A stretch of 64,000 nucleotides of DNA, taken from contig JBBRYR010000008.1 in the NCBI GenBank assembly GCA_038237415.1, forward strand, positions 25,852 to 89,851. Direction: 5' to 3'. The position numbers and the translations under genes are program-made. This document shows positions 1-64,000 of the stretch, piece after piece. Within the stretch, counting starts at the first letter, position 1. Each line of letters starts with the position of its first letter. Source of the stretch: Burkholderiales bacterium (GTDB taxonomy: Bacteria; Pseudomonadota; Gammaproteobacteria; Burkholderiales; Burkholderiaceae_C). The notes under the pieces were generated by a model, which had not been told where the DNA came from, did not search any database, and saw only the letters and a list, made by a program, of their open reading frames with translations.

Positions 1-592
1 ACTGAATAAGCCCGGTGGGATGAATGCTCCACCCAATCAGACCCGACAAACCCATCAGCACGCCAAAACCCGACGGAACCAAAGCCAGCGCATACAGCCA
101 CGGCAGTTGCGTCAGTGACGCTACTGCCAGTAGCGAGATGGCAATCGCGATCAGCGCATCCGACAAATCAAACTGGTCATCACGAAAATTAAGTGCATCG
201 TAGGTGGCCTGGTCTTTTTCCGCCTGCGTTTTCAATTCATCCTTCTTCTGGCTCTGGTCTTTGGCCAGTGCTTCATAAATAGCGATCTGTTCCCGGTAGG
301 CTGACTCCATCCCGGGTGGCGCTGCCACAGACTGCAACCGCAATTGCGCCAAAGATGACTTGGCAATTTCTTCGCGGATATTACGTGCCTGATAGAACTG
401 CCAGTGGTCCAGCTTGTCCGCCTGTGCCTGCTGCATGGCCTGCACAATGTTGTCGTCCTTGACCTTGCAGATTCCCATGAAGGTCGCCAACAAGGCGACC
501 GTGATCGCCACGGCAGGATTGAGCCAACTTGACTTGCCGCGTCCCGCTTCCGCCCTGGCCGACTCCACCATCTCTAACGTATCAATTTCCAT
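1..592 (-). CDS. DUF4337-like membrane protein (3' end runs off the window)
   Basis: Hand-translated open frame from ATG at 592: MEIDTLEMVESARAEAGRGKSSWLNPAVAITVALLATFMGICKVKDDNIVQAMQQAQADKLDHWQFYQARNIREE... N-terminal TM, coiled middle, C-terminal TM pair; no stop before position 1, so it is absent from the ORF track. Confidence 0.75.
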   Translation of the reverse strand, partial: MEIDTLEMVESARAEAGRGKSSWLNPAVAITVALLATFMGICKVKDDNIVQAMQQAQADKLDHWQFYQARNIREEIAKSSLAQLRLQSVAAPPGMESAYREQIAIYEALAKDQSQKKDELKTQAEKDQATYDALNFRDDQFDLSDALIAIAISLLAVASLTQLPWLYALALVPSGFGVLMGLSGLIGWSIHPTGLIQ

Positions 593-724
593 TTGTAGAC
601 TCCCGCCAGTTTCTGGCACGTAACACATTGATACACAGTGCCGTCAACGGCGCTGCAACCCGCCTCGTTGTAGAAGCACCTCCGAATAATCGGAGCAGAC
701 AAAGCAACCTACAAGGCAATTGAA

Positions 725-949
725 ATGAACAAAGTTCTCGCTACCCTGATCGCTGGCCTGTTTGCTGTTGGCGCGTTTGCGCAAGCACCTGCTGCTCCTG
801 CCGCACCTGCTGCTCCGGTCAAAGCTGCTGCTCCTGCGGTTGCACCGGTAGCCGCGCCTGCAAAGGTTGAGGTCAAGGCCGAGGTCAAGAAAGTGAAAAA
901 AGTGAAGCCGGCCAAGAAGGTTGAAATGAAAGAAGCCGCCAAGAAGTAA
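725..949 (+). CDS. Small secreted Ala/Pro/Lys-rich protein (74 aa)
   Basis: Sec-type signal MNKVLATLIAGLFAVGAFA, then PAAPAAP repeats and a KKVKKVK tail; followed by a terminator. Confidence 0.8.
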   Translation: MNKVLATLIAGLFAVGAFAQAPAAPAAPAAPVKAAAPAVAPVAAPAKVEVKAEVKKVKKVKPAKKVEMKEAAKK

Positions 950-966
950 TTCTTGATGCGCCCCAC

Positions 967-991
967 AAAAAGCCCGCTCTGCGGGCTTTTT
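967..991. terminator. Bidirectional intrinsic terminator
   Basis: AAAAAGCCCGC-TCT-GCGGGCTTTTT hairpin between convergent genes ending at 949 and 1011. Confidence 0.9.
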
Positions 992-1010
992 GCTTGGGCA
1001 GCAGCCCGTG

Positions 1011-1430
1011 TCACGGTTGGCGCTCGCAGGTGCGCTCGATCTGGCTTCCATCGAGCAGGCGAATGCTCTTGGAATCGTCGTACACAATTTCAGTTGGCGG
1101 CATAAAGCCCAGCGTCCCAACCTGGCTGGGCGACCCTGACCACACAATTTTTCCGTTCAACAATTCACCGGTCATCGCTACCGAATCCGAGCGCAGTTCA
1201 ACCACGTCCATTCCATGGCGAAACCGCATCGCAAACGGTTGTCCAATGCCTTTGCATTCATACGTTATGAGCTGGGTGGGCTGCGGCAAAAATCCTTTGT
1301 TTCGAACAGACTTCACCACGATGAAGCCAATCACACTGATCACGACCACAGCGATGGCGGTAATGACGACGGCCGGGATGATCGCGCCGCTCGTCACCAG
1401 CTTTTTCACATCAAATTTTTTGGGATTCAT
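1011..1430 (-). CDS. Membrane-anchored hypothetical protein (139 aa)
   Basis: One N-terminal TM segment and a small beta-rich domain bracketed by two Cys (TYEC ... RTC). Confidence 0.7.
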   Translation of the reverse strand: MNPKKFDVKKLVTSGAIIPAVVITAIAVVVISVIGFIVVKSVRNKGFLPQPTQLITYECKGIGQPFAMRFRHGMDVVELRSDSVAMTGELLNGKIVWSGSPSQVGTLGFMPPTEIVYDDSKSIRLLDGSQIERTCERQP

Positions 1431-1466
1431 AAAAGAGTCAACTGTTGAAAGTTATGCATGAGACGC

Positions 1467-2744
1467 CTAGAAACTGGTTGCCAGCATGACGACGACGGCA
1501 ACCGCCATGACCGCTGTGGCAGTCCAGCCAAAGAACCGATGGCGCGCCGTGATGGTGTGCTGTCCCATCAACCGCTCTGACTGCCCAATCCACATGAGTG
1601 CCGCCATGATCGGCACGGAGATAACGCCATTCACAATCGCGCTCCACACCAGCGCCTTGATCGGGTCCAGTTCCAGATAGCCCATAACGGTGCCGATGCC
1701 AGTCGCCGCTACGATGATGAGGTAGAAACCCTTGGCCTCACGAAACCCATGTGAGAGCCCCGCCTTCCAGCCATAGAGCTCACTCACGGCATAGGCCGCA
1801 GAGCCTGCCAACACGGGCACCGCCAGCAGGCCGGTCCCGATAATTCCCAGCGCAAATACCAAAAATGCAAACTCACCCGCCACCGGCCTGAGCGCCTCCG
1901 CTGCTTGCGACGAGGTCTGAATGGTGGTGATGCCCTGCAGATTCAGAGTCACCGCGGTGGCCACGACGATGCACAGCGCAATCACGTTGGAAAACGTCAT
2001 TCCCACAATCGTGTCCTGCTTGATGCGGGACAAATGCTCTGCCGCATATTCCGGGTGCTCCCGCAGAGACTGCGCCTCGGGCCTGCGGTTGTTGTCTTCC
2101 ACCTCTTGGGAGGCTTGCCAGAAAAACAGGTACGGGCTGATGGTGGTGCCCAACACGGCGACCACCATGGCGGCGTAGTCCTTCAGTGAGGCATCCTTGG
2201 GAAAGAATGACCAGGGGTGAAGTGACTCCGAAATAGCCTGGCGCCAAGGCACCTGCACCGTCAGGATGACGGCCACGTAGGCAAACAGACCCAGGGTCAG
2301 CCATTTAAGTATGCGCACCGTGCGCTCGTAGGAGAAGAAAACCTGCGTTGCGATGCACAGCACGCCAAAACCCACGACGTAAAGCGACAGTGGCCCACCA
2401 ATCAGCAGGCGAACGGCCTCGCCCATGGCGCCGATGTCGGCGGCAATATTGATGGTGTTGGCAATCACCAGCAATGCCACCAGGGTGGTGGTCAACCAGC
2501 GTGGACACATTTTGTTGATGTTGGCGGCCAAACCCTCGCCGGTAACCCACCCGATGCGGGCGGACAGCATCTGGATACCGATCATCAGCGGCGTCGTGAT
2601 CAGCAACGTCCAGACCAGCGCAAAGCGGAATTGCGAGCCGGCCTGAGAATAAGTGGCAATGCCGCTTGGGTCGTCGTCGGCTGCACCGGTGATGAGGCCT
2701 GGCCCGAGACGCCGGACGAAATTTTTTGCGGTTTGAGTCACCAT
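1467..2744 (-). CDS. NRAMP-family divalent metal cation transporter
   Basis: LGPGLITGAADDDPSGIATYSQAG in TM1, GTTISPYLFFWQ in TM6, about 11 TMs; start moved to MVTQTAK at 2744. Confidence 0.9.
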   Translation of the reverse strand: MVTQTAKNFVRRLGPGLITGAADDDPSGIATYSQAGSQFRFALVWTLLITTPLMIGIQMLSARIGWVTGEGLAANINKMCPRWLTTTLVALLVIANTINIAADIGAMGEAVRLLIGGPLSLYVVGFGVLCIATQVFFSYERTVRILKWLTLGLFAYVAVILTVQVPWRQAISESLHPWSFFPKDASLKDYAAMVVAVLGTTISPYLFFWQASQEVEDNNRRPEAQSLREHPEYAAEHLSRIKQDTIVGMTFSNVIALCIVVATAVTLNLQGITTIQTSSQAAEALRPVAGEFAFLVFALGIIGTGLLAVPVLAGSAAYAVSELYGWKAGLSHGFREAKGFYLIIVAATGIGTVMGYLELDPIKALVWSAIVNGVISVPIMAALMWIGQSERLMGQHTITARHRFFGWTATAVMAVAVVVMLATSF

Positions 2745-3070
2745 GGTAAATCCCCTGTTCCAACGCACATGGAAGCGTCGGCAATGGCGCCCATTGGAGC
2801 GCCTCTTTTGAGAAGCCTGGGATGGAACGGAACTTCAGGGCAATAGCCCATGGGGTTCGCGTTGTCTGCCAGGCACGTTGGGCATAAGCCTCCGTGCCGA
2901 GTCAGACAAGCGGTCGCGACAGTGCCGTCTACGCGCAAATCAGACTAACCGGAGGCCAGGAACTTTCTGAGTCCATTGAATCGGCCGGTAGTTGAGATGG
3001 GTTGGATTGTAGGGAAGGACGCCCCAGTCTGAAAACCGTTTTGTGTAAATTACGGGTAAAGACCCATGCA

Positions 3071-3241
3071 ATGAGCGAAACCCAGGACCCCAATCCACGC
3101 AAGGAAATCACACCCCGGTTCGGGCGGCTGCTGTTGGTCTGCGGAGCCGCAGTGATTTTTTGTGGACTACTGGTCTGGCTAATGGGGGACCGGTTTTCTG
3201 AATGCTGCGATCTGTCCTGGCTTGGCCGATTCATTCACTGA
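3071..3241 (+). CDS. Small single-TM hypothetical protein (56 aa)
   Basis: MSETQDPNPRKEITPRFGRLLLVCGAAVIFCGLLVWLMG...; fills the gap between the NRAMP and DUF2059 genes. Confidence 0.5.
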   Translation: MSETQDPNPRKEITPRFGRLLLVCGAAVIFCGLLVWLMGDRFSECCDLSWLGRFIH

Positions 3242-3265
3242 TTTTTTGGCAAGCGCCCGCGCTGG

Positions 3266-3814
3266 TTACGGCGCCACTACCGCAGCGCGCAATTTCAAGC
3301 CAATGTCCTTGGTGAGAATCTGAATCTTGGGATCAATGGCCTCACGGCTGGTTTCCACCACTTTTTCACCAAACGCGCGTTCGAATTGCGGGACCAGGGA
3401 CTCAAATTTCTTTTTCACGGGCGACTCAAACAGCGCAACGAGTGCGCGCAGTTCCTCTTCGCTGAAGTTTTTCATCAGCAAGGGGCCCACGGTGGGTCCC
3501 TTTAGACGCAAGGCTTCTGCACGCACAAGGGGAGTCGCTTCATTGATGTATTTCTGGACATCCGGAACAATGGCCTTGAGTGTGGCCTCCTGCTTCTCCG
3601 CATTGACACGCCCTTGCAGGGCAACCCGTGCCTGCAACAACGCATCAGTTGCAGGCCTTTGCGCCATGGTGATAGCAGCATCTTCGATGTGCCACAGCGC
3701 AAGGACTCGCTGCACCAGGGCTTGTTTTGCATCGTCCGAGCTTTGGGCATGTACCAGGTTGGTAGCCACCAACGCAAGGAATACCAGCGCACAGGATTGA
3801 AGTGTTTTTTTCAT
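3266..3814 (-). CDS. DUF2059-like secreted helical protein, last gene of the fil-like operon
   Basis: Signal peptide MKKTLQSCALVFLALVATNLVHA; KNFSEEELRALVALFESPVKKKF motif typical of DUF2059; 13 nt from the upstream gene. Confidence 0.8.
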   Translation of the reverse strand: MKKTLQSCALVFLALVATNLVHAQSSDDAKQALVQRVLALWHIEDAAITMAQRPATDALLQARVALQGRVNAEKQEATLKAIVPDVQKYINEATPLVRAEALRLKGPTVGPLLMKNFSEEELRALVALFESPVKKKFESLVPQFERAFGEKVVETSREAIDPKIQILTKDIGLKLRAAVVAP

Positions 3815-3827
3815 CGTTTGGAAGGGT

Positions 3828-5456
3828 CTAAAAAGCCTGGGTGAACTGGATGCCGAAATAGCGAATGCGGATGCCCCCGGAAACATCCAGCCCGGCATAG
3901 GGGTTGTAAATGGCGTTGAGAAAACCGCTGCAATTCATATTGCAGCTGCTATCGGCGGGAACACTGAAGTTGCCCTCGGCATAGCTGGCAGTTGCGTCAA
4001 TGCGTAGCCCCTTGCGCGTCACGTAGCCCAGCCCAAGACTTTTCACGGCCAGGTCCGGCAAAGGCGCGATCAGATCCATGGCCGAGCCCGGAATGGAACT
4101 GGGGCGTTGCTCATAACCCGCGCGAAGGGTCAGTGCATCGGTCAACTGCAACTGCAGCCCCACGCCATAGGAAATGGTGTTGCGATAGCCACGCTTGAGG
4201 GTCAGCTTGCTCGGATCCTCCAGGCCAAACATGCGCGCCATCATCAGCATGTTGATGTTCTGGTCAAACTGCATGGTCAGCTTGTCCCACTTCTCCCAAT
4301 TGCTCCATCCCGCGTCCAGATTGATCTGGACACGTTTGACGGGCTTGATCTTGACGCCAACCTGCACATGTTCCACAAAAGGCAATTTCATGGTCATGTG
4401 GCCCGACTGTTCCGCGGGAATGGAGGTTGGCAGTCCCACAATCGACGCCGCAATAGGCCCGAACAGACTGGCATACATGCCCTGCACAAAATTGTTGAGC
4501 ATGGGTTCGGCGCGAAACGTATAGCGCCCGGTGAGCACGGTATCCGAGCCACCCTGGTACACGGCCCCCACAGCAAAACTCTCATTGGGCTCCCACAACA
4601 CGCCCAGATTGATCGTGGGATCCATGGGTGCCGTGGCTTCGAAGCTCGCCGAGGCGATTTTATTGAATGGTCGAAGCCGCCCCTCCTGGCCGCCGCCGCA
4701 CAGGCCCAGAAAAAAAACATCGACTGCGTTCCCGCTGTCGCCACACCACGCATCCTGCAGCTTGCCCACAATGCCTAAGAACTTGTTAGGCATGCGCATG
4801 TCGGTATCCAGCGCAAACCCCTGGTGTGCAACAGGAATGCCCACGCCAAAACTCAAGGTATCCGTTGCCTTGTAGGCCACGGATGGCGACACGTACACCA
4901 GGCGCTGCATGATCACCTTGCGTCCGTCAAAGCGGGCTGGGTCGTCCTCGTCGGTACGATTGAACCCCACGCCCTGCGTCACGTAGGTGCCGGTGGCAAA
5001 CGTCCAGGGCGAGCCCGGATCGTTGACGCTAAAGGCAAGGCTACCTCCCACTGCGGCAGGCAGGGGCGCCTTTAATGGGCCGATACCAGGCAGATACACG
5101 GCGGCGCTGACATTGCCGGTGCTGGTACCGGCCACCGGATCGTCTTTAAAGCCACCGACATCAAAACCTTCGGGCGCTGTGAAATGGGCTGTGGGCGACA
5201 GGGATGCGCCGTACACCGAATTCGAGAACCATTTGCCTTTCATCCGGGTCAGGCCCGCCGGGTTGAAGTGAATGGCATCCAGCCCCGGCGGATCCGCCGT
5301 GACGGCATTGCCCAGCGACATGGCCACCACGCTGGTGCCCAGATTCTCGGAGAGCGCCGCATGAGAGCGATCGGAAAAGCCGCCCAGTGCCACCAGCACG
5401 GTGGCAGCAAAAGCCCCCCACCCTCGGGTCACTGCCCGACACTCATGGCGTTGCAT
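3828..5456 (-). CDS. OmpP1/FadL/TodX-family outer-membrane barrel (FilD-like)
   Basis: Signal peptide, then AMSLGNAVTADPPGLDAIHFNPAGLT (FadL N-terminal hatch motif); amphipathic beta strands; C-terminal Phe (QFTQAF). Confidence 0.85.
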   Translation of the reverse strand: MQRHECRAVTRGWGAFAATVLVALGGFSDRSHAALSENLGTSVVAMSLGNAVTADPPGLDAIHFNPAGLTRMKGKWFSNSVYGASLSPTAHFTAPEGFDVGGFKDDPVAGTSTGNVSAAVYLPGIGPLKAPLPAAVGGSLAFSVNDPGSPWTFATGTYVTQGVGFNRTDEDDPARFDGRKVIMQRLVYVSPSVAYKATDTLSFGVGIPVAHQGFALDTDMRMPNKFLGIVGKLQDAWCGDSGNAVDVFFLGLCGGGQEGRLRPFNKIASASFEATAPMDPTINLGVLWEPNESFAVGAVYQGGSDTVLTGRYTFRAEPMLNNFVQGMYASLFGPIAASIVGLPTSIPAEQSGHMTMKLPFVEHVQVGVKIKPVKRVQINLDAGWSNWEKWDKLTMQFDQNINMLMMARMFGLEDPSKLTLKRGYRNTISYGVGLQLQLTDALTLRAGYEQRPSSIPGSAMDLIAPLPDLAVKSLGLGYVTRKGLRIDATASYAEGNFSVPADSSCNMNCSGFLNAIYNPYAGLDVSGGIRIRYFGIQFTQAF

Positions 5457-5466
5457 CGCGATGAAT

Positions 5467-6525
5467 CTAGAAATTCAGCGGCATGTTCATGCCAAACGTG
5501 AAATCCGGGCTGTCTGAGGTAAGACCGATTCCTACCGAGAAGTTCACCGTGGTCAGCGGTGAGACGCGCACACCCAGCCCGAGATTCATCATTGCGGAGG
5601 TCTGGCTGGCCGTCTTGTTTTCCACCGCCTTCCCAGTTACATCGATGTACTTCAAACGCGTGCTGCCAGAGATGGATTCCTGAAAAGACAGCGTGGTGGT
5701 GATGTTGTAGGACATGGCATAGGCAAATCCAACACCAAACCCAACGGTCTGCCCAGGCGTCACCTCGTACAGGGTATTGCCATTGCTCTTCTGGTCCAGA
5801 TTCTTGGCGGGCAATCCAAACGTCACGTTGGCCGAGCCAAAGATGGCGACCGGATCAATCACCTTCGAAGCATTCAGCCCCAGCGTCGCGCTGGTGTAAC
5901 CGGCGCCTGTGGACAGGCCCTGTCCTTCAATCACCTCAAAGGGACTGCGGCCAGTGGGAAGCCGGACCGTCCCATTCACCGTGATGGACGGCAGGGTGCG
6001 GGACAACGGAAAAGGCTGCAGCCGCGCGCCGATGGAAACATCACCAAACCCGTTCACCACCTGGTCGTTGGTGTCAGACTGCGAAAACTTGCTGACGATT
6101 GGCACCGTCAGGTTGACGGTCAGATTGTCTTTGAGCCCGTAGTCCCCGGAGAAGGTGTTGGTCACCGTGTGTCCCCGCGTATTTTGAATGCTGAAGTTGG
6201 TCAACTTCGAATCCGCAAAATTTGCGTTGATCAGTTGCTGCCCGATGTAGGAATAGGTGAGGTCATAAGTGATCGCGCGCTTGCCCTCGCGCAATAGCGA
6301 ATACTGTTTATCCGTGGCGGACAAGGTTTCTTTCAGCACGGTGGCACTGTCCGCATCACCTTCCCGTTTGGCTAACGCATCCTTGGCTGCCTCGGTCGAT
6401 ACCGCCTGCGCAAACGCCGGTATCGAGGGCAACACAGTCAACGCGGAAAGGAGTGCCAGGGCACCCAGGGCAGACAGGCTCGCTCGGTGACGGTTCGTGG
6501 ATTGGATTTTCATGGGTACTTTCAT
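5467..6525 (-). CDS. Outer-membrane beta-barrel 'transporter' (FilC/FapF-like)
   Basis: Signal peptide, short helical segment, GFGDVSIGARLQP and LPTGRSPF motifs, C-terminal MNMPLNF. Confidence 0.8.
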   Translation of the reverse strand: MKVPMKIQSTNRHRASLSALGALALLSALTVLPSIPAFAQAVSTEAAKDALAKREGDADSATVLKETLSATDKQYSLLREGKRAITYDLTYSYIGQQLINANFADSKLTNFSIQNTRGHTVTNTFSGDYGLKDNLTVNLTVPIVSKFSQSDTNDQVVNGFGDVSIGARLQPFPLSRTLPSITVNGTVRLPTGRSPFEVIEGQGLSTGAGYTSATLGLNASKVIDPVAIFGSANVTFGLPAKNLDQKSNGNTLYEVTPGQTVGFGVGFAYAMSYNITTTLSFQESISGSTRLKYIDVTGKAVENKTASQTSAMMNLGLGVRVSPLTTVNFSVGIGLTSDSPDFTFGMNMPLNF

Positions 6526-6544
6526 ATAAATGGATGCATCACTG

Positions 6545-7312
6545 TTATTTGCGTAAGGAGAAATTTCCGAGGTTGGACATCACGGCGCGTTGCAGCGCTT
6601 CGGTGCGGTCGAGCTGGGGCAGCGTGGCATCTGCGCGAATCAGGTCACTGTCGATCACGCCCAGCTCGCGCTCGCCCAGAGCGAGCAGCGCCAGCGTGGT
6701 CGCGCCCTTGGGTGGATTCAGGAGGAACAGGGTGTTGCGATCCCAGAGACTGGTGAACTCCTCCACCGAAAAAACCACATGGCCCGCCGAGGGGTCTGCA
6801 ATGTAGATCCGCCCTCCGCGCGTGCCGCGATAGACCACAAAATGCTTGAACCCGGCGTAATCGATGGGCACGACGGCCGGGGTTTGCAACTCCATCAGGT
6901 CCGAGATCGTTCCCCGAAATCCGTTGGCCTCCACGCCCAGGGTGGCGACATAGCGCTTCATGTCCAGCAGCGAGAAGCCCCGGCGGGCCATGATCTTGTC
7001 GCGCTCCCCGTGCTCCAGCATGCCTTCCATCGCCTGCTGTTCTGTCACGGGGATACCAAGGTAATTGTTGATAACCGTGACCAGCGCAGCAGAGCCGCAG
7101 CTGTAGTCGTAAGTCTGGTGAACGATGTTGCGAAACTTGGCGACCGACTGGGGCTCAATACCCACCCGCTCAGGTGGTGTGCCACCACCGGCCAGCACCA
7201 TGGGCAATGCAAACTGATCAGCCGGTTGCTCTACGGGCGGCACTTGCGTGGCGGCCCCAAAGCCACTAATGCCAGTCGCAATCACCAGGTAAACAATGGG
7301 CCACATACTCAA
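6545..7312 (-). CDS. Stand-alone C39-family cysteine peptidase (FilB/FapD-like)
   Basis: QTYDYSCGSAAL (Cys), HFVVYRG (His), IADP (Asp); hydrophobic N-terminus; no ABC domain. Confidence 0.9.
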   Translation of the reverse strand: MSMWPIVYLVIATGISGFGAATQVPPVEQPADQFALPMVLAGGGTPPERVGIEPQSVAKFRNIVHQTYDYSCGSAALVTVINNYLGIPVTEQQAMEGMLEHGERDKIMARRGFSLLDMKRYVATLGVEANGFRGTISDLMELQTPAVVPIDYAGFKHFVVYRGTRGGRIYIADPSAGHVVFSVEEFTSLWDRNTLFLLNPPKGATTLALLALGERELGVIDSDLIRADATLPQLDRTEALQRAVMSNLGNFSLRK

Positions 7313-7329
7313 AGTCCTTTACCGACGCG

Positions 7330-7812
7330 CTACTTCGCCCACAGGTACAGGTGCCCTGTCTGGGTACCCACACCATTCAGCAGGACGCTGCCAAAATTCT
7401 GATCCGGCTGTACCGCCGCCTGGGCGTCGGTCTGCACACCGAACGACCGGAACCCAAACTGGTTCACCGCAACCACGCCCGGCAGGCCGATATCGATATA
7501 GCTCCCACCCGCAAGATCGGGACGGGGTGCCACGTCGATCGTCAGGCCCACCAGATCTATCACCCCCTTCAAACCTTGGGCCGTGGCATAGGTGGTCGTT
7601 CCGTTGACGTTGAAACTGTGCGTGAAGCTGGCTCCCAGGGCCTGGCTGCCCGCGTCCGACGTATTGACTTGCAGGTGCAGGACCATGCTGATGCCCTCTT
7701 GCCCCACCACCTCGGCAAGATCGTCATTGCTCAGCACGGCCGGCCCCGCCACCGCCGATGCGCCGCCCATACCCAGGACAAGACATGCCGCAATAAAGGA
7801 TCGAAACGTCAT
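7330..7812 (-). CDS. Secreted FilA/DUF6160-like subunit 4 (160 aa)
   Basis: Likely start MTFRSFIAAC (7812), 1 nt after the upstream stop; signal, then LSNDDLAEVVGQEGISMVLHL; C-terminus FGSVLLNG...HLYLWAK. Confidence 0.7.
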   Translation of the reverse strand: MTFRSFIAACLVLGMGGASAVAGPAVLSNDDLAEVVGQEGISMVLHLQVNTSDAGSQALGASFTHSFNVNGTTTYATAQGLKGVIDLVGLTIDVAPRPDLAGGSYIDIGLPGVVAVNQFGFRSFGVQTDAQAAVQPDQNFGSVLLNGVGTQTGHLYLWAK

Positions 7813-7813
7813 G

Positions 7814-8740
7814 TCAGGGCCCGGCCCGCAGCTTGATGTCGATGTACTGCAACTGCATGCTGGCAATGCGGCTGGCGCCCAGGTTGAGTGTCGAAGTCGG
7901 CAGCTGGGAAACGGGATCGGCATAGGTCGCCCGATCGTTCCTGAATGTGATGTTGTCCACCACCACTCTGGCAGCGGGTACTTCGGCGGCGGGGTCCACC
8001 GCCCAGCCAATGCCCAGGTGCAGGTAAGAGCGCCCGCCCTCCGTGATGGCATTGAAAATCCCCGGCTGTGTGGTGACATCCGCCAGCACCCAGGGAGACA
8101 CGCCGTCCGCCGCACTCACATGCACCCCACTCAGGCGCAACTCATGGCTGGCGTCTTCCCGCCCCCGCGGCCGCAGCACAAATGCGCCCAGATCGGCATG
8201 GATGGTCTTGCCAAAGACGACACCCTCCACCCCCGGCGTGGCAGGTGACGTCATGGAAAGCGTGCCACCGTAGCTCGTGAGGTCCTGCACCAGCACCGCT
8301 CCGCCCTGAAAGGTGCCGTCTGCGGTGCCCACGGTCCAGTCAGCGGCCCATTGCCACTTCAGGAGTCCGCTGGCATTGCGTGGCTCCGACAACTGAATCA
8401 CATCTGGCAGGCCTGGCCGGGCAACAATGGACAGGCTATAGGGGTCGGAAAACGTCGCCGCCGGATCGTCCGACCGCGACAGTGCAAGCTGGCTCAAACT
8501 AAAAGTTTGGGCCGGTACGTTCAGTGCGGTGGACTTGCCGACATAGGTCAGCGACAGGTCCCCGGAAAGGGAGTAGTTGCGCAGGTTGAATGCCACGCCC
8601 GCGCCACGCACGACGGAAAGCTCTGCGTCTTCCAGCAGCGTCAGCGCCGCGGCGGACATGGTTGCCAGGGCACACCCGGCCAGCACCATCCAGCGCGCCA
8701 GCAATACCCCGATCGACAAGGCACATGACCGCTGCGTCAT
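7814..8740 (-). CDS. Secreted FilA/DUF6160-like subunit 3 (308 aa)
   Basis: Signal, then LLEDAELSVVRGAGVAFNL; beta-rich; C-terminus LGASRIASMQLQYIDIKL. Confidence 0.65.
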   Translation of the reverse strand: MTQRSCALSIGVLLARWMVLAGCALATMSAAALTLLEDAELSVVRGAGVAFNLRNYSLSGDLSLTYVGKSTALNVPAQTFSLSQLALSRSDDPAATFSDPYSLSIVARPGLPDVIQLSEPRNASGLLKWQWAADWTVGTADGTFQGGAVLVQDLTSYGGTLSMTSPATPGVEGVVFGKTIHADLGAFVLRPRGREDASHELRLSGVHVSAADGVSPWVLADVTTQPGIFNAITEGGRSYLHLGIGWAVDPAAEVPAARVVVDNITFRNDRATYADPVSQLPTSTLNLGASRIASMQLQYIDIKLRAGP

Positions 8741-8745
8741 GGTGT

Positions 8746-9540
8746 TTACTTGGGCACAGCCAGATTGGAGGGCATGGCACCGACTACCCCGCTGACACGG
8801 TCACGCAAATTCAGCCAGAAGCCTGCTGCCGCTTGTTGCGAGGTCAGTCCGGCAATGGACGGATAGGTCACATTCTGGGACTGCACCGCCAGAAAAAAAT
8901 CACGCGTGGGCCCGCTGGCATCACCCAGTTTGAAGGTACCCACCGTTGGCAGCAAGCCCAGGCCGTTCGCGCGCTTGCCATCTGCCGACTCCATGGTGGC
9001 ACCGCTCATAGAATCAAAATTGACTACACCGCCTGCGGTCGAGATGTCCGCGCGCAATGAGCCACTGAGTGCGCGCACCTGGGTTCCCACCAAGCCCTGC
9101 AGACCCTCAAACCCCATGCGCATGCCCACCACCTCACGCGTGGCGGCAGTGGTACCTTGCTTGTAGACAAATTCGAAATAGGGGTTGGTGGCACGCACAT
9201 AGCGCGCACTCTCGCTATCCCCCAGCGCATAGCGACCCAACTGCAACGCCCCGATGTCCACATCAGCGCCCGCACCCAAACCGTTGGTGGGGCCATTGCG
9301 GGCTGCCGCATATTCCCCCAGCCGAATGTCCTTGAAGTTGGCGCTCAGGGTCACGTCTGCATTGAGCGTCATGCGCGTGAAGTCGTACCCCAGTGAACTG
9401 GTGTTGACGAGTTCGATCATGGCTTGACCCCATACCTGCGACAAATGTCCGTCGTCCAGCGCCATGCCCTGCGCGCGCGCGCCACTGGCGAACACCAGTG
9501 TGACAACAAGCCCTGCGACACGAATAGTCCAGTGGTGCAT
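8746..9540 (-). CDS. Secreted FilA/DUF6160-like subunit 2 (264 aa)
   Basis: Start MHHWTIRV (9540); signal, then MALDDGHLSQVWGQAMIEL...DFTRMTLNADV; GFWLNL near the C-terminus. Confidence 0.7.
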   Translation of the reverse strand: MHHWTIRVAGLVVTLVFASGARAQGMALDDGHLSQVWGQAMIELVNTSSLGYDFTRMTLNADVTLSANFKDIRLGEYAAARNGPTNGLGAGADVDIGALQLGRYALGDSESARYVRATNPYFEFVYKQGTTAATREVVGMRMGFEGLQGLVGTQVRALSGSLRADISTAGGVVNFDSMSGATMESADGKRANGLGLLPTVGTFKLGDASGPTRDFFLAVQSQNVTYPSIAGLTSQQAAAGFWLNLRDRVSGVVGAMPSNLAVPK

Positions 9541-9606
9541 GGTGATGGTTCCGAACGAATGCAAAAAAGATCCCGCAGCCCAAGCCACGAGATCCTGGCG
9601 CAATGC

Positions 9607-9639
9607 AAAAGCGATGCCTTTTACCTAAGAGGGCATCAC
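9607..9639 (-). terminator. Weak hairpin/terminator after subunit 1
   Basis: On the minus strand: GTGATGCC-13 nt-GGCATCGC-TTTT, about 10 nt after the stop at 9650. Confidence 0.5.
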
Positions 9640-9649
9640 CTCTGTCACG

Positions 9650-10168
9650 TTAGTTGTGGCCAAACATCCAGATTTTTGTGCCGCCCACATCCAGCTTGGA
9701 CAAAGCAATGCCACCCATGGAGGCGCCGCCGTTACCAGTGGTGATGGAGGCCACGGAGATGTTGAGTCCGTTGGTGCCCGCAACAGCGGGAATGCCGAAC
9801 TGGATCACGTCCTGACCGGTAAAGCCCAGCGGAGCGGCAGCAGCAGTCAATGCAGCTGCAGAAGCACCGAGCGAGAGGCCCGTGCCCATCAAAGCGCCAA
9901 CGGCGGCGGTCTGGAAGTCCGCACCGGAGACCACGTCGATGGTCGCCGCAATCACACCGGTGATACCGATGTTGTTGAAGGCCACGGTGTTGCCGCTATC
10001 GGAGTAAGTGAAAGAGCCAATGCCCACATGCAGATCCGCCACGATGGACACACCGTCCTGGCCGCTGACTTGCGCCAGGCCTTCGTCGTTCACAAGGGTC
10101 ATCGCCGAAGCGGAAAAAGCAAAGGAAGCAAGCAGTGCTGCAGCAGCAGACAATTTGAAAGTTTTCAT
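9650..10168 (-). CDS. Secreted FilA/DUF6160-like subunit 1, probable major subunit (172 aa)
   Basis: RBS AGGAG before MKTFKLSAAAALLASFAFSASA; then MTLVNDEGLAQVSGQDGVSIVADL; C-terminus SMGGIALSKLDVGGTKIWMFGHN. Confidence 0.8.
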   Translation of the reverse strand: MKTFKLSAAAALLASFAFSASAMTLVNDEGLAQVSGQDGVSIVADLHVGIGSFTYSDSGNTVAFNNIGITGVIAATIDVVSGADFQTAAVGALMGTGLSLGASAAALTAAAAPLGFTGQDVIQFGIPAVAGTNGLNISVASITTGNGGASMGGIALSKLDVGGTKIWMFGHN

Positions 10169-10282
10169 GGTGGTTTCTCCTGAGTTGGTAAAGTTTTTTT
10201 GTGCTGACTTGCGCACCCGGTGCTTTGTTGTCAGTACGGGGCTAGTGTCAGATTCAGAACCCCATTCGTCACTGACTGCGCA

Positions 10283-10320
10283 GGCCAAACTATTGGCTTC
10301 CTGGGCCAAGAATTGGCTTC
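10283..10320. promoter_or_regulatory. Tandem direct repeat, candidate AraC-family binding site
   Basis: GGCCAAACTATTGGCTTC (10283-10300) and GGCCAAGAATTGGCTTC (10304-10320), period 20-21 bp, upstream of subunit 1. Confidence 0.45.
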
Positions 10321-10381
10321 AAGGGAATACCCCTATCACGCCAAAACCAGACCAGCATGTCGCTGGTATTGCCCTGTCTGG

Positions 10382-11380
10382 CTAGCGCAGCGTGGGCGTA
10401 TGACCGAACCAGCGCTTGCATGCCCGGTAGAAATTACTCGGGTCGGAGAACCCCAATGCAAACGTGATTTCCGTGGGATTGAATCCACCCTGCTGGATGT
10501 AGGACTCCGCCATCTCACGGCGCACGCTATCGAGCAAATTCAGGTAGGTCGTCCCCTCCTCCGAGAGGCGACGGCACAGGGAACGCTCGCTCATGCCCAG
10601 GTGCGCAGCAATCTCTTTGCGATGCGCTTCGCCTTTGTGCAAGGACTTGACCAGTTCCCTGCGAATACGATCGCTGGTCACACCCACCGTGCGCCGCTGC
10701 ATCTGCTCCGCAATGCGCTCAGACAGCTCCAGAATGGCAGGGTTGGCCGTGGGGATGGGTAGCAACATGCTGGCAGTACCCAGTTCAATCGCGCAGCGCG
10801 GCGCACCAAATTCCACCACATCACCAAACGATTGATGCCACATGAGTGGATTCAGTGGCGCTTCTCCCGGGTGGTACATCTTCAATATTTTTGCGCGCTT
10901 GCCGGATACGATACGGGAGCCTGCTATCACCATGGATGCAAAGAAATCGAATATCGCAGAGGAAATACAACGTCTGCCTGGAACAATTCCCAGGACAAGC
11001 AGACTTCGGTCTGATGAAGTCTGGAAATCGACGGTTGCCATCGGCCAAAACAGCGGAAGGTACCGCGCCAGGAACTGCAGGCTCTCCTGCGGGTTGTTCG
11101 ACGCAAACAACATATGCGACAGCACGCCCAGGGCTCCCAGCGGGTGGCGCGCCATGCGCAGCCCGATATGGGGGTCGCCGGTTCGGGCGACGGCGATTTC
11201 GAAGGCCACGCTCATCGCATCACTCAGACCACCGGCCGGCAGTTGGTCGACCACGGCACTGTAGATGCCCGCCTCAATACACAAAGCCGCACCGTCGAGC
11301 CCAATATTGTTGAAACCCGTGCACAGCGTTTTGTACCAGCTCAGATCAGCAATTGAATTGGAGTCCATCGGGTCGGTCAT
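10382..11380 (-). CDS. AraC-family regulator (OruR/VqsM-like, ligand-binding N-domain)
   Basis: C-terminal double HTH: IAAHLGMSERSLCRRLSEEG ... ALGFSDPSNFYRACKRWFG. Confidence 0.9.
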   Translation of the reverse strand: MTDPMDSNSIADLSWYKTLCTGFNNIGLDGAALCIEAGIYSAVVDQLPAGGLSDAMSVAFEIAVARTGDPHIGLRMARHPLGALGVLSHMLFASNNPQESLQFLARYLPLFWPMATVDFQTSSDRSLLVLGIVPGRRCISSAIFDFFASMVIAGSRIVSGKRAKILKMYHPGEAPLNPLMWHQSFGDVVEFGAPRCAIELGTASMLLPIPTANPAILELSERIAEQMQRRTVGVTSDRIRRELVKSLHKGEAHRKEIAAHLGMSERSLCRRLSEEGTTYLNLLDSVRREMAESYIQQGGFNPTEITFALGFSDPSNFYRACKRWFGHTPTLR

Positions 11381-11518
11381 TCATCCAGAGAGTAGGTTGC
11401 GAGGCCCTTCCAACAGATCGCGATTATTGAAACGATCACCCCGCACCAACATTGGTGTTGACCCTAGGTGACGTGAAAAACGAGGGTGACGTAGAAATCG
11501 CGCGCCCTCAGCCGAAAC

Positions 11519-11550
11519 AAAAAAAGCGGGGGCACAGGCCCCCGCTTTTT
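11519..11550. terminator. Intrinsic terminator
   Basis: AAAAAAAGCGGGGGC-ACAG-GCCCCCGCTTTTT, just downstream of the YidB-like gene. Confidence 0.85.
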
Positions 11551-11565
11551 CTGAGTGTCCTGGTA

Positions 11566-12027
11566 TCAGCGCATCAGCGAGCCCAGCATGCCCATCAAGT
11601 CGCTACCGTTGCCCAAACCACCTTCGGGTGCATGACCGTTTGGCGTCAGCTTGTCCACCAGACCCGGCAGGATGCTGGACAACTGGCCCGCCACGTCGCT
11701 GCTGTCCATGCCCATCTTCGCGGCCATGCCAGAGATGGCATCGCTACCCAGCACGTCGCTGATCTGGTCTGCCGAGATGGGCTGGTTCTGGCCGCTGCCC
11801 ACCCATGAGCCGATCACGTCGCCCATACCCGCCTGCTGGAACTTTGCCATCAACCCGCCCAGACCACCGCTCGCGCCGTCGTTGCCCAGCATGCCCGTGA
11901 TGGCCTGCAGAATTTGGGGGTTGCTGGCAACCATGCCCATCAGGCCGCCGAGTCCGCCAGCAGCTGCGCCCTCAGTTTGCGTGTTGTTGTTCAAGACCGA
12001 TTGCAGCACTGAATCGAGTAAGCCCAT
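11566..12027 (-). CDS. YidB/DUF937-family protein
   Basis: MGLLDSVL start; GGLGGLMAKFQQAGMGDVIGSWVGSGQNQPIS and LPGLVDKLTPNG motifs. Confidence 0.9.
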   Translation of the reverse strand: MGLLDSVLQSVLNNNTQTEGAAAGGLGGLMGMVASNPQILQAITGMLGNDGASGGLGGLMAKFQQAGMGDVIGSWVGSGQNQPISADQISDVLGSDAISGMAAKMGMDSSDVAGQLSSILPGLVDKLTPNGHAPEGGLGNGSDLMGMLGSLMR

Positions 12028-12330
12028 GGTTTTTCTCCGAGATTGGATGACTATGAAATAGAGAATGAAATTGTGACCTATCGACGCAAAAAAAGGTACT
12101 GCCTGAGGCGCCCTTATCTTCACTTCACTCCGCGATTCCGGCATTTCGTCACAAATTGGTGGTTGTCGAAAAAGGCTGCAGGCAAAGTTCGTTCCATCGC
12201 AGCCAAGCCGAAGAACCCACCATGCCACTCACACCCACACTTGCGCGCCCAGAGTCGCCACCGGGAGCACTATGAACGCACTCACTTCATTGAACCCGAA
12301 TGACCCCTGTTAAGGCAGAATTGACTCCAC

Positions 12331-12627
12331 ATGACAACACCTCTCACCCCCGAAGCCCTTGAAAAATTGGCCCGCAAGCGCGCAGGCGCCAAGCTGGGCT
12401 GGTATGCCCATGCCAGCGTGTTTGTGCTGGTCAACCTGTTCGTGTTCTCCCTGTCGGAGTACGCGTTTGGCACCCGCGCCTGGTCCATCAAGCCGCTGCT
12501 GGGCTGGGGGCTGGGGCTGTGCCTGCATGGCATTGCGGTGTGGTTTCTGGGTGCTGGCGGCAACCTGCGCGAAGGCCTGGTGCAGCGCGAGCGCGAACGC
12601 CTTCAGCGCGAGCAAGACAAGCGCTGA
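12331..12627 (+). CDS. 2TM-domain membrane protein
   Basis: ARKRAGAK-GWYAHASVFVLVN ... LGWGLGLCLHG pattern; 6 nt upstream of the kinase. Confidence 0.85.
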   Translation: MTTPLTPEALEKLARKRAGAKLGWYAHASVFVLVNLFVFSLSEYAFGTRAWSIKPLLGWGLGLCLHGIAVWFLGAGGNLREGLVQRERERLQREQDKR

Positions 12628-12633
12628 CCCACC

Positions 12634-13683
12634 ATGAAAATTGACTGGCTGAACAAGCTGCAATACTTTTTGCAGACCATGGCGTTTTGCCTGGCGGTGT
12701 CGGCCATTCAGTACGCGTTTCAGCCACAGTGGGCTTATGAGATTGCGCTGGTCTATTCAGTCTGCATCGGCACCTGTATCTGGGCGCTGACCGACTTTGG
12801 GCGCCATCTGGTGCCCTCGGCAGCAGAGACCGGTTGGCCCCAGGGCGCGGCCGGGTTTGCATTGCCCCTGGTCGCCATGGTGCTGGGCTATGTGCTGGGC
12901 ACACTGGCCGGTGATCAGGTGTTTGGCTGGTCGTCATGGAGCTTTCAGGCGGGCTCGAAGCTGCCCGCCTCCATCATCATCACGGGGCTGGCCGGCACCG
13001 CAGCCTCGTATTACTTCTACACCAGGACCCGGCATGGCTACCTGCAGCGCCGGGTAGAAGAAGCGCGCGGCCAGGCCATGGAGTCGCGCCTCAAGCTGCT
13101 GGAAACCCAGCTGGAGCCCCACATGCTGTTCAACACGCTGGCCAACCTGCGTGCGCTCATCGGCACCGACCCCACCCGCGCCCAGACCATGCTGGACCAC
13201 ATGGTGGCTTACCTGCGCGCCACGCTCAGCGCATCGCGCTCCAGCACGCACCCGCTGGAGCGCGAGTTTGAACGACTGAAGGACTACCTGGAGCTGATGG
13301 CCATCCGCATGGGCCCCCGCCTGCAGTTCACACTGGATCTTCCCGACGACTTGCGCCAGCACCCCCTGCCGTCCTTGCTGCTGCAGCCGCTGGTAGAAAA
13401 CAGCATTCAGCACGGCCTGGAGCCCAAGGTAGCGGGCGGCAGCATCACCGTGCGCGCCCGGCGCAGCGGCAACCGGCTGACGCTGGAAGTAGAAGACACC
13501 GGCATGGGTTTCGATGCCGCCCGTGCAGGCGCAGGCAGTGCCGCGCAGGACGGCCGGGGCTTTGGGCTGAGCCAGGTGCGCGAGCGCCTGGCCACCACCT
13601 ACGGAACAGAAGCCGCTATCAATTTGATAGCTGGTAGCGCAGGTGGTACGCGGGCTAGCATCACTTTTCCTTGCAAACCATGA
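12634..13683 (+). CDS. LytS/AlgZ-type sensor histidine kinase
   Basis: TM region, ETQLEPHMLFNTLAN H-box, LQPLVENSIQHG N-box, EDTGMG and GFGLSQVRERL. Confidence 0.95.
   Translation: MKIDWLNKLQYFLQTMAFCLAVSAIQYAFQPQWAYEIALVYSVCIGTCIWALTDFGRHLVPSAAETGWPQGAAGFALPLVAMVLGYVLGTLAGDQVFGWSSWSFQAGSKLPASIIITGLAGTAASYYFYTRTRHGYLQRRVEEARGQAMESRLKLLETQLEPHMLFNTLANLRALIGTDPTRAQTMLDHMVAYLRATLSASRSSTHPLEREFERLKDYLELMAIRMGPRLQFTLDLPDDLRQHPLPSLLLQPLVENSIQHGLEPKVAGGSITVRARRSGNRLTLEVEDTGMGFDAARAGAGSAAQDGRGFGLSQVRERLATTYGTEAAINLIAGSAGGTRASITFPCKP
13614..13658 (+). repeat. 45-bp repeat family A, copy in frame inside the kinase CDS
   Basis: CGCTATCAATTTGATAGC-TGGTAGCGC-AGGTGGTAC-GCGGGCTAG aligns without gaps to the intergenic copies. 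Confidence 0.75.
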
Positions 13684-14498
13684 CACCAAAAGCCCCCACG
13701 GCCCTGATTGCGGAAGACGAGCCCCTGCTGGCCGCGGCCCTGCAGGCTGAGCTGGCGCACGCATGGCCAGCACTGCAGGTGGTGGCCACGGTGGGCGACG
13801 GCGCCTCGGCCGTGCAGCAGGCGCTGGCCCTGCAACCTGACGTGCTGTTTTTTGATATTCGCATGCCCGGCATGGGCGGGCTGGAGGCCGCTGCCGAGCT
13901 GGCCGACCTGTGGCCCACGGCGCCCGCCGGTGGCTTGCCAGCGCGGCCCTTCCCCGCACTGGTGTTTGTGACCGCTTACGACCAATACGCCGTGCAGGCC
14001 TTTGAGGCCCAGGCGGTGGACTACCTGCTCAAGCCCGTACAAACCGCGCGCCTGCAGAAAACAGTGGCAAAACTGCAGCTAGCCCTCGCCAAACCTGCGC
14101 AAGCTGCTATGGATTTGGAAGCAACGCTGGGCCAGCTGCGCGGTTTGCTTGCGCCACCTCAGCCCGCTAACCCGCTGCTGAAAATGATTCAGGTCAGCGT
14201 GGGCAGTGCCATCCGCATGGTGCCGATGGACGACGTGGTGTACTTTGAAGCCGCCGACAAATACCTGCGCGTGCTCACCGCCGGGCACGAGTATTTGATC
14301 CGCACCCCCATCAAAGACCTGTTGCCCCAGCTCGACCCCCAGCTGTTCTGGCAAGTGCACCGGGGCACCGTGGTGCGGGTGGAGCAAATTGCCTCGGTAC
14401 ACCGCGACGAGGCTGGCAAAACCAGCGTCAGCCTGCGCGACCGCGCCGAGAAGCTGGCCGTGAGCCGCCTCTACGCGCATCTGTTTCGAGCCATGTAG
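13680..14498 (+). CDS. LytTR-family response regulator
   Basis: IAEDE, FFDIRMPG, FVTAYD, YLLKP receiver motifs; C-terminal LytTR FWQVHRGTVV; ATGA overlap with the kinase stop. Confidence 0.95.
   Translation: MTPKAPTALIAEDEPLLAAALQAELAHAWPALQVVATVGDGASAVQQALALQPDVLFFDIRMPGMGGLEAAAELADLWPTAPAGGLPARPFPALVFVTAYDQYAVQAFEAQAVDYLLKPVQTARLQKTVAKLQLALAKPAQAAMDLEATLGQLRGLLAPPQPANPLLKMIQVSVGSAIRMVPMDDVVYFEAADKYLRVLTAGHEYLIRTPIKDLLPQLDPQLFWQVHRGTVVRVEQIASVHRDEAGKTSVSLRDRAEKLAVSRLYAHLFRAM
14079..14123 (-). repeat. 45-bp repeat family A, antisense copy inside the regulator linker
   Basis: Reverse complement reads TGCTTCCAAATCCATAGC-AGCTTGCGC-AGGTTTGGC-GAGGGCTAG. Confidence 0.75.
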
Positions 14499-14587
14499 CC
14501 ACGGGGGTTTAACCAGGTTTACTTGGCATGAAGCGCTGGTGCACACTACGATGGTGCCTATAAAGACTTCAAAAGAAAGAGACCAGC

Positions 14588-15178
14588 ATGACGATTCAAT
14601 ACACCTCGGTGGCCAACCACCTGCCCGAGAACAAAATGCGGCTGTACCCCACCAAGGTGATCAACGTCATTGGCGGGCCGGGTTGCGACAAATCGCTGGT
14701 GACCTCTGCCATCATCCTGTTCCTGAAGCTGCATGACAAAACGGTTGAGGTGATACCTGATTACGCCAAGTCCCTGGTGTGGCAGCAAAACTTTGAAGTG
14801 CTCAAAAACCAGTATTTCATTGCCCAGCGCCAGTACGAAATGCTGAACCTGCTGGACGGGCAAATCCAGTTCCTGATTACCGAGTGCTCCCTGCCCCAGG
14901 TGCTGTACTACAACGAAAACTACGCCGACAACATTTGCGACATCGGCAAAACCCGCACCCAGATTCTGAACTGGTACAAGCAGCACAACAACATCAACGT
15001 GCTGGTGGAACGCGGCGACCGCAAATACATTCACACCGGTCGTTTTCAGGACGAAGAACAGGCCAAGGGCATTGACCGCGGCCTGCGCGGCATATTGACC
15101 CGCGAGGGGCTGCGCTACACCGCCCTGCCGGGCAATGTGGAAGCCATCAACGCCTTTGCGGCAACCCTTCTGGAATAG
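14588..15178 (+). CDS. NadR-like/AAA_28 P-loop kinase-fold protein with a variant Walker A
   Basis: VINVIGGPGCDKS, EVIPDYAKSLVW, QFLITEC, GRFQDEEQA. Confidence 0.75.
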   Translation: MTIQYTSVANHLPENKMRLYPTKVINVIGGPGCDKSLVTSAIILFLKLHDKTVEVIPDYAKSLVWQQNFEVLKNQYFIAQRQYEMLNLLDGQIQFLITECSLPQVLYYNENYADNICDIGKTRTQILNWYKQHNNINVLVERGDRKYIHTGRFQDEEQAKGIDRGLRGILTREGLRYTALPGNVEAINAFAATLLE

Positions 15179-16298
15179 GCCGCAAGCCTGCTGGCACATA
15201 CCGGCTCAGGCGGGCGTTGATAGCGGCTTCGTGCCGCTGCCACCACACGCCCAGCCACACCACGGCAAGGCCCAGCAGCGTCAGCGCGAACGGGAACATC
15301 AGGCTGTCTTTGAACACCCGGTGCGACAGGTAGCCCAGGTACATGGCCACACCCAAAGCGCCCAGCACGGTAAACACCCGCCGCCCAATGGCTGCGCCCA
15401 GGAATACCAGCGCCACGTTCAGCAGCGCAAACAAAAACTTGCCCAGTTCGTCGCTACTGTCCCGCAGGCTCAGGCCACACCAGAACATGATGGCGCCCAA
15501 CATATACAGCCAATACGCGTAGTCTTGCCGCCACGCGGCCGCGTGGGCCTGGCGGCTGCGCACATCCACCCACATGGCCACCGCACAGGTGCCCAGGCCA
15601 AACACCAGCGACACATCGCGGGTGAACTGCCAGTCAAACCCGGTGTTTTGCATCAGGCCATTGGCCACATCCATGCTCATGTACCAGACGGTTACTGCAA
15701 TCGGCATCACCATGAAGGGCAGCCGGTAGCGCCACAGCATCACCACGCCTGCGGCCAGCGTGGCAAATTCAAGCGTCATCCAGCGCCAGTCAATGTGCGT
15801 GTGGTAGGCCGAATAGCTGCTGGGGCCACCCGGCGGCCACAGGCCCATCAAATTTTGCACGCACCACACCGCCAGCGGCACCAGGCACACCGCCAGCGTG
15901 GCCAATATGCCGGCGGGCACGGGCAGGCTGCGCGCCTTGAAGTGGTCGGCCACCTTCAGGCAGGCAAAACCATAGGCCAGGCTGATGGCCAGCAGCCCGC
16001 CCGGGCCAAACGACTCCCAGCCCAGCGTCATGAAAAGCGTCATGGCGCTGATGGCCACCATGCCGCCAAAGTAATACAGCACGTTCACAAAGCCAAATTG
16101 GGGCCCGGTGGCATGCACAGGCGCGCTGGCGGCCGCACCGGGTGCGCTGCTGCGCTGGTGGTCCCGCTGGTCCAGCCAGCGCCACAGGTCCAGCGCCTGC
16201 TGTTCGCTGACGATGCCCACAAGGGCCGCGTCCTTGACGTCCTGCAAGCGCAGGTCAATCACGCCCGGGGCGGTGTCGTTGAATTCTCTTTGGCTCAT
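15147..16298 (-). CDS. DUF2157-like multi-TM membrane protein
   Basis: N-terminal GIVSEQQALDLW, NVLYYFGGMVAISAM, about 10 TMs. Confidence 0.75.
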   Translation of the reverse strand: MSQREFNDTAPGVIDLRLQDVKDAALVGIVSEQQALDLWRWLDQRDHQRSSAPGAAASAPVHATGPQFGFVNVLYYFGGMVAISAMTLFMTLGWESFGPGGLLAISLAYGFACLKVADHFKARSLPVPAGILATLAVCLVPLAVWCVQNLMGLWPPGGPSSYSAYHTHIDWRWMTLEFATLAAGVVMLWRYRLPFMVMPIAVTVWYMSMDVANGLMQNTGFDWQFTRDVSLVFGLGTCAVAMWVDVRSRQAHAAAWRQDYAYWLYMLGAIMFWCGLSLRDSSDELGKFLFALLNVALVFLGAAIGRRVFTVLGALGVAMYLGYLSHRVFKDSLMFPFALTLLGLAVVWLGVWWQRHEAAINARLSRYVPAGLRPIPEGLPQRR

Positions 16299-16376
16299 TT
16301 TTAGTCCTCAATCCCTCGAATGATCATACCGTTTGGGCCCTGCAGGCTGGTGCCTTGGCCGTCTAGAATCGTACGC

Positions 16377-18203
16377 ATGAGCTCCCCAATACCTGCCTCC
16401 CCCGACACCACCCCCAAAGTCAGCAACTTTTTGCGCCAGATCATCGAAAAAGACCTGGCTGAGGGCACCTACGCCACCCGCCGCTGGGCCGGCAGCCCCG
16501 GCGACGCCGCCCACCACGCTGCGGGCCAGCCAGACCCCGCCAAAATCCGCACCCGCTTTCCGCCCGAGCCCAATGGCTACCTGCACATTGGCCACGCCAA
16601 AAGCATCTGCATCAACTTCGGCCTGGCGCGCGACTATGGTGGCGTGTGCCACCTGCGCTTTGACGACACCAACCCCGAAAAAGAAGACACCGAGTATGTG
16701 AACAGCATCATCGACGCGGTGAAATGGCTGGGCTTTGACTGGAACGGCAGCCCCGACGCACCGGCTTACCAGGCCAGCGACTACTTTGACTTCATGTACC
16801 GCGCAGCGGAGCATTTGATTCAAGCCGACCTGGCCTATGTGGACGAGCAAACCGCCGAAGAAATGCGCCTCAACCGGGGCGACTTTGGCAAGCCCGGCAT
16901 TGACAGCATCTTTCGCGGCCGCTCTGCGGCTGACAACCTGGCCCGCTTTCGTGAAATGCGCGACGGCCAACACGAAGACGGCTCCATGGTGCTGCGCGCC
17001 AAGATCGACATGGCCAGCCCCAACATCAACATGCGCGACCCGGCCATCTACCGCATACGCCGCGCCACGCACCACAACACGGGTGACACCTGGTGCATCT
17101 ACCCCATGTACACCTTTGCGCACCCCATTGAGGACGCGCTGGAGCAAATCACCCACAGCCTGTGCACGCTGGAGTTTGAAGACCAGCGCCCGTTTTATGA
17201 CTGGCTGATGGAGCGCCTGTGCGAAGGTGGCCTGCTGGCCGCACCTTCACCCAAGCAATATGAGTTTGCCCGCCTCAACCTGACCTATGTCATCACCAGC
17301 AAACGCAAGCTGGCGCAACTGGTGTACGACCACAAGGTCAACGGCTGGGACGACCCCCGCATGCCAACCATCGTCGGCCTGCGCCGCCGTGGCTACACGC
17401 CCGAGAGTCTGCAAATGTTTGCCGAACGCATAGGCGTGACCAAGAGCGACAGCTGGATCGACTACAGCACGCTGGAAGGCTGCCTGCGCGAAGACCTGGA
17501 GGCCAAAGCCCACCGTGGCATGGCCGTGCTGAACCCCGTGAAGCTGATCATGACCAACTGGGACGAGGTGATGGGTGCCGGCCACTTGGAGCCCTGCACC
17601 CAGCCCGCCCTGCCCCACCAGAACCATGAAGCGACGCATGGCGTCGCGGAAGGTGTTGAACCCGTAGTGCGCCACTTCACCATCGGCAAAGAGGTTTGGA
17701 TTGACCGCGAAGATTTTGAAGAAGTGCCACCCAAAGGCTACAAGCGCTTGTTCCCTGGCAACAAAGTGCGCCTGAAGGGCGGCTATGTGATCGAGTGCAC
17801 CGGCTGCACCAAGGATGCGAATGGCGTCATCACCGAAGTGCTAGCCACCGTGGTGCCCGACACCAAGAGCGGCACACCCGGCAGTGAGACCGTGAAGGTG
17901 AAAGCCGCCATCACCTGGGTGGGCGTGGCCAACGGCGTGAACGCCGAAGTGCGCATGTATGACCGCCTGTTTAGCGACGCCCAGCCCGACGCGGGCGGCA
18001 AAGACTTTATTGAGAGCTTGAACCCGAACAGCTTGAAGGTAGTGACGGCGATTGTTGAGCCTTCATTGGCAAACGCTCTACCGGACCAGAAGTTTCAGTT
18101 TGAGCGGCATGGGTACTTTGTGGCGGATCGGGTGGATCATGTGCAGGGCTCCAAGCCGGTGTTTAACTTGGCGGTGGGGTTGAAGGATAGTTGGGGGAAG
18201 TAG
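16377..18203 (+). CDS. glnS: Glutamine--tRNA ligase
   Basis: RTRFPPEPNGYLHIGHAKSIC (HIGH), TSKRKL (KMSKS equivalent), QFERHGYF; start at MSSP 16377. Confidence 0.97.
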   Translation: MSSPIPASPDTTPKVSNFLRQIIEKDLAEGTYATRRWAGSPGDAAHHAAGQPDPAKIRTRFPPEPNGYLHIGHAKSICINFGLARDYGGVCHLRFDDTNPEKEDTEYVNSIIDAVKWLGFDWNGSPDAPAYQASDYFDFMYRAAEHLIQADLAYVDEQTAEEMRLNRGDFGKPGIDSIFRGRSAADNLARFREMRDGQHEDGSMVLRAKIDMASPNINMRDPAIYRIRRATHHNTGDTWCIYPMYTFAHPIEDALEQITHSLCTLEFEDQRPFYDWLMERLCEGGLLAAPSPKQYEFARLNLTYVITSKRKLAQLVYDHKVNGWDDPRMPTIVGLRRRGYTPESLQMFAERIGVTKSDSWIDYSTLEGCLREDLEAKAHRGMAVLNPVKLIMTNWDEVMGAGHLEPCTQPALPHQNHEATHGVAEGVEPVVRHFTIGKEVWIDREDFEEVPPKGYKRLFPGNKVRLKGGYVIECTGCTKDANGVITEVLATVVPDTKSGTPGSETVKVKAAITWVGVANGVNAEVRMYDRLFSDAQPDAGGKDFIESLNPNSLKVVTAIVEPSLANALPDQKFQFERHGYFVADRVDHVQGSKPVFNLAVGLKDSWGK

Positions 18204-18254
18204 TGGACACTTTCTTCGGTTGTTGAAAAATAAAACACTTAAACAGGGAGAACA

Positions 18255-19142
18255 ATGACAGCAGAAATTTCTCTTCACTATGATGGTCCGATCGCGAAGG
18301 ATCACAAACTCTCATTGCGCGTGCTTGGCGGGGCACTTGACAACTTGCAGGGAGCCATTGACAGGGCAGTCATAGACGTCAAATACGGTAGTGTTTGGAA
18401 GCACGCGCGGCTGAAGAATTCTGATTACCCACTTGCGGAGTTTGACATCACGGGCTTCCGAGAAGGTGGCTTCATAGCCGACCTACGACAGTCGTTAAGT
18501 GGTCTAGGACCGGCCGTTCTGGACCGCGTGCGAAGTGCCCTGGTTCCCGGTCATGCCGCCGCGATTGCCGACGCAGGAGCTGTTTACGACAATCTTGCGA
18601 ATCAAGCGACTCTAAGGAAGCAAACTCTTGAAGCAGGCGCACTTGACGCCCCGGAATTTTCCCAATTCCTGAATGGGAGAAATGAAGAGATCAATGGGCA
18701 ATTCGGGGATCGAAGTATTCTTAAGGAAATCGATCAATTGCTAACGCCGATTCGCGCATCCGCTAACGCTGGCTCCACCCTAGAGATAACAATTACCACA
18801 GATGTGGCCAACACGGTCGTTCTTTTTGATCAGCGGATTGCCAAGAAATTTCATCGCGTTGTATCCACTAGGCGAATTGGAAACCCACTAACTATCTCCG
18901 CGCAAGTTAGATCGCTCAACCAAGGTAATAATTTTCAAGGCTCCAAAGGAAAGCTTGAGAACTTAGATACCGGTAGGGAATTCATACTGCACATTCCTAG
19001 CGAAGCCGCATTTAACTCGCTACTTCCATATTTGGAGAAAGGTGAGCAACAACAGACGATGGCGATTATTGCTTGTCCTGTACTGGAATACGAGAGCTTC
19101 GATCCTTATGGCGGTGATATGTACTTCCTAAAATTGGCTTAG
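18255..19142 (+). CDS. Hypothetical protein, AT-richer island (295 aa)
   Basis: Long ORF with RBS GGGAG; codon usage differs from the host; no motif recognised. Confidence 0.8.
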   Translation: MTAEISLHYDGPIAKDHKLSLRVLGGALDNLQGAIDRAVIDVKYGSVWKHARLKNSDYPLAEFDITGFREGGFIADLRQSLSGLGPAVLDRVRSALVPGHAAAIADAGAVYDNLANQATLRKQTLEAGALDAPEFSQFLNGRNEEINGQFGDRSILKEIDQLLTPIRASANAGSTLEITITTDVANTVVLFDQRIAKKFHRVVSTRRIGNPLTISAQVRSLNQGNNFQGSKGKLENLDTGREFILHIPSEAAFNSLLPYLEKGEQQQTMAIIACPVLEYESFDPYGGDMYFLKLA

Positions 19143-19145
19143 CCC

Positions 19146-19805
19146 ATGGAAATTCCAGAAGCGCTAAGTGACGCAGGTGCGGCGTATCTACAGGACATTC
19201 GTAGTGTCGTTCCTTTTTCGGCTTTGACTATCACGCTAGCTGCCCTTGTCTTGTCCCTCACCCGAGCGGCCAACGATTTCATCGAATCTGGAATTTGGAT
19301 TGTTGCCGGAGCTACTCCCATCGCCAAACTAACAAGCATCGACGGCGGCATTTGGACACATCTCAGTGTTCTGGATGCCCCACTTGCGTTCGCATGCGCA
19401 GGAGTTGCACTTTTGATAAGCAGCATTTACAGAAAAATCGTATTCTGGGCTCTGGCGTCATCGAAAGAATTTCGTCAACTTGAAGCGTCACAACACATCA
19501 AGATGAGCCTCGATACCAAGGAAGCGGAAAAACAGTTGAACTGGATAGACGGACAAATAGCAAAATCATTACCAAATCTCAAGAAAAAAGATATGGCGGC
19601 AGAACTACTCTGCGGCGTTGCTGCCTCGACCATTTTTTATGGAAATTTGGGAGCTATCGTTGATTTTTCCATTGTGATTGCGGCCTTGATTACGGCCTAC
19701 ATTTATGTCCAATCTTGCGCTAAGGACTATCTGACCACTGTCTACCCCTACTTCATGCTCAAGGCAAATTTGGCGGGACTCGTTCATCACGAGCCAAGGA
19801 GGTAA
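19146..19805 (+). CDS. Hypothetical multi-TM membrane protein (219 aa)
   Basis: 3 nt after the previous stop; about 4 hydrophobic segments with a central charged helical stretch. Confidence 0.75.
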   Translation: MEIPEALSDAGAAYLQDIRSVVPFSALTITLAALVLSLTRAANDFIESGIWIVAGATPIAKLTSIDGGIWTHLSVLDAPLAFACAGVALLISSIYRKIVFWALASSKEFRQLEASQHIKMSLDTKEAEKQLNWIDGQIAKSLPNLKKKDMAAELLCGVAASTIFYGNLGAIVDFSIVIAALITAYIYVQSCAKDYLTTVYPYFMLKANLAGLVHHEPRR

Positions 19806-19861
19806 GAGAAAAGGGGGCAGGCTCGACTTTCCAAGTATTTTGAAGGAGGGAATATAAATAA

Positions 19862-20578
19862 ATGGCAAAATTTCTAAACACCAGCGCAACCAACTACTTC
19901 CTTGAAGAGTTAATCAAGAGCGCGTCGGACCGGCTGATTCTGATCAGCCCATTCCTCAAACTTAACGACCGCATGAAAGAGTTGCTGGCGGATAAGAACC
20001 GGTTGAAGATTGATGTGCGCATTGTCTACGGCAAAAGCGAGTTGCAGCCACAAGAAATTGAATGGTTGCGCGGCCTGACCTACATCCGCACAAGTTTCTG
20101 CAAGAACCTGCACGCCAAGTGCTACATGAATGAAGAGATGTGCATCGTGACAAGCCTTAACCTGTATGAGTTCAGCCAGGTCAACAACAACGAAATGGGC
20201 ATTTTGATTCAACGCTCTGACGACAGCCAGTTGTACAAAGATGCTTACGAAGAAGCGCAACGCATCATCCGCATTAGTGACGAAGTGCGTATTTCGCTGG
20301 AGCGCGTTTCCAGTGAGCCCGACACAGTTGGCAAGGATGACGACAAAGGCGCGGATGACGCGGCAGCGACCGACAAGCTGACTTCCTCCAAGATCAGCCA
20401 GAAGTTAGGTTTAAAAACTGCCCAGTTTTTGGATCGGGCAACTGAGTTGGGCTATCTGGCCGCCGATGGCGAAAAGCACGTCATAACGCCCAAAGGTGAT
20501 AAGGCCGGAATTGAGTTTGTCGCCAAATCACGTTTTGGGCCGTACTTCTTGTGGCCACAAGATTTCCATTTGGCTTGA
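19862..20578 (+). CDS. PLD-superfamily (Nuc-like) protein with C-terminal wHTH-like domain
   Basis: LISPF, LHAKCYMNE (HxK), TSLNL, NNEMG motifs; RBS GGAGG. Confidence 0.85.
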   Translation: MAKFLNTSATNYFLEELIKSASDRLILISPFLKLNDRMKELLADKNRLKIDVRIVYGKSELQPQEIEWLRGLTYIRTSFCKNLHAKCYMNEEMCIVTSLNLYEFSQVNNNEMGILIQRSDDSQLYKDAYEEAQRIIRISDEVRISLERVSSEPDTVGKDDDKGADDAAATDKLTSSKISQKLGLKTAQFLDRATELGYLAADGEKHVITPKGDKAGIEFVAKSRFGPYFLWPQDFHLA

Positions 20579-20596
20579 TCCAACCAGACAAACACT

Positions 20597-21325
20597 ATGA
20601 GCTCAGAACTGTTTCCCTCCTTGATTAGTGGCGCAATTGCGATAGTGGCTGCAGGGATTGCCATTTGGGGGCAATTTAGGAACGTTCGAATAAATCATGA
20701 GTTCGAAAAGAGCAAACTGCAGGCTGAAGCCGAAAAAAATGTAGCGCGTTATAGCGAACCACTTGTTCGCGCTGCAGCTGATTTACAGAGTCGACTGTTC
20801 AATATATTGGCATTGAACTTTATCGATCGTTTCCTAGTCAACGGCAGCGCTCGAGAACGAAACTATGCCACTTTAAATTCAGCATTTCTATTTGCACAAT
20901 TCTTTGCTTGGACCGAAGCTACCCGTCAAGAAATTCAGTTTATCAAGCTCGACGGACACGAACAAACGCGAAAACTGTCAGAACTGCAAAGTAATATTTA
21001 CTCAATATTGCAAACCGATACATATACATCAGCATTTAGGGTATTCGCGGGTGAGCAGCGTGCGATTGGGGAAAAAATGCTGATACAAAGCCCGTTTGGA
21101 CTCAAATGCATGGGATATGGTGAATTCATTGCAAACGACGGATTTCCTAGCGACCCCCTGCTTAGTGCCCTTCATGACGACGTTAAAAACCTCAAAATGA
21201 ACAATGCAATTGCGGCCCCAAGGTTCATTGCGCTTCAAAACGCTCTTGTGGAGCTAATGGATTTCCTCGATCCGGACTATTTGCGCTTTCCTAAGGGAGA
21301 GCGCTTAAAGTATTCAGCCAAATAA
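20597..21325 (+). CDS. Hypothetical protein with N-terminal TM (242 aa)
   Basis: AT-rich ORF; TM at residues 8-26, then a helical domain (LFAQFFAWTEATRQEIQF, GEQRAIGE). Confidence 0.8.
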   Translation: MSSELFPSLISGAIAIVAAGIAIWGQFRNVRINHEFEKSKLQAEAEKNVARYSEPLVRAAADLQSRLFNILALNFIDRFLVNGSARERNYATLNSAFLFAQFFAWTEATRQEIQFIKLDGHEQTRKLSELQSNIYSILQTDTYTSAFRVFAGEQRAIGEKMLIQSPFGLKCMGYGEFIANDGFPSDPLLSALHDDVKNLKMNNAIAAPRFIALQNALVELMDFLDPDYLRFPKGERLKYSAK

Positions 21326-21352
21326 ATTTAATCGCGGCGACGCATCGTTAGA

Positions 21353-21766
21353 GTGCCCCTCTTGTCGGCCACGCTGGGCCAGCCCATCTTTGAGCCGCTG
21401 ACCAACGCACCCACGGCCAAGGGCGAAACGGAGCTGTTCTATTGCAAAGGCTCTGGCGCCGATGGCGTGGGCGAATACACCACCGAGGGGTTTGTGGTGC
21501 TCAAGGGCTCCGAAGGCCGCATTGAAAACGTAGCCTCCATTCAAGGCACATCCAACGTGCAGATTCGCGAGGCGCTGATGAAGGATGGCGTGATGGCCCC
21601 GCAAGACGGCCTGTACGTCTTCACCCGCAACCACCTCTTCCCCAGCCCCAGCCAAGCCGCCTTGGCGCTGATGGGCCGCTCCGCCAACGGCTGGGTGGAG
21701 TGGAAGGCCGCCAACGGCAAGACGCTGGATGAGTTGAAGCGCCAGGCTGTGGCAGCTGTTGGTTGA
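21353..21766 (+). pseudogene. DUF4357-like domain, probably the C-terminal remnant of a GIY-YIG-DUF4357 gene
   Basis: LGQPIFEPL, FVVLKGS, FPSPSQAA and GRSANGWVEWK motifs; GTG start without RBS; in-frame stop at 21329-21331. Confidence 0.65.
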
Positions 21767-21771
21767 TGATT

Positions 21772-21816
21772 TGCTACGTTTTTTGTAGCTGCTTGCGCAT
21801 ATTCCACGGGGGCTAG
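21772..21816 (+). repeat. 45-bp repeat family A, copy 1 of the island array
   Basis: TGCTACGTTTTTTGTAGC-TGCTTGCGC-ATATTCCAC-GGGGGCTAG, then AGGCC. Confidence 0.95.
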
Positions 21817-21862
21817 AGGCCAATTTGACACACCGATGGCTTGCTACGGTAAACTCAATTTC

Positions 21863-22153
21863 ATGCGCCCTTCCCAAGCCCTCCGCCAACACCGTGATGC
21901 CGTCTGCCTTGCTGCGGCGCGCCATCGCGTGGCGAACCCACGGGTATTTGGTTCCGCTCTGCGCGGGGATGACAGCGATGGCAGCGACCTGGACTTGTTG
22001 GTAGACCCTCTGCCAGGCACCACACTGTTCGATCTGGGCGGCCTGCAAGACGAGTTGCAAGAGTTGTTGGGCGTGTCGGTCGATGTGCTGACCCTCCAAG
22101 ACCTGCCGGTCAAGTTCCGCGATATCGTGGCCCAGGAAGCCCGGCCTGTATGA
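21863..22153 (+). CDS. mntA: Minimal nucleotidyltransferase antitoxin (MntA-like)
   Basis: GS-X10-DXD motif (GSALRGDDSDGSDLD); overlaps the HEPN gene by 4 nt. Confidence 0.9.
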   Translation: MRPSQALRQHRDAVCLAAARHRVANPRVFGSALRGDDSDGSDLDLLVDPLPGTTLFDLGGLQDELQELLGVSVDVLTLQDLPVKFRDIVAQEARPV

Positions 22154-22497
22154 CCGCAAACCGGTTGGCGGATTTTCTGGGCCACATGCGCCAGGCCATT
22201 GCCGATGCGCAATCGTTCACCGAAGGCGTGGCCCAGGCAGATTTCATGCAGGACAAGCGCACCCAGCAGGCGGTAGTGATGAGCCTCATCGTCTTGGGCG
22301 AAGCGGCCACCAAGGTGATGGATCAGCACCATGCCTTCGCCGCAGAGCACAGCCACATCCCCTGGCGCAGCATGCGGGGCATGCGCAACCGCATAGCCCA
22401 TGGCTACTTCGACATCAACTTGGAAGTAGTGTGGGACACGGTTCAGACGGCGCTGCCGGCTTTGAAGACACAGCTCGACGCATTGCCGTCTGTCTGA
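22150..22497 (+). CDS. hepT: HEPN RNase toxin (HepT/DUF86)
   Basis: IPWRSMRGMRNRIAHGYFDIN with the R-X4-H HEPN motif. Confidence 0.92.
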   Translation: MTANRLADFLGHMRQAIADAQSFTEGVAQADFMQDKRTQQAVVMSLIVLGEAATKVMDQHHAFAAEHSHIPWRSMRGMRNRIAHGYFDINLEVVWDTVQTALPALKTQLDALPSV

Positions 22498-22511
22498 TCT
22501 CAGCTTGTGAT

Positions 22512-22556
22512 TGCTACGTTTTTGATAGCTTCTTGTGCATATTCCACGGGGGCTAG
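22512..22556 (+). repeat. 45-bp repeat family A, copy 2
   Basis: TGCTACGTTTTTGATAGC-TTCTTGTGC-ATATTCCAC-GGGGGCTAG. Confidence 0.95.
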
Positions 22557-22563
22557 AGGCCTA

Positions 22564-23121
22564 TTACTTGCACCATTGCATTTCGCAAGGCACGCCGTCG
22601 CCGTTTCCGTCCATCTTTACGCCCGGGCAGTTAGCCAGAAAATACTTTGCCTCCTGGCAGGAGGTCATCTGCGTGCAATAGCGGCGGCCGTCGCATCTGA
22701 AGTTCGTTGGTGCGGGCGGCGGCTCCGGCAACAAAAGCTCAGCCTGCGCCGCGCGCATCTGTGCGGTGCGCTTGGTGTAGTGCTTGTACCCATACACACC
22801 CAGCGAAGCCAGTATCAACAGCAGTATGAGCTTGCTGCCAAAGCCGGTGCCGCTTGATGCGGGGTTGGCGGGCCTGGCAGAGCGCGGCGGCGTGGTGCGC
22901 GGTGCAGCTTGCACCCCAGGGCGGCTGACGCGCACGGCCTTCTTTTTGCCGTCGCGATCAGGTTCAATCTCAAAGCTGAGGCGTTCGCCTTCAGTCGGTG
23001 CAGCGCCGTCGCGGGCAAAGGCCGACACGTGGACAAAGATGTCCTGTCCGCCGTCGTCGGCCACAATAAATCCATAGCCGCGGTCAGCGTCCCATTTTTT
23101 TAGTTTGCCTTGGTAGCGCAT
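22564..23121 (-). CDS. Cold-shock-domain + TM + excalibur Ca-binding domain protein
   Basis: GKLKKWDADRGYGFI and IFVHVSAF (RNP motifs); TM; CDGRRYCTQMTSCQEAKYFLANCPGVKMDGNGDGVPCE. Confidence 0.9.
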   Translation of the reverse strand: MRYQGKLKKWDADRGYGFIVADDGGQDIFVHVSAFARDGAAPTEGERLSFEIEPDRDGKKKAVRVSRPGVQAAPRTTPPRSARPANPASSGTGFGSKLILLLILASLGVYGYKHYTKRTAQMRAAQAELLLPEPPPAPTNFRCDGRRYCTQMTSCQEAKYFLANCPGVKMDGNGDGVPCEMQWCK

Positions 23122-23161
23122 CTATTTTTACTCCCTTGCGGAGAATTATCGCCAAACTATC

Positions 23162-23206
23162 CGCTATGTTTTTGGTAGCTGCTTGCGCATATTCCACGGG
23201 GACTGG
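23162..23206 (+). repeat. 45-bp repeat family A, copy 3
   Basis: CGCTATGTTTTTGGTAGC-TGCTTGCGC-ATATTCCAC-GGGGACTGG. Confidence 0.95.
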
Positions 23207-23321
23207 AGGCTTATTTGATACAAAGTTTCCCGCGCGCGAGCCCCGGCAATCCCCCCACGGGTGTGCCACCACACAGACGGCGGCACGTTTCAGGCGTGCA
23301 ATGCAGATTTAGGAGCCCGCC

Positions 23322-23540
23322 ATGTCCCTGCACGCCACTATCCATCAACACGTGACCTACCGTCCCGGCGAAGGCGCTCCAATAGTCATTCCACCCGGCC
23401 CGGTGGAGGTGGACCTGAGCGCTGACAGCGCCACGCTTAGCTGGACCGAAACCAACGGCGCCGCAGGCCTGACGGCGATGCCGCTGGCGGAATACACCGA
23501 ATACGTGCGCCAGAAGCAGATCACGCCTGCCAAGGAGTGA
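23322..23540 (+). CDS. Small hypothetical protein (72 aa)
   Basis: RBS AGGAG at a normal distance; host-like codon usage; lies between repeat copies 3 and 4. Confidence 0.7.
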   Translation: MSLHATIHQHVTYRPGEGAPIVIPPGPVEVDLSADSATLSWTETNGAAGLTAMPLAEYTEYVRQKQITPAKE

Positions 23541-23560
23541 ACCCACCGCAGCGCCCTACT

Positions 23561-23605
23561 GGGCCGCACCCCTGCGGCTGCTTACGCATATTCCATGGGG
23601 GCTGG
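23561..23605 (+). repeat. 45-bp repeat family A, copy 4 (5' hairpin replaced)
   Basis: The 3' part GC-TGCTTACGC-ATATTCCAT-GGGGGCTGG is conserved; the 5' 18 nt form a different hairpin, GCCGCA-CCCC-TGCGGC. Confidence 0.8.
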
Positions 23606-23676
23606 AGTCACTTTTTCTAACTGTGCGCCAATCGAACGCAATTAGAACCAATATCCTAAAAAATTGTTTCTTGTAT

Positions 23677-23704
23677 TTGACAAATTTGTATATTTGTAAA
23701 TAAT
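23677..23704 (+). promoter_or_regulatory. Sigma70-like promoter overlapped by an inverted-repeat operator
   Basis: TTGACA at 23677, AATAAT at 23699; inverted repeat TTGACAAAT-6 nt-ATTTGTAAA (1 mismatch). Confidence 0.6.
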
Positions 23705-23714
23705 AAGAAACACA

Positions 23715-24230
23715 ATGATTCAAAATACACGCAATTCGGACGATACCGGCGCACTGCAGTTGCAAGCGCTTGGCGCGCAGATTCGTGCCCAACGCAAGGC
23801 GTTGCGCCTAAGCGCCACGGTCACCGCCGAGGCCGCGGGCATGTCACGGGTAACGCTGCACCGCATTGAGAAGGGTGAGCCATCGGTGACTATGGGCGCC
23901 TGGTGCAGCGCGATGGCGGCGCTGGGTATGGCGGTGCAGGCGACCATGCCAGCGAACGAGCGTGCGTCCACCGCGCAGCCGCCAGACGGTGCGGGCTGGA
24001 TTCCGGCGCGTGTGGCGCTGGCCCACTACCCGCAGTTGCGCGCGCTGGCGTGGCAGGTGCAGGGCACTGACACCCTCACCCCTTCTGAGGCGCTGGACAT
24101 TTACGAACGCAATGCGCGGCATCTGGATTTGCAGGCCATGTCTGCGGATGAACAGGCCTTGCTGCAGGCATTGCCGCTGGCCTTGTCGCGCAAGCCTCTC
24201 GCCGCAGGAGGTGATGGCAATGCAGTTTGA
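23715..24230 (+). CDS. XRE/HTH regulator, probable type IV antitoxin
   Basis: IRAQRKALRLSATVTAEAAGMSRVTLHRIEKGEPSVT HTH; overlaps the AbiEii gene. Confidence 0.85.
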   Translation: MIQNTRNSDDTGALQLQALGAQIRAQRKALRLSATVTAEAAGMSRVTLHRIEKGEPSVTMGAWCSAMAALGMAVQATMPANERASTAQPPDGAGWIPARVALAHYPQLRALAWQVQGTDTLTPSEALDIYERNARHLDLQAMSADEQALLQALPLALSRKPLAAGGDGNAV

Positions 24231-24933
24231 ACGCCCGCACCACCAGCGCATTGCCCATGTGCTCAGCGCCTTGGATGGCGCCATCCTGCGCCAACACAGT
24301 TGCCTGTTTGGCGGCGGCACCTGCATTGCACTGCGGTATGGCGAATACCGAGAGTCGGTGGATATTGACTTTTTGGTGTCCGACGCGGCGGGCTACCGCG
24401 AGCTGCGGCAACTGCTCACCACGTCTGCGGGCCTGGCGCCCATCACGCACGCGCATGCGATGCCTTTGGTGGCGCTGCGCGAGATCCGGGCCGACCAATA
24501 CGGCATTCGCACCATGGTGCAAATGGATGGGCAGGCCATCAAGTTGGAAGTCGTGCGCGAAGCCCGCATTACGCTGGAGCCGCCCGCAGCCGACGACACC
24601 ATTTGCGGCGTAAGCACGCTCACCCGCCTGGACTTGGCCACATCCAAGCTATTGGCCAATTCCGACCGACAAGCCGACGACGGCGTGTTCAGCCGCGATG
24701 TGATTGACCTGGCCATGATGGGCCTGCCCCTGCCCGCGCTGCGCGCCGCGCTGGCCAAAGCCGAGCAGGCCTATGGCGCCAGCGTGGCGCGAGATTTGGG
24801 CAAAGCCATAGACCGACTTCAAAACCGCCAGGGCTGGCTGGAGCGCTGCATGCAAGTGATGGCCATGCAGTTACCCAAGGCGGTGTTGTGGCAAAAAGTG
24901 CGGGCACTGCGGCGCATCGTGCCTGAGAGTTAA
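24220..24933 (+). CDS. AbiEii/AbiGii-family nucleotidyltransferase toxin
   Basis: FGGGTCIAL, YRESVDIDF, SKLLANSDR, RDVIDL; RBS GGAGG. Confidence 0.9.
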   Translation: MQFERPHHQRIAHVLSALDGAILRQHSCLFGGGTCIALRYGEYRESVDIDFLVSDAAGYRELRQLLTTSAGLAPITHAHAMPLVALREIRADQYGIRTMVQMDGQAIKLEVVREARITLEPPAADDTICGVSTLTRLDLATSKLLANSDRQADDGVFSRDVIDLAMMGLPLPALRAALAKAEQAYGASVARDLGKAIDRLQNRQGWLERCMQVMAMQLPKAVLWQKVRALRRIVPES

Positions 24934-24941
24934 AGTCGGTT

Positions 24942-24986
24942 TGCTACGTTTTCAATAGCTGCCTGCGCATATTCCACGAGGGCTAG
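24942..24986 (+). repeat. 45-bp repeat family A, copy 5
   Basis: TGCTACGTTTTCAATAGC-TGCCTGCGC-ATATTCCAC-GAGGGCTAG. Confidence 0.95.
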
Positions 24987-25018
24987 AGGTCTATCTGTTA
25001 CATAATTTGGCAATCACC

Positions 25019-25345
25019 ATGCCCCGCCGCAAGCACCACCACGTCTACGTGGTCGAACTCTCCCCAGACGTACTCTTTGAGCCGCGCTTTCGCAAGAGCA
25101 ACCCGGGCTACATCGAAGGCAAGCCCTGCGTCTACGTGGGCATGACGGGCCTGGACCCGGACGTGCGCTTTGACAAGCACAAGGCCGGCATCCAGGCCAA
25201 CCGCTATGCGCAGCAATACGGTCTGCGGTTGCTGCCCGATCTGTATGAGGCCTTCAACCCCATGCGCTATGAGGATGCCGTGGACAAGGAGATTGAAATC
25301 GGCATTGACCTGCGCTCAGCCGGGTTTGGGGTGTGGCAGGCCTGA
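25019..25345 (+). CDS. Minimal GIY-YIG-like protein (108 aa)
   Basis: HVYVVEL ... CVYVGMTG ... RFDKH ... E pattern. Confidence 0.65.
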   Translation: MPRRKHHHVYVVELSPDVLFEPRFRKSNPGYIEGKPCVYVGMTGLDPDVRFDKHKAGIQANRYAQQYGLRLLPDLYEAFNPMRYEDAVDKEIEIGIDLRSAGFGVWQA

Positions 25346-25376
25346 GAGGCTAGGCCTGTTCCAGGGGGGCTAGGCC

Positions 25377-25925
25377 TCAGACCGGGCCGGTGTGCTCGCC
25401 GCGGGCCGGGTAATCGACCTTGACGGCGAAGTCCACCGCACCCAGCAGGTCCTGAAACGCGGGGCGGGCAAAGGGCATGGTCTGCGCGGCGCCGTAATAC
25501 AGGGTGCCGTCTGGGCGCACGATGTAGACGGCGGGTTCGCTAAAGAGGGCGGGCTCTTCAATTCCGATCGATGTTTTGCCGCGCGAGGTGCTGATGTACA
25601 GGCCCCACTCGCGGGCGCTGCGCAGGCTCAGGCCGTAGCCAAACTTGACCGCTTTGGCGCTGACCTTGTCGGCCATTTGCTGGGCGCGGTCGGCATCGTC
25701 GCTGCTCACGGCCACCACTTGCACGCCACGGGCGGCAAACTCGGGGGCCAGGCGCTCCAGTTCAAGCAGGTATTTGGCGCAGAGGGGGCAATGCAGGCCC
25801 CGGTAAAACACCACCATGTCAAACAGACTACCGGGCTGGGCACCCAGTACAAAGCGGTCGCCGGTGGTGAGTGCCACGTTAAGGGCGGGCACGGGGTAAC
25901 GGGGCATGAGGGCGGCAACGCGCAT
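25377..25925 (-). CDS. Peroxiredoxin-like AhpC/TSA-family redoxin
   Basis: VVFYRGLHCPLC (CxxC), FSEPAVYIV. Start may be 25907. Confidence 0.9.
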   Translation of the reverse strand: MRVAALMPRYPVPALNVALTTGDRFVLGAQPGSLFDMVVFYRGLHCPLCAKYLLELERLAPEFAARGVQVVAVSSDDADRAQQMADKVSAKAVKFGYGLSLRSAREWGLYISTSRGKTSIGIEEPALFSEPAVYIVRPDGTLYYGAAQTMPFARPAFQDLLGAVDFAVKVDYPARGEHTGPV

Positions 25926-26004
25926 GGGGTGTCTCCTGATAAAAACCTATTTTGCAGTACTATTTGCAATCATTCATTCAACAAGTTTTGCAATTCATAC
26001 AAAA

Positions 26005-26850
26005 ATGGATGCTCCCACCAAACTCGATCGCCTGTCGGCGCTACTGCAGGGCTTGGCGCCGCGTGTCACGCTGGCGGCCCCTGCCCCGCTGGGTGCTGAA
26101 CCCGGCACTGCCACCAACACGAGCAGTGCCACCCGCGCCTGGCCCGCCGTGGCCGGGCCGCAGCTGCATCTGCATGTGCTGGACAACCAAGAGGTGCAGT
26201 TGCAAGCCCATGGCCTCACCCGCACGGTGTGCGGGCCCGCGTTTTGGCTTTGCCGTGGCGACACGGCCCATGCCATTCACGCAGCCAGTGCGCAGGCGCT
26301 TGGCGCCGTGCTGTCGGCCACCGTGCAGTTTGACGGTGCGGCGGCGCCGCTGTTGCTGGCCGAGTTTGCCCAGCCCCGGCTGGTCATGCTGAACGCCTCC
26401 GACACCTTGCTCAGTCAGTTGATTGCGCTGGTGCGCAGCGAGCTGCAGTCGCCACGCTGCGGCCAGCCCGCCTTGCTCAACCATGCGGGGGACATGCTGT
26501 TCATCGGTGTGTTGCGGCATTTGGTGGCACAGCCTGCGGCGCACGGCGGCCTGTTCAACGGTTTGGCGGACCCGCGCATCGCCAGCACGCTGGTGGCCAT
26601 GCACGAGGCCCCGCATCTGGACTGGACGCTGGCCTCGCTGGCGCAGCGCGCTGGCATGTCGCGCACTGCTTTTGCCGTGCGCTTTAAAAACACCGTGCAG
26701 CAGCCACCGGGCAAATACCTCAGCAGCTTGCGCTTGCAAATCGCGCAGCGCAAGGTGCAGTCCGGCCAGGGCCTGAAGGCGGCGGCCCGCGCGGCGGGTT
26801 ATGCCAATGTGTCGGCCCTGTCCAGGGCGCTGGGCAAAATGCCGGGCTGA
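26005..26850 (+). CDS. AraC-family regulator (cupin-type, RclR-like)
   Basis: WTLASLAQRAGMSRTAFAVRFK, GYANVSALSRA; divergent from the redoxin gene. Confidence 0.9.
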   Translation: MDAPTKLDRLSALLQGLAPRVTLAAPAPLGAEPGTATNTSSATRAWPAVAGPQLHLHVLDNQEVQLQAHGLTRTVCGPAFWLCRGDTAHAIHAASAQALGAVLSATVQFDGAAAPLLLAEFAQPRLVMLNASDTLLSQLIALVRSELQSPRCGQPALLNHAGDMLFIGVLRHLVAQPAAHGGLFNGLADPRIASTLVAMHEAPHLDWTLASLAQRAGMSRTAFAVRFKNTVQQPPGKYLSSLRLQIAQRKVQSGQGLKAAARAAGYANVSALSRALGKMPG

Positions 26851-26858
26851 TTTCCCCG

Positions 26859-28220
26859 TTAAGGCAAGCTGCGCGTCGGCGTGCGCATGGTCACCAGCTC
26901 TTCTGCTGCGGTGGGGTGCACGGCCAGGGTGGCGTCGAGCGCGGTTTTGGTGACCTGCATTTGCATTGCCACGCCCATGAGCTGGGCCATTTCACCGGTG
27001 TCGGGGCCTATACCATGAAAGCCCACGACGCGGTCGGTGCTGCGGTCCACCAACAGCTTGAGCAGTGTTTTGGAGTGGTGGCCTGACACGGTGGCTTTTA
27101 GCGGGCGAAAGCTGGTGCTGTACACGTCCAGCTGCGGGTGGCGTTTGAGGGCCTGCTCTTCGGTCAAACCCACCGTGCCGACCTCGGGGGTGGTGAACAC
27201 GCCGGTGGGAATCAAGGTGTAGTCCACCGAGCGCGGGCGTTTGTCAAACACGGTGTCGGCAAAGGCATGGCCTTCGCGAATGGCCATGGGGGTGAGGTTG
27301 ATGCGGTGGGTCACATCGCCCACGGCGTAGATGCCCGCCGCGGTGGTTTGTGAAAACGCGTCCACGGTAATGGCACCCTGCGCGTTCAAAGCAACGCCTG
27401 CATTTTCCAGGCCCAGGTCGTGGGTAAAGGGGGCGCGCCCGATGGCGCGCAGCACGCAGTCTGCCGCCAGTGTCTGGCCGTTGTCCAGCAGCACATCCAA
27501 CCCTGCAGCGGCCCGGGCCACCGCCTTCACTTCGCGCCCGAAGTGAAATTGCATGCCGTTGGCTGCGAGTTCACCGGCCAGGTGTTTGCGGGTTTCGTCG
27601 TCAAACCCCCGCAAAATTTGATCGCCCCGCACCACCACGTGCACGGTTGCCCCCAGCAGTTGCAGCACGCAGGCGAGCTCCAGCGCAATGTAGCCCGCGC
27701 CCTGCACCACCACCTGTTTGGGCATGTGTTCCAGGTCAAAAAAACCGTTGGAGTCGATGGTGAGCTCGCTGCCGGGGAACGACGGCCCGTTGACCGGTGT
27801 GCCGCCAGTGGCAATAAGGATGTGGCGTGTGGAAAGTTGTTGTCCGTCAGACAGTGCCACGGTGGTGGCATTGGCCAGACGCGCGCGGCCCGCAAAAATG
27901 TGGACCCCGGCTTTCACCAGATTGCTGCGGTAAATGCCCTCCAGGCGCGCCACCTCCGCGTCGCGGCGGGTTTTAAGGGCACTCCAGTCAAAGCGCTTTT
28001 CCCCCAGGGACCAGCCAAAGCCGTGCGCTTCCTCAAATTCCTGGGCAAAGCGCGAGGCATAGACCATCAACTTCTTTGGCACGCAGCCCCGAATCACGCA
28101 GGTGCCACCCATGCGGTATTCCTCCACCAGGGCCACTTTGGCACCGTAGCCCGCCGCAATGCGCGCCGCGCGCACGCCACCAGAACCACCGCCAATGACT
28201 ACCAGATCAAATTCGTTCAT
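26859..28220 (-). CDS. gor: Glutathione-disulfide reductase
   Basis: GGGSGG, GGTCVIRGCVPKK redox disulfide, VHPTAAEE C-terminal motif. Confidence 0.95.
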   Translation of the reverse strand: MNEFDLVVIGGGSGGVRAARIAAGYGAKVALVEEYRMGGTCVIRGCVPKKLMVYASRFAQEFEEAHGFGWSLGEKRFDWSALKTRRDAEVARLEGIYRSNLVKAGVHIFAGRARLANATTVALSDGQQLSTRHILIATGGTPVNGPSFPGSELTIDSNGFFDLEHMPKQVVVQGAGYIALELACVLQLLGATVHVVVRGDQILRGFDDETRKHLAGELAANGMQFHFGREVKAVARAAAGLDVLLDNGQTLAADCVLRAIGRAPFTHDLGLENAGVALNAQGAITVDAFSQTTAAGIYAVGDVTHRINLTPMAIREGHAFADTVFDKRPRSVDYTLIPTGVFTTPEVGTVGLTEEQALKRHPQLDVYSTSFRPLKATVSGHHSKTLLKLLVDRSTDRVVGFHGIGPDTGEMAQLMGVAMQMQVTKTALDATLAVHPTAAEELVTMRTPTRSLP

Positions 28221-28372
28221 GAAAAAGCTCCCTAACGTGCCGGGTGAATGCCCGAAAAACCACATCAGCGCCAGGCTGATGAGCTTGCTCAAGGGTACAA
28301 CGAAGCGTGCCGTGTGGTGACCCGTAGCGACCGGCTGATTTCATCGGCTGCACCTATTTCCCAAAATACGTG

Positions 28373-28440
28373 CCCTGTAGTCCGTGGACTGATCTGTGGA
28401 TAAGCGTGTTCACAACGCGAAAAACCCGCCAGAATGCTTT
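28373..28440 (+). repeat. DnaA-box-containing repeat family B, single copy
   Basis: CCCTG..CGTGGACTGATC-TGTGGATAA(28395-28403)-GCGTGTTCACAA..AAACCCGC. Confidence 0.75.
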
Positions 28441-29335
28441 ATCGACGCTGCCCCCACCACACGCCTGCCAGGGCCAGCAGTCCGCCAACGGCGTGGTACG
28501 CATGGAGCTGCTCGCCCAGCAGCGTTGACGCAGCCAGGGCCACAAAGAGTGGGAGCAGGTTCATGAACAGGCTGGCGCGCGCAGGGCCGAGCTTTTTGAT
28601 ACCGCTCATCCAGAAGAACGGCGCGCCGATGGAAGCAGGAATGCCGGCATACAGGATCAGCGGAGCGTTGTGCGCGTTGATGGGAGAGCTAGGGGCGTTC
28701 CACCAGAATGGCAACACCAGCAGGATGCCAAAGCCGATTTGCACGTAAAGCTGCTGCCACGTGGACAAGGGCACAGCCCAGCGTTTGAGCAACACACCGT
28801 AAAGCGCATTGGAGGCCACGGCGACCAGCATGAGTGCATCGCCCACATGGGCTGCACCGTCCAGCAAGGCCCATGGGTCGCCGCGCGTGCTGAGAATCCA
28901 TAATCCCAACAGTGACAAGGCAGCACCGCCAACCCGGGAACGCGTCAACGCCTCGCCGACAAACAGGCTGGCCAGAAGCGCGGAGATCAGCGGCATAAGC
29001 GCCACCACCACACCCATGTTGATGGCCGAGGTGGTCTTGGCAGCCTCATAGGCCAAGCCCTGGTACATGCCCATGCCAAGGCAACCCAGAAAGGCCAGTT
29101 TGGGCCAGTGCGCCGTAACGATGGCGCGTTGGCGCCATACGCTGCGCAAAACAAATGGCGTCAACACCAGCCCCGCCAGCAGCCACCGGTAGAAAGTGAT
29201 GGCGGCGGGTTCAATGGCCACGGCGGCGGCTTTGGTGACCAGTGTGTTGCCAGTCCATACGAGGACGGCGAGCAAAGGATAGATGGAGAAGTGAATGGCG
29301 GCAGGCCGCTGGGTTATGGGTGTGATGGTTTGCAT
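28439..29335 (-). CDS. DMT/EamA-family transporter
   Basis: LVWTGNTLVTK, FYRWLLA, 10-TM pattern, LLGEQL; divergent from the LysR gene. Confidence 0.92.
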   Translation of the reverse strand: MQTITPITQRPAAIHFSIYPLLAVLVWTGNTLVTKAAAVAIEPAAITFYRWLLAGLVLTPFVLRSVWRQRAIVTAHWPKLAFLGCLGMGMYQGLAYEAAKTTSAINMGVVVALMPLISALLASLFVGEALTRSRVGGAALSLLGLWILSTRGDPWALLDGAAHVGDALMLVAVASNALYGVLLKRWAVPLSTWQQLYVQIGFGILLVLPFWWNAPSSPINAHNAPLILYAGIPASIGAPFFWMSGIKKLGPARASLFMNLLPLFVALAASTLLGEQLHAYHAVGGLLALAGVWWGQRR

Positions 29336-29458
29336 TTGTTTCTCTGGGTGCATCAATAGTTCGGAATGACTGCATGGTCCGTCAGAGCTAACCATTGTGT
29401 AAAGTGATATCGTTGCATCAAATTGCTGCACCAAACGCAACTATCCAGGTACGTATAA

Positions 29459-30385
29459 ATGACCAGCCCTGCCTTGAACCACCTTGATTTCAACCTTTTG
29501 CTGGACCTGGATGCCCTGCTGCGCGAAGGCAGCGTGGTCGGCGCGGCACGGCGCCTGCACTTGAGTCCGCCAGCCATGAGCCGCCGATTGACGCGTCTGC
29601 GCGAAGCCATCGGCGACCCACTGTTCGTTCCTGCGGGACGCGGTCTGGTAGCAACGCAACGCGCGTTGGCCCTGAGGGAACGCGTGCAAATGGCGATTGA
29701 AGAGGTGCGCGGCGTTTTTGCGCCCGAGGATGTGGACTACTCACGACTGGAGCGCACATTGACGCTGCGTGCAAATGATGGATTCGCGGGCGCATGGGCA
29801 ACCCGGCTTGCCGCGGCCATGACTGCAGAAGCGCCCGGTGTGTCGCTGCATTTCGTTCCACGCGCTGACAACAGCCTGCAAGCACTGCGCAATGGAATGG
29901 TGGACCTGGACATTGGCGCGCTGTCTTTCGCAGAGCCGGAGATTGGCAGCGAGCCGCTCTTTCACGCCAAGTTTGTCGGCGTGGTGCGTGAGCACCATCC
30001 CCTGTTCGGCAAAAAAAAGACCGTGACGGTGAGCGCGCAGGATCTGGTTGCCTGGCCGCACATTGCAACTTCGTCGCGAAGCCTGGGGGCTGGACGGATT
30101 GACGCCGCACTGAAGGAACTGGATTTGAAGCGCCGGGTAGCCATCGTGGCACCGGGCTTTCAGGCTGCGCTGGTGATGGCAGCAACCTCTGATTTTGTTG
30201 CCATCATGCCCAAGCCGTTTGCGAAATGGGCCGTGGCGCATCAGCGCCTGCATATTTTTAAACTACCGGTGGAAACACCCGGCGCTGATGTGTTCCAGAG
30301 CTGGCATGCGCGCCACCAGGCAGACCCCGTGCACCGCTGGCTGCGCGAGCATGTGCGCGCGAATTGCCTGGATGGCGTGGACTGA
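29459..30385 (+). CDS. LysR-family regulator
   Basis: LDFNLLLDLDALLREGSVVGAARRLHLSPPAMSRRLTRLR HTH; DPVHRWLR C-terminus. Confidence 0.95.
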   Translation: MTSPALNHLDFNLLLDLDALLREGSVVGAARRLHLSPPAMSRRLTRLREAIGDPLFVPAGRGLVATQRALALRERVQMAIEEVRGVFAPEDVDYSRLERTLTLRANDGFAGAWATRLAAAMTAEAPGVSLHFVPRADNSLQALRNGMVDLDIGALSFAEPEIGSEPLFHAKFVGVVREHHPLFGKKKTVTVSAQDLVAWPHIATSSRSLGAGRIDAALKELDLKRRVAIVAPGFQAALVMAATSDFVAIMPKPFAKWAVAHQRLHIFKLPVETPGADVFQSWHARHQADPVHRWLREHVRANCLDGVD

Positions 30386-30389
30386 TGCG

Positions 30390-30692
30390 CTATGGTGCCG
30401 GTGCGGTTGCGGGTACAGCAAGCACCAGGCCGAACTCGTTCATGGTGGCCATCAGTTTGGTGCGGTCCGGCGGGCCGCCTGCGTTGACCACCGCGCCCCC
30501 CACGGTGCAGCGCAGGGTGCCTTCCAGCGCGTAGATGAGTTCCTCGTGCTCGGAATGGCTGTGCGGGGGCGGCACGTTGGAGCCAGGTGGCACACACATT
30601 TCAAAGCAGCTGGCCTCACAGGCGCCATGGGCTTCCTGCAGGCAGTGGATCTCCAGTTGCCCGATGCGGATGATTTCAGGCTGCGCTGGCAC
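30390..30692 (-). pseudogene. Cupin-domain gene, apparently internally deleted
   Basis: Has cupin motif 1 (PPPHSHSEHEELIYALEG) but joins directly to a C-terminal VVNAGGPPDR segment; motif 2 (G-X5-P-G-X2-H) is missing. Confidence 0.55.
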
Positions 30693-30694
30693 TG

Positions 30695-31117
30695 CAACCC
30701 CTGATAGGTGCACTGCTGCGTTTACCGCGCGAGCATGTGGTCCATCGCATGCTCGAAGCGCTCAATGCCCAGGGGTACGACATCAGCCCGACCGAACTGG
30801 CGGTGTTCATGTACCCGGGGCCGCAGGGCATGCGCCCCATCGAGATTGCACGCAAATGCAATATGGGGCGCCAGGCCATGAACTATGTGCTGACCGGCCT
30901 GGAAAATCGTGGCTACATTGAACGCATGGACGGTGACAGTGGCCAGGCGCGCGTGGTGCATTTATCCAAACGCGGCGAGGAAGTATTGGCCCTGATGCGC
31001 CAGACGGTGGTGCAAACCGAGAGGGAGTGGACCGACCATTTGGTCGAGCGCCGCTTCAAGGCGTTGAAAGAGACCTTGCAGGATCTGTCCGAATGGCTGG
31101 GCCAGGCGCCGCAATAG
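30695..31117 (+). CDS. MarR-family regulator, possibly lacking its native start
   Basis: MarR wHTH (IEIARKCNMGRQAMNYVLTGLENRGYIER). The frame continues upstream as QPLIGALLRLPREH to a stop at 30671 with no ATG; first usable start is GTG at 30737. Confidence 0.65.
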   Translation, partial: QPLIGALLRLPREHVVHRMLEALNAQGYDISPTELAVFMYPGPQGMRPIEIARKCNMGRQAMNYVLTGLENRGYIERMDGDSGQARVVHLSKRGEEVLALMRQTVVQTEREWTDHLVERRFKALKETLQDLSEWLGQAPQ

Positions 31118-31160
31118 CAGTCCGGCCCACATGGCAGGGCCCGTGCAAAATGGGGCCCCT

Positions 31161-32060
31161 ATGCACCAAGAAATCCCCATCCGCTACATCAACCCGGTCT
31201 TTCGTCCACCCAGTGAGGCGCAGTCGCTGATCCTTCCTGTGACCAACGGCTGCTCTTGGAACAAGTGCACCTATTGCGAGATGTACACCGAGCCGCAAAA
31301 GAAGTTTGCGGTGCGCGAGGAGCAGGAAACCCTGGATGCCATTGCGCGTTGTGCGGCCCTGTACGGGGGCCAGTTGCAACGTGTTTTTCTGGGCGATGGC
31401 GACGCCATGGCGCTGTCCACACGGCGCCTGATGACCATACTGGAAGCCATCAAAACCCACTTGCCCGCAGTGCGGCGGGTGTCAACCTATTGCCTGCCGC
31501 GCAACCTGCGCAACAAAACGGTGCAGGAGTTGACGGAGCTGCACGAAGCCGGTTTGACGCTGGCCTACATCGGCGCCGAGTCGGGCGACGACACCGTGTT
31601 GCAACGGGTGAACAAGGGCGAAACTTTTGAATCTACGCGCGACGCCCTGGACAAGCTGGGCGTCGCCGGCATTACTCGCTCGGTCATGCTGCTCAATGGG
31701 CTGGGTGGCCGCGCACTGTCGCGCCAGCATGCCGAGAATTCTGCGCGGCTGATCAACGCCACGCAGCCCGAGTTTTTGGCGACCCTGGTGGTGAGCTTTC
31801 CGCAGGGCGAGGCGCGTTTTCGGCAAAACTTCCCCGAGTGGGAGGCGCTGGATCAAGCCGAATTGTTTGTGGAGACAGCGCAATTTTTGCAGGCGCTGAA
31901 TTTGAAGCGCACCGTCTTTCGCAGCGACCATGCGTCCAACTGGCTGGCGCTTAAAGGCGTTCTGGGTGCTGAAAAGGCGCGCTTGCTGGCCGAGGTGCAG
32001 CAGGCCATTGACAGCCCGCAATCGGCCCCATTGCGCCACGCATCGCAGCGCGGGTTGTAG
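31161..32060 (+). CDS. Radical SAM protein
   Basis: FRPPSEA ... CSWNKCTYC (CxxxCxxC), FLGDGDA, FRSDHASN. Confidence 0.92.
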   Translation: MHQEIPIRYINPVFRPPSEAQSLILPVTNGCSWNKCTYCEMYTEPQKKFAVREEQETLDAIARCAALYGGQLQRVFLGDGDAMALSTRRLMTILEAIKTHLPAVRRVSTYCLPRNLRNKTVQELTELHEAGLTLAYIGAESGDDTVLQRVNKGETFESTRDALDKLGVAGITRSVMLLNGLGGRALSRQHAENSARLINATQPEFLATLVVSFPQGEARFRQNFPEWEALDQAELFVETAQFLQALNLKRTVFRSDHASNWLALKGVLGAEKARLLAEVQQAIDSPQSAPLRHASQRGL

Positions 32061-32072
32061 CTACACGCTGTT

Positions 32073-32972
32073 TCAGTGACGCGGCACGCGCACCCGTAGC
32101 ACCTGCGCGGGCAGCGCGGGGTCAGCCGGGTCGGTAACCAGTGTCACCAGCCAATCCGTATCGTCGGCCTGCGCGGCAATGCCTTCCACCTGGGGGGCGC
32201 CTTGCAGCTGGTAGACGGTGCCCAACTCGCCTGCGGCGGACACCAGCCCAATGGAGGAGCCGATGCAGGGGCCGTATTGCCCGTTGGCCTCCACGCGCTG
32301 GGCCACGGCGCAAAACATCCACGCCCCGCCTTCCAGCGCCGTAGCATCGGTGATGCTCAGGGGCACGCCGCTGACGTTGCCCAGCGGCAGCTTCTGCACG
32401 CTTTTGGCGGGGGGTGGCAGTGGCTGCAGGCCCGCCAGCCACGGGGCCATTTTGTTCCAGTCGTAACGGATGCAGGTGCTTTGCCCTCTGCTGCCCCGCT
32501 GCAGCAGGATCAGTTCGTCGCTGACAACCAGCGCGCCTTCAATGTTCAGGTCATCCATTTTTTTGCGCAAGGGCGCATAGAGCGGGGCCAGGTTAACGCT
32601 GGCCATGCGGCCGTTGGGCGCGCCCTGCACGTCCAGCACCGCCAGAACACCGGTGTCGTTATTTCGTGTGATTCCAGAGCCCAGCGCCAGCAGCGCGCCC
32701 GCGGGGCAACCCGGCAGTGGCGGCAGAAGGGCCAGGGTTTCCAGAGGGCTCCCCAGCAGGGGCATCAGGGTGCCCGGGGCGGCTTCATCAAACAGTCCCA
32801 GATGCACGGCTTCGTCGGCCACCACCACAAAGCGGCGCCCCCTACGCACCAGTCCGCTGGCCGCGCTCAGGTGACTTGGGTGGGCTTGTACACCGGCTTG
32901 GTGCGGGGCATTGACCAGCAGGTGTTGAATGAAAACGGGTTGCAGGGCGGAGTTGGGTGTGGTGTTTGCCAT
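32073..32972 (-). CDS. DUF6929/DUF3616-like beta-propeller-type hypothetical protein
   Basis: HLSAASGLV, LNIEGA, QVEGI, TDPADP motifs; start MANTTPN. Confidence 0.7.
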   Translation of the reverse strand: MANTTPNSALQPVFIQHLLVNAPHQAGVQAHPSHLSAASGLVRRGRRFVVVADEAVHLGLFDEAAPGTLMPLLGSPLETLALLPPLPGCPAGALLALGSGITRNNDTGVLAVLDVQGAPNGRMASVNLAPLYAPLRKKMDDLNIEGALVVSDELILLQRGSRGQSTCIRYDWNKMAPWLAGLQPLPPPAKSVQKLPLGNVSGVPLSITDATALEGGAWMFCAVAQRVEANGQYGPCIGSSIGLVSAAGELGTVYQLQGAPQVEGIAAQADDTDWLVTLVTDPADPALPAQVLRVRVPRH

Positions 32973-33030
32973 AGGGGTCTTGTTGACGGATGCCCCAATG
33001 GTACAGAGAGCGGGAATGAAGAAAAAGTAG

Positions 33031-33450
33031 TCAGGCGTCAGGCAGGATTGCCGATGGCGCTGGAAGTCTGGATTCAGACTGTACCGAGCGCGTCGCGTAG
33101 TGTCTGTAGCCATACCAGGCCATCGCACTGATGAGTGCAACGCTGATGACTATTCCCAGGTAGCCTGACGTTTGCACATCCCTGCGATTGCGCTGCACTC
33201 TGCGCAGCGGCGCTGCTGCACTGGCCAGATGCGCAGCGCTGGTGCGGCGCACCCGCACCGCACGCTTATTGCCATCGCGGTCGGGCTCCACTTCAAATGA
33301 CAAGCGATCACCAATCAGGGGCAACTGACGATCGCGCGCAAACACTGAAATGTAGAAAAATAGTTCCTGCCCGTCATCGTCCGCAGCAATAAACCCAAAA
33401 CCGCGGTCGGCGTGCAACGTCTTCAAGGTGCCATCAAACCTCAATGCCAT
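33031..33450 (-). CDS. Cold-shock-domain + TM protein (paralog of 22564-23121 without excalibur)
   Basis: GTLKTLHADRGFGFIAADDDGQELFFYISVF ... LSFEVEPDRDGNKRAVRV; TM; then stop. Confidence 0.8.
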   Translation of the reverse strand: MALRFDGTLKTLHADRGFGFIAADDDGQELFFYISVFARDRQLPLIGDRLSFEVEPDRDGNKRAVRVRRTSAAHLASAAAPLRRVQRNRRDVQTSGYLGIVISVALISAMAWYGYRHYATRSVQSESRLPAPSAILPDA

Positions 33451-33573
33451 ATCTGTCACTCCCGTTTCGCGGACCCTGTGGGTCAGCGCTATCTATATTT
33501 TGAAGATAATTTTAGCGGCACAATGTTTCTGCGAAATTAATAGCGGTTCGCTCACCACATGAAGGACATCACC

Positions 33574-34194
33574 ATGACCCAACTCAAACTCACCTACTTC
33601 GATATGCACGGCGGCCGTGGCGAACCTGCAAGGCTCGCGATGCATATCGGCGGCATTGCGTTTGAAGACCGCCGCTTCGCCTTTCCCGAGTTTGCCGAGG
33701 TGCGCAAGACCACTCCTTTTGGCCAGGTGCCCACGCTGCATGTGGACGGCGTGCAGGTCACCCAAAGCGACGCCATCACGCGCTATGTGGGCAAGCTCAC
33801 CGGCCTGTACCCGCTTGACGCCTACCAGGCCCTGCTGTGCGACGAAGTGCTGGACGTTCTGGAAGACGCCAACGTGAAGCTGGGCACCACTTTTGGCCTG
33901 ACCGGCGCAGCGCTCAAAGAGGCCCGCACGGCGCTGGTGGAAGGGCCGTTGCCCATGGTTCTGAGCTGGCTTCAAGCCCAACTGGAAGCCCATGGCGGTG
34001 CGTTTTTTGCCGACAGCCGCCTCACCATTGCCGACCTGAAAGTGTTTGTGTTTGTGCGCGGGCTCGCCTCTGGCAAACTGGACCACGTACCTACCGATCT
34101 GGTGGAAAAAGTGGCACCCAAGGTCAGCGCGCATGTGCAGCGCATTGCGCTCATACCGGCGGTGGTGCAGTACTACGCCAAATTTTCGGCGTAG
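33574..34194 (+). CDS. Glutathione S-transferase
   Basis: LTYFDMHGGRGEPARL, PFGQVPTL, TQSDAITRY, LTIADL. Confidence 0.92.
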   Translation: MTQLKLTYFDMHGGRGEPARLAMHIGGIAFEDRRFAFPEFAEVRKTTPFGQVPTLHVDGVQVTQSDAITRYVGKLTGLYPLDAYQALLCDEVLDVLEDANVKLGTTFGLTGAALKEARTALVEGPLPMVLSWLQAQLEAHGGAFFADSRLTIADLKVFVFVRGLASGKLDHVPTDLVEKVAPKVSAHVQRIALIPAVVQYYAKFSA

Positions 34195-34200
34195 TTCATC

Positions 34201-36024
34201 TCACGCCAGGGAAACCGGCTCCAGGTCAAAGCTTCGGCGAATGCACTGCTTGCCTGCGTTCTTGCCTGCGTACATGGCGGCGTCGGCCAGTTTCAGCAGG
34301 CTGAGGGCATCGTCGCCATCCAGTGGCGCGAGTGAGTAGCCAATCGTGATGCCGATCGTGCAAGTCTGTCCGGAAAGAACAAAACTCTCTCCGAATGCCT
34401 TGACCAGCTTTTCGCCCAGTTCCCTGGCCTGAGGTTCGCTGCTTAAACCGCTGGATATCACAACAAACTCGTCGCCACCCAGGCGGGCAATAACGTCGCT
34501 GTGGCGGACATTGGCGCGCAGGCGGGCCGCCACGGCAATGAGCAGTTCATCGCCGACATCATGACCGAACTGGTCGTTGACTTGTTTGAAACCATCAAGA
34601 TCCAGCACATAGACGGCAACCATCCGGTCGGCACTGGCAAGCCGGAGCGATTCATCCATTGCGGCATTCAGCCCGCGGCGGTTGGGTAACCCGGTCAAGG
34701 GGTCGGTATGGGCCATCGAGTGCAGGCTGTCACGCTCGCGTGTGGCGTGCTGGGCAGCGGCTTGCAGGGCTTTAGTGCGCAGCCCCAGCACGCGCATAAA
34801 AATCAGCATGTCGAAGGTGGCACCCAACTGGAACGAGTGCAGGCTCCAGAAATTGGCGCCCAACCGTCCTTTGATCACTTCGATCAGGATCGCAGTGGTC
34901 ACAAAGTAGAGCGCCCATGCCAGAAGGAAATAGAAGCCCACGCTGTCACCACGGCGCGCCCTTGAAACGGCCCCCGGCAAGCCCAGCAATGCCGGCGCGA
35001 GCCCCAACGAACTGATGATCGCCGTGACGAAGTAGAGATTGACCAGGTCAAAGGAATAAGCTGTCGCCACAAGGGCGCTGCAGGCGGCTCCGGCCTTCAT
35101 CAGACGGCTGATCAGGCGATTGGCCTCGAGGCTCTGCAGGGCATGCTCGATGAACAGGAATGACCCGGCCGAAGCAATCAGTGCAGACAGCCCCGACATG
35201 TGCTGCTCAAGCCACAGATTTCCCGTCCAGAGATACTGGGCACCAATGCCGAATTGCACCAGTGAGAACAGCAAGCTTCCGGTGATAAGAATGGCGTACT
35301 TGAGGTACATGGACTCACCCAGCGTGAGCCACTGCGCCAGGCTGTACGCCAGCAGGCACAGCGCCAGTCCCGTCAGCAGGCCTTGCAGCATTTGTTCACG
35401 CAGGGCTGTGTTCAGGAAAGCCCCGGGCCGGCTCAGGGTGATGGGCAATATCAGCGCGCCTTTGCTTTCCACGCGCAAATAGATGTCGTAGGGGGTTCCC
35501 GGATGGAGCTTCAAATTCATCGCATGCGATCGCGCCCGCACCGGATTTTCACTGCGCGGCACCAGACTTCCCATCCTGCGTTGCTCTACGACCGTCTTGT
35601 TTTGTGTGAGGTAGACGTCGACGTGGTTGAGCACAGGGTAATCAATATCGAGAACCCAGAGGCCCTCACTTCGACCTGAAACCGTGATCGGTATGTGCAG
35701 CCAGACGGCCTCTCGTTGGAGCCCCAGCGTGCCATAGGCGGTTTCGGGCACAACGAATGCGTCCCTCGCGTTCATCACGTCCTGAATGGCCAGGTTGGCA
35801 GCCGCCTTGAAAAGAACCGTTACCGACGGCCAAGCCTCGTATGTCGGGGTTGAGTCCTCCAGCGCAATTGGCGTATGGGCTGTCTGTGCGACCGCCAGCG
35901 AGCCGATGCCGAAGGCTGTACATAGCAGCATCAGGCAGTGCACAACAGCGATGCGAAATGCGGTCCTGCAGGAGCAACCGGTTGGCAAGAGCCTCTTGTT
36001 TGATTTCTCGCGCATACCAGTCAC
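34201..36024 (-). CDS. 7TM-DISM sensor diguanylate cyclase
   Basis: Periplasmic DISM2-like domain, 7 TMs, DPLTGLPNRR, DLDGFKQVND, ARLGGDEF. Start uncertain. Confidence 0.92.
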   Translation of the reverse strand: MTGMREKSNKRLLPTGCSCRTAFRIAVVHCLMLLCTAFGIGSLAVAQTAHTPIALEDSTPTYEAWPSVTVLFKAAANLAIQDVMNARDAFVVPETAYGTLGLQREAVWLHIPITVSGRSEGLWVLDIDYPVLNHVDVYLTQNKTVVEQRRMGSLVPRSENPVRARSHAMNLKLHPGTPYDIYLRVESKGALILPITLSRPGAFLNTALREQMLQGLLTGLALCLLAYSLAQWLTLGESMYLKYAILITGSLLFSLVQFGIGAQYLWTGNLWLEQHMSGLSALIASAGSFLFIEHALQSLEANRLISRLMKAGAACSALVATAYSFDLVNLYFVTAIISSLGLAPALLGLPGAVSRARRGDSVGFYFLLAWALYFVTTAILIEVIKGRLGANFWSLHSFQLGATFDMLIFMRVLGLRTKALQAAAQHATRERDSLHSMAHTDPLTGLPNRRGLNAAMDESLRLASADRMVAVYVLDLDGFKQVNDQFGHDVGDELLIAVAARLRANVRHSDVIARLGGDEFVVISSGLSSEPQARELGEKLVKAFGESFVLSGQTCTIGITIGYSLAPLDGDDALSLLKLADAAMYAGKNAGKQCIRRSFDLEPVSLA

Positions 36025-36145
36025 CGGTTATTCAATGCAGAGATTTTAGGCGCAGGCTGTCGGCAGCCCAAAAAACAGAAACCCGGCATAGGCACGTGTA
36101 TTCGTTGGGTGGTACCTTGCGTCACCTTTCAATAACTGGATTCCC

Positions 36146-37201
36146 ATGCTTTTTAATTCCCTGCAAGTCGGCGCGCTGAACATTCCCAACCGCATTCTTC
36201 TGGCTCCCCTCACCCGCACCCGCGCAGACGCCGGGCACCTGCCCAATGCGTTGATGGCCGAGTACTACTCCCAGCGCGCCAGCGGTGGCCTGCTGATCAC
36301 CGAGTGCACCATGGTGGCACCCGGCACGTCGGCCTTCATCAATGAGCCCGGCATCTACTCCGCAGAACAGGTGGAGGCATGGAAGCCGGTGACCGCTGCT
36401 GTGCACGCCAAGGGCGGGCGCATCTTCATGCAGATATGGCATGCGGGCCGCGCCGCGCACCCGGCCATGAATGACGGAGCAGAAACCGTTTCGTCAACCG
36501 CCACCGCCATCGAAGGCGAGGTGCAAACCCCGCAAGGCAAGTTGCCCAATGCTGTGCCGCGCGCCCTCTCAGCGGACGAGATTCCCGCCGTGGTGGCCGC
36601 CTACGTGCAGGGCGCAAAAAACGCGATTACTGCAGGCTTTGACGGTGTGGAAGTGCATGGCGCCAATGGCTATCTGATCGACCAGTTTTTGCGTGACGGG
36701 GCCAACCAGCGCACCGATGCCTACGGCGGCTCCATGGAGAACCGCGCACGCTTTTTGTTTGATGTGCTGACTGCGGTGACTGCAGCGATTGGTGCTGACC
36801 GTGTGGGCCTTCGCCTGTCGCCCCTGAACAGCTACAACAGCATGATCGACAGCGACCCGCTGGCGCTGATCGGCTTCCTGGCCGAGAAGCTCAACGCCTT
36901 CAACCTGGCCTACGTGCACGTGATGCGCTCGGACTTTTACCAGGTGCAAAAAGGCGATGTGATGACAGTGGCCCGCGAGAAGTACAAGGGCGTGCTGATT
37001 GGCAATATGGGCTACACGTCTGCGGAGGCCGAGCAGGCCATCACCGACGGCAAGCTGGACGCTGTGGCCTTTGGCACCAGTTTCCTGGCCAACCCCGATC
37101 TGCCAGCGCGCATCAAAGCCGGCGCGGCGCTCAATGCGCCGGATGCGAGCACGTTTTATACGCCGGGCGCCAAGGGCTACACCGACTACCCGACGCTGTA
37201 A
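36146..37201 (+). CDS. nemA: Old-yellow-enzyme alkene reductase (NemA-like)
   Basis: LAPLTR, QIWHAGR, EVHGANGYL, NPDLPAR, FYTPGAKGYTDYP. Confidence 0.9.
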   Translation: MLFNSLQVGALNIPNRILLAPLTRTRADAGHLPNALMAEYYSQRASGGLLITECTMVAPGTSAFINEPGIYSAEQVEAWKPVTAAVHAKGGRIFMQIWHAGRAAHPAMNDGAETVSSTATAIEGEVQTPQGKLPNAVPRALSADEIPAVVAAYVQGAKNAITAGFDGVEVHGANGYLIDQFLRDGANQRTDAYGGSMENRARFLFDVLTAVTAAIGADRVGLRLSPLNSYNSMIDSDPLALIGFLAEKLNAFNLAYVHVMRSDFYQVQKGDVMTVAREKYKGVLIGNMGYTSAEAEQAITDGKLDAVAFGTSFLANPDLPARIKAGAALNAPDASTFYTPGAKGYTDYPTL

Positions 37202-37209
37202 TTTCTTGG

Positions 37210-38133
37210 CTACGGCTTCGGACAGATACTGCCCAGCTTGACGTTGATATCCGGCCCAGCTGGCAGAGGCAGCAAACCAAAAATGCGGATGATGGCCCCG
37301 ACTACCGTAGACCCCGTTGGCAATGCAATGGGACTGACAACTGGACTCCACGTATTCATGGGGTGGAAGACGCGGTTGCCTTGCATGCCTTCTGCAAACA
37401 AGGCGATGGTGCCGTCGGCCTTGCGCACGCGCAAGATGGACTGCACCTGCAAATTCAAATTCGTGTACCGGCTGGCGCTGATCCAGTATTGAATGCCGGT
37501 GGCTGTTTGCCACGCGGCATTTTTTTCCAGTGACGGGGACTGCACATCGGTTCTCCACAGTGGCACAGTAGAACTGGCGCGCAGCGCGTTGGGATGAATC
37601 AGCAGATCGAGCTGATTATTCAAAGGGGAGAGTCCTGGAATGGCCGTTTGGCTGGCCAGCACATCGGTGTCGCCTACAAAAAACTGTGAGGCCGACCAAC
37701 CCTGAGTGCTGGGCGTCCAGGCACCCGCACCGGGTGGCGGCGCGCCGAAATTGAAAGTGAAACAACCGTCAGGCTCCAGCACTTGAAAGTCCACCGAGTT
37801 TGCATTGATGGTCTCAGGCGTGCCAGAAAACATGCGTTGATAAGACCACTGCATATTTCCAAAATACCGGCCCGGCGGCAGCACGCCCAAGTCGGCCGGC
37901 GACCCGGGGTTTGAACGGCGGATGCGATTGTTTGCCTGGTTGGGGTCCACCGGTCCCGTAATGAGCAAGCTGGACCCGAGAATGGTGGCGGTGTTGCTGT
38001 TGATTCCAGACTCCGCGCTGGCAGCGCTGCCAACGGGGGTATCGTCAATTTTCAAACTCGGGTTGAGTGGCGCGCAGCCGATGATTGCCAGAGGCAGGGC
38101 CAACAAGGTGGCGATTCTGAACAGGTGAGACAT
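37210..38133 (-). CDS. Hypothetical lipoprotein (307 aa)
   Basis: Lipoprotein-type signal LALPLAIIGC; Ser/Asn/Pro-rich beta-like body; no family recognised. Confidence 0.7.
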   Translation of the reverse strand: MSHLFRIATLLALPLAIIGCAPLNPSLKIDDTPVGSAASAESGINSNTATILGSSLLITGPVDPNQANNRIRRSNPGSPADLGVLPPGRYFGNMQWSYQRMFSGTPETINANSVDFQVLEPDGCFTFNFGAPPPGAGAWTPSTQGWSASQFFVGDTDVLASQTAIPGLSPLNNQLDLLIHPNALRASSTVPLWRTDVQSPSLEKNAAWQTATGIQYWISASRYTNLNLQVQSILRVRKADGTIALFAEGMQGNRVFHPMNTWSPVVSPIALPTGSTVVGAIIRIFGLLPLPAGPDINVKLGSICPKP

Positions 38134-38294
38134 GAGCGTACCCTCCAAAACAAGATCGTTATTGAAGAGAAATTCAACCACATCAAACGTGGTGCAGCAA
38201 GGCCTATTCGCGTGCGCACCCGTTCCCTGTCAACCGTGACTGCAATGCAAAGGTTGGGCGCTTGCTCCACAGGGGCTGGAAGTAAACTTGACCA

Positions 38295-38543
38295 ATGCCC
38301 ACAACCCTCACCCTCAACCTGGTCAACGCCAATGTGCACAGCGTGCATCTGCCAGATGGCGCGCATGTGGGTAACCTCAAGCGCGTGGGTGGGGTGTGGA
38401 AGTTCAAGGCGGTGGGCTACGACGCCGCCGGCGCCGTGGAGCCCGGCGGCGGCCCGCTGACGGAGCAGCACAACATGGTGTTTGCGCAGCCCGATGCAGC
38501 GGACGTCAACGCGCGGCTTGCGCCCTGTCTCACAGCGTCTTGA
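38295..38543 (+). CDS. Small hypothetical protein (82 aa)
   Basis: HVGNLKRVGGVWKFKAVGYD..PGGGPLT; host-like codons; fits the intergenic gap. Confidence 0.65.
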   Translation: MPTTLTLNLVNANVHSVHLPDGAHVGNLKRVGGVWKFKAVGYDAAGAVEPGGGPLTEQHNMVFAQPDAADVNARLAPCLTAS

Positions 38544-39213
38544 GCACGTCCAGCAGCGCATGTGCTGCTGGCTCGGAAGATGCCGGATTTTGCCCGGTGA
38601 TCAACAAGCCGTCAGTCAGCACATAGGGTTGCCAGTCAGCACCTTTGGAGTAGTTGCCGCCGTTGCCGGTCAGCATGTCTTCCACCAGAAAGGGCACGAT
38701 GTCGGTCAGGCCCACAGCAGCTTCTTCGGTGTTGGTAAAGCCGGTCACGGTCTTGCCGTGCACGACCGATTTGCCATTGATTTTCGGGTGACGCAAAACG
38801 GCAGGCGCGTGGCACACGGCGGCCACCGGTTTGCCCGCGGTCAGCATGGCTTCAATCAGGGCGATGGAGTTTTTGTCTTCCGCCAGGTCCCACAGCGGGC
38901 CATGGCCGCCGGGGTAGAACACAGCGTCAAAAGCGCCAGCCGTCATGTCGCTCAATTTGTGGGTGCTGGCCAGCAGCGCCTGTGCATCGGCATCGGCTTT
39001 GAAGCGGCGGGTGGCATCGGTCTGCGAAGCGGCGTCGTCACTCTTGGGGTCCAGCGGCGGCTGGCCACCCAGGGGCGATGCCAGCGTGATGGCGGCACCT
39101 GCGTCCTTGAACGCGTAATAGGGGGCAGCAAATTCTTCCAGCCAGAAACCGGTTTTGGCGCCGGTGTTGCCGAGTTGGTCGTGCGAGGTCAGCACCATCA
39201 GAATTTTTTTCAT
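38530..39213 (-). CDS. DJ-1/PfpI-family (class I glutamine amidotransferase-like) protein
   Basis: TGFWLEEFAAPY, FYPGGHGPLWDL, AVCHAPA (nucleophile Cys), TGQNPAS. Confidence 0.92.
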   Translation of the reverse strand: MKKILMVLTSHDQLGNTGAKTGFWLEEFAAPYYAFKDAGAAITLASPLGGQPPLDPKSDDAASQTDATRRFKADADAQALLASTHKLSDMTAGAFDAVFYPGGHGPLWDLAEDKNSIALIEAMLTAGKPVAAVCHAPAVLRHPKINGKSVVHGKTVTGFTNTEEAAVGLTDIVPFLVEDMLTGNGGNYSKGADWQPYVLTDGLLITGQNPASSEPAAHALLDVLKTL

Positions 39214-39253
39214 GGGATTTCTTTCAGTTGTGGGTGAATGGGTTGGGAAAGGT

Positions 39254-40414
39254 TCACAACGCGGCTTCGAGCACGCGGCGGCTGACGGCGGGTGTCACGT
39301 CCCGGTGTTCGCTCAGCTTGGTCATGCCATGGGCCTCCAGCTGTTTGATCACCACGTCAATGGCATCTGCGCCGAGCCCGTAGGCCGAGAGGCGGGTGGG
39401 AATGCCAATGCGCTCGAAGAAATCGCGGGTTCTATCGATGGCGGCAGTGATGCGCTCGTCGTCGGTTCCCGTGCAAATGCCCCAGACGCGCTCGCCGTAC
39501 TGCAGCAGTTTGTCGCGTTTTTGAACCCGGCGCTCGTTGAGCATGGCGGGCAAAACAATGGCCAGCGTGCGCGCGTGGTCGATGTTGTGCAGGGCGGTCA
39601 GCTCGTGGCCAATCATGTGGGTAGCCCAGTCTTGCGGCACACCGGCACCAATGAGGCCATTCAGTGCCTGAGTGGCCGCCCACATGAGGCTGGCACGGTC
39701 GTCATAGTTGGGTTCCTGGTCGGCCAGCAGGCGCGGGCCAATCTCAACCAGCGTTTGCAGCAGCCCTTCGGCGAAGCGGTCCTGCACGGGCGCGTTCACC
39801 GGGTAGGTGAGGTATTGCTCGACGGTGTGCACAAAGGCATCGACCACGCCATTGCCCAGTTGCTGCAGCGGCAGCGTGTAGGTTTTGGTGGGGTCCAGCA
39901 GCGAGAACTGTGGGAACACGTATCGGCTGCGAAACGGCAGCTTGGCACCAATGTCGCGTCGGGTGATGACGCCACCGTTGTTCATCTCGGAGCCGGTAGC
40001 AGGCAGAGTGAGCACCGTGCCGAAAGGCAGGGCCGATGTGATGTTGCGCCCGCCCTGCAGCAGAATGTTCCAGGCATCGCCTTCGAACGGCACCGCTGCC
40101 GCAATGAACTTGGCGGCGTCAATGACCGAGCCACCGCCCACCGCCAGAAGAAAGTCATAGCCCCCTTCGCGGACTTGGGCAACGGCTTTCATTGCGGTGT
40201 CAAAGCTGGGGTTGGGCTCAATACCGGCAAACGTGCTGTGCTGGCGCGCGCCCAGAGCCTGGCGTACTTCGGCGAGCGTGCCGGTCTTCTCGGCGCTGGC
40301 GCCGCCTACCAGAATCAGCACTTTGGCCTGAACTGGAACCAAAGTGGCCAGGTCGGCCATTCGGTCTTTGCCAAAAACAATGTGCGTGGGGTTGTAAAAG
40401 TCAAAATTCAGCAT
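39254..40414 (-). CDS. yqhD: Iron-containing NADPH-dependent aldehyde reductase (YqhD-like)
   Basis: FYNPTHIVFG, AVGGGSVIDAAK, PATGSEMN, DWATHMIGHELTA. Confidence 0.9.
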   Translation of the reverse strand: MLNFDFYNPTHIVFGKDRMADLATLVPVQAKVLILVGGASAEKTGTLAEVRQALGARQHSTFAGIEPNPSFDTAMKAVAQVREGGYDFLLAVGGGSVIDAAKFIAAAVPFEGDAWNILLQGGRNITSALPFGTVLTLPATGSEMNNGGVITRRDIGAKLPFRSRYVFPQFSLLDPTKTYTLPLQQLGNGVVDAFVHTVEQYLTYPVNAPVQDRFAEGLLQTLVEIGPRLLADQEPNYDDRASLMWAATQALNGLIGAGVPQDWATHMIGHELTALHNIDHARTLAIVLPAMLNERRVQKRDKLLQYGERVWGICTGTDDERITAAIDRTRDFFERIGIPTRLSAYGLGADAIDVVIKQLEAHGMTKLSEHRDVTPAVSRRVLEAAL

Positions 40415-40461
40415 GGGAGTCCTTTGGGTTGTGGGGTTGTGGTTCAAATCAATGAAAAAAA

Positions 40462-40478
40462 GTAGACCGGTCGGCTAG
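40462..40478. promoter_or_regulatory. NemR-type operator upstream of the yqhD/DJ-1 operon
   Basis: GTAGACCGGTCGGCTAG, similar to the TAGACC..GGTCTA NemR box. Confidence 0.6.
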
Positions 40479-40521
40479 TAAATCAATAAATAGAGGTTGT
40501 GGAAATTTTTCAATTGGGTGA

Positions 40522-41130
40522 CTAACTGAGCAGCAACTCGGTGCTGCGGGTGGCGTGTTCAAACGGGCTGGCATCCCGGCGCAGCTTGGCCAGCAGGCTG
40601 GCACCCAGCCATAGCTGGTACAGGGTCAACGCGGTATCGTCGGATTGCAGCGCACGGGGAATGGAGCCGTCCGTGCGCCCCTCTTCAATGCACTGGGCAA
40701 TGCGCTGGACCACACGGTCCGTGCCATCGCGCAGGGCGAGGCGCATGGTTTCCGAAATGTCGGCCACCTCGGCGCTGAGCTTGACGATCAGGCATTTGGA
40801 GCCCCCCGCGGACTCGGTACAAACCTCTTGGGCAATGCCGCACTGCGAAACATTCCAGTAAGACCAGTAGCGCATCAAGCGCGTGCGCGCAGACGTGCCA
40901 TCGGCCTTCAGCAACCCATCCAGGCGGGCGAGATACTGGTCGAGATAGCGCACCAGCAGCGCCTCGCCAAAGCGCTCTTTGGAACTGAAGTAGTGATAGA
41001 AGGAGCCCTTGGGAACGCCCGCAGCCGTCAAAATTTCAGCCAACCCGACGCCCACAAAACCTTTGTTCGCGATCAGGCGTTCGCCGCAATCGAGGATGTG
41101 GTCTTTAGCGGTAGGTTGGTCGACTGTCAT
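40522..41130 (-). CDS. nemR: TetR-family regulator (NemR-like)
   Basis: GLAEILTAAGVPKGSFYHYFSSKERFG; CLIVKLSAEVADISE; LYQLWLGASLLAK. Confidence 0.8.
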   Translation of the reverse strand: MTVDQPTAKDHILDCGERLIANKGFVGVGLAEILTAAGVPKGSFYHYFSSKERFGEALLVRYLDQYLARLDGLLKADGTSARTRLMRYWSYWNVSQCGIAQEVCTESAGGSKCLIVKLSAEVADISETMRLALRDGTDRVVQRIAQCIEEGRTDGSIPRALQSDDTALTLYQLWLGASLLAKLRRDASPFEHATRSTELLLS

Positions 41131-41148
41131 GCCCGAATTCTAGCAAAA

Positions 41149-41165
41149 GTAGACCAGTCGTCTAC
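41149..41165. promoter_or_regulatory. NemR-type autoregulatory operator
   Basis: Palindrome GTAGAC-CAGTC-GTCTAC, 19 nt upstream of the TetR start. Confidence 0.7.
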
Positions 41166-41243
41166 AATCGGTGGCAGATCCCTGGGTTCGGACAGGGGCA
41201 TTGTTGGCGCAGACCTGCTGCTGAATGCATCCGGAAATGGTTC

Positions 41244-41288
41244 TGCTATGTTTTGTATAGCTACTTGCGCATGCAGCACGGGGGATGG
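41244..41288 (+). repeat. 45-bp repeat family A, isolated copy
   Basis: TGCTATGTTTTGTATAGC-TACTTGCGC-ATGCAGCAC-GGGGGATGG. Confidence 0.85.
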
Positions 41289-41358
41289 GGCCTTTTTTTG
41301 CTTAAAGTTACACTGTAAGCAGACCGCAAAAACGCGGCAATAGCATCAGGGAAAACAG

Positions 41359-42342
41359 ATGACCAGGCCAAACACGGGCAAGCGGAAGAACCGCGCACTT
41401 CTCGACTTGCAGACCAAAGGCTTTGCTGCCCTTGCGATAGGTGCCGGCCTGTTGCTGCTCCCCGTTCTGGCTGGCTCGACCCCTGCGTTCCGGTCATTGG
41501 CTGGTACGCTCCAACCGCTGGGCGGGATTGTCTTGCTGCTCGGCGCGGTCCTGCTCACCCTGCACCAAGTATTGAAACCAAAGGCAGCAGGTGCAACGGT
41601 GCGACCCAGGCCCGGGCGAGTCAAGGTGGTGCCCATGACGAATCGGGAAAAACTGGCGGTCATCGACACAATTCAGGCCCAGGCGTCCTCGTTCTCATCC
41701 CTGACAGCGAGCACGCCCCCACGCAAGCTCACGAAAATATCCGAGACACCCAAGGTGCAATCTGCGGCACCCCGCGTGCGCAGCGCGCACTGGAGCCCTG
41801 CGGCATTTGCTGCCATCGAGTGGCGCCGGTTTGAAGCGGTGTGTGAGGCGCTCTTTGGGCAGGCCGGGTTTGAAACCCGATCCCAATCGCACGGTGCCGA
41901 TGGCGGTGTAGACATCTGGTTGCACAGCCGCCATGCCAGAGGGCCGGTAGCGGTCGTGCAGTGCAAGCACTGGCAAGGCAAAGCCGTGAACGTAAAAGAA
42001 CTGCGCGAGTTCTTTGGCGTGATGGCGTCGCACAAGCTCAAGCGCGGAACCTACGCCACCACGTCCACCTACACCGCCGACGCGGCACAATTTGCGAAAG
42101 ACAACGGCATCAATGCAATGGACGGCCAAGCGCTGTTGGCGCTGATTGCCAAACGCACGCCCGAGCAGCAGCAAACCTTGCTGGATGTCGCCTTTGAAGG
42201 GGAGTACTGGCGGCCAACCTGTGCAAGCTGCGGCGTCAAGATGGTGGAGCGTACGCCGGGCAAGGGAGGCTCGGCATTTTGGGGCTGCAGCAACTACCCG
42301 CGTTGCAAATCCAGGTTGCCAATGGCAGCGGCGCTGCGTTGA
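41359..42342 (+). CDS. Membrane-anchored Mrr-family restriction endonuclease with C-terminal zinc ribbon
   Basis: Two N-terminal TMs; WRRFEAVC, DGGVDI, VVQCKHW; CASC...FWGCSNYPRC (topoisomerase-type C4). Confidence 0.9.
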   Translation: MTRPNTGKRKNRALLDLQTKGFAALAIGAGLLLLPVLAGSTPAFRSLAGTLQPLGGIVLLLGAVLLTLHQVLKPKAAGATVRPRPGRVKVVPMTNREKLAVIDTIQAQASSFSSLTASTPPRKLTKISETPKVQSAAPRVRSAHWSPAAFAAIEWRRFEAVCEALFGQAGFETRSQSHGADGGVDIWLHSRHARGPVAVVQCKHWQGKAVNVKELREFFGVMASHKLKRGTYATTSTYTADAAQFAKDNGINAMDGQALLALIAKRTPEQQQTLLDVAFEGEYWRPTCASCGVKMVERTPGKGGSAFWGCSNYPRCKSRLPMAAALR

Positions 42343-42345
42343 AAC

Positions 42346-42382
42346 CGCTATGCGTTTCGCAAAAGCAAATAGCTGGTAGAGC
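42346..42382 (+). repeat. Degenerate family-A-like remnant
   Basis: CGCTATG...AAATAGC-TGGTAGAGC, with an expanded loop. Confidence 0.4.
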
Positions 42383-42422
42383 CACCCCTTTTCTGCAAAA
42401 ATCCCTGTGAAGGAGGTCTGCC

Positions 42423-43634
42423 ATGCCCAACTACATTGCACCCGGCGTTCACCTAGAGGAAGCGAGTGCGCGGTCCAGGACCATCGACGGCGTGCTGACC
42501 AGCACCTGCGCTTTCATAGGCCCCACTACCAAAGGGCCGGTGGGCGTTGCCTCGGGACCTTTGACGAGTTTTGCCGACTACGAGCGCATCTACGGCGGCG
42601 TGAAAGACCTTCCGTTTGCCGCTGACAAGACGGCGCTGCACCGCCGCAACTACATCGCCCACGCAGCGCGGGCGTTTTTCGACAACGGCGGCATGCGGCT
42701 CTATGTTGTGCGCGTGGTGGTGGGCTTTCGTACCGGTAAAGGCGTCGTGCTCCCGGACGCCAACGAATACGCCGCGGCCTTCGCCAGCCTGGAAGGGCTT
42801 GGCGATATCTCCATCGTCGCAGCACCGGGTTATTCGGCTTTTTCTGACCTGAGTCAAGGGGCGATCTACCGCGCCATCCAGGCGGCGATGCTCGCGCATG
42901 TGGCTGACCCCTTGCGCTACCGCATGGCAGTCCTGGACGCGCCGCCTGGCGCAACGCCGGCCGAGATGCAAGCGTTGCCCGGGCTCATTGACTCCACACG
43001 CGCCGCCTTGTACTACCCGTGGGTCATCACGGCGAACCCGCTCGCAGGCCCAAAAAGCAGGCAGCCTGCGGAGATTGCGCTTGCGCCCTCGGGCTTCGTG
43101 TGCGGCACCTATGCACGCAGCGACATCGAGCGCGGGGTGCATCACTCACCTGCGAATGAAGAGGTGCTGGGCGCATTGCGCTTCGAGCGCGAGCTGAACA
43201 CGAGCGAATACGAACTACTGAACCCGGTGGGCGTGAACTGCCTGCGTGCGTTTACAGGCCGCGGGCTTCGCGTATGGGGCGGCCGCACCACGTCGCACGA
43301 CCCCGAGTGGAAATACGTCAACGTGCGCCGCTACTGCAACTATCTGGGTGCGTCTATTGACCGCGGCACCCAGTGGGCCGTGTTCGAGCCCAATGGCGAA
43401 ACCCTGTGGGCCGCCATGCGCCAGACGGTTTCTGACTTTCTCACCACCGAGTGGCAAAACGGCGGACTGCTCGGCAGCCAGCCGCCTGAGGCCTATTTTG
43501 TGCATTGTGACCGCACGACGATGACCCAGGACGACCTCGACAACGGGCGGCTCGTCTGCCTGATCGGGGTGGCGCTGATGAAGCCCGCCGAGTTCATGAT
43601 CCTGCGCATCAGCCAGCGCACCCTGGCGCCGTGA
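42423..43634 (+). CDS. Contractile tail-sheath family protein (orphan)
   Basis: APGVHLEE N-terminus, AALYYPW, RGVHHSPAN, LNPVGVNCLR, RVWGGRT, WKYVNVRR, WAVFEPN, KPAEFMILRI. Confidence 0.92.
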   Translation: MPNYIAPGVHLEEASARSRTIDGVLTSTCAFIGPTTKGPVGVASGPLTSFADYERIYGGVKDLPFAADKTALHRRNYIAHAARAFFDNGGMRLYVVRVVVGFRTGKGVVLPDANEYAAAFASLEGLGDISIVAAPGYSAFSDLSQGAIYRAIQAAMLAHVADPLRYRMAVLDAPPGATPAEMQALPGLIDSTRAALYYPWVITANPLAGPKSRQPAEIALAPSGFVCGTYARSDIERGVHHSPANEEVLGALRFERELNTSEYELLNPVGVNCLRAFTGRGLRVWGGRTTSHDPEWKYVNVRRYCNYLGASIDRGTQWAVFEPNGETLWAAMRQTVSDFLTTEWQNGGLLGSQPPEAYFVHCDRTTMTQDDLDNGRLVCLIGVALMKPAEFMILRISQRTLAP

Positions 43635-43644
43635 AGCCGTGGCC

Positions 43645-44808
43645 ATGCGCAAAATTCTGATTGTTGTCATCGTTCTCGTTCTTGTGGCGCTGGGAGTTTT
43701 CTTGAGCCTGCCAACGATCGTGGACAGGCGCATGAACGTGGTGGAGCTTGCACCGCCTTACAAGGCCAGCGAACGTGCGCGGGCACTGCATGACAAACTG
43801 TTCATAGCCGACATGCACGACGACGCGCTGCTGTGGTCGCGTGATCTGCTGAAGCGCTACGCGTATGGCCACACCGATCTGCCGCGGCTTCAGGCCGGGC
43901 GCGTGGGCTTGCAGGTGTTTTCCGCAGTGACGAAAACACCGAAGAACATCAACCTGGACCGCAACGCGGACGACACCGATGCCATCACCCTGCTGGTCAT
44001 GGCGCAACGGTGGCCGCAGCGTACTTGGGGCAGCCTGCTGGAGCGCGCGCTGTACCAAAGTGAAAAACTACACAAGGTAGCCGCCGGTAGCGGCGATAAA
44101 TTGCGCATTGTGCGTACCCAGGCGGACTTGGCCGGGCTGCTGAAGGCCCAAACTCCCGTCAACGGACTGCTCGCCGCCATCCTGTCCACCGAAGGCCTGC
44201 ACCCGCTGGAGGGCAAACTGGAGAACGTGGACAGGCTCTTTGACGCGGGTTTTCGCATCACAGGACTGACGCACTTCACTGACAACGAAGTCGGCGGCTC
44301 GGCCCATGGCCTGGAGAAAGGCGGTCTCACGCCCTTTGGCCGCCAGGTCATTCAACGCCTGGAAGAAAAGAAGATGCTGGTGGACCTGGCCCACGCCTCG
44401 CCCAAAGTGATCGACGACGTGCTGGCAATGGCGACGCGGCCCGTCCTGGTTTCGCACACCGGGCTGCAAGGCACGTGCCCCGGACCACGCAACCTGAGCG
44501 ACGCGCACGTCAAGGCGATTGCAGCCCAAGACGGCGTCATTGGCATAGCGTATTTCCACTATGCAGTATGCGACCCGAGCGTCACTGGCATCGTGAAAGC
44601 GATTCGCTATGCGGTGAACCTGGTGGGCGTCAAGCACGTGGCGCTGGGCTCCGACTTCGACGGCGCAATTCGTGTGGCGTTTGACACCACCGGCCTGGTG
44701 TTGCTGACGCAGGGCCTGCTGGAGGCCGGGTTCAGCGACGCGGATATAGCCGACATCATGGGCGGCAACGTACGCCGTCTGCTGCTGGAACAATTGCCAG
44801 CGGCTTGA
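43645..44808 (+). CDS. Membrane dipeptidase (peptidase M19)
   Basis: N-terminal TM; ADMHDD, TEG, LTH, VDLAHAS, SHTG, GSDFDG. Confidence 0.92.
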   Translation: MRKILIVVIVLVLVALGVFLSLPTIVDRRMNVVELAPPYKASERARALHDKLFIADMHDDALLWSRDLLKRYAYGHTDLPRLQAGRVGLQVFSAVTKTPKNINLDRNADDTDAITLLVMAQRWPQRTWGSLLERALYQSEKLHKVAAGSGDKLRIVRTQADLAGLLKAQTPVNGLLAAILSTEGLHPLEGKLENVDRLFDAGFRITGLTHFTDNEVGGSAHGLEKGGLTPFGRQVIQRLEEKKMLVDLAHASPKVIDDVLAMATRPVLVSHTGLQGTCPGPRNLSDAHVKAIAAQDGVIGIAYFHYAVCDPSVTGIVKAIRYAVNLVGVKHVALGSDFDGAIRVAFDTTGLVLLTQGLLEAGFSDADIADIMGGNVRRLLLEQLPAA

Positions 44809-44893
44809 CGTGAACCGCCTCCTTCCACCGCTGCATCTGCCCCTTTTTGCATCATCGGTTACCCTCCTGCACCTACAAATGAAAGAAATCACC

Positions 44894-45142
44894 ATGAAAA
44901 AACTCAACGTCACCATCCAGCTGGAAATGTCCGTGCCGGACGATTGGGAGTTGGCCGAAACCTCCGAAGGCACACCTGTGGTGAAGCTGCCCAATGGCCA
45001 GTTCATGGATATGGCCATCGAGCCGCTGTTCACCACCGACCCGGAAGAGACCTGGAGCAGCACCGAAGATGAAGACGTGCTCAACGATATCCTGGACATG
45101 GTGGAGAGCGAGGCCGTGGCGTACGAATTCGTCACCCACTAA
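44894..45142 (+). CDS. Small acidic hypothetical protein (82 aa)
   Basis: MKKLNVTIQLEMSVPDDWEL...; host-like codon usage. Confidence 0.75.
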   Translation: MKKLNVTIQLEMSVPDDWELAETSEGTPVVKLPNGQFMDMAIEPLFTTDPEETWSSTEDEDVLNDILDMVESEAVAYEFVTH

Positions 45143-45176
45143 GTCCATCCATCAAGCCGATTGCCAGAGCACCTCC

Positions 45177-45716
45177 ATGCAGGCCGCCGATATCCTCCAC
45201 TTCTGGTTTGAAGAGCTGAGCGACAAGGATCACTTCATCAAAGACCCGGCGCTGGACGCGTCGATGCGCGCCCGCTTCGGGCCGACCCTGGAGGCGGCGG
45301 AACGATGCGAACTGTTTGCGTGGCGCGCCACTGCAGAGGGCCGCCTGGCGGAGATACTGGTGCTGGACCAGTTTTCACGCAACGTCTACCGCGATACGCC
45401 ACACGCATTTGCACAGGACCCGATGGCGTTGGTGCTGGCCCAGGAACTGGTGGCTGGGCGGCATGACAGGGATTTGGCGACAGAGCACCGCGCATTCGCC
45501 TATATGCCCTACATGCACAGCGAGTCAAGGCTGATACACCAGGAGTCCGTGCATTTGTTCAGTCAACCCGGACTGGAAGGCAACTTGAGCTTTGCGCTGC
45601 GACACAAGGCCATCATCGAGCGCTTTGACCGCTACCCCCACCGCAACCAGATCCTGGGGCGCACCTCCAGCGCGCTGGAAATTGCTTTTTTGAGCGAGCC
45701 AGGGTCTGCGTTTTAG
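45177..45716 (+). CDS. DUF924-family protein
   Basis: ILHFWF, ILVLDQFSRNVYR, YMPYMHSES, IERFDRYPHRN. Confidence 0.92.
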   Translation: MQAADILHFWFEELSDKDHFIKDPALDASMRARFGPTLEAAERCELFAWRATAEGRLAEILVLDQFSRNVYRDTPHAFAQDPMALVLAQELVAGRHDRDLATEHRAFAYMPYMHSESRLIHQESVHLFSQPGLEGNLSFALRHKAIIERFDRYPHRNQILGRTSSALEIAFLSEPGSAF

Positions 45717-45750
45717 ACCATACGTACCATAACAATCGGAGACAACAACC

Positions 45751-46173
45751 ATGCGTCGCAACTCATTTATCCTCGCAGGCGTTCTCGCGCTTGGCGCACT
45801 GGTTACGGGCTGCGCCACGACACCACCCACCCGGGACCGCGTGGTTTTCCAGGTCAGTGATGACGACTCCAAGAAGTGGAACCTGGCGCTGAACAATGCC
45901 AAGAACGTTCAGGACAGCTTTGGCGCCGCGAATGTGGACATCGAAATCGTCGTTTATGGACCAGGCATCGGCATGCTCAAGGCGGAGGCACCCATCGCCA
46001 ACCGCGTCAGCGCCGCGGTCAAGAGCGGGGTGAACATTGTTGCGTGCGAAAACACGATGGCTGGCGCCAATCTCACCAGGGCGGATATGAATGCCGACAT
46101 TGGCTATGTGCCTGCGGGCGTCGTCGAATTGATGACGCGCCAAAAGCAGGGCTGGAGCTACATCCGGCCCTGA
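45751..46173 (+). CDS. DsrE/DsrF-like lipoprotein
   Basis: Lipoprotein-type signal LVTGC; IEIVVYGPGI, VACENTM, VPAGVVEL, QGWSYIRP. Confidence 0.85.
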   Translation: MRRNSFILAGVLALGALVTGCATTPPTRDRVVFQVSDDDSKKWNLALNNAKNVQDSFGAANVDIEIVVYGPGIGMLKAEAPIANRVSAAVKSGVNIVACENTMAGANLTRADMNADIGYVPAGVVELMTRQKQGWSYIRP

Positions 46174-47024
46174 TGATGCCCCGTACCCCCCTGCTGATTG
46201 CACTGGCCATGCTGGCCTTTGCGGGCAATTCGCTTTTGTGTCGCATGGCGCTGAAGCACACCACGATTGATGCTGCCAGCTTCACCACGGTACGGCTTGC
46301 GTCAGGCGCCTTCATGCTGTGGCTGGTGGTGCGTCTGCGTCGCGGCAGTGGCCAGCCGCGGGGTGGCGACTGGCTTTCGGCACTGGCGTTGTTTGCTTAT
46401 GCCGCAGGGTTTTCGTTTGCCTATGTTGGCATGTCTGCAGCCACGGGCGCCTTGCTGCTGTTTGGCGCAGTTCAGGCTACCATGATTGGATACGGTGTTG
46501 CCCGGGGCGAGCGCATGCGTCCACTTCAGGTAACCGGTTTTGCATTGGCTCTGGCCGGGTTGGTGGCGCTGATGCTGCCGGGGCTGGCCACGCCCAGCCT
46601 GAGCGGCTCGCTGTCCATGCTGCTCGCCGGCGTGGCCTGGGGGGTGTATTCGCTGCGCGGCAAACACATGCAAATCGCCCGTCCAAGTGACCCGACGCAG
46701 GTAACCGCGGGCAACTTTTTGCGCGCCGTGCCCATGGCACTGGGGTTGAGTCTGGTGATGCACGGACAGCAGTCGCTGGACGGCAATGGCATTGCGCTTG
46801 CCGTGGCGTCGGGTGCAGTGGCTTCCGGCTTGGGTTATGCCGTTTGGTACCGGGTTCTGCCCGTGATTCAGGCCACCCACGCTGCCACCGTACAACTCAG
46901 TGTGCCGGTCATTGCGGCCCTGGGCGGAGTCGTCTTGCTGGGCGAACCCTTGGCACTCTCCATGGTGCTGGCGTCTGTCGCCATTTTGGGCGGTATTGCC
47001 CTGGTCATCCAAAACAGAAAATAG
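46173..47024 (+). CDS. DMT/EamA-family transporter
   Basis: AFAGNSLLCR, FSFAY, QLSVPVIAA, LLGEP; start overlaps the DsrE stop. Confidence 0.9.
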   Translation: MMPRTPLLIALAMLAFAGNSLLCRMALKHTTIDAASFTTVRLASGAFMLWLVVRLRRGSGQPRGGDWLSALALFAYAAGFSFAYVGMSAATGALLLFGAVQATMIGYGVARGERMRPLQVTGFALALAGLVALMLPGLATPSLSGSLSMLLAGVAWGVYSLRGKHMQIARPSDPTQVTAGNFLRAVPMALGLSLVMHGQQSLDGNGIALAVASGAVASGLGYAVWYRVLPVIQATHAATVQLSVPVIAALGGVVLLGEPLALSMVLASVAILGGIALVIQNRK

Positions 47025-47070
47025 CGGGCCAAAGGCACGCACCCGCCGCTGCCAGAGTCATCAAAATGTC

Positions 47071-49053
47071 ATGAATCAAGCGCAGTATTGCGCCATGCGC
47101 AATAGCCAAGATTCCAGCCAACATACCCCGGACAAAGTACAGCCTGATGAGGTTTGGAGCCAGGAGGTGTGCCTGTCACTGATCCAGAGTCTATGGACCC
47201 TGCGCCAAACCATGCTGGACCTGGAGCCTGTCTTTGCAACCGAGTTGCAGCAGGTGCAGCCCGGATACCAGCAGAGCGCCAGAAATCTGATTCATTACCT
47301 GGCCCTGCGCAGCGTCGACATGCGCGACCTGCAGGACAAACTGGCGTGGCTGGGATTGTCCTCATTAGGGCGCTCTGAATCGCACGTGCTGGCAAACCTG
47401 GACAAGGTCTTGGGGATATTGCACCGTTTGACGGGTCAGCCTTGGCACGACCGGTCGCCCGAGGAACCAATTGGCAGCGTCAGCGGCCGCCAGCTCCTGC
47501 AACGGCACAGCGCCGCGTTGCTGGGTGCCCCCAACGCCGGCCGGCCGGTGCGCATCATGGTCACGCTGCCGAGCGAGGCGGCCCATGACTCCGAAGTGGT
47601 GCGCAATCTGGTGAAGGCGGGCATGGACATTGCCCGCATCAACTGCGCGCATGACGATGCGAAGGCATGGCTGGCCATGGCAACCCACGTCAAACGCGCG
47701 GCCAAGTCGGCCCAGCGCGAGATTCGTATCCTGATGGATCTGGGGGGACCCAAAATCAGAACGGGCGAGGTGCAAGCGCGCCCGGCGGTGCTGCGCCTGC
47801 GCCCGCACCGCGACGACTTCGGCAGGGTGTATCACCCTGCGCGGCTTGGACTTTTTTCAGGCGAATTGCCGGGAGCAGTCGACGATGTGGATGCCTGCAT
47901 TGCGGTGGATCCAGAATGGCTCAATCGCTTGAAAGTGGGCTCGCAAATTGATTACGCCGATGCACGCGGTGCAAGGCGCCACCTGATGGTGGTGTCCAGG
48001 GACGACGCACTGGTCATTGCAGAAAGCATCCAGACGGCCTACCTGACGCCGGATACCGCCTTGACGTTGACCAGCAGCGGAGGCAAGAAGAAGTTCCAGA
48101 CGGTGGTGGGCACCATGGACGATGCGCCCGGTGTGGTGCAGCTGCACCGTGGCGAGATTCTTCAACTGACCAAAGACGGGTTGGGGCATTCCGCAGTGCG
48201 GGAAGACGGCGCCGAGGACGAGGTTCTGAAACCTGCGCGTATTGCCTGCACCTTGCCGCAAATTTTTAGCCAGGTTCACATCGGCGAGCGCATCTGGTTT
48301 GACGACGGTCGCATCGGTGGCGTGATTCGCCATGTGTCCGAAAAGTGGCTGGAGGTGGAGATCACGCAGGCCCGGCCGGGGGGCGAGCGGCTGGCCGCCG
48401 ACAAAGGCATCAACCTGCCGGACAGCCAGCTTGACCTGCCCGCCTTGACTGAAAAAGACCTGGAGGACCTGGCCACCGTTGCCAGTTGCGCGGACATGGT
48501 GGGTTTGTCATTTGTACAAAAACCTGCAGACATTCATGTGCTGCGTGAGCACCTGAAGCGCCTGGACCGCGAAGACATGGGCATCATTCTGAAAATTGAA
48601 ACCCTGCAGGGTTTTGAGAACCTGCCGGAACTCATGCTGGCCGCGATGGCAGCGTCATCCGCCGGCGTGATGATCGCGCGCGGCGACCTTGCCGTGGAAT
48701 GCGGCTATGAGCGTTTGGCCGAAGTGCAGGAAGAAATTTTGTGGTGCGCCGAGGCGGCGCACTTGCCGGTGATCTGGGCCACGCAGGTTCTGGAAACGCT
48801 GGCCAAAACCGGCGTACCCTCCAGGGCCGAGATTTCAGACGCCGGACTGGGAGTGCGCGCCGAGTGCGTGATGCTCAACAAGGGCCCCTACATTACCGAC
48901 GCGATCCGCTCGCTGGACGATATTTTGCAGCGCATGGGTGGGCATCAGGCCAAGAAGCGGCCCCTACTCAGAGCGTTACGCGCTTGGGGAGGTGCCCCGA
49001 CCACGGCTGCCAATCAACGTTCGGCTGCAGCCAGACACCCGAAAAAAAGTTAA
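47071..49053 (+). CDS. pyk: Pyruvate kinase, atypical long form
   Basis: RIMVTLP, ARINCAHD, DLGGPKIRTG, KGINLP, LKIET, MIARGDLAVE, WATQVLE, ECVMLNKG. Start may be 47095. Confidence 0.88.
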   Translation: MNQAQYCAMRNSQDSSQHTPDKVQPDEVWSQEVCLSLIQSLWTLRQTMLDLEPVFATELQQVQPGYQQSARNLIHYLALRSVDMRDLQDKLAWLGLSSLGRSESHVLANLDKVLGILHRLTGQPWHDRSPEEPIGSVSGRQLLQRHSAALLGAPNAGRPVRIMVTLPSEAAHDSEVVRNLVKAGMDIARINCAHDDAKAWLAMATHVKRAAKSAQREIRILMDLGGPKIRTGEVQARPAVLRLRPHRDDFGRVYHPARLGLFSGELPGAVDDVDACIAVDPEWLNRLKVGSQIDYADARGARRHLMVVSRDDALVIAESIQTAYLTPDTALTLTSSGGKKKFQTVVGTMDDAPGVVQLHRGEILQLTKDGLGHSAVREDGAEDEVLKPARIACTLPQIFSQVHIGERIWFDDGRIGGVIRHVSEKWLEVEITQARPGGERLAADKGINLPDSQLDLPALTEKDLEDLATVASCADMVGLSFVQKPADIHVLREHLKRLDREDMGIILKIETLQGFENLPELMLAAMAASSAGVMIARGDLAVECGYERLAEVQEEILWCAEAAHLPVIWATQVLETLAKTGVPSRAEISDAGLGVRAECVMLNKGPYITDAIRSLDDILQRMGGHQAKKRPLLRALRAWGGAPTTAANQRSAAARHPKKS

Positions 49054-50351
49054 CGGCACAGTTGCCGCACCACCTCGGCCATGTCGGGCCGGTCAGCCGG
49101 CAAGGGGCTCAGGCATGCCTGCGCCAAAACATTGAATTCATTGATGAGCCCTGCATGGTCGCCGTCGTGCTCTGCATGCAAAGCCAGTTCGTCCAGCAAG
49201 CAGCCAAAGGCGCGCACTTCCAGCGCTTGCAGGGCGCGCCGTTGGCCGGACTGCCCTTGCGGCAACAAGGTCGCGGCGCCAAAGTCGCTTAGCAGGGCTT
49301 CTCCGTTGGCGGGGTTCCAGAGGATGTTGTGGGCATACAGGTCACCATGCATCACGCCCCGCTGGTGCAAATGGGCTACTGCAGCAGCCATTTGCCGTGC
49401 CACGTTCAACACGCTGCTGGCTGCAATGCGCAGCTGGGGCGGATACACATCGCGGGTGCAGCTTTCCAGACTGGGCGGCCCTGCCAGGTTGATGTGGGTG
49501 GGCGGTATCAGCGGCAGCAGCAGGCCGCGCGCGCCTTGCGGATGGCCCACCAATTCGCCGCTGGGGGTGCACAACGCGGGGTGTTGGCCAGCGGCCAAAC
49601 TGGCGGCCAGCTCGTGCTCGGGCAGGCCATCACTGGTGACCGCGCCTTTGAACACCTTGAGCGCCAGGCTCTCCCCGCTGCTCCGGTGCTGCGCCCGATA
49701 AATCAGCCCGGACGCGCCCTCGCCCAGCAGGGTGCCCACGTGCAGCTGGTGCCACGGTACTGCGTCCATGGGCGCGGGCGCGGCGCGGTGCCAGCCCAAG
49801 GGGTTGCCCGAAAGCGCCAACCAACTCAGGCGTGGCAGTTCAGTCAGCCAACCTGGCAATTGCGACAACTGGTTGGCCGCCAGGCGTATCAGCTCCAGCT
49901 GGTGCGCCTGCGCCAGCCCTTGCGGCAAGCTGCGCAGCTGGTTGCCGGCCAGCATCAGCTTTTGCAGTGTGGCACGCTGGCCCAGTTCGGGTGGCAGGGT
50001 GGTGATGGCGTTATCGGTGAGTATCAGCCAGCGCAGCAGGGGCGGCAGCGCTGCGCCAGGTACATCGGCGATGCGGTTGGCCTTGAAGCCCACCACTTGC
50101 AGTGTGGGGCAAGCGCCCAGCACCTCCGGCAACTGGGTGAAATCATTGTCCGAGCAGAAAATAACCTTGAGCCGGTGCAGGCGTGGCAGGTCGTGCGGCA
50201 AGCTGCGGAGCTGGTTGCCCGACAGGTTGAGCACCTCCAGGGTGTCCGCCAGGGCAAATACTTCGGCGGGCACGGCTGCCAAGTCACAAGACAGGTCCAG
50301 GCGGCGCGTGCCTGCCAGTGCGCCGCTGCGCAGTTGTTCAAGGGTGTGCAT
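49050..50351 (-). CDS. Leucine-rich-repeat Ser/Thr-kinase-like protein
   Basis: LxxLxLxxNxL repeats; LGEGASG, ALKVFK, HGDLYAHN, DFG. Confidence 0.92.
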   Translation of the reverse strand: MHTLEQLRSGALAGTRRLDLSCDLAAVPAEVFALADTLEVLNLSGNQLRSLPHDLPRLHRLKVIFCSDNDFTQLPEVLGACPTLQVVGFKANRIADVPGAALPPLLRWLILTDNAITTLPPELGQRATLQKLMLAGNQLRSLPQGLAQAHQLELIRLAANQLSQLPGWLTELPRLSWLALSGNPLGWHRAAPAPMDAVPWHQLHVGTLLGEGASGLIYRAQHRSSGESLALKVFKGAVTSDGLPEHELAASLAAGQHPALCTPSGELVGHPQGARGLLLPLIPPTHINLAGPPSLESCTRDVYPPQLRIAASSVLNVARQMAAAVAHLHQRGVMHGDLYAHNILWNPANGEALLSDFGAATLLPQGQSGQRRALQALEVRAFGCLLDELALHAEHDGDHAGLINEFNVLAQACLSPLPADRPDMAEVVRQLCR

Positions 50352-50431
50352 GCAGGGTTAACGGAAGTGAGAGAGTCATCACGCGGTGCGTGCGACGTGG
50401 GGTGCTGATTATCGAGGCCAAAAAATAGTTG

Positions 50432-50744
50432 CCCCCGCAGACTGTGCGCCACGCTGTGGATAACCGCACTGGGAAGCCGCCAAACCCGCGCCAGTACTGG
50501 CTTGGCGGACCATGCCTAATAATTAATCAACATACGTATCAGCGTGATCAGGTTTCAGTCGTTTCTCGAATGAAGCACTTTTTTGTGATAGCAGTTACAG
50601 CGGCAATGCATAGGGCACCCTGCTGGCCGCAGAGGCCCATTGTTACCCCTGATTTCTGTGGAGCACGCTGTGGATAACAATGTTCACAAGTCACCAAACC
50701 CGCGCCAGCAGGGGCTATAAGCCGGGTGCCTTGCAAATGAGCAG
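50432..50744 (+). repeat. Composite element: two family-B units with DnaA boxes
   Basis: TGTGGATAA at 50455 and 50669 (214 bp apart); TGTGATAGCA at 50584; GTGCCTTGCAAATGAGCAG at 50726. Confidence 0.85.
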
Positions 50745-50794
50745 CGGCACAACACACGCCCTGATTGGGCATTGCCACGGCTGGAATGTTGGGG

Positions 50795-52009
50795 CTAGAC
50801 CTTGAGGACCTTGGCCACCGGGTTGTGCCGTAGCCGGAACGCGTCGGGCATGCCCGAGCCCAGCAATGGGCGCAGGTACATGCGAAAAGCATCGGTCACA
50901 TCGGTGCCACTGGGGGCGATGAATTCGTCTTCCATGACGCGGGTTTTACCGGCCACCGCGTCGAGCGGCAGCAGCTCGTAATCCGCCGAGTAAAAGCCGG
51001 TGCGCTTGATGGCGACTGAACCATCGCGCCCGCCCCACATGGCGTACTGCACGGCCTTCTCGCCCACCTCGCGTGCCTCGCGCTGATCCACATCCGACAC
51101 GCAGCCGATAAAAGAGCGCTGCAGGTAGCCAAAGGTGTCGCCGCGCACGCGTTTGATGCCCAGCTTGGCCTTGATTTCTTCGCACAGCAGGTCGGCCAGC
51201 GCACCGTTGCCGGAGAGCTGCACGTTGCCATGGGCGTCGTGCTCCAGGTCTTTGGCCAACATCGTGGCGATGGGCGCGCCACTGGCGTCATGAATGCCTT
51301 CTGATACGGCAATCACACAACGGCCATAGCGCGCGTAGGTGGCTTTGACGTCCGCCAGAAATTGCTCCAGCACAAAGATGCGCTCGGGCAGGTAGATCAG
51401 GTGGGGGCCGTCATCCGGAAATTTTTTGCCCAGAGCAGATGCCGCCGTCAAAAAGCCGGCGTGGCGGCCCATGACCACGCCCACATAGACGCCGGGCAGC
51501 GCGGCGTTGTCCAGGTTGGCACCCGCAAAGGCCTGCGCCACAAAACGTGCGGCAGACGGGTAGCCCGGGGTGTGGTCGTTGCCCACCAGGTCGTTGTCGA
51601 TGGTCTTGGGAATGTGAATACTGCGCAGCGGATAACCCGCCTTTTGCGCCTCCAGGCTGACGATGCGCACGGTGTCGCTTGAATCGTTGCCGCCAATGTA
51701 GAAAAAGTGCTCGATCTCGTGTGCGCGCAGCACCTTGAAGATTTCCTGGCAGTAGGCCAGGTCGGGCTTGTCACGGGTGGAGCCGAGCGCGCTGGACGGT
51801 GTGTTGGCTACCAGCTCCAGGTTGTGGCTGGTTTCCTGGGTCAGGTCGACAAAGTTCTCATCGACGATGCCGCGTACACCATGCAATGCGCCGTAGATGC
51901 GCTCAATGCCACCAAAGCGTCGCGCTTCCAGCGCCACGCCCACCAAAGACTGGTTGATCACCGCAGTGGGGCCGCCGCCTTGGGCGACGAGTATTTTTCC
52001 GGATGCCAT
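50795..52009 (-). CDS. 6-phosphofructokinase, probably PPi-dependent
   Basis: AQGGGPTAVIN, IGGNDS (Asp), PKTIDND (Lys), VMGRHAG. The Asp/Lys pair is the PPi-type signature. Confidence 0.9.
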   Translation of the reverse strand: MASGKILVAQGGGPTAVINQSLVGVALEARRFGGIERIYGALHGVRGIVDENFVDLTQETSHNLELVANTPSSALGSTRDKPDLAYCQEIFKVLRAHEIEHFFYIGGNDSSDTVRIVSLEAQKAGYPLRSIHIPKTIDNDLVGNDHTPGYPSAARFVAQAFAGANLDNAALPGVYVGVVMGRHAGFLTAASALGKKFPDDGPHLIYLPERIFVLEQFLADVKATYARYGRCVIAVSEGIHDASGAPIATMLAKDLEHDAHGNVQLSGNGALADLLCEEIKAKLGIKRVRGDTFGYLQRSFIGCVSDVDQREAREVGEKAVQYAMWGGRDGSVAIKRTGFYSADYELLPLDAVAGKTRVMEDEFIAPSGTDVTDAFRMYLRPLLGSGMPDAFRLRHNPVAKVLKV

Positions 52010-52123
52010 GGCGGGTTTCCTTATCGAAGTGGGATGAGGCCGGGTGTCCATCCCATTGTGCATCGCCCAAACAGGCGCGGCTAGACCTGTGCGCGCGAGC
52101 GCGCATGGCTTACCCGACCATTT

Positions 52124-52168
52124 CACTATCAAATAGATAGCTGCCTGCGCATATTCCACGGGGGCTGG
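52124..52168 (+). repeat. 45-bp repeat family A, isolated copy
   Basis: CACTATCAAATAGATAGC-TGCCTGCGC-ATATTCCAC-GGGGGCTGG. Confidence 0.9.
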
Positions 52169-52211
52169 CGGCCATTTTTATCTATAGACTTCGGGTTTTG
52201 CCCATTTCACC

Positions 52212-52835
52212 ATGCCACCACCTGATTTCAGCCCCGCAGCGGACCGCAACAAGCAGCCCATCCTCGAAGTGCTTCGGCAAGTCTTGCCGCCGCATGGCAG
52301 CGCGCTGGAGATTGCGTCAGGCACCGGCCAGCATGTGGCGTGGTTTGCGGCCGGCCTGCCGCACTGGACCTGGCAGCCCACCGACGCACAGCCGGGCGGG
52401 CTGAGCAGCATTGCGGGCTGGGTGGCCCAACAGCACCTGGAGAATGTGCGCGCACCGGTGTTGCTGGACGTGATGGCACCGCGCTGGCTTGCGCAAGACG
52501 CCCAACGGGGCCCCATCGTGTTTGATGCCATCTACTGCGCCAACATGCTGCACATTGCCCCCTGGGCCACCTGCGCGGCCTTGATGCACGGGGCGGCTCG
52601 GCACCTTGCGACCAAGGGCGTGCTGATTACCTACGGCCCCTATCTGGAAGACGATGTATCCACCTCCCCCGGAAATCAGTCGTTTGACCAAAGTCTGCGT
52701 GCCCAAAACCCGGCCTGGGGCATTCGTCGGCGTGAAGACGTGGAGCAAGAAGCCAGGCTGGCGGGACTGCATCTGATTGAGCGGCACACCATGCCCTCCA
52801 ACAACCTCTTGCTGGTGTGGGCCAAGAAGGCCTGA
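52212..52835 (+). CDS. DUF938-family SAM-dependent methyltransferase
   Basis: AADRNKQPIL, LEIASGTGQH, NMLHIAPW, YGPY, MPSNN. Confidence 0.92.
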   Translation: MPPPDFSPAADRNKQPILEVLRQVLPPHGSALEIASGTGQHVAWFAAGLPHWTWQPTDAQPGGLSSIAGWVAQQHLENVRAPVLLDVMAPRWLAQDAQRGPIVFDAIYCANMLHIAPWATCAALMHGAARHLATKGVLITYGPYLEDDVSTSPGNQSFDQSLRAQNPAWGIRRREDVEQEARLAGLHLIERHTMPSNNLLLVWAKKA

Positions 52836-52847
52836 GCGCAGCAGGAC

Positions 52848-54413
52848 TCAGCTTGCCCGCGATGGCGCCAGCACGACCCGCTGTTTGCCCGATTGCTTGG
52901 CTAGGTACATGGCCTGGTCTGCGGCAGCGGTCAGCGTTTTCAGGGTATCGCCGCACTCCGGGTAAAGCGCCACACCCACGCTGGCAGACACAGACACCAG
53001 ACAGTCGGCATAGGGCATGGAGAGCAGTGCGATGATGCGTTCAGCTGTCTCCAGCGCGCTTTCCTCGCTCACATCGGTCAGCAGGATGATGAATTCGTCT
53101 CCGCCAATTCTGGCCGCAATGTCAGAGGCACGAATGACCTCCTGAATACGCTGGGCCACCGTTTTCAACACCCCATCACCTGCGGCGTGGCCATGCGTGT
53201 CGTTGACGCCCTTGAAGCCATCCAGATCCACGGCCAGCAAGGCCATCGTTTGACCTCGGCGTGAGGCAAACGCGAGGTCGTGCTCTGCCACCTCGTCAAA
53301 CAGCAGGCGGTTGGGCAGTTCGGTCAAGGCATCGTGCTGGGCCAGAAATTTGACCTTTTTCATGGCCTGTGCCGCCTGCCGCATGGCGTGCCCCACAGCC
53401 TGGGCCTCTTCCAATTGCATGGTGGGCAGTTGCACATCCTCACCCTTGCTCAGGGAGAGGGCCGCGTCATTGAGCTCGCGCACCGACAACAGCACCCGCA
53501 TTGAAATGGTGCGCGCCAGCCAGATCCCCAAACCCAATGCGGCCAATACGCCCACGAGCACGCGTGCGAGTTGCCACGCCATGTCGTACTCGAGCCGCAC
53601 TTTCGGCGCGCCTACCACCACACTCCACCGCCAGGCACCGGAGGTCGCATACCCCACAAACATGGCAACTCCTTCCCTGTTGCGGACCTGGATCTGGCCA
53701 TCCCCATTTTGGGCAATGGCTTCCATCAGCTCGGGGACCGCCTTTTTCCCTACGTACAGCTCGGCATCGCGCGAGCGCCCGACGATCGTTCCAGAGCTGT
53801 CACTCACTGCGGCCAGCCAGCCCCGAGGCAATTTCTGGCGGTTAAGAATAGCGGTGATACGCCTGGGGTCAAGACCCATGTTCAGACTGTAGGCAATCTG
53901 CTTGTGAACCTCTACTGGAACGCCAATGGCAATGGCGGGCAATTGGGTGAGCTGTCCAGTGAACATATCGGTCAGTACGGTCGCATGGTCTGTAAACACG
54001 CGCGCGATCTGCGGCGGTGTTCCGGTTGCGGGAAGCGCCTCACCATACGGTTGGAGGGTATTCAGAATCTGTCGTCCCCCGCGGTCAGTGACGATGTAGT
54101 TGTGCGCGATGCCGGGCGCCAGCGCATCGACGGCCCTTTGGTGGAAGCTGCGCAAGTCGCCGGCCGAAAGCTCGTTGGCGGTGGCAAGAATCTTGAGAGC
54201 GGACTCAATGGTCGCAATTTCACGCTCCAGATCGGCCAGAATCGTACGCGCCATCAGCACCGTCTGCTGCTCAACGTGGTCGCGCTGCAACCTGTAGTTG
54301 GAATAGGCCAATGTGGCACTAACCAGTGCGGCAGGCATCACGCATACGATGACCAGCAGCATCAAATTGCGACGCAGCGAGTAGTGATGACTGGTTAACA
54401 CCGAATTCAGCAT
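52848..54413 (-). CDS. Cache-sensor diguanylate cyclase
   Basis: TM-Cache-TM, HDALTELPNR, DLDGFKGVND, ARIGGDEF. Confidence 0.92.
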   Translation of the reverse strand: MLNSVLTSHHYSLRRNLMLLVIVCVMPAALVSATLAYSNYRLQRDHVEQQTVLMARTILADLEREIATIESALKILATANELSAGDLRSFHQRAVDALAPGIAHNYIVTDRGGRQILNTLQPYGEALPATGTPPQIARVFTDHATVLTDMFTGQLTQLPAIAIGVPVEVHKQIAYSLNMGLDPRRITAILNRQKLPRGWLAAVSDSSGTIVGRSRDAELYVGKKAVPELMEAIAQNGDGQIQVRNREGVAMFVGYATSGAWRWSVVVGAPKVRLEYDMAWQLARVLVGVLAALGLGIWLARTISMRVLLSVRELNDAALSLSKGEDVQLPTMQLEEAQAVGHAMRQAAQAMKKVKFLAQHDALTELPNRLLFDEVAEHDLAFASRRGQTMALLAVDLDGFKGVNDTHGHAAGDGVLKTVAQRIQEVIRASDIAARIGGDEFIILLTDVSEESALETAERIIALLSMPYADCLVSVSASVGVALYPECGDTLKTLTAAADQAMYLAKQSGKQRVVLAPSRAS

Positions 54414-54592
54414 GTGTTGTATTGCCGATTGTTTAGCCCCTGCCCTGAGGCGCACTATCGCAGATGCCGGGCGGCGGTGCAAATAGCGTTGCACACCCTG
54501 CAACCCTTCTTTGCACAAAGACCCCTGCCGTTTACACCGGGTACACATGGAGGCCACACGATCGAGGCTCTTTCAACACAAGGAGCTACTCC

Positions 54593-55030
54593 ATGAAATC
54601 CACCGCTATTGTCTGTGCCATTGCCGTAGCCAGCCTGGGGTTCAGTGCACTCTCTTTCGCAGAGGGCAATGACCGGCACGGCCCGCGGGAAGATCAGTAC
54701 AGGGCTCAGCAATACGGCGATCAGCGGGGCGAGCAGCGTTATGAACGCCGTGATGAAGGTCGCGCCGGGCGCTGGGATGATCGCCGCTTTGACCGTTACG
54801 ACGACCGCCGCAACGACCGCCGCGCCTATTACAACGCCCACGGCCCGGAATTCAGGCGCGGTGGCTATGTGCCACGCGAGTTCCATAACCACCGCTATGT
54901 GGTGACGGATTACCGTGCCTATCGCCTGAGTCCACCCCCAAGAGGTCACGAGTGGGTGCAGGTGGGGCCGGACTTTGTTTTGATCGCGATTGCCACGGGC
55001 CTGATCGCCCATATCGTGCTCAGCCAGTGA
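54593..55030 (+). CDS. RcnB-family periplasmic protein
   Basis: RBS AAGGAG; signal peptide; Arg/Asp-rich linker; YRLSPPPRGHEWVQVGPDFVLIAIATGLI. Confidence 0.88.
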   Translation: MKSTAIVCAIAVASLGFSALSFAEGNDRHGPREDQYRAQQYGDQRGEQRYERRDEGRAGRWDDRRFDRYDDRRNDRRAYYNAHGPEFRRGGYVPREFHNHRYVVTDYRAYRLSPPPRGHEWVQVGPDFVLIAIATGLIAHIVLSQ

Positions 55031-55055
55031 AACGACGGCCCACTTCATGAAAATA

Positions 55056-55374
55056 CTTACCCCTGAGAGCTGTGGGCCACGTTGTGGATAACTAGACTCA
55101 CAAGCTGCCAATCCCGCACCAGTGCTGGCTTTGCAGCCGCTGCTCATTATTTAAGCAAATCAGGTAATTCACTGGAAGATTTTTTGCCTAATTTGCCAAT
55201 GGGAAAGAAATGTGTGATAGCAAAAAATAGTGTTGGTCAATCTGCTGCAATGCAGCACCTATGAGTCCCCAGTTACCCCCGATTCCTGTGGGCCACGTTG
55301 TGGATAACTATGTTTATAAGCCTCAAAACCCGCACCACGACTGGCTTTGCCGACAGTGCCTTGTAATTGACCAG
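55056..55374 (+). repeat. Second copy of the composite DnaA-box element
   Basis: TGTGGATAA at 55083 and 55299 (216 bp apart); TGTGATAGCA at 55213; GTGCCTTGTAATTGACCAG at 55356. Confidence 0.85.
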
Positions 55375-55448
55375 TGGGCTGGGCCTATGATGCAGGCCCG
55401 CCCTTGAGCAAGTGACCAGCGAGTGATCTATGAATCCGGACTCCATTA

Positions 55449-56717
55449 ATGACTAACGCGCAGTGGTTCATGCTGGTTGGTGCACTGTTGCTGGTAATGG
55501 GGCTGACCTACACCGTGCTCAAGCGCTTGCCCATCACGGCAGCCATCATTTATCTGGCCGTGGGGCTGATCGTGGGGCCCAGTGGGCTCAATCTGTTCCA
55601 CTTCAACCCGCTGAAGGAGTCTGCGTTACTGGAAACGCTGACTGAAGTGGTGGTGCTGATTTCGCTCTTTTCTGCGGGCGTCAAGATGCCGGTGCCCTTC
55701 AGCGCGGTGCGCTGGCGCACCCCGGTTCTGCTGGCCACAGTTTCGATGACGATTACCGTGGCAATGGTGGCTGCGCTGGCATATTTTGCGCTGCATCTGC
55801 CGCTGGGCGCCGCAGTGCTACTCGGTGCCATTCTCGCGCCTACCGATCCGGTGCTGGCCACCGATGTGCAGATTCGCCATCCCGGTGACCGCGACCAGTT
55901 GCGCTTCACCCTGACATGCGAGGCCGGCATGAACGATGGCAGCGCATTCCCGTTTGTGATGCTGGGATTGGGTCTGCTGGGATTGCATGATCTGGGCGAC
56001 TATGGCGTGAACTGGCTACTGGTTGACGTGCTGTGGGCTACGCTGGCCAGCATCGCCATTGGCGTCGCAGCGGGTGTTGCACTGGCCCGCTTGGGCTGGA
56101 AGCTTCGCCGTGCGCCTCACCAGCATGAATTGCTGGACGATTTTTTGGGCTTGGGCCTGATTGGAGTGGTGTATGGCTTAACCGTAATGGCGCATGCCTG
56201 GGGGTTTCTGGCGGTCTTTTTTGCCGCCGTGGCGCTGCGCCAGACTGAACAAAAGCTGGCGAAGGCCACACGAACGCCGGTGGATGCCAGTGGAGAAGCC
56301 GAGCCAGTACCCAAGGTGAGCGAGGGCTCACTGGTCTTCAAGGAACACCTGGAGCGGCTCTCCGAATTGATGCTGATTCTGCTGGTTGGCGGCTCGCTCT
56401 TCCTCGACTCCTGGAGTTGGGAGGCCGTGGGCCTGGCCCTATTTGTGTTTGTGGTCGCGCGACCGGTGAGCGTACTGGTGGGCATGTGGGGCACGGGCAC
56501 CGCGCAGCCCCTGCGCGGCATGATTGGCTGGTTTGGCGTGCGCGGCATTGGCTCGCTCTATTACCTGATGTATGCCATTCAACAAGGTCTGCCCGAGCCA
56601 CTGGCGCTGAAGTTGATTCAGCTGACCCTGATCGTGGTGACGATGTCGATTTTTCTGCACGGCACCAGCGTCAAGCCCTTGATGGGGCATTTTTGGCGGC
56701 GAGGCAAAAAGGCCTGA
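55449..56717 (+). CDS. Cation:proton antiporter (CPA1/NhaP-like)
   Basis: ILAPTDPVLA, EAGMNDG, GWFGVRGIGS, LHGTS. Confidence 0.92.
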   Translation: MTNAQWFMLVGALLLVMGLTYTVLKRLPITAAIIYLAVGLIVGPSGLNLFHFNPLKESALLETLTEVVVLISLFSAGVKMPVPFSAVRWRTPVLLATVSMTITVAMVAALAYFALHLPLGAAVLLGAILAPTDPVLATDVQIRHPGDRDQLRFTLTCEAGMNDGSAFPFVMLGLGLLGLHDLGDYGVNWLLVDVLWATLASIAIGVAAGVALARLGWKLRRAPHQHELLDDFLGLGLIGVVYGLTVMAHAWGFLAVFFAAVALRQTEQKLAKATRTPVDASGEAEPVPKVSEGSLVFKEHLERLSELMLILLVGGSLFLDSWSWEAVGLALFVFVVARPVSVLVGMWGTGTAQPLRGMIGWFGVRGIGSLYYLMYAIQQGLPEPLALKLIQLTLIVVTMSIFLHGTSVKPLMGHFWRRGKKA

Positions 56718-56739
56718 GTTCTCTGCGGCCCGCTCTCTA

Positions 56740-57180
56740 CTAGCGTGTAATCAGCACCGGCACGGTTGATTCAGCCACCACTTTGGTCGCCACGCTGCCA
56801 AGCATCAGCCGAGCAATACCTGTGCGGCCATGGGAACCCAGCACGATCAGGTCTGCGCCTTCCGTTTGGGCAGTTTGCACAATGCCGCTGGCAGCGGTGA
56901 CATCCTCCACCAGGCGTGCCTGCAAAGCGATGGGCGCGCCATCCTGCTTGCAAAGCGCCTCAACTTGCGCATGGGCCTGGGCTGCCAAGTCCTGCGCAGC
57001 CGACATGTAGGCCTGAAAGCCCATGGGATTGATCTCACCCACGCCAATGTAAGGATAGGGATCGACGACATACACAGCCGTGAGCTTGGCGCTATGGGTG
57101 CGCGCCAGACTGACAGCCAGTTTGGCTGCGTGTTCGGAAGCCGGAGACGCGTCGGTGGCGACCAGAATATGTTTGAACAT
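56740..57180 (-). CDS. Universal stress protein
   Basis: FKHILVATDAS ... DLIVLGSHGRTGIARLMLGSVATKVV. Confidence 0.95.
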   Translation of the reverse strand: MFKHILVATDASPASEHAAKLAVSLARTHSAKLTAVYVVDPYPYIGVGEINPMGFQAYMSAAQDLAAQAHAQVEALCKQDGAPIALQARLVEDVTAASGIVQTAQTEGADLIVLGSHGRTGIARLMLGSVATKVVAESTVPVLITR

Positions 57181-57242
57181 GTGAATACCTCGTAAATGAA
57201 ATGTGTACCTGCGAATGCTGCACCCACGGCGCGCTGAATTCC

Positions 57243-57256
57243 TTGACATATGTCAG
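57243..57256. promoter_or_regulatory. CRP/FNR-type palindrome upstream of the usp gene
   Basis: TTGAC-ATAT-GTCAG, centred about 69 nt upstream of the usp ATG. Confidence 0.55.
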
Positions 57257-57373
57257 TTTTGATGCATTTGCGTCAAACAGGCTCCATTGGCACTTGCAGA
57301 GTAGCAAGTGAGCCATTTTGTGCCGTAATATCTGGTTATCGGGCTCCATTTCGGGGCCGAATATGGAGGACTT

Positions 57374-57514
57374 ATGGCTAAAGGTGACCAGCGCAGTGAA
57401 AAGATGTCGAAGAAACCCAAGAAAGACAATTCGGAGCCAAAAAACTCCACGTCTGACCGCCCTATGGCTCCCGTGACTACGGTGATGCCGCGCGGAAAAA
57501 TCAAGACCAAGTGA
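57374..57514 (+). CDS. Small basic protein (46 aa), below the ORF-track cutoff
   Basis: RBS GGAGGA, then MAKGDQRSEKMSKKPKKDNSEPKNSTSDRPMAPVTTVMPRGKIKTK. Confidence 0.7.
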   Translation: MAKGDQRSEKMSKKPKKDNSEPKNSTSDRPMAPVTTVMPRGKIKTK

Positions 57515-57557
57515 CCGGTTTTATGGGCATGCCTCCCGGGCAACGGATCAGGGCCGC

Positions 57558-58193
57558 ATGACCCCATCCTGGTACGACAGGCACATCCTGCCACCCATGC
57601 TGGATTTCGCTTGTGGTTTGTCCATGGTAGGCCGCCAGCGTCAGCTGGTGGTTCCCTTGGCGCAGGGGCGGGTCCTCGAGGTCGGTATCGGTACCGGACT
57701 CAACATGCGCTACTACGACAAGACGCGCGTGACCCGTATAACGGGGCTGGACCCTGCCCTGCAACTGCACCCCCTGGCGCGCGAGCGCATTGCACAATCC
57801 GGGCTGGATGTGGATCTGGTGGGACTCTCAGCCGAGCAGATTCCCCTGCCCGACGCAAGCTTTGACACGGTGCTCATCACGTATACGCTGTGCACCATTC
57901 CTGATCCCTTGGCAGCACTCAAAGAGATGCGCAGGGTACTGGCATCCCACGGTCGTTTACTGTTCTGCGAACACGGGCGCGCACCCGATGCATCGGTACA
58001 ACGCTGGCAAGATCGGTTGCAGCCACTGTGGGGCCCCTTGGCGGGTGGCTGCCATCTGGGGCGCGACATTCCCGAACTGTTGCAACAAGCCGGTTTTATC
58101 CAGCCAGACACACAAACGCGGTACCTGCCGGGCCCAAGACCCTTCACATTTCACTATTGGGGCGAGGCGCTTCCGGGTCATCTACCCGTTTAA
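57558..58193 (+). CDS. Class I SAM-dependent methyltransferase
   Basis: VLEVGIGTGLN, SFDTVLITYTLCTIPDP, FCEHG, GGCHL. Confidence 0.92.
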   Translation: MTPSWYDRHILPPMLDFACGLSMVGRQRQLVVPLAQGRVLEVGIGTGLNMRYYDKTRVTRITGLDPALQLHPLARERIAQSGLDVDLVGLSAEQIPLPDASFDTVLITYTLCTIPDPLAALKEMRRVLASHGRLLFCEHGRAPDASVQRWQDRLQPLWGPLAGGCHLGRDIPELLQQAGFIQPDTQTRYLPGPRPFTFHYWGEALPGHLPV

Positions 58194-59122
58194 GAACCGG
58201 TAGCGTCGAACACGCCACTCAGCAACTCGGGCAACCGGTCGGTTGGCATCTTGAAGCCGCAGGCTTGGGCGTGACCCCCGCCCTGCATGCTCTCTGCCAG
58301 AGGAATGCAGTCAAAACCGGGTTGCGAACGCAGGCCGACCTTGATGACGCCCCCCTTGCCGGCACTCCACATGAGCGCAAAGGTACCGCTTTTTGCAGAA
58401 AGCAGATCGCCCACAAGACTGTGGAACACGCCAGGCGCATTGACCATGAGACCGTGCTGTCCGTTGAACGCAATGGGTTGCGCGCCCTCGGCGATATCGG
58501 CTGCGAGTTTGCTGAATTTTTCGTCCATGGCCGCGCCCCGCGCCATGAAATTGGTCAGCTGCACGGGACTGAACAATGCGATCTCCGCCCAGCGGACAAA
58601 GTCAAACCGTTCCATATCCAGTGCCGCCAAAAAGCCCTTGCTTTCGGGGTATTGCCAAGCCCAGATGTCGCGGTCTTCCACAAAGCGCACTAAATCGGGC
58701 ACTAGCGTGTCTGACTGAAAGAATTCCCAGGCGAGGCGTGCGCCCGACTTGCTCATGTCAAAGTGCACCACACCGCAGCGGCAGGAAAAACCGGTCAATT
58801 TCTCGGCAGCACTCTTGTGGTGGTCCAGCATCACCAGCTTGGTCGCACGCTCTTCAATGCCCCGAAGAATCTCGGGGGAGAATGAAAAATCAAGGATGTA
58901 CACCGCACGGCCACTGAGCGCGGGCAAGTCGTCCACGGATTTGATGTCGCCGTGGTCCAGCCCCAAAAACTCGGCTTTGCCTTCGTAATACAACCAGGCA
59001 GCCAGTGCAGCGGCAAACCCATCAGGACAACTCCGACCATGGTACAAAACCAGTGGATTGGGGTCGGTCTTTTCAGGGTGAACAAACAGTTGCAGAGGGA
59101 GTAGTGTCTTCATGGGCTCCAT
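58190..59122 (-). CDS. DHH/DHHA1-family phosphoesterase
   Basis: YHG..CPDG, ILDF, LDHH, EDRD, GGGH motifs. Confidence 0.9.
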   Translation of the reverse strand: MEPMKTLLPLQLFVHPEKTDPNPLVLYHGRSCPDGFAAALAAWLYYEGKAEFLGLDHGDIKSVDDLPALSGRAVYILDFSFSPEILRGIEERATKLVMLDHHKSAAEKLTGFSCRCGVVHFDMSKSGARLAWEFFQSDTLVPDLVRFVEDRDIWAWQYPESKGFLAALDMERFDFVRWAEIALFSPVQLTNFMARGAAMDEKFSKLAADIAEGAQPIAFNGQHGLMVNAPGVFHSLVGDLLSAKSGTFALMWSAGKGGVIKVGLRSQPGFDCIPLAESMQGGGHAQACGFKMPTDRLPELLSGVFDATGS

Positions 59123-59149
59123 TGTCGCCTGTCAACGCCCGCCGAAAAA

Positions 59150-59740
59150 CTACTCTGCTGCCGCACCCAGCTTGCGTAGCTTGTCGGTCCACTTGCGTAC
59201 CCCCTCCACGCCCAGCTTGTCTACCATGCCGATCAGCGTTTCGTTGACCGGCGCAATGCCGACGAATCCCAGCACATTGCGTTCCAGCGACTTGACGCTG
59301 TGGGCCCGAAAATACCAGCGGTATAGCAAGGCCGGCATTCCCATGGTGACGACAACGCGCGCAGAGCGACCTTTAAGACCCTTCTGCCCCATGGGGTTGT
59401 CGCCCTCCGCCTTGAAGGCAAAGCCGGGTCGGGCAACCTGCTCCAGAAAGCCTTTGAGCAACGCGGGCATGTCGCCCAGCCACAAAGGAAAAAACAGTAC
59501 CAGGTGCTGGGCCCATTCAATATCCGCCTGCGACTGAGCCAGAGAGGGCGGCAGAATGCCATCCTCCCAGTCTTGCTGGGTGCGCAGCAACGGAAATTCC
59601 AGCGCCGCTACGTCCACACGGCGCACCGTGTGACCGGCTTTCTGCGCACCGTCGGCATACGCATCGGCCAACACGTGGCCCAAATGGATATTGATAGGGT
59701 CTGGGTGGCCCTGTATCAGCAAAATCCGCTTCGTGGTCAT
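59150..59740 (-). CDS. Flavodoxin-like NAD(P)H:quinone oxidoreductase
   Basis: LIQGHPD, FPLWLGDMPALLKGFLEQV, GRSARVVVTMG. Confidence 0.92.
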   Translation of the reverse strand: MTTKRILLIQGHPDPINIHLGHVLADAYADGAQKAGHTVRRVDVAALEFPLLRTQQDWEDGILPPSLAQSQADIEWAQHLVLFFPLWLGDMPALLKGFLEQVARPGFAFKAEGDNPMGQKGLKGRSARVVVTMGMPALLYRWYFRAHSVKSLERNVLGFVGIAPVNETLIGMVDKLGVEGVRKWTDKLRKLGAAAE

Positions 59741-59801
59741 GAACGTCTCCTGAGGGCTTGAACCCAAAGGGTCATCGTGTCAGAGAGACCTTGTGCAAGT
59801 T

Positions 59802-59815
59802 TTGACAATCGTCAA
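59802..59815. promoter_or_regulatory. CRP/FNR-type palindrome
   Basis: TTGAC-AATC-GTCAA, centred about 68 nt upstream of the oxidoreductase ATG. Confidence 0.6.
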
Positions 59816-59824
59816 CAGGATGAA

Positions 59825-60802
59825 TCAGTCTGAAACTTCGTCGTCAGGCGGCGTTACACGCGGTGGCCGAGGCACTTTTTTAAAGCGGATTGCCCTATCG
59901 AGCTCAATGGCATCCTTCTTGACTTGTCGCTCGGCGTCCATTTTCTGACCGCGGGCCAGCCAATCTGCAAACTCTTCAGGGGTTTCCAGTGTCATCCGGC
60001 CCATGACGGCGTGGCGAAAGTCGTGGATGACGATATCAGCGGCCTTCTGCAGGTTGATGCGCCCACCGCTCTGGATGGCGCCCCGTTTGCGGCCAATGGC
60101 TTCGAGCACCTGCTCGTCGGTCATCCCGGCCACGCCAGTGACTTTGTAACGTGCTTCCACCTCGGCGGCGTAGTTTTGGCGCAAATAGTCGAGCAGCTCC
60201 AGCGCCACCTCCTCTTCATCAAATGCGTTGCGGCCAATGGCGCCACTGGCAGCCAGGTTGTAGCCACTCTTGGCCACAATAATCCGGGGCCACAGCACGC
60301 CCGGGGTATCAAACAAGTAGAAGCCATCGGCCAGCACAATGCGCTGCTCCAGCTTGGTCACACCGGCTTCGTCGCCCGTGAGGGTGGCGCGCTTGCCCTT
60401 CATGGTATTGATGAGGGTCGACTTGCCCACGTTGGGAATGCCGCAAATCAACACCCGCATGGGCTTGACCATGGTGCCCCGGTTGGGCGCCAACTCGAAG
60501 CAAGCCTTGATCAGTACCTTGGCAGGCGCGGTCATGCTGGCATCCAGCCCCAGCGCCCGCGTACCGGGCATGGCGTTGTAATGCGCCAGCCACAGTGCGG
60601 TGCGTGCGGGGTCGGCCAAGTCTTGCTTGTTCAGTACCTTCAAAGCCGGCTTGCCGGCCGTTAACTGCGCCAGCATGGGATTTGCGCTGGAGCCTGGCAG
60701 ACGGGCATCCAGCAGCTCAATGACCACATCAATCTCCTTGATGCGCTCTTCGATCGCCTTGCGCGTCAGGTGCATGTGACCCGGGAACCACTGAATTGCC
60801 AT
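59825..60802 (-). CDS. rbgA: Ribosome biogenesis GTPase RbgA/YlqF
   Basis: [34 protein letters not shown]. Confidence 0.95.
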
Positions 60803-60993
60803 GCCTTGAAGCCTTCGCATTGAAATAGGAAGCTCGCATTGTCGGGCAGTTTGCCGAGAGCACCCTCAGGGACAGCGAGTCATGTAGACAGCTCGCTCTA
60901 GGAAAACACCTCGAATTAAGGTGCCACCACTAGCGTGAACCGAGAGAATTCGACCCATCACTGGTTCTTTTCAACTTTCTCAGGAGAATTTTC

Positions 60994-61524
60994 ATGGCTG
61001 CACAAAAACTCGCGACTGTCACCAACGAACTGATTGCGTCCTACGGCAACACTGCCAAAAACGTCATCAACGCTTACCGCGTCGGCAACGAGCGCGCAGT
61101 TGGCTTCATGAACCACAGCTGGGCCGCTGCTGTGGCCCGCACAGGTACCCGCTTGAGCGCTGAAGTGCGTGGCAACGCGGTGACGGCGCAGAAAAAGATC
61201 ACGGGACTCTACGCCAAGGGCGTTGAACTGACCTCTGACGGCGCCGATGTCGCAGTCAACAAGGCGGTTGAATTGGCTGGCAAGGGTGTGTCCCAAGTGT
61301 CGGCCAATGCGAGTCGCTTCGAGAAAGCCACCGGCGTCAAGCTGGACACGCTAGCGGTTGCCGTTGTTCCGGCGGCCCAGGCTGTGACCAAAGTCGCCGC
61401 CAAGCTGGAAGCCCAATCCGGCGCACTGGCAAACAAGATTGCCGGCAGAAAAGCCAAGGTAAAGGTTGCTGCCGCCAAGCGCACCGTGGCCAAAAAGGTA
61501 GCTCGCGTTCGCAAAGCGGCCTGA
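60994..61524 (+). CDS. Ala/Lys/Val-rich helical protein (phasin-like) with a basic tail
   Basis: RBS AGGAG; amphipathic helices; ends AAAKRTVAKKVARVRKAA. Confidence 0.75.
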   Translation: MAAQKLATVTNELIASYGNTAKNVINAYRVGNERAVGFMNHSWAAAVARTGTRLSAEVRGNAVTAQKKITGLYAKGVELTSDGADVAVNKAVELAGKGVSQVSANASRFEKATGVKLDTLAVAVVPAAQAVTKVAAKLEAQSGALANKIAGRKAKVKVAAAKRTVAKKVARVRKAA

Positions 61525-61528
61525 TCCG

Positions 61529-63061
61529 CTAGTTCGGCGCCTTGCCGGTGACCAGCCTTCTCGCGGAAAGATACTCCTGGAGGTAGATGTCAAACGGCAT
61601 GGTGTCTGCAGCCTCAATCTTGCGCTGATCGTCCCATGACGCCTGCGAGAGTTGTGCAAAATGCTGTCGCAAGGCGGGTTCAAGCGGGTTGTCGAGCATG
61701 GCCTTTTTTGTCAACGCAGATTGCGCTTTGACAAAAGCCACGAATGATCCGTCAAAACGTTCTGTTACCTCCCGCAGTACGCGAGCGGACGGCAAGGTGT
61801 CCGGGTTGTGGAGCGCATGGACCGCAGCCTCTACCGCAGCAGAATAATCGGTGCTGGCATGGGCTGCGTCCAGCTGGCGTGCAATGGGCGCCAACTGGCT
61901 TACCAGCTCAAGCCCCCAATCGGTGAGGGAAATCATGCCGTCGCCTCGCTCCAACTGCAGCCTTGGCTCGCGTCCCCGCTCGGCCACACTGTGCTGGTTG
62001 TGCGCCAGGGCAACGATTTCTTGTGGCGTGTCAGGTGGGCTATCAGAAATCAGACAATGCAGCAAAAAAACATCCAGAAAACGCATGGTCTGGCTGTTGA
62101 TGCCGATGGGCTCGAACGGGTCAAGATCCATCAGGCGCACTTCCACATACTCCACACCCCGCTCCCGCAACGCGTGCAAAGGCCGCTCGCCCGGGAAAAT
62201 CACGCGCTTGGGGCGAATGGTGCCGTAGAACTCGTTTTCGATCTGCAGCAGGCTGGTAGCCAGTTGGCGGTATTCCCCATCAGGCCCCCGCACGCCAATG
62301 ACCTCATACGGTGGATACGGTCGGGTCAGTGCATCCTGCAGCGAGTCACCATAGCCCTGCAGACTGTTGTAACTCACCGCCAGCGAAGCCTGCGCATCGC
62401 TCTGATAGCCCAAGCGCCCCATGCGGAGTGACGTGGCATAGGGCCGGTACATGGTGTGTGCGTTAAGCGCCTGCAGCTGATGCTGACGCCCGGCAACAAA
62501 CGATGAGCAGACGGCAGGTGACGCCCCAAACAGGTACAGCAGCAAAAACGCATGCCTGCGGAAGTTGCGAATCAGCCCAAAATAGGCCTCGCTGGATACA
62601 TCGGGCAAAGACCAGTTGTAGTGAATACCCGAAATGGTCTGCATACGCCGACCGTAACGGTTGCCCAGCCCCATGCGATACACGCTCTTGGAACGCCCGA
62701 CGTTGGATGTTCCATATCGACCAATCGGAATAGCATCATCGGCGGGCAGCCCACAGGGCATGCTGGAAACCCAGAGCATTTCATTACCCAAAGCCTCGGT
62801 CGTGAACTTTTGCACTTGCATGAGCTCATCAAAGCAATCCTGCACCCCTGCGTGGACACCCGTGATCAACTCAACCTGCGATTCGCTGAAATCAGTCGTG
62901 ATGTGAGGGTGGGTAAGCGCAGAACCGAGCGCCGCAGGATGCGGCGTCATGGCCAGCGCACCGCTTGGCTCTGCCCGCAAACTCTCTTTTTCAACCCCGC
63001 GGCGTATGCCTTGAAGCCGCTGAGGCGTCAGCGCACTGAGGGCCTCTTTAAAACTATCCAT
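61529..63061 (-). CDS. gshA: Glutamate--cysteine ligase
   Basis: RGVEKESLR, ITTDFSESQVE, MQTISGIHYN, YATSLRMGRLGY, QIENEFY, YVEVRLMD. Confidence 0.95.
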   Translation of the reverse strand: MDSFKEALSALTPQRLQGIRRGVEKESLRAEPSGALAMTPHPAALGSALTHPHITTDFSESQVELITGVHAGVQDCFDELMQVQKFTTEALGNEMLWVSSMPCGLPADDAIPIGRYGTSNVGRSKSVYRMGLGNRYGRRMQTISGIHYNWSLPDVSSEAYFGLIRNFRRHAFLLLYLFGASPAVCSSFVAGRQHQLQALNAHTMYRPYATSLRMGRLGYQSDAQASLAVSYNSLQGYGDSLQDALTRPYPPYEVIGVRGPDGEYRQLATSLLQIENEFYGTIRPKRVIFPGERPLHALRERGVEYVEVRLMDLDPFEPIGINSQTMRFLDVFLLHCLISDSPPDTPQEIVALAHNQHSVAERGREPRLQLERGDGMISLTDWGLELVSQLAPIARQLDAAHASTDYSAAVEAAVHALHNPDTLPSARVLREVTERFDGSFVAFVKAQSALTKKAMLDNPLEPALRQHFAQLSQASWDDQRKIEAADTMPFDIYLQEYLSARRLVTGKAPN

Positions 63062-63148
63062 GCCTGTGGCCCTAATACTTTTTCGTGGGTGGCAAAGGTA
63101 ACACAGCCCGGGATTTCCTGCAGGAACCACGTGCGCAATAATGCTGAC

Positions 63149-64000
63149 GTGAATACCTACGAACTCGTAGTCTGGTCGGCCATGCTGGGCGGACTCATGA
63201 CGCTGGCGGCGACTTCCATGGCAGACGTCGTGATAAATCGCAACATCTCGTCGTGGCGTGGTTTGGTATTCATTGTGTTGACCGGCACGAGTTGCGTGCT
63301 CATGACGGGTTTGCTGGAGGTTTTGATTCCAGACTTGCCAACCACAGCGGTCCGGGTTCTCCAGTCCAGTCTGGGACCCCTGAGTGGCGCACTGGCGCTA
63401 ACCTACCTGGGTCTGTGGCTTGGTGTTGCAGCCGAAGACCCGCTCGTCCACTACACCATTGCATGGGGCTCTTACGCACTGGTATTGACCGCCCTACTAA
63501 CGGCTGCTTTGGCGCTGTTTGATCCATTGGAAGCCACGATCCGGCTGAACGTGTTGACAGCGCTGGTCAATAGCATTTCTGTGGCGCTGGTCACAGTGGC
63601 ATCCGTTCGTGCGGCGATGCTGGGCGACCGACTTGCCCGATGGATGGTGCTGGCCTGCCTTTTCATGGCGGGCATGGTGGCGGGCTTATATGGGCACAAC
63701 CTGCGCTGGGGAAAAATGGGACTAGGCATGTCCACCCTGACAGCATTTTGTACCGTGGCGTATTTTCAAATCGTGATGGGACTGGGCATTCGCCGCAACC
63801 GTCTCAATCGCCGCCTTAAACGCCTCGCAGGATTTGCCCAAGGGGCAGATCCGGCAACCGGCTTGCCCAAAGGCTCAGTCTTGCTATCCAAAGTGGATGA
63901 TGCATTCTGGCGCAGTGCGCGTATCCACAGTGAATGCACGGTGGTGTGCCTGCATTTGCGCAACCTCTATGAGCTTGGCGAGGTTGCCGGCCATGGAGTA
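63149..64000 (+). CDS. Multi-TM protein with a C-terminal GGDEF-like domain (partial)
   Basis: Hand-translated from GTG at 63149; about 6 TMs, then DPATGLPKG ... VCLHLRNLYELGEVAGH; runs off the window. Confidence 0.7.
   Translation, partial: MNTYELVVWSAMLGGLMTLAATSMADVVINRNISSWRGLVFIVLTGTSCVLMTGLLEVLIPDLPTTAVRVLQSSLGPLSGALALTYLGLWLGVAAEDPLVHYTIAWGSYALVLTALLTAALALFDPLEATIRLNVLTALVNSISVALVTVASVRAAMLGDRLARWMVLACLFMAGMVAGLYGHNLRWGKMGLGMSTLTAFCTVAYFQIVMGLGIRRNRLNRRLKRLAGFAQGADPATGLPKGSVLLSKVDDAFWRSARIHSECTVVCLHLRNLYELGEVAGHGV

What the first reader, a model, noticed from the sequence alone, without database searches (positions are those of the whole stretch)
6545..10168. Double-glycine-leader-like propeptide on all four subunits, next to a C39 peptidase
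Seen right after each predicted signal peptide: LVNDEGLAQVSGQ|DG, ALDDGHLSQVWGQ|AM, LLEDAELSVVRGA|GV, LSNDDLAEVVGQ|EG, giving L-x-D/N-x-x-L-x-x-V-x-G-Q/A. Known: C39 domains of bacteriocin/RiPP exporters recognise LSxxELxxIxGG/GA leaders and cut after them. Inference: this stand-alone, exported C39 removes a second propeptide in the periplasm to license export or polymerisation, i.e. RiPP-style leader processing reused for fibre subunits.
Basis: partly seen in the sequence, partly recalled or inferred. Interest (0 to 1): 0.8.

Follow-up and report, generated by a model that had tools for sequence, protein, structure and literature searches.

The report
Second, peptidase-type leader on fibre subunits
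All four subunits of this Fil/Fap-type surface fibre carry a 15-residue bacteriocin-style leader just behind their export signal. The neighbouring exported C39 peptidase very probably cuts it off, which would name the long-sought substrate of this peptidase family, although cleavage has not been shown directly.

Summary
Four adjacent minus-strand genes (9650-10168, 8746-9540, 7814-8740, 7330-7812) each encode a Sec signal peptide with an AxA-type end, followed by about 15 residues: MTLVNDEGLAQVSGQ|DG, GMALDDGHLSQVWGQ|AM, LTLLEDAELSVVRGA|GV and PAVLSNDDLAEVVGQ|EG.

A 12-column scoring matrix built from homologues places all four among the best 8 of 4.29 million positions in the genome. In 77 related loci, 323 of 326 subunit ORFs keep the motif. 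P12, P7 and P4 are hydrophobic and P2 is Gly or Ala, which are the positions a solved C39 domain (LahT150) uses to grip double-glycine leaders. P1 varies (Q, R, K, A, S, G), and canonical Gly-Gly is the commonest ending in subunit-4 orthologues.

The next gene (6545-7306) is a FilB/FapD-type C39 peptidase with Gln, Cys, His and Asp intact and an N-terminal hydrophobic segment.

A native environmental filament of a homologue (PDB 9XFV) begins exactly at P1' (DGVSI...). AlphaFold models of two subunits leave the leader outside the fold.

Most likely reading (about 0.7): Sec export, signal peptidase cut, FilB cut after Gly-Gln or Gly-Ala, then secretion through FilC/FilD. No paper I found describes this. 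Cleavage by FilB is inferred, not shown.

The parts
9650..10168 (-). Subunit 1 (172 aa), probable major fibre subunit, DUF6160/FilA-like. Signal peptide residues 1-22, leader 23-37, mature protein from Asp38.
   Evidence: Pfam PF19657 at 65 bits against a cut-off of 27. Profile match to PDB 9xfv_A with E 2.5e-45, where residue 38 aligns with chain residue 1. Foldseek finds 9xfv as the only significant match, E 9.5e-10.
10058..10102 (-). Leader of subunit 1: MTLVNDEGLAQVSGQ (P15-P1). Proposed cut after Gln37.
   Evidence: In the AlphaFold model the leader has pLDDT 55-61 with a short helix at residues 6-10, and the first strand begins at residue 18.
8746..9540 (-). Subunit 2 (264 aa), a minor subunit family with no Pfam or NCBIfam name.
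   Evidence: Of its orthologue ORFs in related loci, 69 of 71 carry the leader, and Gly-Gln is the ending in 66.
9424..9468 (-). Leader of subunit 2: GMALDDGHLSQVWGQ. Proposed cut after Gln39.
7814..8740 (-). Subunit 3 (308 aa), an all-beta minor subunit with no structural match in the PDB.
   Evidence: All 71 orthologue ORFs carry the leader; P2-P1 is GR 55, GA 6, GS 4, GQ 3.
8600..8644 (-). Leader of subunit 3: LTLLEDAELSVVRGA. Proposed cut after Ala47.
   Evidence: In the AlphaFold model residues 1-20 have pLDDT about 55, with a helix at 6-9, outside the beta core.
7330..7812 (-). Subunit 4 (160 aa), a weak DUF6160 relative.
   Evidence: PF19657 at 23 bits. All 66 orthologue ORFs carry the leader; P2-P1 is GG 20, GQ 14, GR 8, GA 8, AR 7.
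7699..7743 (-). Leader of subunit 4: PAVLSNDDLAEVVGQ. Proposed cut after Gln38.
6545..7312 (-). FilB/FapD-type stand-alone C39 cysteine peptidase. The probable start is the ATG at 7306. It has an N-terminal hydrophobic segment, a linker of about 45 aa, the C39 domain and a C-terminal tail of about 55 aa. Numbered from the TTG at 7312, the catalytic residues are Gln66, Cys72 (codon 7097-7099), His157 and Asp173.
   Evidence: PF03412 at 66 bits; NF050078 FilB at 237 bits; NF058616 FapD at 126 bits. It aligns to LahT150 (6mpz) and PCAT1 (4ry2) across the catalytic motifs. All 68 orthologues keep QxxxxxCG and DPxxG, and 67 of 68 have a hydrophobic N-terminal segment.
5467..6525 (-). FilC, an outer-membrane protein related to the FapF amyloid secretion channel.
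   Evidence: NF050079 at 281 bits; FapF NF058560 at 73 bits.
3828..5456 (-). FilD, an OmpP1/FadL-family outer-membrane protein.
   Evidence: NF050080 at 398 bits; PF03349 at 155 bits.
10382..11380 (-). AraC-family regulator directly upstream. It is context only; membership in the system was not tested.

Best explanation
The locus encodes a Fil-type surface fibre that is related, through its export machinery, to the Pseudomonas Fap amyloid system. The proposed pathway is as follows.

1. Each of the four subunits is made with two N-terminal signals in series. A Sec signal peptide takes the protein across the inner membrane, and signal peptidase I removes it at an AxA site.
2. This exposes a leader of about 15 residues: [M/L]-x-x-[ILMV]-x-D-x-[DE]-L-x-x-V-x-[G/A]-[Q/A/R/G].
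3. The leader forms a short amphipathic helix. Its P12, P7 and P4 side chains fit the hydrophobic groove of the exported C39 peptidase FilB, as double-glycine leaders do in bacteriocin and RiPP exporters.
4. FilB cuts after P1 and frees the mature N-terminus (DGVSI... in subunit 1), which starts the first beta strand.
5. By analogy with PCAT transporters and with FapD, cleavage is probably coupled to hand-over to the FilC (FapF-like) and FilD outer-membrane proteins. It would keep subunits from polymerising in the periplasm.

Shown here: the motif, its conservation, the intact catalytic residues, the gene linkage, and the mature start of a native homologous filament. Inferred: that FilB is the enzyme, where it acts, and the coupling to secretion.
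For: - Anatomy and coordinates of the four signal-peptide-plus-leader units come.
- A logo over 34 non-redundant DUF6160 proteins shows a fixed 15-residue spacing from the AxA site. Frequencies are P15 M 79%, P12 I/L/M/V 95%, P10 D 94%, P7 L 88%, P4 V 79%, P2 G 88% or A 11%, and P1 Q 73%, R 17%, K 5%.
- In a genome-wide scan the four subunits fall within the top 8 of 4.29 million positions.
- In 77 Burkholderiales loci, 117/118, 69/71, 71/71 and 66/66 ORFs of the four subunit classes carry the leader. Subunit-4 orthologues most often end in canonical Gly-Gly. FilB, FilC and FilD are present in 68 of the 77 loci.
- FilB aligns to LahT150 and PCAT1 with the Gln, Cys, His and Asp residues preserved.
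- PDB 9XFV is a filament from untreated cave water, solved at 2.9-3.4 A. Its chain starts DGVSIAG, which is exactly P1'. The closest precursors in the protein collection have ...SQVSGQ directly before that sequence.
- AlphaFold models of subunits 1 and 3 leave the leader at low confidence, with a short helix, outside the beta core.
- FapD-type loci carry a neighbouring FapE-like gene with [DE]-[DE]-L-x-x-[LMV]-R-G-G|F. Pseudomonas-type FapE has LKDQELAQLRGK|Y right after its signal peptide.
- FapD acts in the periplasm and its Cys-to-Ala mutant blocks secretion (PMC5557850).
Against: - There is no direct evidence of cleavage in this organism or by any FilB.
- P1 is usually Gln, Arg or Lys. Studied C39 domains have a narrow pocket that accepts Gly, Ala or Ser (PMC6363468), so FilB would need a wider or solvent-facing S1 site.
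- The 9XFV model could begin at P1' only because a retained leader is disordered.
- The prime side (D-G-V-S-I) is as conserved as the leader, so part of the block's conservation is structural.
- FilB's N-terminal hydrophobic segment has no basic n-region, so its topology rests on homology with FapD.
- The AlphaFold models are monomers and cannot show a strand-swapped role for the leader.
- In Rouse et al. no FapE peptides were seen in the first ~70 residues. That does not pinpoint a cut at residue 40.
Confidence: 0.7

Rival explanations
1. The conserved segment is not removed. It stays on the mature subunit as an N-terminal extension that acts in assembly or targeting. Examples would be a donor element for subunit-subunit contacts or a docking tag for FilC. 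FilB would then bind it without cutting, or cut something else.
For: Conservation runs without a break from the leader into the first strand (G-Q-D-G-V-S-I). The cryo-EM model would also start at Asp if the leader were merely flexible. Non-catalytic C39-like domains that only bind substrates exist in type 1 secretion systems, as mentioned in PMC5557850.
Against: The hydrophobic spacing (P15, P12, P7, P4) is helical, not the alternating pattern of a donor strand. The leader is at low confidence and detached in two AlphaFold models. All 68 FilB orthologues keep the catalytic Cys motif and the DPxxG Asp motif, which argues for real proteolysis. The modelled chain of the native filament begins at exactly P1'. 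The free exchange of G, A, S, Q, R and K at P1 beside a near-fixed Gly at P2 is typical of a scissile site.
Confidence: 0.12
2. The leader is removed, but by another periplasmic protease. FilB's true substrate would be a machinery component such as the periplasmic part of FilC, as has been proposed for FapD acting on FapF.
For: Rouse et al. and a 2025 review consider FapF a possible FapD target. A Gln, Arg or Lys at P1 is unusual for C39 enzymes.
Against: The leader matches the C39 recognition code at four positions. It co-occurs with FilB in 68 of 77 loci. Orthologues of subunit 4 carry canonical Gly-Gly. No other protease gene is conserved in the cluster. I saw no comparable motif behind the FilC signal peptide in the window (by eye).
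Confidence: 0.1
3. The resemblance to double-glycine leaders is coincidental. The block would be conserved only because the four genes are paralogues that share an N-terminal signal-peptide-proximal region.
For: All four match the N-terminal part of the DUF6160 model, so common ancestry explains part of the similarity.
Against: The mature parts of subunits 2 and 3 have diverged beyond recognition while the leader positions stay fixed. The same code appears on unrelated FapE-like proteins next to FapD-type peptidases. The genome-wide ranks are extreme.
Confidence: 0.03

Closest known systems
Pseudomonas Fap functional-amyloid system (FapD periplasmic C39 peptidase, FapF trimeric outer-membrane channel, FapE)
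   Same: It has a stand-alone exported C39 peptidase (FilB scores 126 bits on the FapD model) next to a FapF-related outer-membrane protein (FilC, 73 bits). FapE carries a similar post-signal-peptide motif, LKDQELAQLRGK|Y. FapD activity is needed for secretion.
   Different: The cargo here is folded beta-rich DUF6160-type pilins, not Asn/Gln-repeat amyloid subunits. There are no FapA, FapB or FapC homologues. An extra FadL-type protein (FilD) is present. All four subunits carry the leader, not just one accessory protein. The FapD substrate is still only 'thought to be' FapE or FapF.
Fil pilus cluster of Acinetobacter (filA-filF; NCBIfam NF050077-NF050081; FilA = Pfam DUF6160)
   Same: The gene families and their order match: subunit, C39 peptidase, FapF-like protein, FadL-like protein. 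The best NCBIfam hits for four of the genes are FilA to FilD.
   Different: All scores are well below the Acinetobacter-specific cut-offs (24/220, 237/475, 281/630, 398/970). There are four subunit genes rather than one filA, and no FilF. The literature I found treats Fil only as a putative pilus or vaccine antigen and does not mention a leader.
Double-glycine leaders cut by C39 domains of AMS/PCAT ABC transporters (ComA, LahT, PCAT1)
   Same: The leader is about 15 residues long, with hydrophobic residues at -12, -7 and -4, an acidic residue near -8, and Gly at -2. The protease has the same fold and catalytic residues.
   Different: The leader lies behind a Sec signal peptide rather than at the true N-terminus. 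The peptidase is not fused to an ABC transporter and acts outside the cytoplasm. P1 is mostly Gln, Arg or Lys. Asp at -10 is nearly invariant. The cargo is a fibre subunit of 120-260 residues.
Pilus-like-alpha filament, PDB 9XFV / EMD-66838 (cave drip water; PNAS 2026, PMC12956863)
   Same: It is a homologue of subunit 1 (profile E 2.5e-45; Foldseek TM 0.58-0.66) and is the only structure with this fold. Its chain begins at the residue that follows Gly-Gln.
   Different: It comes from an unknown environmental organism and was used only as a handedness control. The paper does not discuss processing, the operon or the peptidase.
Type V pili of Bacteroidia (FimA/Mfa1), matured by gingipain cleavage (from my own knowledge, not checked here)
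   Same: A protease removes an N-terminal segment of an exported pilin and so licenses polymerisation.
   Different: The pilin fold is unrelated, the precursors are lipoproteins, the protease is an Arg-specific gingipain, and cleavage happens at the cell surface.

Membership tests
Peptidase C39 (Pfam PF03412) | Domain score above the gathering threshold | tested here: met
   65.8 bits against a cut-off of 22.
Peptidase C39 (Pfam PF03412) | Catalytic Cys, His and Asp plus the oxyanion Gln | tested here: met
   Gln66, Cys72, His157 and Asp173 align with the catalytic motifs of LahT150 and PCAT1. The motifs are kept in all 68 orthologues.
FilB/FapD-type exported stand-alone C39 peptidases | No ABC-transporter fusion, an N-terminal export or anchor segment, and a neighbouring FapF/FilC-type outer-membrane protein | tested here: met
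   The ORF is 253-255 aa with only the C39 domain. Of 68 orthologues, 67 have a hydrophobic N-terminal segment. FilC is adjacent. Periplasmic location itself is inferred from FapD.
NCBIfam Fil system models (FilA-FilD, type 'exception') | Score above the curated cut-off | tested here: not met
   Scores against cut-offs are 24/220, 237/475, 281/630 and 398/970. These proteins are relatives of the Acinetobacter proteins, not members at that level.
DUF6160 (Pfam PF19657) | Score above the gathering threshold | tested here: met
   Subunit 1 scores 65 bits against a cut-off of 27. Subunit 4 scores 23 bits, below the cut-off. Subunits 2 and 3 match only the N-terminal, leader-containing part (E 0.03-0.13).
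Double-glycine leader peptides | Hydrophobic residues at -12, -7 and -4, and Gly at -2 | tested here: met
   All four window subunits meet this. Family frequencies are 95%, 88%, 79% and 88%. The criteria are taken from PMC6363468.
Double-glycine leader peptides | A small residue (Gly, Ala or Ser) at -1 | tested here: inconclusive
   In the window three subunits have Gln and one has Ala. Among orthologues P1 is Q, R, K, A, S or G. Gly-Gly is the commonest ending only in the subunit-4 class.
Double-glycine leader peptides | The leader is the extreme N-terminus of a cytoplasmic precursor and is cut by a C39 domain fused to an ABC exporter | tested here: not met
   The leader follows a Sec signal peptide, and the peptidase is stand-alone. 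It works like a double-glycine leader but is not a member of the classical class.
Fap functional-amyloid system | FapB/FapC amyloid repeat subunits and the FapA chaperone | tested here: not met
   No Fap subunit model hit any of the window proteins. Only the FapD and FapF models matched, and both were below cut-off.

The most novel reading that the evidence does not exclude
A Sec signal peptide followed by a periplasmic, double-glycine-type leader may be a general two-part export code. It would mark the cargo of FapF/FilC-type outer-membrane secretion systems, covering Fil pilins, their minor subunits and FapE-like proteins. The FilB/FapD peptidase would act as the gatekeeper. It would dock the leader helix, cut after Gly-X, and pass the new N-terminus into the outer-membrane channel. 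This would be a periplasmic counterpart of PCAT transporters and would define a separate pilus assembly pathway whose filament (9XFV) has a new fold.
Probability: 0.4. Interest if true: 0.85.

Novelty: new variant of a known kind. Interest (0 to 1): 0.7.

Why it matters
Periplasmic C39 peptidases have been known to be essential for secretion since 2017 (FapD in Pseudomonas biofilm amyloid; FilB in Acinetobacter-type Fil fibres). Their substrate and cut site are still described only as 'thought to be'. This locus gives a precise, testable answer. It offers a defined 15-residue recognition leader and scissile bond on four substrates, with a native filament structure that fits the predicted mature end.

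It also shows bacteriocin-type leader recognition reused behind a Sec signal for building a surface fibre with a previously unseen subunit fold. If confirmed, it would define a new proteolysis-gated fibre assembly route that is widespread in Burkholderiales and beyond. It would also give a handle for blocking or engineering such fibres, for example as a leader tag for secretion.

Tried and rejected
- **Docking the leader into FilB.** The structure tool takes single window-encoded chains only. I looked for a natural in-frame read-through fusion between subunit 4 and FilB or between neighbouring subunits. The gaps of 17 (sub4-FilB), 1 (sub3-sub4) and 5 (sub2-sub3) nt are all out of frame, so no complex was modelled.
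- **Supplement of the 9XFV paper.** It is not held, so I could not check which residues were modelled or whether extra N-terminal density exists.
- **FapE-like 'RGG' proteins.** Pfam and NCBIfam gave no family for them.
- **Subunits 3 and 4 against structures.** The subunit 3 model has no significant PDB match. The subunit 4 sequence has no PDB match.
- **FilF.** The model NF050081 is absent from the genome, though the tool's controls also found nothing. NF050082 turned out to be an unrelated ATPase family.
- **Literature.** Searches for FilA/FilB, DUF6160, periplasmic C39 plus double-glycine, and FapD processing found no description of this leader.
- **Gly-Gln as the signal-peptidase site.** I considered and rejected this, because Gln at -1 and Arg or Ser-Gly at -3 break the AxA rule, and a good AxA site lies 15 residues upstream.
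- **Subunit 3 as a lipoprotein.** It has LAGC inside its signal peptide, but the Cys is not conserved in orthologues, so I rejected this.
- **Loci lacking a subunit.** Two FilB-type loci from one genus (L042, L043) have FilBCD but no adjacent motif-bearing subunit. This is unexplained and I did not pursue it.


Full report
**What is in the window**

On the minus strand lies one compact gene row.
- Subunit 1: 9650-10168.
- A 109-nt gap with a hairpin.
- Subunit 2: 8746-9540.
- Subunit 3: 7814-8740.
- Subunit 4: 7330-7812.
- A C39 peptidase: 6545-7306 (or 7312).
- An outer-membrane protein: 5467-6525.
- A FadL-type outer-membrane protein: 3828-5456.

NCBIfam names the last three FilB, FilC and FilD. 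Their scores are 237, 281 and 398 bits, all below the Acinetobacter-specific cut-offs. The peptidase and the first outer-membrane protein also match FapD (126 bits) and FapF (73 bits) of the Pseudomonas amyloid system. Subunit 1 is a DUF6160 protein at 65 bits, and subunit 4 is a weak one. All four subunits match the N-terminal part of that model. The closest homologues come from Rhodoferax-like and other Burkholderiales genomes.

- Sub1: ...SASA | MTLVNDEGLAQVSGQ | DGVSIV
- Sub2: ...ARAQ | GMALDDGHLSQVWGQ | AMIELV
- Sub3: ...SAAA | LTLLEDAELSVVRGA | GVAFNL
- Sub4: ...AVAG | PAVLSNDDLAEVVGQ | EGISMV

I built a matrix for P12-P1 from 33 non-redundant homologues of subunit 1 and ran it over all six-frame ORFs of the 3.9-Mb genome. 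The four subunits had 1, 7, 8 and 6 positions scoring at least as high, out of 4,285,198. In a four-way alignment only six columns are invariant, and three of them are P7 Leu, P4 Val and P2 Gly.

**The motif is a conserved module with fixed geometry**

In 34 non-redundant DUF6160 proteins the distance from the AxA site to the Gly-Gln is 15 residues almost without exception. The information-rich positions are:
- P15: Met 79%
- P12: I/L/M/V 95%
- P10: Asp 94%
- P7: Leu 88%
- P4: Val 79%
- P2: Gly 88%, Ala 11%
- P1: Gln 73%, Arg 17%, Lys 5%

P14, P13, P11, P9, P5 and P3 vary freely. This is the pattern of an amphipathic helix read by a partner.

The families of subunits 2 and 3 have mature parts that no longer resemble DUF6160, yet they keep the same leader.

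I then examined 77 loci from named Burkholderiales genomes, including Rhodoferax, Ideonella, Piscinibacter, Aquabacterium, Noviherbaspirillum, Duganella, Massilia and Undibacterium. The leader is present in 117/118, 69/71, 71/71 and 66/66 ORFs of the four subunit classes. P2 is nearly always Gly. P1 drifts among Q, R, K, A, S and G. In the subunit-4 class the commonest ending is canonical Gly-Gly, for example LDDQELSQVRGG|DG.

**Match to the C39 recognition code**

The co-crystal study of the LahT150 C39 domain reports that residues -4 to -11 of the leader form a two-turn helix. [quoted passage not shown] The ComA consensus is Leu(-12)-X3-Glu(-8)-Leu(-7) before Gly-Gly, Gly-Ala or Gly-Ser (PMC6363468). 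The Fil leader has the same residues at -12, -7, -4 and -2, and an acidic residue at -8 in 61% of sequences.

It differs in three ways. Asp at -10 is nearly invariant. P1 is usually large. The leader sits behind a Sec signal rather than at the true N-terminus.

**The peptidase**

FilB aligns with LahT150 (6mpz) and PCAT1 (4ry2) across the catalytic motifs. Numbered from the TTG at 7312, these are Gln66 and Cys72 in HQTYDYSCG, His157 in FKHFVV, and Asp173 in IADPSAG. All 68 orthologues keep the Cys and Asp motifs. In 67 of 68 there is a hydrophobic N-terminal segment, followed by a linker of about 45 residues. Orthologue N-termini begin M-W/L-x-I..., so the ATG at 7306 is the likely start.

The segment lacks a basic n-region, so export of the catalytic domain is inferred from homology. 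FapD has a Sec signal, works when given an OmpA signal, and its C38A mutant abolishes FapC secretion (PMC5557850).

FilB, FilC and FilD lie within 9 kb of the subunit genes in 68 of 77 loci. The exceptions are short contigs or extra solitary subunit copies.

**Evidence that the leader is absent from the mature fibre**

A profile of the subunit-1 family finds one solved structure, 9XFV, with E 2.5e-45. It is 'pilus-like-alpha', a filament imaged directly from karst-cave drip water at 2.9-3.4 A. Its sequence was read from the map and matched to a UniProt entry (PMC12956863). Its chain starts DGVSIAGDLNINIGSF..., so residue 1 aligns with Asp38 of subunit 1, the residue after Gly-Gln. The nearest precursors in the protein collection have ...LSQVSGQ directly before that sequence.

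It is also the only significant structural match of the AlphaFold model: E 9.5e-10, TM 0.58-0.66.

In the AlphaFold models of the post-signal-peptide forms of subunits 1 and 3, the leader has pLDDT about 55-60. It forms only a 4-5 residue helix around P10-P6. The beta core begins two or three residues after the proposed cut.

The caveat is that a flexible retained leader would also be invisible by cryo-EM.

**The same logic appears in the wider peptidase family**

Across 401 genomes of the phylum, 33 have a FilB/FapD-type gene. In the FilB-like tier the adjacent subunits carry the Gly-Gln or Gly-Arg leader. One four-subunit operon in another genome of the same order resembles the window (L044). 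In the FapD-like tier the gene next to the peptidase encodes a FapE-like protein with a signal peptide, a spacer and [DE]-[DE]-L-x-x-[LMV]-R-G-G|F.

In fap operons from the same sample, FapE reads ...AQA|ESLFRPIELKDQELAQLRGK|YVMPG. Rouse et al. found FapE to be the only Fap protein lacking its N-terminal region. A 2025 review still says FapD is only 'thought to' process FapE or FapF.

**Mechanism proposed, and what is not shown**

The most economical reading is two-step maturation. Signal peptidase I cuts first. FilB then recognises the leader helix and cuts after P1. This is coupled to, or required for, passage through FilC/FilD and polymerisation outside the cell. Keeping the leader on would block the N-terminal strand and prevent assembly in the periplasm.

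Not shown: that FilB is the enzyme, that it faces the periplasm, and that cleavage gates export. A large P1 residue is atypical for C39 enzymes. I put the probability at about 0.7.

The rivals are: a retained leader with an assembly or targeting role (0.12); removal by another protease, with FilB acting on FilC (0.10); and coincidence or paralogy (0.03).

**Comparison with what is known, and novelty**

It works like double-glycine leader processing, and the machinery is a relative of Fap and of the Acinetobacter Fil cluster. It is not a classical double-glycine system, because there is no ABC fusion and the leader lies behind a Sec signal. It is not a Fap amyloid system, because there are no FapA, FapB or FapC homologues. 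It also does not reach the curated Fil cut-offs.

Nine literature searches found no description of this leader or of FilB/FapD cleavage sites. Earlier notes of this scan report the same pattern in other genomes. I treated them as leads. The 9XFV lead was verified here.

My verdict is a new variant of a known kind, of clear specialist interest because it makes the FapD/FilB substrate question directly testable.

Noticed in passing
window 9567-9596 (minus strand), between subunit 1 and subunit 2: A 13-bp hairpin followed by a T-run sits in the 109-nt gap after the major-subunit gene. Subunits 2 to 4 follow with gaps of 5 and 1 nt. This looks like a partial terminator that would set the ratio of major to minor subunits.
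   Followed up: partly
own genome contig C93, locus L006 893-2286: There is a second, unrelated C39-like gene. It encodes a 317-aa lipoprotein-type peptidase with a TPR-like tail. It is preceded by a 147-aa protein with a signal peptide...SDTEVAQLAGRIDQAPAGG... and a C-terminal membrane helix. From memory this resembles the PA2778/PA2779 pair. The upstream protein scored 8.8 on the 15-column leader matrix.
   Followed up: partly
loci L061-L137: Each subunit class has its own preferred P1. Subunits 1 and 2 have almost only Gln, subunit 3 mostly Arg, and subunit 4 mostly Gly but very mixed. P2 stays Gly or Ala throughout. This could reflect ordered or differential processing of the subunits.
   Followed up: no
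DUF6160 family, P15: The first residue after the signal-peptidase site is Met in 79% of non-redundant family members. Possibly the leader descends from a true N-terminal double-glycine leader onto which a Sec signal was added. Alternatively, a fourth hydrophobic pocket (-15) may be used.
   Followed up: no
L042 and L043 (two genomes of one genus): FilB (285 bits), FilC, FilD and a 341-aa lipoprotein-like gene form an operon with no adjacent leader-bearing subunit gene. A large LuxR/MalT-type regulator lies upstream instead. The same genomes have other C39 loci next to small proteins with LSADELADSSGR|QG.
   Followed up: partly
window 8645-8740 (subunit 3 signal peptide): The signal peptide is unusually long at 32 aa and contains a lipobox-like LAGC. 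The Cys is not conserved in orthologues, so lipidation is unlikely.
   Followed up: yes
window 3266-3817 (minus strand): A small exported protein (start MKKTLQSCALVFLALVATNLVHA...) is encoded directly downstream of FilD and overlaps the end of that gene's ORF. It is not known whether it belongs to the system.
   Followed up: no

What the first reader, a model, noticed from the sequence alone, without database searches (positions are those of the whole stretch)
13614..14123. A dispersed intergenic repeat is translated in frame inside both partners of a two-component system
Seen: family-A copies align without gaps (18+9+9+9 nt blocks) at 13614-13658 on the sense strand, encoding AINLIAGSAGGTRAS in the kinase C-terminus, and at 14079-14123 antisense, encoding LALAKPAQAAMDLEA in the REC-LytTR linker. 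The 45-bp length is a multiple of three. Known: Rickettsia palindromic elements are a precedent for repeats that become protein segments. Inference: the repeat inserts into or replaces coding DNA without frameshift and has been domesticated twice within 0.5 kb.
Basis: partly seen in the sequence, partly recalled or inferred. Interest (0 to 1): 0.7.

Follow-up and report, generated by a model that had tools for sequence, protein, structure and literature searches.

The report
Genome-wide DNA motif written into genes
Both genes of a bacterial two-component system carry, in frame, a copy of a ~65-base DNA motif that occurs about 450 times in this genome. Relatives show it was written over existing codons rather than inserted and is kept by selection on the DNA itself, which suggests an undescribed genome-wide DNA signal.

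Summary
A profile built from 411 other genomic copies scores the kinase site (13610-13678, +) at 42.9 bits and the regulator site (14125-14063, -) at 38.2 bits. Reversed and shuffled genomes give no hit of 15 bits or more.

Family A has about 430-460 copies in 3.9 Mb, and 187 of 426 lie wholly inside predicted genes, mostly in two reading frames. The two-component pair is therefore one instance of a genome-wide pattern.

The copies are not insertions. Kinase orthologs with and without the pattern have identical length. Of 25 intragenic sites compared with a repeat-free congener, 12 show no length change and none shows the +22 residues a full element would add. In MutL the peptide is identical and nine synonymous differences all point toward the motif.

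Copies are old: 15 of 15 comparable sites are shared with another species. Third-codon identity is 80% inside copies and 57% outside. There is no RNA fold, no Rfam match, no near-identical copies and no link to RAYT or ComP.

Best reading: a lineage-specific, DNA-level recognition motif overprinted on coding sequence. Its reader is unknown.

The parts
13610..13678 (+). Family-A copy inside the histidine-kinase gene. It is read in sense frame 0 as (E)AAINLIAGSAGGTRASITFP, the last strands of the HATPase_c domain, and ends 5 nt before the stop codon.
   Evidence: nhmmer gives 42.9 bits with a profile that excludes this site. Frame. The Pfam HATPase_c match covers residues 249-347 of 349. There is no indel against 30 orthologs, and codons are rare AT-ending ones.
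14063..14125 (-). Family-A copy on the antisense strand inside the LytTR regulator gene. It is read in antisense frame 1 as KLQLALAKPAQAAMDLEA, covering the end of the receiver domain and the start of the linker.
   Evidence: nhmmer gives 38.2 bits. Frame. The Pfam Response_reg match covers 9-129 and LytTR covers 177-271. The left half shows no indel against orthologs; the right half lies in a linker of variable length.
12634..13683 (+). LytS-type sensor histidine kinase gene (His_kinase + HATPase_c), host of copy 1.
   Evidence: Pfam PF06580 at 1e-19 and PF02518 at 2e-11. Orthologs.
13680..14498 (+). LytTR-family response regulator gene (REC + LytTR), host of copy 2. Its ATG overlaps the kinase stop codon (ATGA).
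   Evidence: Pfam PF00072 at 3e-18 and PF04397 at 5e-22. Orthologs.
21768..21832 (+). Reference intergenic family-A copy (62.8 bits), just after a DUF4357 gene.
22507..22566 (+). Intergenic family-A copy (52.4 bits), after an MNT/HepT toxin-antitoxin pair.
23155..23231 (+). Intergenic family-A copy (58.7 bits).
23577..23616 (+). Partial family-A copy, 3' half only (27.4 bits).
24936..25012 (+). Intergenic family-A copy (57.4 bits), after an AbiEii gene.
41241..41312 (+). Family-A copy (38.3 bits).
52118..52191 (+). Family-A copy (57.7 bits) that overlaps the predicted 5' end of a minus-strand gene.

Best explanation
Family A is a fixed-length DNA motif of about 65 bp. Its consensus is tttGCTAttaatttaaTAGCtgcttgCGCAgtttccaCGgGGGCTagaggcctatttgac. 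The near-invariant blocks are GCT-N11-AGC-N6-CGCA-N7-CG.GGGCT. The motif is specific to one clade of Rhodoferax-like Comamonadaceae and occurs patchily in about a third of the genera of that family.

Shown: the motif is maintained at the level of the double-stranded sequence, independently of coding strand and frame. Inside genes it is overprinted on existing codons. This happens through synonymous changes to rare AT-ending codons, conservative amino-acid replacements and small indels, at places where the encoded peptide is tolerated. No complete element has been inserted. The kinase and regulator copies are two such old overprints, already present in the ancestor shared with other motif-bearing species. 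The kinase copy keeps the residues the ATPase fold needs (GGT...I.F.P) in the motif's variable spacers. The regulator copy recodes the end of the last receiver helix and runs into the flexible linker.

Inferred: the motif persists because a trans-acting factor reads it. The spaced conserved blocks and the over-dispersed copies suggest a protein that contacts about 45 bp of duplex DNA. I put this at about 60%. I rank these two about equally.
For: (1) Membership. The sites score 42.9 and 38.2 bits against 0 decoy hits.

(2) No insertion. Kinase orthologs with and without the pattern have identical length, and the bearing ones use GCT/ATA/GTA/TTA/ACT/TTT/CCT codons where the others use GC-ending ones. 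At PurL site 1 the pattern occurs in exactly the 12 family-A-positive congeners, and the negative ones have a loop of the same length. Across 25 intragenic sites compared with the A-negative congener G005, the length difference is 0 at 12 sites, ranges from -12 to +11, and averages +1.4 residues. A full element would add 22. At the MutL site the peptide AAINSIADCAILSRA is identical and nine synonymous differences all point toward the motif.

(3) Nucleotide-level constraint. Between G000 and G013, third-codon identity is 79.5% inside copies and 56.8% outside, while positions 1 and 2 fall from 87/92% outside to 80/84% inside. The kinase site shows the same trend (68% against 52%) and the regulator site a weaker one (64% against 58%). 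Profiles of intergenic, sense and antisense copies are the same.

(4) Age and stability. 15 of 15 comparable sites are shared between G000 and G013, and 16 of 17 in the reverse direction. Both two-component sites recur in orthologs labelled Rhodoferax and Polaromonas. The kinase site also recurs weakly in Acidovorax sp. SDU_ACID1, and the regulator site in Ottowia flava.

(5) Not a recent mobile element. Mean pairwise identity is 61%. Nearest-neighbour identity at variable columns is 0.67 against 0.63 for column-shuffled data.

(6) Lineage-specific gain and loss. The family is present in 12 of 25 congeners and absent from 16 other families of the order. It is found in 46 of 150 genera of the family. 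Three A-negative genomes nest inside the A-positive clade on the PurL tree and keep the length but not the nucleotides.

(7) Spacing. Only 8 neighbouring copies lie within 600 nt, against 26.6 +/- 4.6 expected at random.
Against: Against a distant outgroup (G029), the 16 comparable repeat windows are on average 5.7 residues longer, none is equal in length, and one is +19. Control windows average +1.3. Some net gain of sequence therefore accompanies the motif, or the motif prefers indel-prone loops. The regulator linker is also longer in pattern-bearing orthologs.

The direction of change at sites shared by length with A-negative genomes cannot be fully polarised. Ancient copies that decayed in those lineages would look the same.

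No reader protein was found. RAYT-type Y1 transposase and ComP_DUS pilin genes occur in A-positive and A-negative genomes alike.

Gene calls come from my own crude codon-score caller. The intragenic fraction is therefore approximate: 187 of 426 by the loose criterion and 133 by a strict one.

The over-dispersion could partly reflect contig breaks at repeats, or selection against two copies in one gene.
Confidence: 0.7

Rival explanations
1. Ancient in-frame insertions of a small mobile element, of the Rickettsia RPE type or like intragenic REPs. On this view the element entered the kinase and the regulator in an ancestor. Length was later trimmed back by compensating deletions, and the element is now immobile.
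For: Copies lie in frame in about 190 genes, mostly in the two frames that are open in the consensus. Copies are enriched just after stop codons and between convergent genes, like REPs. Repeat windows are on average 5.7 residues longer than in a distant outgroup. The regulator linker is longer in bearing orthologs. Intragenic REPs are described in the literature (PMC3733652).
Against: No site shows the +22 residues of a whole element, and 12 of 25 sites have zero length change against a repeat-free congener. The kinase site has the same length in every ortholog examined, including other families. The MutL copy overlies a universally conserved motif with an identical peptide and only synonymous differences. 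There are no terminal inverted repeats, no stable hairpin and no near-identical copies. The RAYT gene does not co-vary with the family. Insertion alone does not explain third-position conservation after long divergence.
Confidence: 0.15
2. Copies are written and refreshed by ectopic short-patch gene conversion or templated repair from other copies onto sites that happen to resemble the motif. This would be selfish or neutral concerted evolution, with no reader protein and no function.
For: Sites that acquired the motif already resembled it. Variovorax kinase has ACG CGG GCC where the motif has ACGgGGGCT. A-negative PurL has AGCTAC.AAAAG. The MutL peptide was pre-adapted. Replacement occurs without a fixed length change.
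Against: Conversion would copy the donor's variable positions, yet nearest-neighbour identity at variable columns is barely above the shuffled control (0.67 against 0.63). Orthologous kinase copies share derived spacers (GGTGGT) that differ from the consensus, which indicates vertical descent. Protein-critical residues are kept in the spacers, as expected from stepwise substitution under double constraint. Over-dispersed spacing is not predicted.
Confidence: 0.12
3. The element works as RNA, for example as an mRNA stabiliser, terminator or small-RNA target, and the coding copies are by-products.
For: Many copies lie 15-30 nt after stop codons. The 5' part can form a short GCTAY/RTAGC hairpin.
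Against: RNAalifold finds only 3 invariant pairs, with -0.4 kcal/mol and no covariation. There is no Rfam match. Both orientations relative to transcription are equally common, with identical profiles.
Confidence: 0.03
4. Chance resemblance, or resemblance forced by the amino-acid sequences of the two proteins.
For: The HATPase_c end and the receiver helix are conserved protein segments, so orthologs would share whatever nucleotides encode them.
Against: Decoys give 0 hits of 15 bits or more, against 42.9 and 38.2 bits for the sites. Orthologs that encode similar peptides in genomes without family A use different, GC-ending codons, and third-position identity to the window is 0.22-0.28 inside the segments against 0.53-0.56 outside.
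Confidence: 0.01

Closest known systems
Rickettsia palindromic elements (RPE; Ogata et al. 2000, as summarised in PMC3733652 and PMC10969869)
   Same: A dispersed repeat family with many copies read in frame inside functional genes. Copies are conserved at orthologous positions, diverged from each other, and have no transposase.
   Different: RPEs are 100-150 bp palindromes that add an extra peptide segment. Family A is about 65 bp and folds into no stable hairpin. It adds no element-sized segment and can be written by synonymous changes alone.
DNA uptake sequences (USS of Pasteurellaceae, DUS of Neisseriaceae; Findlay & Redfield 2009, PMC2817400)
   Same: Hundreds of copies occur in both orientations, with 35-65% in ORFs in preferred frames. 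They accumulate in place at tolerant protein positions and persist at orthologous sites. Presence is lineage-specific. A ComP_DUS-like pilin gene is present.
   Different: Uptake sequences have a 9-12 bp core at about 1 per kb. Family A has about 45 bp of spaced blocks at 1 per 8.5 kb. Competence and uptake bias are unknown in this clade. The ComP homolog is equally present in genomes without the motif. Copies also flank accessory defence genes.
REP/BIME and the GTAG-tagged REP superfamily, including intragenic REPs (Di Nocera et al. 2013, PMC3733652)
   Same: The copy number and density (a few hundred, about 1 per 10 kb) are similar. Both favour positions just after genes and between convergent genes. 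The element supplies stop codons to some genes. It contains a GTAGC/GCTAC pair.
   Different: REPs are 20-40 bp strong palindromes, mostly extragenic, and linked to RAYT. Here there is no strong palindrome, about 45% of copies are intragenic, and the single RAYT-like gene is present whether or not the family is.
HIP1 octamer of cyanobacteria (from my own knowledge; not checked here)
   Same: An over-represented motif that spreads through coding DNA by nucleotide substitution and codon choice.
   Different: HIP1 is an 8-bp palindrome. Family A is eight times longer and asymmetric.
Spaced motif ATAGCT(N)22CAAAAG of Polaromonas naphthalenivorans CJ2 (Tong et al. 2017, PMC5217627)
   Same: It shares the ATAGCT head and the 22-nt spacing to a second block. 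It has 125 copies, is often found near gene ends and between convergent genes, and 18 copies lie inside genes. Its function is unknown. It may be a dialect of the same family.
   Different: The exact pair has 0 copies in this genome, where ATAGCT(N)22CTAGAG has 53. The relationship was not tested on the CJ2 genome. The paper reports only counts.
Beta-proteobacterial repeat element BRE (Hot et al. 2011, PMC3110155)
   Same: A repeat found in Comamonadaceae, with some copies inside coding sequences.
   Different: BRE is about 90 bp, 69% G+C and often tandem. Family A averages 48% G+C, is dispersed and is never tandem. They are different families.

Membership tests
In-frame inserted palindromic elements (RPE type) | Dispersed repeat with copies read in frame inside functional genes | tested here: met
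   187 of 426 copies lie wholly inside predicted genes, 133 by a strict criterion. Hosts confirmed by Pfam include MutL, TrpF, MoeA, a ROK kinase and an amidohydrolase, and PurL was confirmed against PDB sequences.
In-frame inserted palindromic elements (RPE type) | Copy adds an element-length extra peptide relative to orthologs that lack it | tested here: not met
   The kinase shows 0 residues difference. Of 25 sites compared with G005, 12 show 0 and the mean is +1.4. Of 16 sites compared with outgroup G029, the mean is +5.7, where 22 would be expected.
In-frame inserted palindromic elements (RPE type) | Palindromic sequence able to form a long hairpin | tested here: not met
   RNAalifold on 70 copies finds 3 pairs at -0.4 kcal/mol.
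DNA uptake sequences (USS/DUS) | High-copy motif in both orientations, with a large fraction in ORFs in preferred frames | tested here: met
DNA uptake sequences (USS/DUS) | Arises in place by substitution and is stable at orthologous sites | tested here: met
DNA uptake sequences (USS/DUS) | Short core (9-12 bp) at about one copy per kb | tested here: not met
   About 45 bp of spaced blocks, with 426-459 copies in 3.89 Mb.
DNA uptake sequences (USS/DUS) | Competent cells preferentially take up DNA that carries the motif | not testable with these tools
   This needs an uptake assay. A ComP_DUS-family gene is present but does not co-vary with the motif.
REP / REPIN-RAYT | Short strong palindrome, extragenic | tested here: not met
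REP / REPIN-RAYT | Co-occurrence with a cognate RAYT gene flanked by the repeats | tested here: not met
   A Y1_Tnp gene occurs in all 16 same-genus genomes examined (G000-G015), family-A-positive and family-A-negative alike. In G000 it has only one weak copy on one side.
MITE | Terminal inverted repeats, target-site duplication, and subfamilies of near-identical copies | tested here: not met
   There are no terminal inverted repeats in the profile. Nearest-neighbour identity is at the level of the shuffled control. Target-site duplication was not specifically searched for.
LytS/LytTR-type two-component system (the host genes) | His_kinase + HATPase_c sensor next to a REC + LytTR regulator | tested here: met
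   Pfam matches. The pair is conserved in relatives.

The most novel reading that the evidence does not exclude
Family A is a new kind of genome-wide DNA signal. It is a long (about 45-65 bp), asymmetric, multi-block recognition sequence kept at roughly 450 over-dispersed sites per chromosome. It is written into housekeeping genes by codon choice and maintained by selection or molecular drive strong enough to override codon usage. It is read by an unidentified, lineage-specific factor, such as a chromosome-architecture or topology protein or a DNA-uptake or recombination specificity system. Related dialects may exist in other Comamonadaceae genera.
Probability: 0.45. Interest if true: 0.85.

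Novelty: new variant of a known kind. Interest (0 to 1): 0.7.

Why it matters
Repeats inside bacterial genes are usually read as tolerated insertions of selfish DNA. Here the copies show no element-sized insertion, are at least partly written by synonymous changes, and are conserved at third codon positions over long divergence. Together these show a second layer of information superimposed on coding sequence in a large, culturable group of environmental bacteria.

If a reader protein exists, it would define a new DNA-recognition system, whether for chromosome organisation, uptake or recombination. It would also give a tractable model for how such signals coevolve with proteomes, a question so far studied mainly with the much shorter USS and DUS.

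There are practical consequences too. These segments distort codon-usage statistics, dN/dS estimates and annotation, because genes end or start inside copies. For the two-component system itself, the finding shows that a structural strand of the ATPase domain can be encoded by the motif without loss of the fold's key residues.

Tried and rejected
- Rfam scan of 13 kb containing seven copies (both two-component sites and the five-copy cluster): no match at E up to 1.
- RNAalifold on 70 copies: no structure beyond three invariant pairs.
- Orientation against local GC skew: no clear bias. At |skew| > 0.02 the counts are 128 against 102.
- RAYT (PF01797) as the mobilising enzyme: present in family-A-positive and family-A-negative genomes alike. 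In G000 it has only one weak adjacent copy.
- ComP_DUS pilin (PF16732) as an uptake receptor: present almost everywhere in the order, so it is uninformative.
- BRE of Hot et al. 2011: a different, GC-rich tandem repeat.
- Literature search for exact 15-16-mers of the consensus: nothing.
- Phage collection: no match. Plasmids: three records only, from Rhodoferax antarcticus, Comamonadaceae OS-4 and Delftia.
- LytTR binding-site idea, that the repeat is the regulator's own operator: dropped from reasoning, not from any test I ran. About 450 copies, half in coding DNA and in both orientations, do not fit a regulon. Two copies in adjacent genes are no more frequent than chance.
- attC or integron-like site: considered because five co-oriented copies flank defence and TA cassettes. 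Rejected as a general explanation because there is no foldable structure. I saw no attC core motif when reading the consensus by eye, and copies sit at synonymous sites of housekeeping genes.
Full report
THE LOCUS. The window is C8:25852-89851 of a 3.89-Mb draft genome (195 contigs, 59.4% G+C). Positions 12634-13683 encode a 349-residue sensor kinase (His_kinase plus HATPase_c). Positions 13680-14498 encode a 272-residue REC-LytTR regulator whose ATG overlaps the kinase stop codon. The closest named relatives of the regulator are Rhodoferax and Polaromonas assemblies, so the organism is a Comamonadaceae of the Rhodoferax group.

I built an nhmmer profile from six window copies, iterated it over the genome, and rebuilt it from 411 copies while excluding the region that holds the two candidates. 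That profile scores 13610-13678 (+) at 42.9 bits and 14125-14063 (-) at 38.2 bits. The real genome has 459 hits at 25 bits or more. The reversed genome and a genome shuffled in 100-nt blocks have none at 15 bits or more. The match is about 65 nt long, not 45.

THE FAMILY. Copies align without gaps over 72 columns. They share near-invariant blocks, GCT-N11-AGC-N6-CGCA-N7-CG.GGGCT, separated by variable spacers. Elements average 48% G+C, against 59% for the genome and 73% for third codon positions. No consensus RNA structure exists and Rfam has no match. Copies are very different from each other. Mean pairwise identity is 61%. At the 20 variable columns the nearest neighbour is hardly closer than in column-shuffled data (0.67 against 0.63). 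The few near-identical pairs appear to be assembly duplicates at contig ends or copies in paralogous genes. Orientation does not follow GC skew.

PLACEMENT RELATIVE TO GENES. I wrote a simple codon-score gene caller, which predicts 3235 genes and 87% coding. By its calls, 187 of 426 copies at 30 bits or more lie entirely inside genes. Of these, 133 sit at least 60 nt from either end of confidently scored genes. Among the 211 fully intragenic copies at 25 bits or more, 179 use just two frames. Sense frame 0 reads A-(I/M/T)-x-x-(I/V)-A-A-x-A-x-S-T-G-A. Antisense frame 1 reads L-A-P-V-E-x-A-Q-A-A-I-K-x-I-A. The kinase uses the first frame and the regulator the second. Information profiles of intergenic, sense and antisense copies are the same.

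Hosts are real genes. The PurL regions carrying its two copies align to solved PurL structures. Pfam confirms MutL (two copies, one inside the ATPase domain), TrpF, MoeA, a ROK kinase and an amidohydrolase. Intergenic copies sit a median 15-30 nt after stop codons, in either orientation, and are enriched between convergent genes. About 50 genes end inside a copy. Copies avoid one another: 8 neighbour distances are 600 nt or less, against 26.6 +/- 4.6 expected. Seven adjacent gene pairs both carry a copy, against 10.5 expected. The kinase-regulator pair is therefore not a statistical oddity, although at 465 nt apart it is among the closest pairs.

INSERTION OR OVERPRINT: THE TWO-COMPONENT SYSTEM. 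Protein alignments with same-genus orthologs show no indel at either site. Those orthologs match the family-A profile at the same two positions, for example L003 at 35.4 and 32.4 bits and L011 at 29.9 and 32.8 bits. A codon alignment over some 30 orthologs from the public genome collection divides them into two groups. Pattern-bearing genes come from several Rhodoferax and Polaromonas assemblies and two Acidovorax. Pattern-lacking genes come from Variovorax, Hydrogenophaga, Delftia, Ramlibacter, Massilia and others.

At the kinase site both groups have exactly the same length from the YG motif to the final proline. Bearing genes read GCT ATC AAT TTG ATA GCT ... GCA GGT GGT ACG CGG GCT AGC ATC ACT TTT CCT. 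Lacking genes use GC-ending codons for a similar peptide. The Gly-Gly-Thr and I-x-F-P residues of the ATPase fold sit in the motif's variable spacers or coincide with its blocks. Variovorax already has ACG CGG GCC where the motif needs ACGgGGGCT.

At the regulator site the CTGCAG CTAGCCC part recodes the end of the receiver domain without an indel. The GCTAT...TAGC part lies in a linker whose length varies and is somewhat longer in bearing genes.

Third-position identity between the window and bearing orthologs is 0.68 inside against 0.52 outside for the kinase, and 0.64 against 0.58 for the regulator. Against lacking orthologs it drops to 0.28 and 0.22 inside. Congeners without the family (G011 with 0 copies, G012 with 1) have kinase orthologs without the pattern.

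INSERTION OR OVERPRINT: GENOME-WIDE. At PurL site 1 the profile hits exactly the 12 family-A-positive congeners. The negative ones have a loop of the same length with GC-rich codons and partly similar residues.

I fetched 730 kb of the A-negative congener G005, which has no family-A hit. Of 25 intragenic G000 sites with an ortholog there, 12 have zero length difference. The range is -12 to +11, the mean is +1.4, and none approaches the +22 residues of a whole element. In MutL the peptide AAINSIADCAILSRA is identical in both genomes. The nine nucleotide differences are all synonymous, and all make G000 match the motif. This segment lies in the conserved GFRGEAL region of the ATPase domain.

Against 800 kb of a distant outgroup (G029, another family) the picture is less clean. 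The 16 repeat windows are on average 5.7 residues longer than the outgroup, none is equal and the maximum is +19. Control windows in the same proteins average +1.3 and 66% are equal. The motif therefore either prefers indel-prone regions or is accompanied by small gains of sequence. It still is not a 22-residue insertion.

AGE AND CONSTRAINT. In 363 kb of the A-positive species G013 (about 78% nucleotide identity to G000), 16 of 17 alignable copies have a partner in G000, and 15 of 15 G000 copies have one in G013. At nine intragenic sites, third-position identity is 79.5% inside copies against 56.8% in the flanking coding sequence. Positions 1 and 2 drop from 87% and 92% outside to 80% and 84% inside. 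The codon-periodic pattern of conservation disappears inside the motif. That is the signature of constraint on the nucleotides themselves in regions of relaxed protein constraint.

DISTRIBUTION. A sequence-only covariance model finds the family at the scoring cap (121 hits or more) in 12 of 25 same-genus genomes. The other 13 have 0-2 copies, and one genome from each of 16 other families of the order has none. On a PurL tree all 11 A-positive genomes on it fall in one well-supported clade (97/96). That clade also contains three A-negative genomes (G012, G019/G009), which keep the loop length but not the nucleotides. This is consistent with loss of whatever maintains the motif, followed by drift to GC-rich codons. 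This is a single-gene tree, so the inference is tentative.

WHAT READS IT. This remains unknown. RAYT-type Y1 transposase genes and ComP_DUS-type minor pilin genes occur irrespective of the family. The spaced blocks, identical behaviour on both strands and over-dispersed placement suggest a protein that contacts about 45 bp of duplex DNA. The parallels are with REP/BIME (density, position after genes) and with uptake sequences (in-place accumulation in ORFs, frame preference, lineage specificity; PMC2817400). Neither membership test is passed.

LITERATURE AND EARLIER NOTES. I found no description of this family. BRE (PMC3110155) is a different repeat. Intragenic REPs are known and are interpreted as insertions (PMC3733652). 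A statistical survey listed ATAGCT(N)22CAAAAG in Polaromonas naphthalenivorans CJ2 as a potential novel motif (PMC5217627). This genome has 0 copies of that pair and 53 of ATAGCT(N)22CTAGAG, so it may be a dialect.

After finishing my analysis I read earlier notes of this scan. For a Polaromonas genome and a truB gene they report the same kind of motif 'written over' codons. They agree with my reading, but they are unchecked AI notes and not independent evidence.

VERDICT. The two segments are genuine, old, in-frame members of a genome-wide DNA motif that overprints rather than inserts. What maintains it and what it does remain open.

Noticed in passing
window 21353-25345: Five co-oriented family-A copies (21768, 22507, 23155, 23577, 24936) each follow a small accessory module: a DUF4357/RAMA protein, an MNT+HepT toxin-antitoxin pair, a CSD+Excalibur protein on the other strand, and an AbiEii toxin. 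The motif is therefore also found at cassette boundaries in a defence island, not only in core genes.
   Followed up: partly
window 28373-28429, 50433-50489, 50647-50703, 55277-55333: A second repeat family of about 57-109 nt, built around CTGTGGATAA (a DnaA-box-like TTATCCACA on the other strand) and ending AAACCCGC. Two pairs lie 214-216 nt apart.
   Followed up: no
genome C96:2-1936 (outside the window): MutL carries two family-A copies. One lies inside the ATPase domain, over the conserved GFRGEAL...SI motif, and differs from a repeat-free congener only at synonymous sites. The other lies in the interdomain linker.
   Followed up: yes
genome C22:8394-12614 (outside the window): PurL carries two copies in different frames. 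Each lies in a loop that is 7 residues longer than in Salmonella PurL.
   Followed up: yes
genome C16:51962-52706 (outside the window): A single RAYT-like Y1 transposase gene lies just upstream of gltB and is followed by one weak antisense family-A copy (25.8 bits). The gene is conserved in congeners with and without the family.
   Followed up: partly
genome C2:91565-91840 (outside the window): A ComP_DUS-family minor pilin gene is present here and in most genomes of the order. The machinery for sequence-specific DNA uptake may therefore exist in this group.
   Followed up: partly
L009 (G011:C85), kinase ortholog: The kinase ortholog of a family-A-free congener is interrupted by an in-frame TAG and splits into two ORFs, so it is possibly a pseudogene.
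   Followed up: no
window 12331-12627 and 14588-15178: The two-component pair is preceded by a small 2TM-domain membrane protein and followed by an AAA_28 P-loop protein. The signal sensed by the system is unknown.
   Followed up: no
genome-wide (N-terminal copies listed): To my eye, many sense-frame copies near gene starts encode signal-peptide or lipobox-like segments (for example MKNTIKFIATCAILAGASG). This suggests the motif is preferentially tolerated in leader peptides.
   Followed up: no

What the first reader, a model, noticed from the sequence alone, without database searches (positions are those of the whole stretch)
18255..19805. Unknown two-gene operon (soluble 295 aa + ~4-TM 219 aa): candidate anti-phage system
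Seen: a tightly coupled pair (3-nt gap) with foreign codon usage, first in an island that also holds PLD, HEPN-MNT, AbiE and GIY-YIG-type genes. I recognise neither family. Known: defence genes cluster, and sensor plus TM-effector pairs are a recurring abortive-infection design. Inference: a possibly undescribed sensor/membrane-effector system.
Basis: inference. Interest (0 to 1): 0.65.

Follow-up and report, generated by a model that had tools for sequence, protein, structure and literature searches.

The report
Soluble protein plus swappable membrane partner cassette
Two tightly coupled foreign genes next to glnS form a mobile cassette found in defence islands and prophages of several phyla; it is a distant, uncatalogued relative of a mycobacteriophage abortive-infection pair, so it is probably an untested anti-phage system.

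Summary
Gene A (18255-19142, 295 aa, soluble) and gene B (19146-19805, 219 aa, four membrane helices) are real. They are 3 nt apart, have low G+C and are under strong purifying selection.

A belongs to a rare family (~166 clusters at 50% identity among 1.8 billion representative proteins; 2 of 400 sampled Pseudomonadota genomes). No Pfam, NCBIfam or PADLOC model captures it; only PHROG 28486, of unknown function, does.

Every intact copy I could read (23 loci, four phyla) lies beside a membrane-protein gene. That partner comes in three unrelated types, and the A tree implies two replacements. Most neighbourhoods hold defence, toxin-antitoxin or mobile-element genes.

Deep profile comparison links A to PADLOC PDC-S42 / NCBIfam LAPAL_fam (92.7%, E 4e-7). 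That family includes MichelleMyBell gp29, half of the reported gp29/gp30 abortive-infection pair. A is not RexA-like by sequence or fold, although the layout mirrors lambda RexAB.

Best reading (about 0.55): an untested abortive-infection or exclusion cassette in which A senses infection and the membrane partner is the effector. It is a new variant of a known kind. Nothing here shows protection or toxicity.

The parts
18204..18254 (+). 51-nt spacer between the glnS stop and the start of A. It carries a purine-rich ribosome-binding site (AGGGAGAA) and a weak sigma-70-like match (TGGACA-16-AAAAAT). The low-G+C foreign block begins here.
   Evidence: the promoter match is not above what shuffled sequence gives
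18255..19142 (+). Gene A: 295-aa soluble acidic protein (pI 5.7). N-terminal strand/helix/hairpin domain with the 'HYDGPIAxxH' motif, a helical middle (85-167), a hairpin plus helix (175-203) and a C-terminal five-strand OB-like barrel (205-295). It is the conserved core of the cassette.
19146..19805 (+). Gene B: 219-aa membrane protein with four helices, both ends inside and a ~47-residue charged cytoplasmic loop between helices 2 and 3. Y14 and the intramembrane D173 are invariant. It evolves fast. In the protein collection searched, the window's own product is on record only as a 130-aa form.
16320..18203 (+). Context: glnS (glutaminyl-tRNA synthetase), the conserved left anchor of a variable cargo hotspot.
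19862..20578 (+). Context, separate module: single-motif PLD-like protein (PLDc_2; PHROG 9329) whose C-terminal ~65 residues match PDC-S69. It follows glnS without A-B in genome G035.
20597..21325 (+). Context, separate module: 242-aa protein with an N-terminal membrane anchor (PHROG 5606; PADLOC RTasTM 2e-8). A remnant of it follows glnS in genome G030.
21353..21766 (+). Context: truncated C-terminal (DUF4357) fragment of a PDC-S14-type gene. It marks the right edge of the low-G+C block.
21836..22497 (+). Context: MNT/HepT (nucleotidyltransferase / HEPN) toxin-antitoxin pair.
23715..24933 (+). Context: AbiEi (HTH) and AbiEii pair. AbiEii probably starts near 24217.

Best explanation
A-B is a mobile two-gene anti-phage cassette of the abortive-infection or exclusion type. 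A is the conserved cytoplasmic component. It is a remote relative of PDC-S42 / MichelleMyBell gp29 and ends in an acidic OB-like barrel. I propose that A recognises a product of phage infection, more likely a protein than nucleic acid, and then acts on its translationally coupled membrane partner B. B, or an unrelated membrane protein that has replaced it in other lineages, is the effector. Once triggered it compromises the cytoplasmic membrane, for example by ion leak through a pore that involves the invariant intramembrane Asp173, and so stops phage development.

Shown here: the genes are real and constrained; A is always adjacent to a membrane partner; partners have been swapped; the cassette moves horizontally and keeps defence or mobile-element neighbours; A is remotely homologous to the PDC-S42/gp29 family.

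Inferred: defence function, the direction of signalling from A to B, and membrane depolarisation.
For: 1. Obligate pairing. In all 23 loci with an intact A and readable flanks, a membrane-protein gene lies directly beside it on the same strand. Gaps are -17 to +39 nt downstream, or at most 17 nt upstream in Desulfobacterota.

2. Three unrelated partner types:
- B: four membrane helices, 208-228 aa.
- B2: two membrane helices, 245-249 aa.
- B3: three membrane helices, 122 aa, upstream of A.
They show no profile similarity to each other. B2 and B3 map to nested, well-supported clades of the A tree (100/99 and 95/90), which implies two replacements. A conserved core with exchangeable membrane parts is what one expects if the partner is an interchangeable effector.

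3. Context, in 13 independent neighbourhoods:
- Defence or toxin-antitoxin genes: McrBC+SymE; a type III restriction-modification system + SocA; GmrSD/PLD/SymE/Eco57I; KAP NTPase+HNH; NERD-UvrD with toxin-antitoxin pairs; AAA_21+DUF4276/PLD/zeta; TIR-Mrr.
- Mobile elements: two prophage ends beside lysis genes; one integrase/Prim-Pol island.
- Two neighbourhoods are plain housekeeping.
Two further copies lie on IMG/VR viral contigs.

4. In this genus the site after glnS is a variable cargo hotspot. A-B DNA was found in none of 40 other genomes.

5. The A tree does not follow taxonomy: Synechococcus groups with Bdellovibrionales, and Stenotrophomonas sits among Burkholderiales. dS between the window and L012 is ~3 for A and B against 0.62 for the flanking glnS. 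Both point to horizontal exchange.

6. Homology. The A profile (128 sequences) against the LAPAL/PDC-S42 profile gives probability 92.7%, E 4.2e-7, and the alignment is collinear. The best of 20 column-shuffled controls reaches 2.5%, and a reversed control 0.3%. The LAPAL profile against MichelleMyBell gp29 gives 97.9%, E 5.5e-13, and gp29 hits PDC-S42 at 1.6e-16. gp29 overlaps gp30, a 67-aa protein with two membrane helices. The MichelleMyBell prophage system is described as a typical abortive-infection system (PMC6426606).

7. Same layout and membrane topology as lambda RexA/RexB and Sbash gp30/gp31: a soluble gene first, then a protein with four membrane helices and a cytoplasmic central loop (PMC6426596).
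Against: - No experiment exists. No member of the A family or of any partner family has been tested.
- PADLOC v2 has no model that hits A or any partner.
- The homology to PDC-S42 is remote. A against gp29 directly is not significant. Only the first ~200 residues align under default hhalign settings.
- For the MichelleMyBell pair, a review calls gp29 the toxic protein and gp30 a putative membrane protein (PMC11856565). That would reverse the roles proposed here.
- A is much better conserved than B. A sensor in an arms race is often the faster-evolving part.
- Two neighbourhoods are plain housekeeping (Synechococcus L034, Undibacterium L049).
- The OB-like assignment rests on Foldseek hits with E 0.03-0.2.
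- B has no structural relative in the PDB, so 'channel' is an inference from topology and one conserved Asp.
Confidence: 0.55

Rival explanations
1. Same system, opposite polarity, as reported for MichelleMyBell. A is the toxic effector. The membrane protein is its anchor, inhibitor (antitoxin-like) or the sensor of events at the envelope, comparable to KwaA in Kiwa.
For: - A review reports gp29, a distant relative of A, as the toxic component and gp30 as a putative membrane protein (PMC11856565).
- A is the strongly conserved part, with many invariant polar residues among its closer relatives.
- The partner can be replaced by unrelated membrane proteins as small as 122 aa. That is easier to accept for an anchor or regulator than for a specific channel.
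- PDC-S42/LAPAL relatives carry their own Gly-rich hydrophobic segment and often lack a fixed partner.
Against: - A has no hydrophobic segment and no recognisable enzyme fold.
- In the 128-sequence alignment the histidines are not conserved. The residues that remain (G11, R22, Q32, R37, K49, G71, F191, F199, P275, E278, D283, G287, D288) do not form a known catalytic motif.
- B keeps an invariant intramembrane Asp and a long cytoplasmic loop like RexB and Sbash gp31 (PMC6426596).
Confidence: 0.2
2. The cassette is not an anti-phage system. It is another accessory module of mobile elements, such as an addiction or toxin-antitoxin-like pair, a block on injection by the element's own relatives, or a membrane-stress function. 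On this reading its defence-island neighbours only reflect shared integration hotspots.
For: - Hotspots such as the site after glnS collect toxin-antitoxin pairs and other cargo as well as defence genes.
- Two loci have only housekeeping neighbours.
- No model of a validated system hits A or B.
Against: - The remote but full-length homology to the family of gp29, reported as an abortive-infection component.
- Repeated adjacency to restriction, McrBC, GmrSD, KAP and TIR genes in unrelated genomes.
- Moron positions at prophage ends.
Confidence: 0.2
3. The pair is decaying foreign DNA with no current function in this genome.
For: - The genes have foreign composition.
- Two relatives carry frameshifted A genes, L016 and L031, and in L016 the partner is truncated too.
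- The neighbouring PDC-S14 gene is truncated.
Against: - Both frames are intact.
- dN/dS is 0.025 and 0.07 against L012.
- The N-terminus of B and its full length are conserved in all relatives.
- The coupling geometry between the two genes is kept across phyla.
Confidence: 0.05

Closest known systems
MichelleMyBell gp29/gp30 prophage defence (DefenseFinder 'MMB_gp29_gp30') with its wider family, PADLOC PDC-S42 = NCBIfam NF053583 LAPAL_fam (PHROG 3243)
   Same: - A soluble protein of about 290-310 aa with an N-terminal 'YDGP...H' strand-helix motif and a C-terminal beta-barrel.
- It is followed by, and translationally coupled to, a small membrane protein.
- It is carried as prophage or island cargo.
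- Profile-profile homology of A to this family is 92.7%, E 4e-7. gp29 is a member of that family.
   Different: - A fails every model of the family: NF053583 scores 18 bits against a 60-bit cut-off, and the window's A matches no PDC-S42 model (1 of 37 family members at E 0.007).
- A lacks the Gly-rich hydrophobic 'LAPAL' segment.
- Its partner is a 208-228-aa protein with four membrane helices (or B2 or B3), not a 67-aa protein with two.
- Most LAPAL genes sampled have no fixed partner.
Lambda RexA/RexB and Sbash gp30/gp31 (Pfam PF15969 / PF15968; DUF4747)
   Same: - Gene order: a soluble protein of ~280-300 aa, then a protein with four membrane helices, cytoplasmic ends and a functionally important central cytoplasmic loop.
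- Prophage or island cargo.
- The proposed logic is a sensor that activates a membrane channel and so aborts infection (PMC6426596).
   Different: - No sequence match to the RexA or RexB models anywhere in the genome at E <= 1.
- No PADLOC Rex hit.
- No RexA structure among the best 50 Foldseek PDB matches of a confident A model.
- B is about 75 residues longer than RexB.
Kiwa (KwaA with four membrane helices + KwaB)
   Same: A two-gene defence system made of a protein with four membrane helices and a soluble partner of ~300 aa.
   Different: Gene order is reversed. There is no PADLOC KwaA or KwaB hit and no structural match for either model in the PDB search.
Pfam DUF7946
   Same: The N-terminal 25 residues of A match the start of DUF7946 in 7 of 37 family members. 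A true DUF7946 protein (L037) is also followed by a small protein with three membrane helices.
   Different: The score is 12.4 bits against a 27-bit cut-off. Comparison of the A and LAPAL profiles with the single L037 sequence is not significant.

Membership tests
NCBIfam NF053583 LAPAL_fam / PADLOC PDC-S42 / MMB gp29 | Match to the family model above its cut-off (NF053583: 60 bits; PDC-S42 HMMs) | tested here: not met
   A scores 18.3 bits, E 1.2e-3, over residues 5-104 only. The window's A matches no PDC-S42 model; 1 of 37 family members matches at E 0.0073. Positive controls: a LAPAL protein scores 6.5e-78 and gp29 1.6e-16.
NCBIfam NF053583 LAPAL_fam / PADLOC PDC-S42 / MMB gp29 | Remote homology at profile level (same superfamily) | tested here: met
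   hhalign of 128 A sequences against 40 LAPAL sequences: probability 92.7%, E 4.2e-7, 184 columns by default and 257 collinear columns at mact 0.1. The best shuffled control reaches 2.5% and the reversed control 0.3%.
NCBIfam NF053583 LAPAL_fam / PADLOC PDC-S42 / MMB gp29 | Internal Gly-rich hydrophobic ('LAPAL') segment near residues 90-115 | tested here: not met
   No hydrophobic segment in any A protein. Six of the eight sampled LAPAL proteins have one.
NCBIfam NF053583 LAPAL_fam / PADLOC PDC-S42 / MMB gp29 | Small membrane protein encoded immediately downstream (gp30-like) | tested here: inconclusive
   A always has a membrane partner, but the partner is unrelated to gp30 and 2-3 times larger.
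NCBIfam NF053583 LAPAL_fam / PADLOC PDC-S42 / MMB gp29 | Demonstrated protection against phage | not testable with these tools
   Taken from the literature, for MichelleMyBell only (PMC6426606, PMC11856565).
Lambda RexAB / Sbash gp30-gp31 | RexA-type soluble protein (Pfam PF15969 / DUF4747; RexA fold) | tested here: not met
   No PF15969 match in the genome at E <= 1. No DUF4747 or RexA family among the Pfam hits of 37 members at E <= 10. No RexA structure among the 50 best PDB fold matches.
Lambda RexAB / Sbash gp30-gp31 | RexB-type membrane protein (PF15968) | tested here: not met
   No PF15968 match at E <= 1. No Pfam or PADLOC hit for B.
Lambda RexAB / Sbash gp30-gp31 | Layout: soluble gene, then a partner with four membrane helices, cytoplasmic ends and a central cytoplasmic loop | tested here: met
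   compared with PMC6426596
Kiwa (KwaAB) | KwaA and KwaB (DUF4868) homologues | tested here: not met
   No PADLOC or Pfam hits.
Pfam DUF7946 (PF25678) | Score above the gathering cut-off (27 bits) | tested here: not met
   12.4 bits over residues 5-29 only. 7 of 37 members match, best E 0.0041.
PHROG 28486 | Full-length match to the PHROG profile | tested here: met
   E 1.4e-53, residues 5-295 against 18-299 of 299. The function of this PHROG is unknown.

The most novel reading that the evidence does not exclude
A, PDC-S42/LAPAL and MichelleMyBell gp29 form one large, mechanistically unsolved superfamily of membrane-targeting abortive-infection systems. In PDC-S42 the membrane-active element is built into the protein. 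In the A branch it has been split off into a separate gene and exchanged at least twice for unrelated membrane proteins. On this reading A-B is a natural 'split' version that would allow sensing (A) and killing (B) to be separated experimentally for the whole superfamily.
Probability: 0.35. Interest if true: 0.65.

Novelty: new variant of a known kind. Interest (0 to 1): 0.5.

Why it matters
PDC-S42/LAPAL proteins turned up in 18 of 400 sampled Pseudomonadota genomes. The family includes gp29 of the MichelleMyBell gp29/gp30 pair, which the literature reports as an abortive-infection defence. The mechanism is unknown.

The A branch described here escapes every current defence-finder model that I could run. 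It also shows a clean separation between a conserved cytoplasmic core and an interchangeable membrane partner. If it defends, it adds an uncatalogued system to defence inventories of Burkholderiales, cyanobacteria and others. It would also offer a tractable two-part model for how this superfamily senses infection and acts on the membrane.

Tried and rejected
- RexAB membership: rejected. No PF15969 or PF15968 match and no RexA fold among the top PDB matches.
- Kiwa or any PADLOC v2 system: no hits for A, B, B2 or B3.
- PLD as a third component: rejected. The PLD gene occurs alone after glnS in G035, and A-B occur without it in all loci read apart from the window and L012.
- Gene D as a component: rejected for the same reason. 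It has its own PHROG, and a remnant follows glnS in G030.
- B and B2 as one family: hhalign probability 0.1%. B3 against B or B2: below 1%. B2 against gene D: 0.3%.
- B2 as bestrophin-like or PycTM: only sub-threshold Pfam hits.
- DUF7946 membership: sub-threshold.
- DUF6575 lead. A BFVD fold match (E 1e-9) carries this domain, which is reported in one of the 21 defence systems of Vassallo et al. 2022 (PMC9519451). I could not find the Pfam accession or which system it is, and no DUF6575 hit appears among the Pfam scans of 37 members. Left open.
- Profile hit of A residues 68-172 to a long-helix viral fusion subunit in the PDB sequence search (E 0.003): treated as coiled-coil composition, with no fold support.
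- A in sequenced phages or plasmids: no tblastn match.
- Fold search of B: nothing below E 0.2.
Full report
**1. Observation**

TAG-CCC-ATG lies between them.
- G+C falls from about 0.62 in glnS (16320-18203) to 0.47-0.50 over 18-21 kb, and returns to about 0.60 after 21.3 kb.
- The low-G+C block holds four + strand genes:
  - A and B.
  - A PLD-like gene (19862-20578; PLDc_2 E 8.5e-9; PHROG 9329 E 2.5e-106).
  - A 242-aa protein with an N-terminal membrane anchor (20597-21325; PHROG 5606; PADLOC RTasTM 2.3e-8).
- To the right lie a truncated PDC-S14/DUF4357 fragment, an MNT/HepT pair and an AbiEi/AbiEii pair.
- B has four membrane helices. The K/R distribution puts the 101-147 loop and both ends in the cytoplasm.

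**2. The two families**

A:
- It has no significant Pfam, NCBIfam or PADLOC match. The only hits are sub-threshold N-terminal matches to DUF7946 and to NCBIfam LAPAL_fam.
- It matches PHROG 28486, of unknown function, over its full length (E 1.4e-53).
- A word-indexed search of 5.8 billion proteins found 41 relatives. An exhaustive profile search of 1.84 billion representatives found 166 clusters, almost all 280-300 aa with the same single architecture.
- It was present in 2 of 400 sampled Pseudomonadota genomes. I found no match in sequenced phages or plasmids.

B:
- It has only five close relatives and diverges much faster than A: 67% against 87% identity on the same contig.
- Iterated searching unites it with the partners from other phyla at 13-20% identity. 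Only Y14 and D173 are invariant.

**3. The pair is the conserved unit**

I read 23 loci with an intact A and usable flanks. They come from Beta- and Gammaproteobacteria, Cyanobacteriota, Bdellovibrionota, Thermodesulfobacteriota and two IMG/VR viral contigs. In every one a membrane-protein gene lies directly beside A on the same strand.

The partner comes in three types:

| Type | Size | Membrane helices | Position | Where |
|---|---|---|---|---|
| B | 208-228 aa | four | downstream, gap -17 to +5 nt | widespread |
| B2 | 245-249 aa | two | downstream, gap -4 to +39 nt | Burkholderia, Ralstonia, Paraburkholderia, Undibacterium and the viral contigs |
| B3 | 122 aa | three | upstream | Desulfobacterota |

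- The three types show no profile similarity to one another.
- On a maximum-likelihood tree of A, B-type partners are spread over the whole tree. B2 (100/99) and B3 (95/90) are nested clades, so the partner was replaced at least twice.
- Two loci, L016 and L031, carry frameshifted A genes. In L016 the partner is truncated as well.

**4. Mobility and context**

- The PLD gene alone follows glnS in G035, and a remnant of the fourth gene follows glnS in G030. These two genes are therefore independent modules, and the site after glnS is a variable cargo hotspot.
- The metagenomic contig L012 has glnS (85% nucleotide identity), then a 2.3-kb insert (DUF4258/DUF2283 and AAA_21/DUF4276), then a second copy of the last ~110 nt of glnS, then A-B-PLD. 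That arrangement looks like integration into the 3' end of glnS.
- Between the window and L012, dN/dS is 0.025 (A), 0.070 (B), 0.062 (PLD) and 0.094 (glnS). dS is about 3 for A and B against 0.62 for glnS. The cassette alleles are therefore far older than the divergence of the hosts, and both genes are constrained.
- Neighbourhoods elsewhere:
  - Defence or toxin-antitoxin genes: McrBC+SymE; a type III restriction-modification system + SocA; GmrSD/PLD/SymE/Eco57I; KAP NTPase+HNH beside a conjugative coupling protein; NERD-UvrD with toxin-antitoxin pairs; TIR-Mrr beside a transposase.
  - Mobile elements: an integrase/Prim-Pol island; two prophage ends next to lysis genes.
  - Two plain housekeeping settings.

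**5. Structure**

- The AlphaFold model of A is confident (pLDDT 89.5, pTM 0.84).
- No PDB chain matches it as a whole.
- Residues ~205-295 have OB-fold topology: three strands, a helix, then two strands. They match the LysRS N-domain, RPA, Stn1/Ten1 and SSB at probabilities 0.8-0.94 but with weak E-values.
- This domain is acidic (pI 5.2), which argues against simple nucleic-acid binding.
- In BFVD the best matches are uncharacterised phage proteins of similar length (E 2e-11 to 2e-8). One carries DUF6575.
- The B model (pLDDT 79.9) is a helical bundle with no PDB relative.

**6. Relation to known systems**

The N-terminal motif of A ('HYDGPIAxxH...L...L') recurs in LAPAL_fam proteins. Earlier notes of this scan (e1-520142, e1-142143) said that LAPAL_fam equals PADLOC PDC-S42 and includes MichelleMyBell gp29. 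I tested both claims and they hold:
- A LAPAL protein hits PDC-S42 at 6.5e-78, and gp29 hits it at 1.6e-16.
- tblastn of a LAPAL protein finds MichelleMyBell gene 29.
- The LAPAL profile against gp29 gives 97.9%, E 5.5e-13.

With deep profiles (128 A sequences, 40 LAPAL sequences), A against LAPAL gives probability 92.7%, E 4.2e-7. The alignment is collinear over 184 columns by default and 257 with a permissive setting. Twenty column-shuffled controls peak at 2.5%, and a reversed control gives 0.3%. A against gp29 directly is not significant.

gp29 (310 aa) overlaps gp30, a 67-aa protein with two membrane helices. The MichelleMyBell prophage system is described as a typical abortive-infection system (PMC6426606). 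A review calls gp29 toxic and gp30 a putative membrane protein, with the mechanism unknown (PMC11856565).

A differs from PDC-S42 in three ways. It fails all of that family's models. It lacks the Gly-rich hydrophobic segment. It always has a sizeable separate membrane partner, whereas most sampled LAPAL genes have none fixed.

In one genome (L061), a PDC-S42 gene, an A gene and a B gene lie in a row.

The layout also mirrors lambda RexAB and Sbash gp30/gp31 (PMC6426596), but membership was tested and not met.

**7. Mechanism**

Most likely (about 0.55), the cassette is an abortive-infection or exclusion module. A would be the conserved cytoplasmic sensor or switch, and the membrane partner an interchangeable effector that compromises the membrane once triggered.

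In favour of this polarity:
- The partner has been replaced by unrelated membrane proteins.
- B has RexB-like topology.
- B keeps an invariant intramembrane Asp.
- The relatives of A (PDC-S42) carry a built-in hydrophobic element that A lacks.

Against it:
- gp29 is reported to be the toxic component.
- A is conserved far more strongly than B.

The reverse polarity (about 0.2), a non-defence accessory role (about 0.2) and decay (about 0.05) remain open. All functional statements are inference.

**8. Verdict**

The cassette is a real, rare, mobile, uncatalogued gene pair. It is best described as a new variant (a split form with a swappable partner) of the PDC-S42 / MichelleMyBell gp29-gp30 kind, with a RexAB-like layout. 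Its interest is moderate. It is one more candidate among many, but it is well delimited and offers a handle on an unsolved superfamily.

Noticed in passing
window 21771-21837, 22511-22577, 23161-23227, 23577-23607, 24941-25007, 25354-25373: A ~67-nt repeat stands at the boundaries of the PDC-S14 fragment, the MNT/HepT pair, a minus-strand gene and the AbiE pair. It also occurs on many other contigs of this genome and genus. No copy lies inside the A-D block (18204-21340). Already reported by another finding of this scan (e1-5272081).
   Followed up: partly
L012 1-1020 and 3414-3527: In a related metagenomic contig, the last ~110 nt of glnS are duplicated on either side of a 2.3-kb insert that carries DUF4258/DUF2283 and AAA_21/DUF4276 genes, directly upstream of A-B-PLD. 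This looks like site-specific integration into the 3' end of glnS.
   Followed up: partly
window 20597-21325: A 242-aa protein with an N-terminal membrane anchor and a helical body matches the PADLOC 'RTasTM' models (reverse-transcriptase-associated membrane protein, 2.3e-8) and PHROG 5606 over its full length, yet no reverse transcriptase gene is nearby. A 100-aa remnant of the same gene follows glnS in genome G030.
   Followed up: partly
It seems to have been cut off by the arrival of the low-G+C block. A full-length 293-aa version sits in the same hotspot in genome G014.
   Followed up: partly
L061 (G462:C19:2725-6594), minus strand 3480-869: A PDC-S42-type gene (318 aa, E 8e-120), an A-family gene (292 aa) and a B-type partner with four membrane helices (209 aa, start overlapping the stop of A) lie in a row. 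The two related systems can therefore sit side by side.
   Followed up: partly
L037 (G047:C47:25357-28752), minus strand: A true DUF7946 protein (266 aa) is followed by a 155-aa protein with three hydrophobic, probably membrane-spanning, stretches. It is preceded by a 309-aa protein that from memory resembles the Abi_alpha family; I did not test that. The 'soluble protein plus small membrane protein' layout recurs here too.
   Followed up: partly
window 19146-19805: In the protein collection searched, the window's own product for gene B is on record only as a 130-aa form (P0043). All relatives conserve the full 217-219 aa, including the N-terminus, so that record appears to be cut short at the 5' end.
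   Followed up: yes
L021 4266-4634, L023 6611-6979, L031 6594-6962: In Desulfobacterota the membrane partner of A is a 122-aa protein with three membrane helices, encoded upstream of A rather than downstream. In L022 only a 79-aa remnant with two helices is left.
   Followed up: partly
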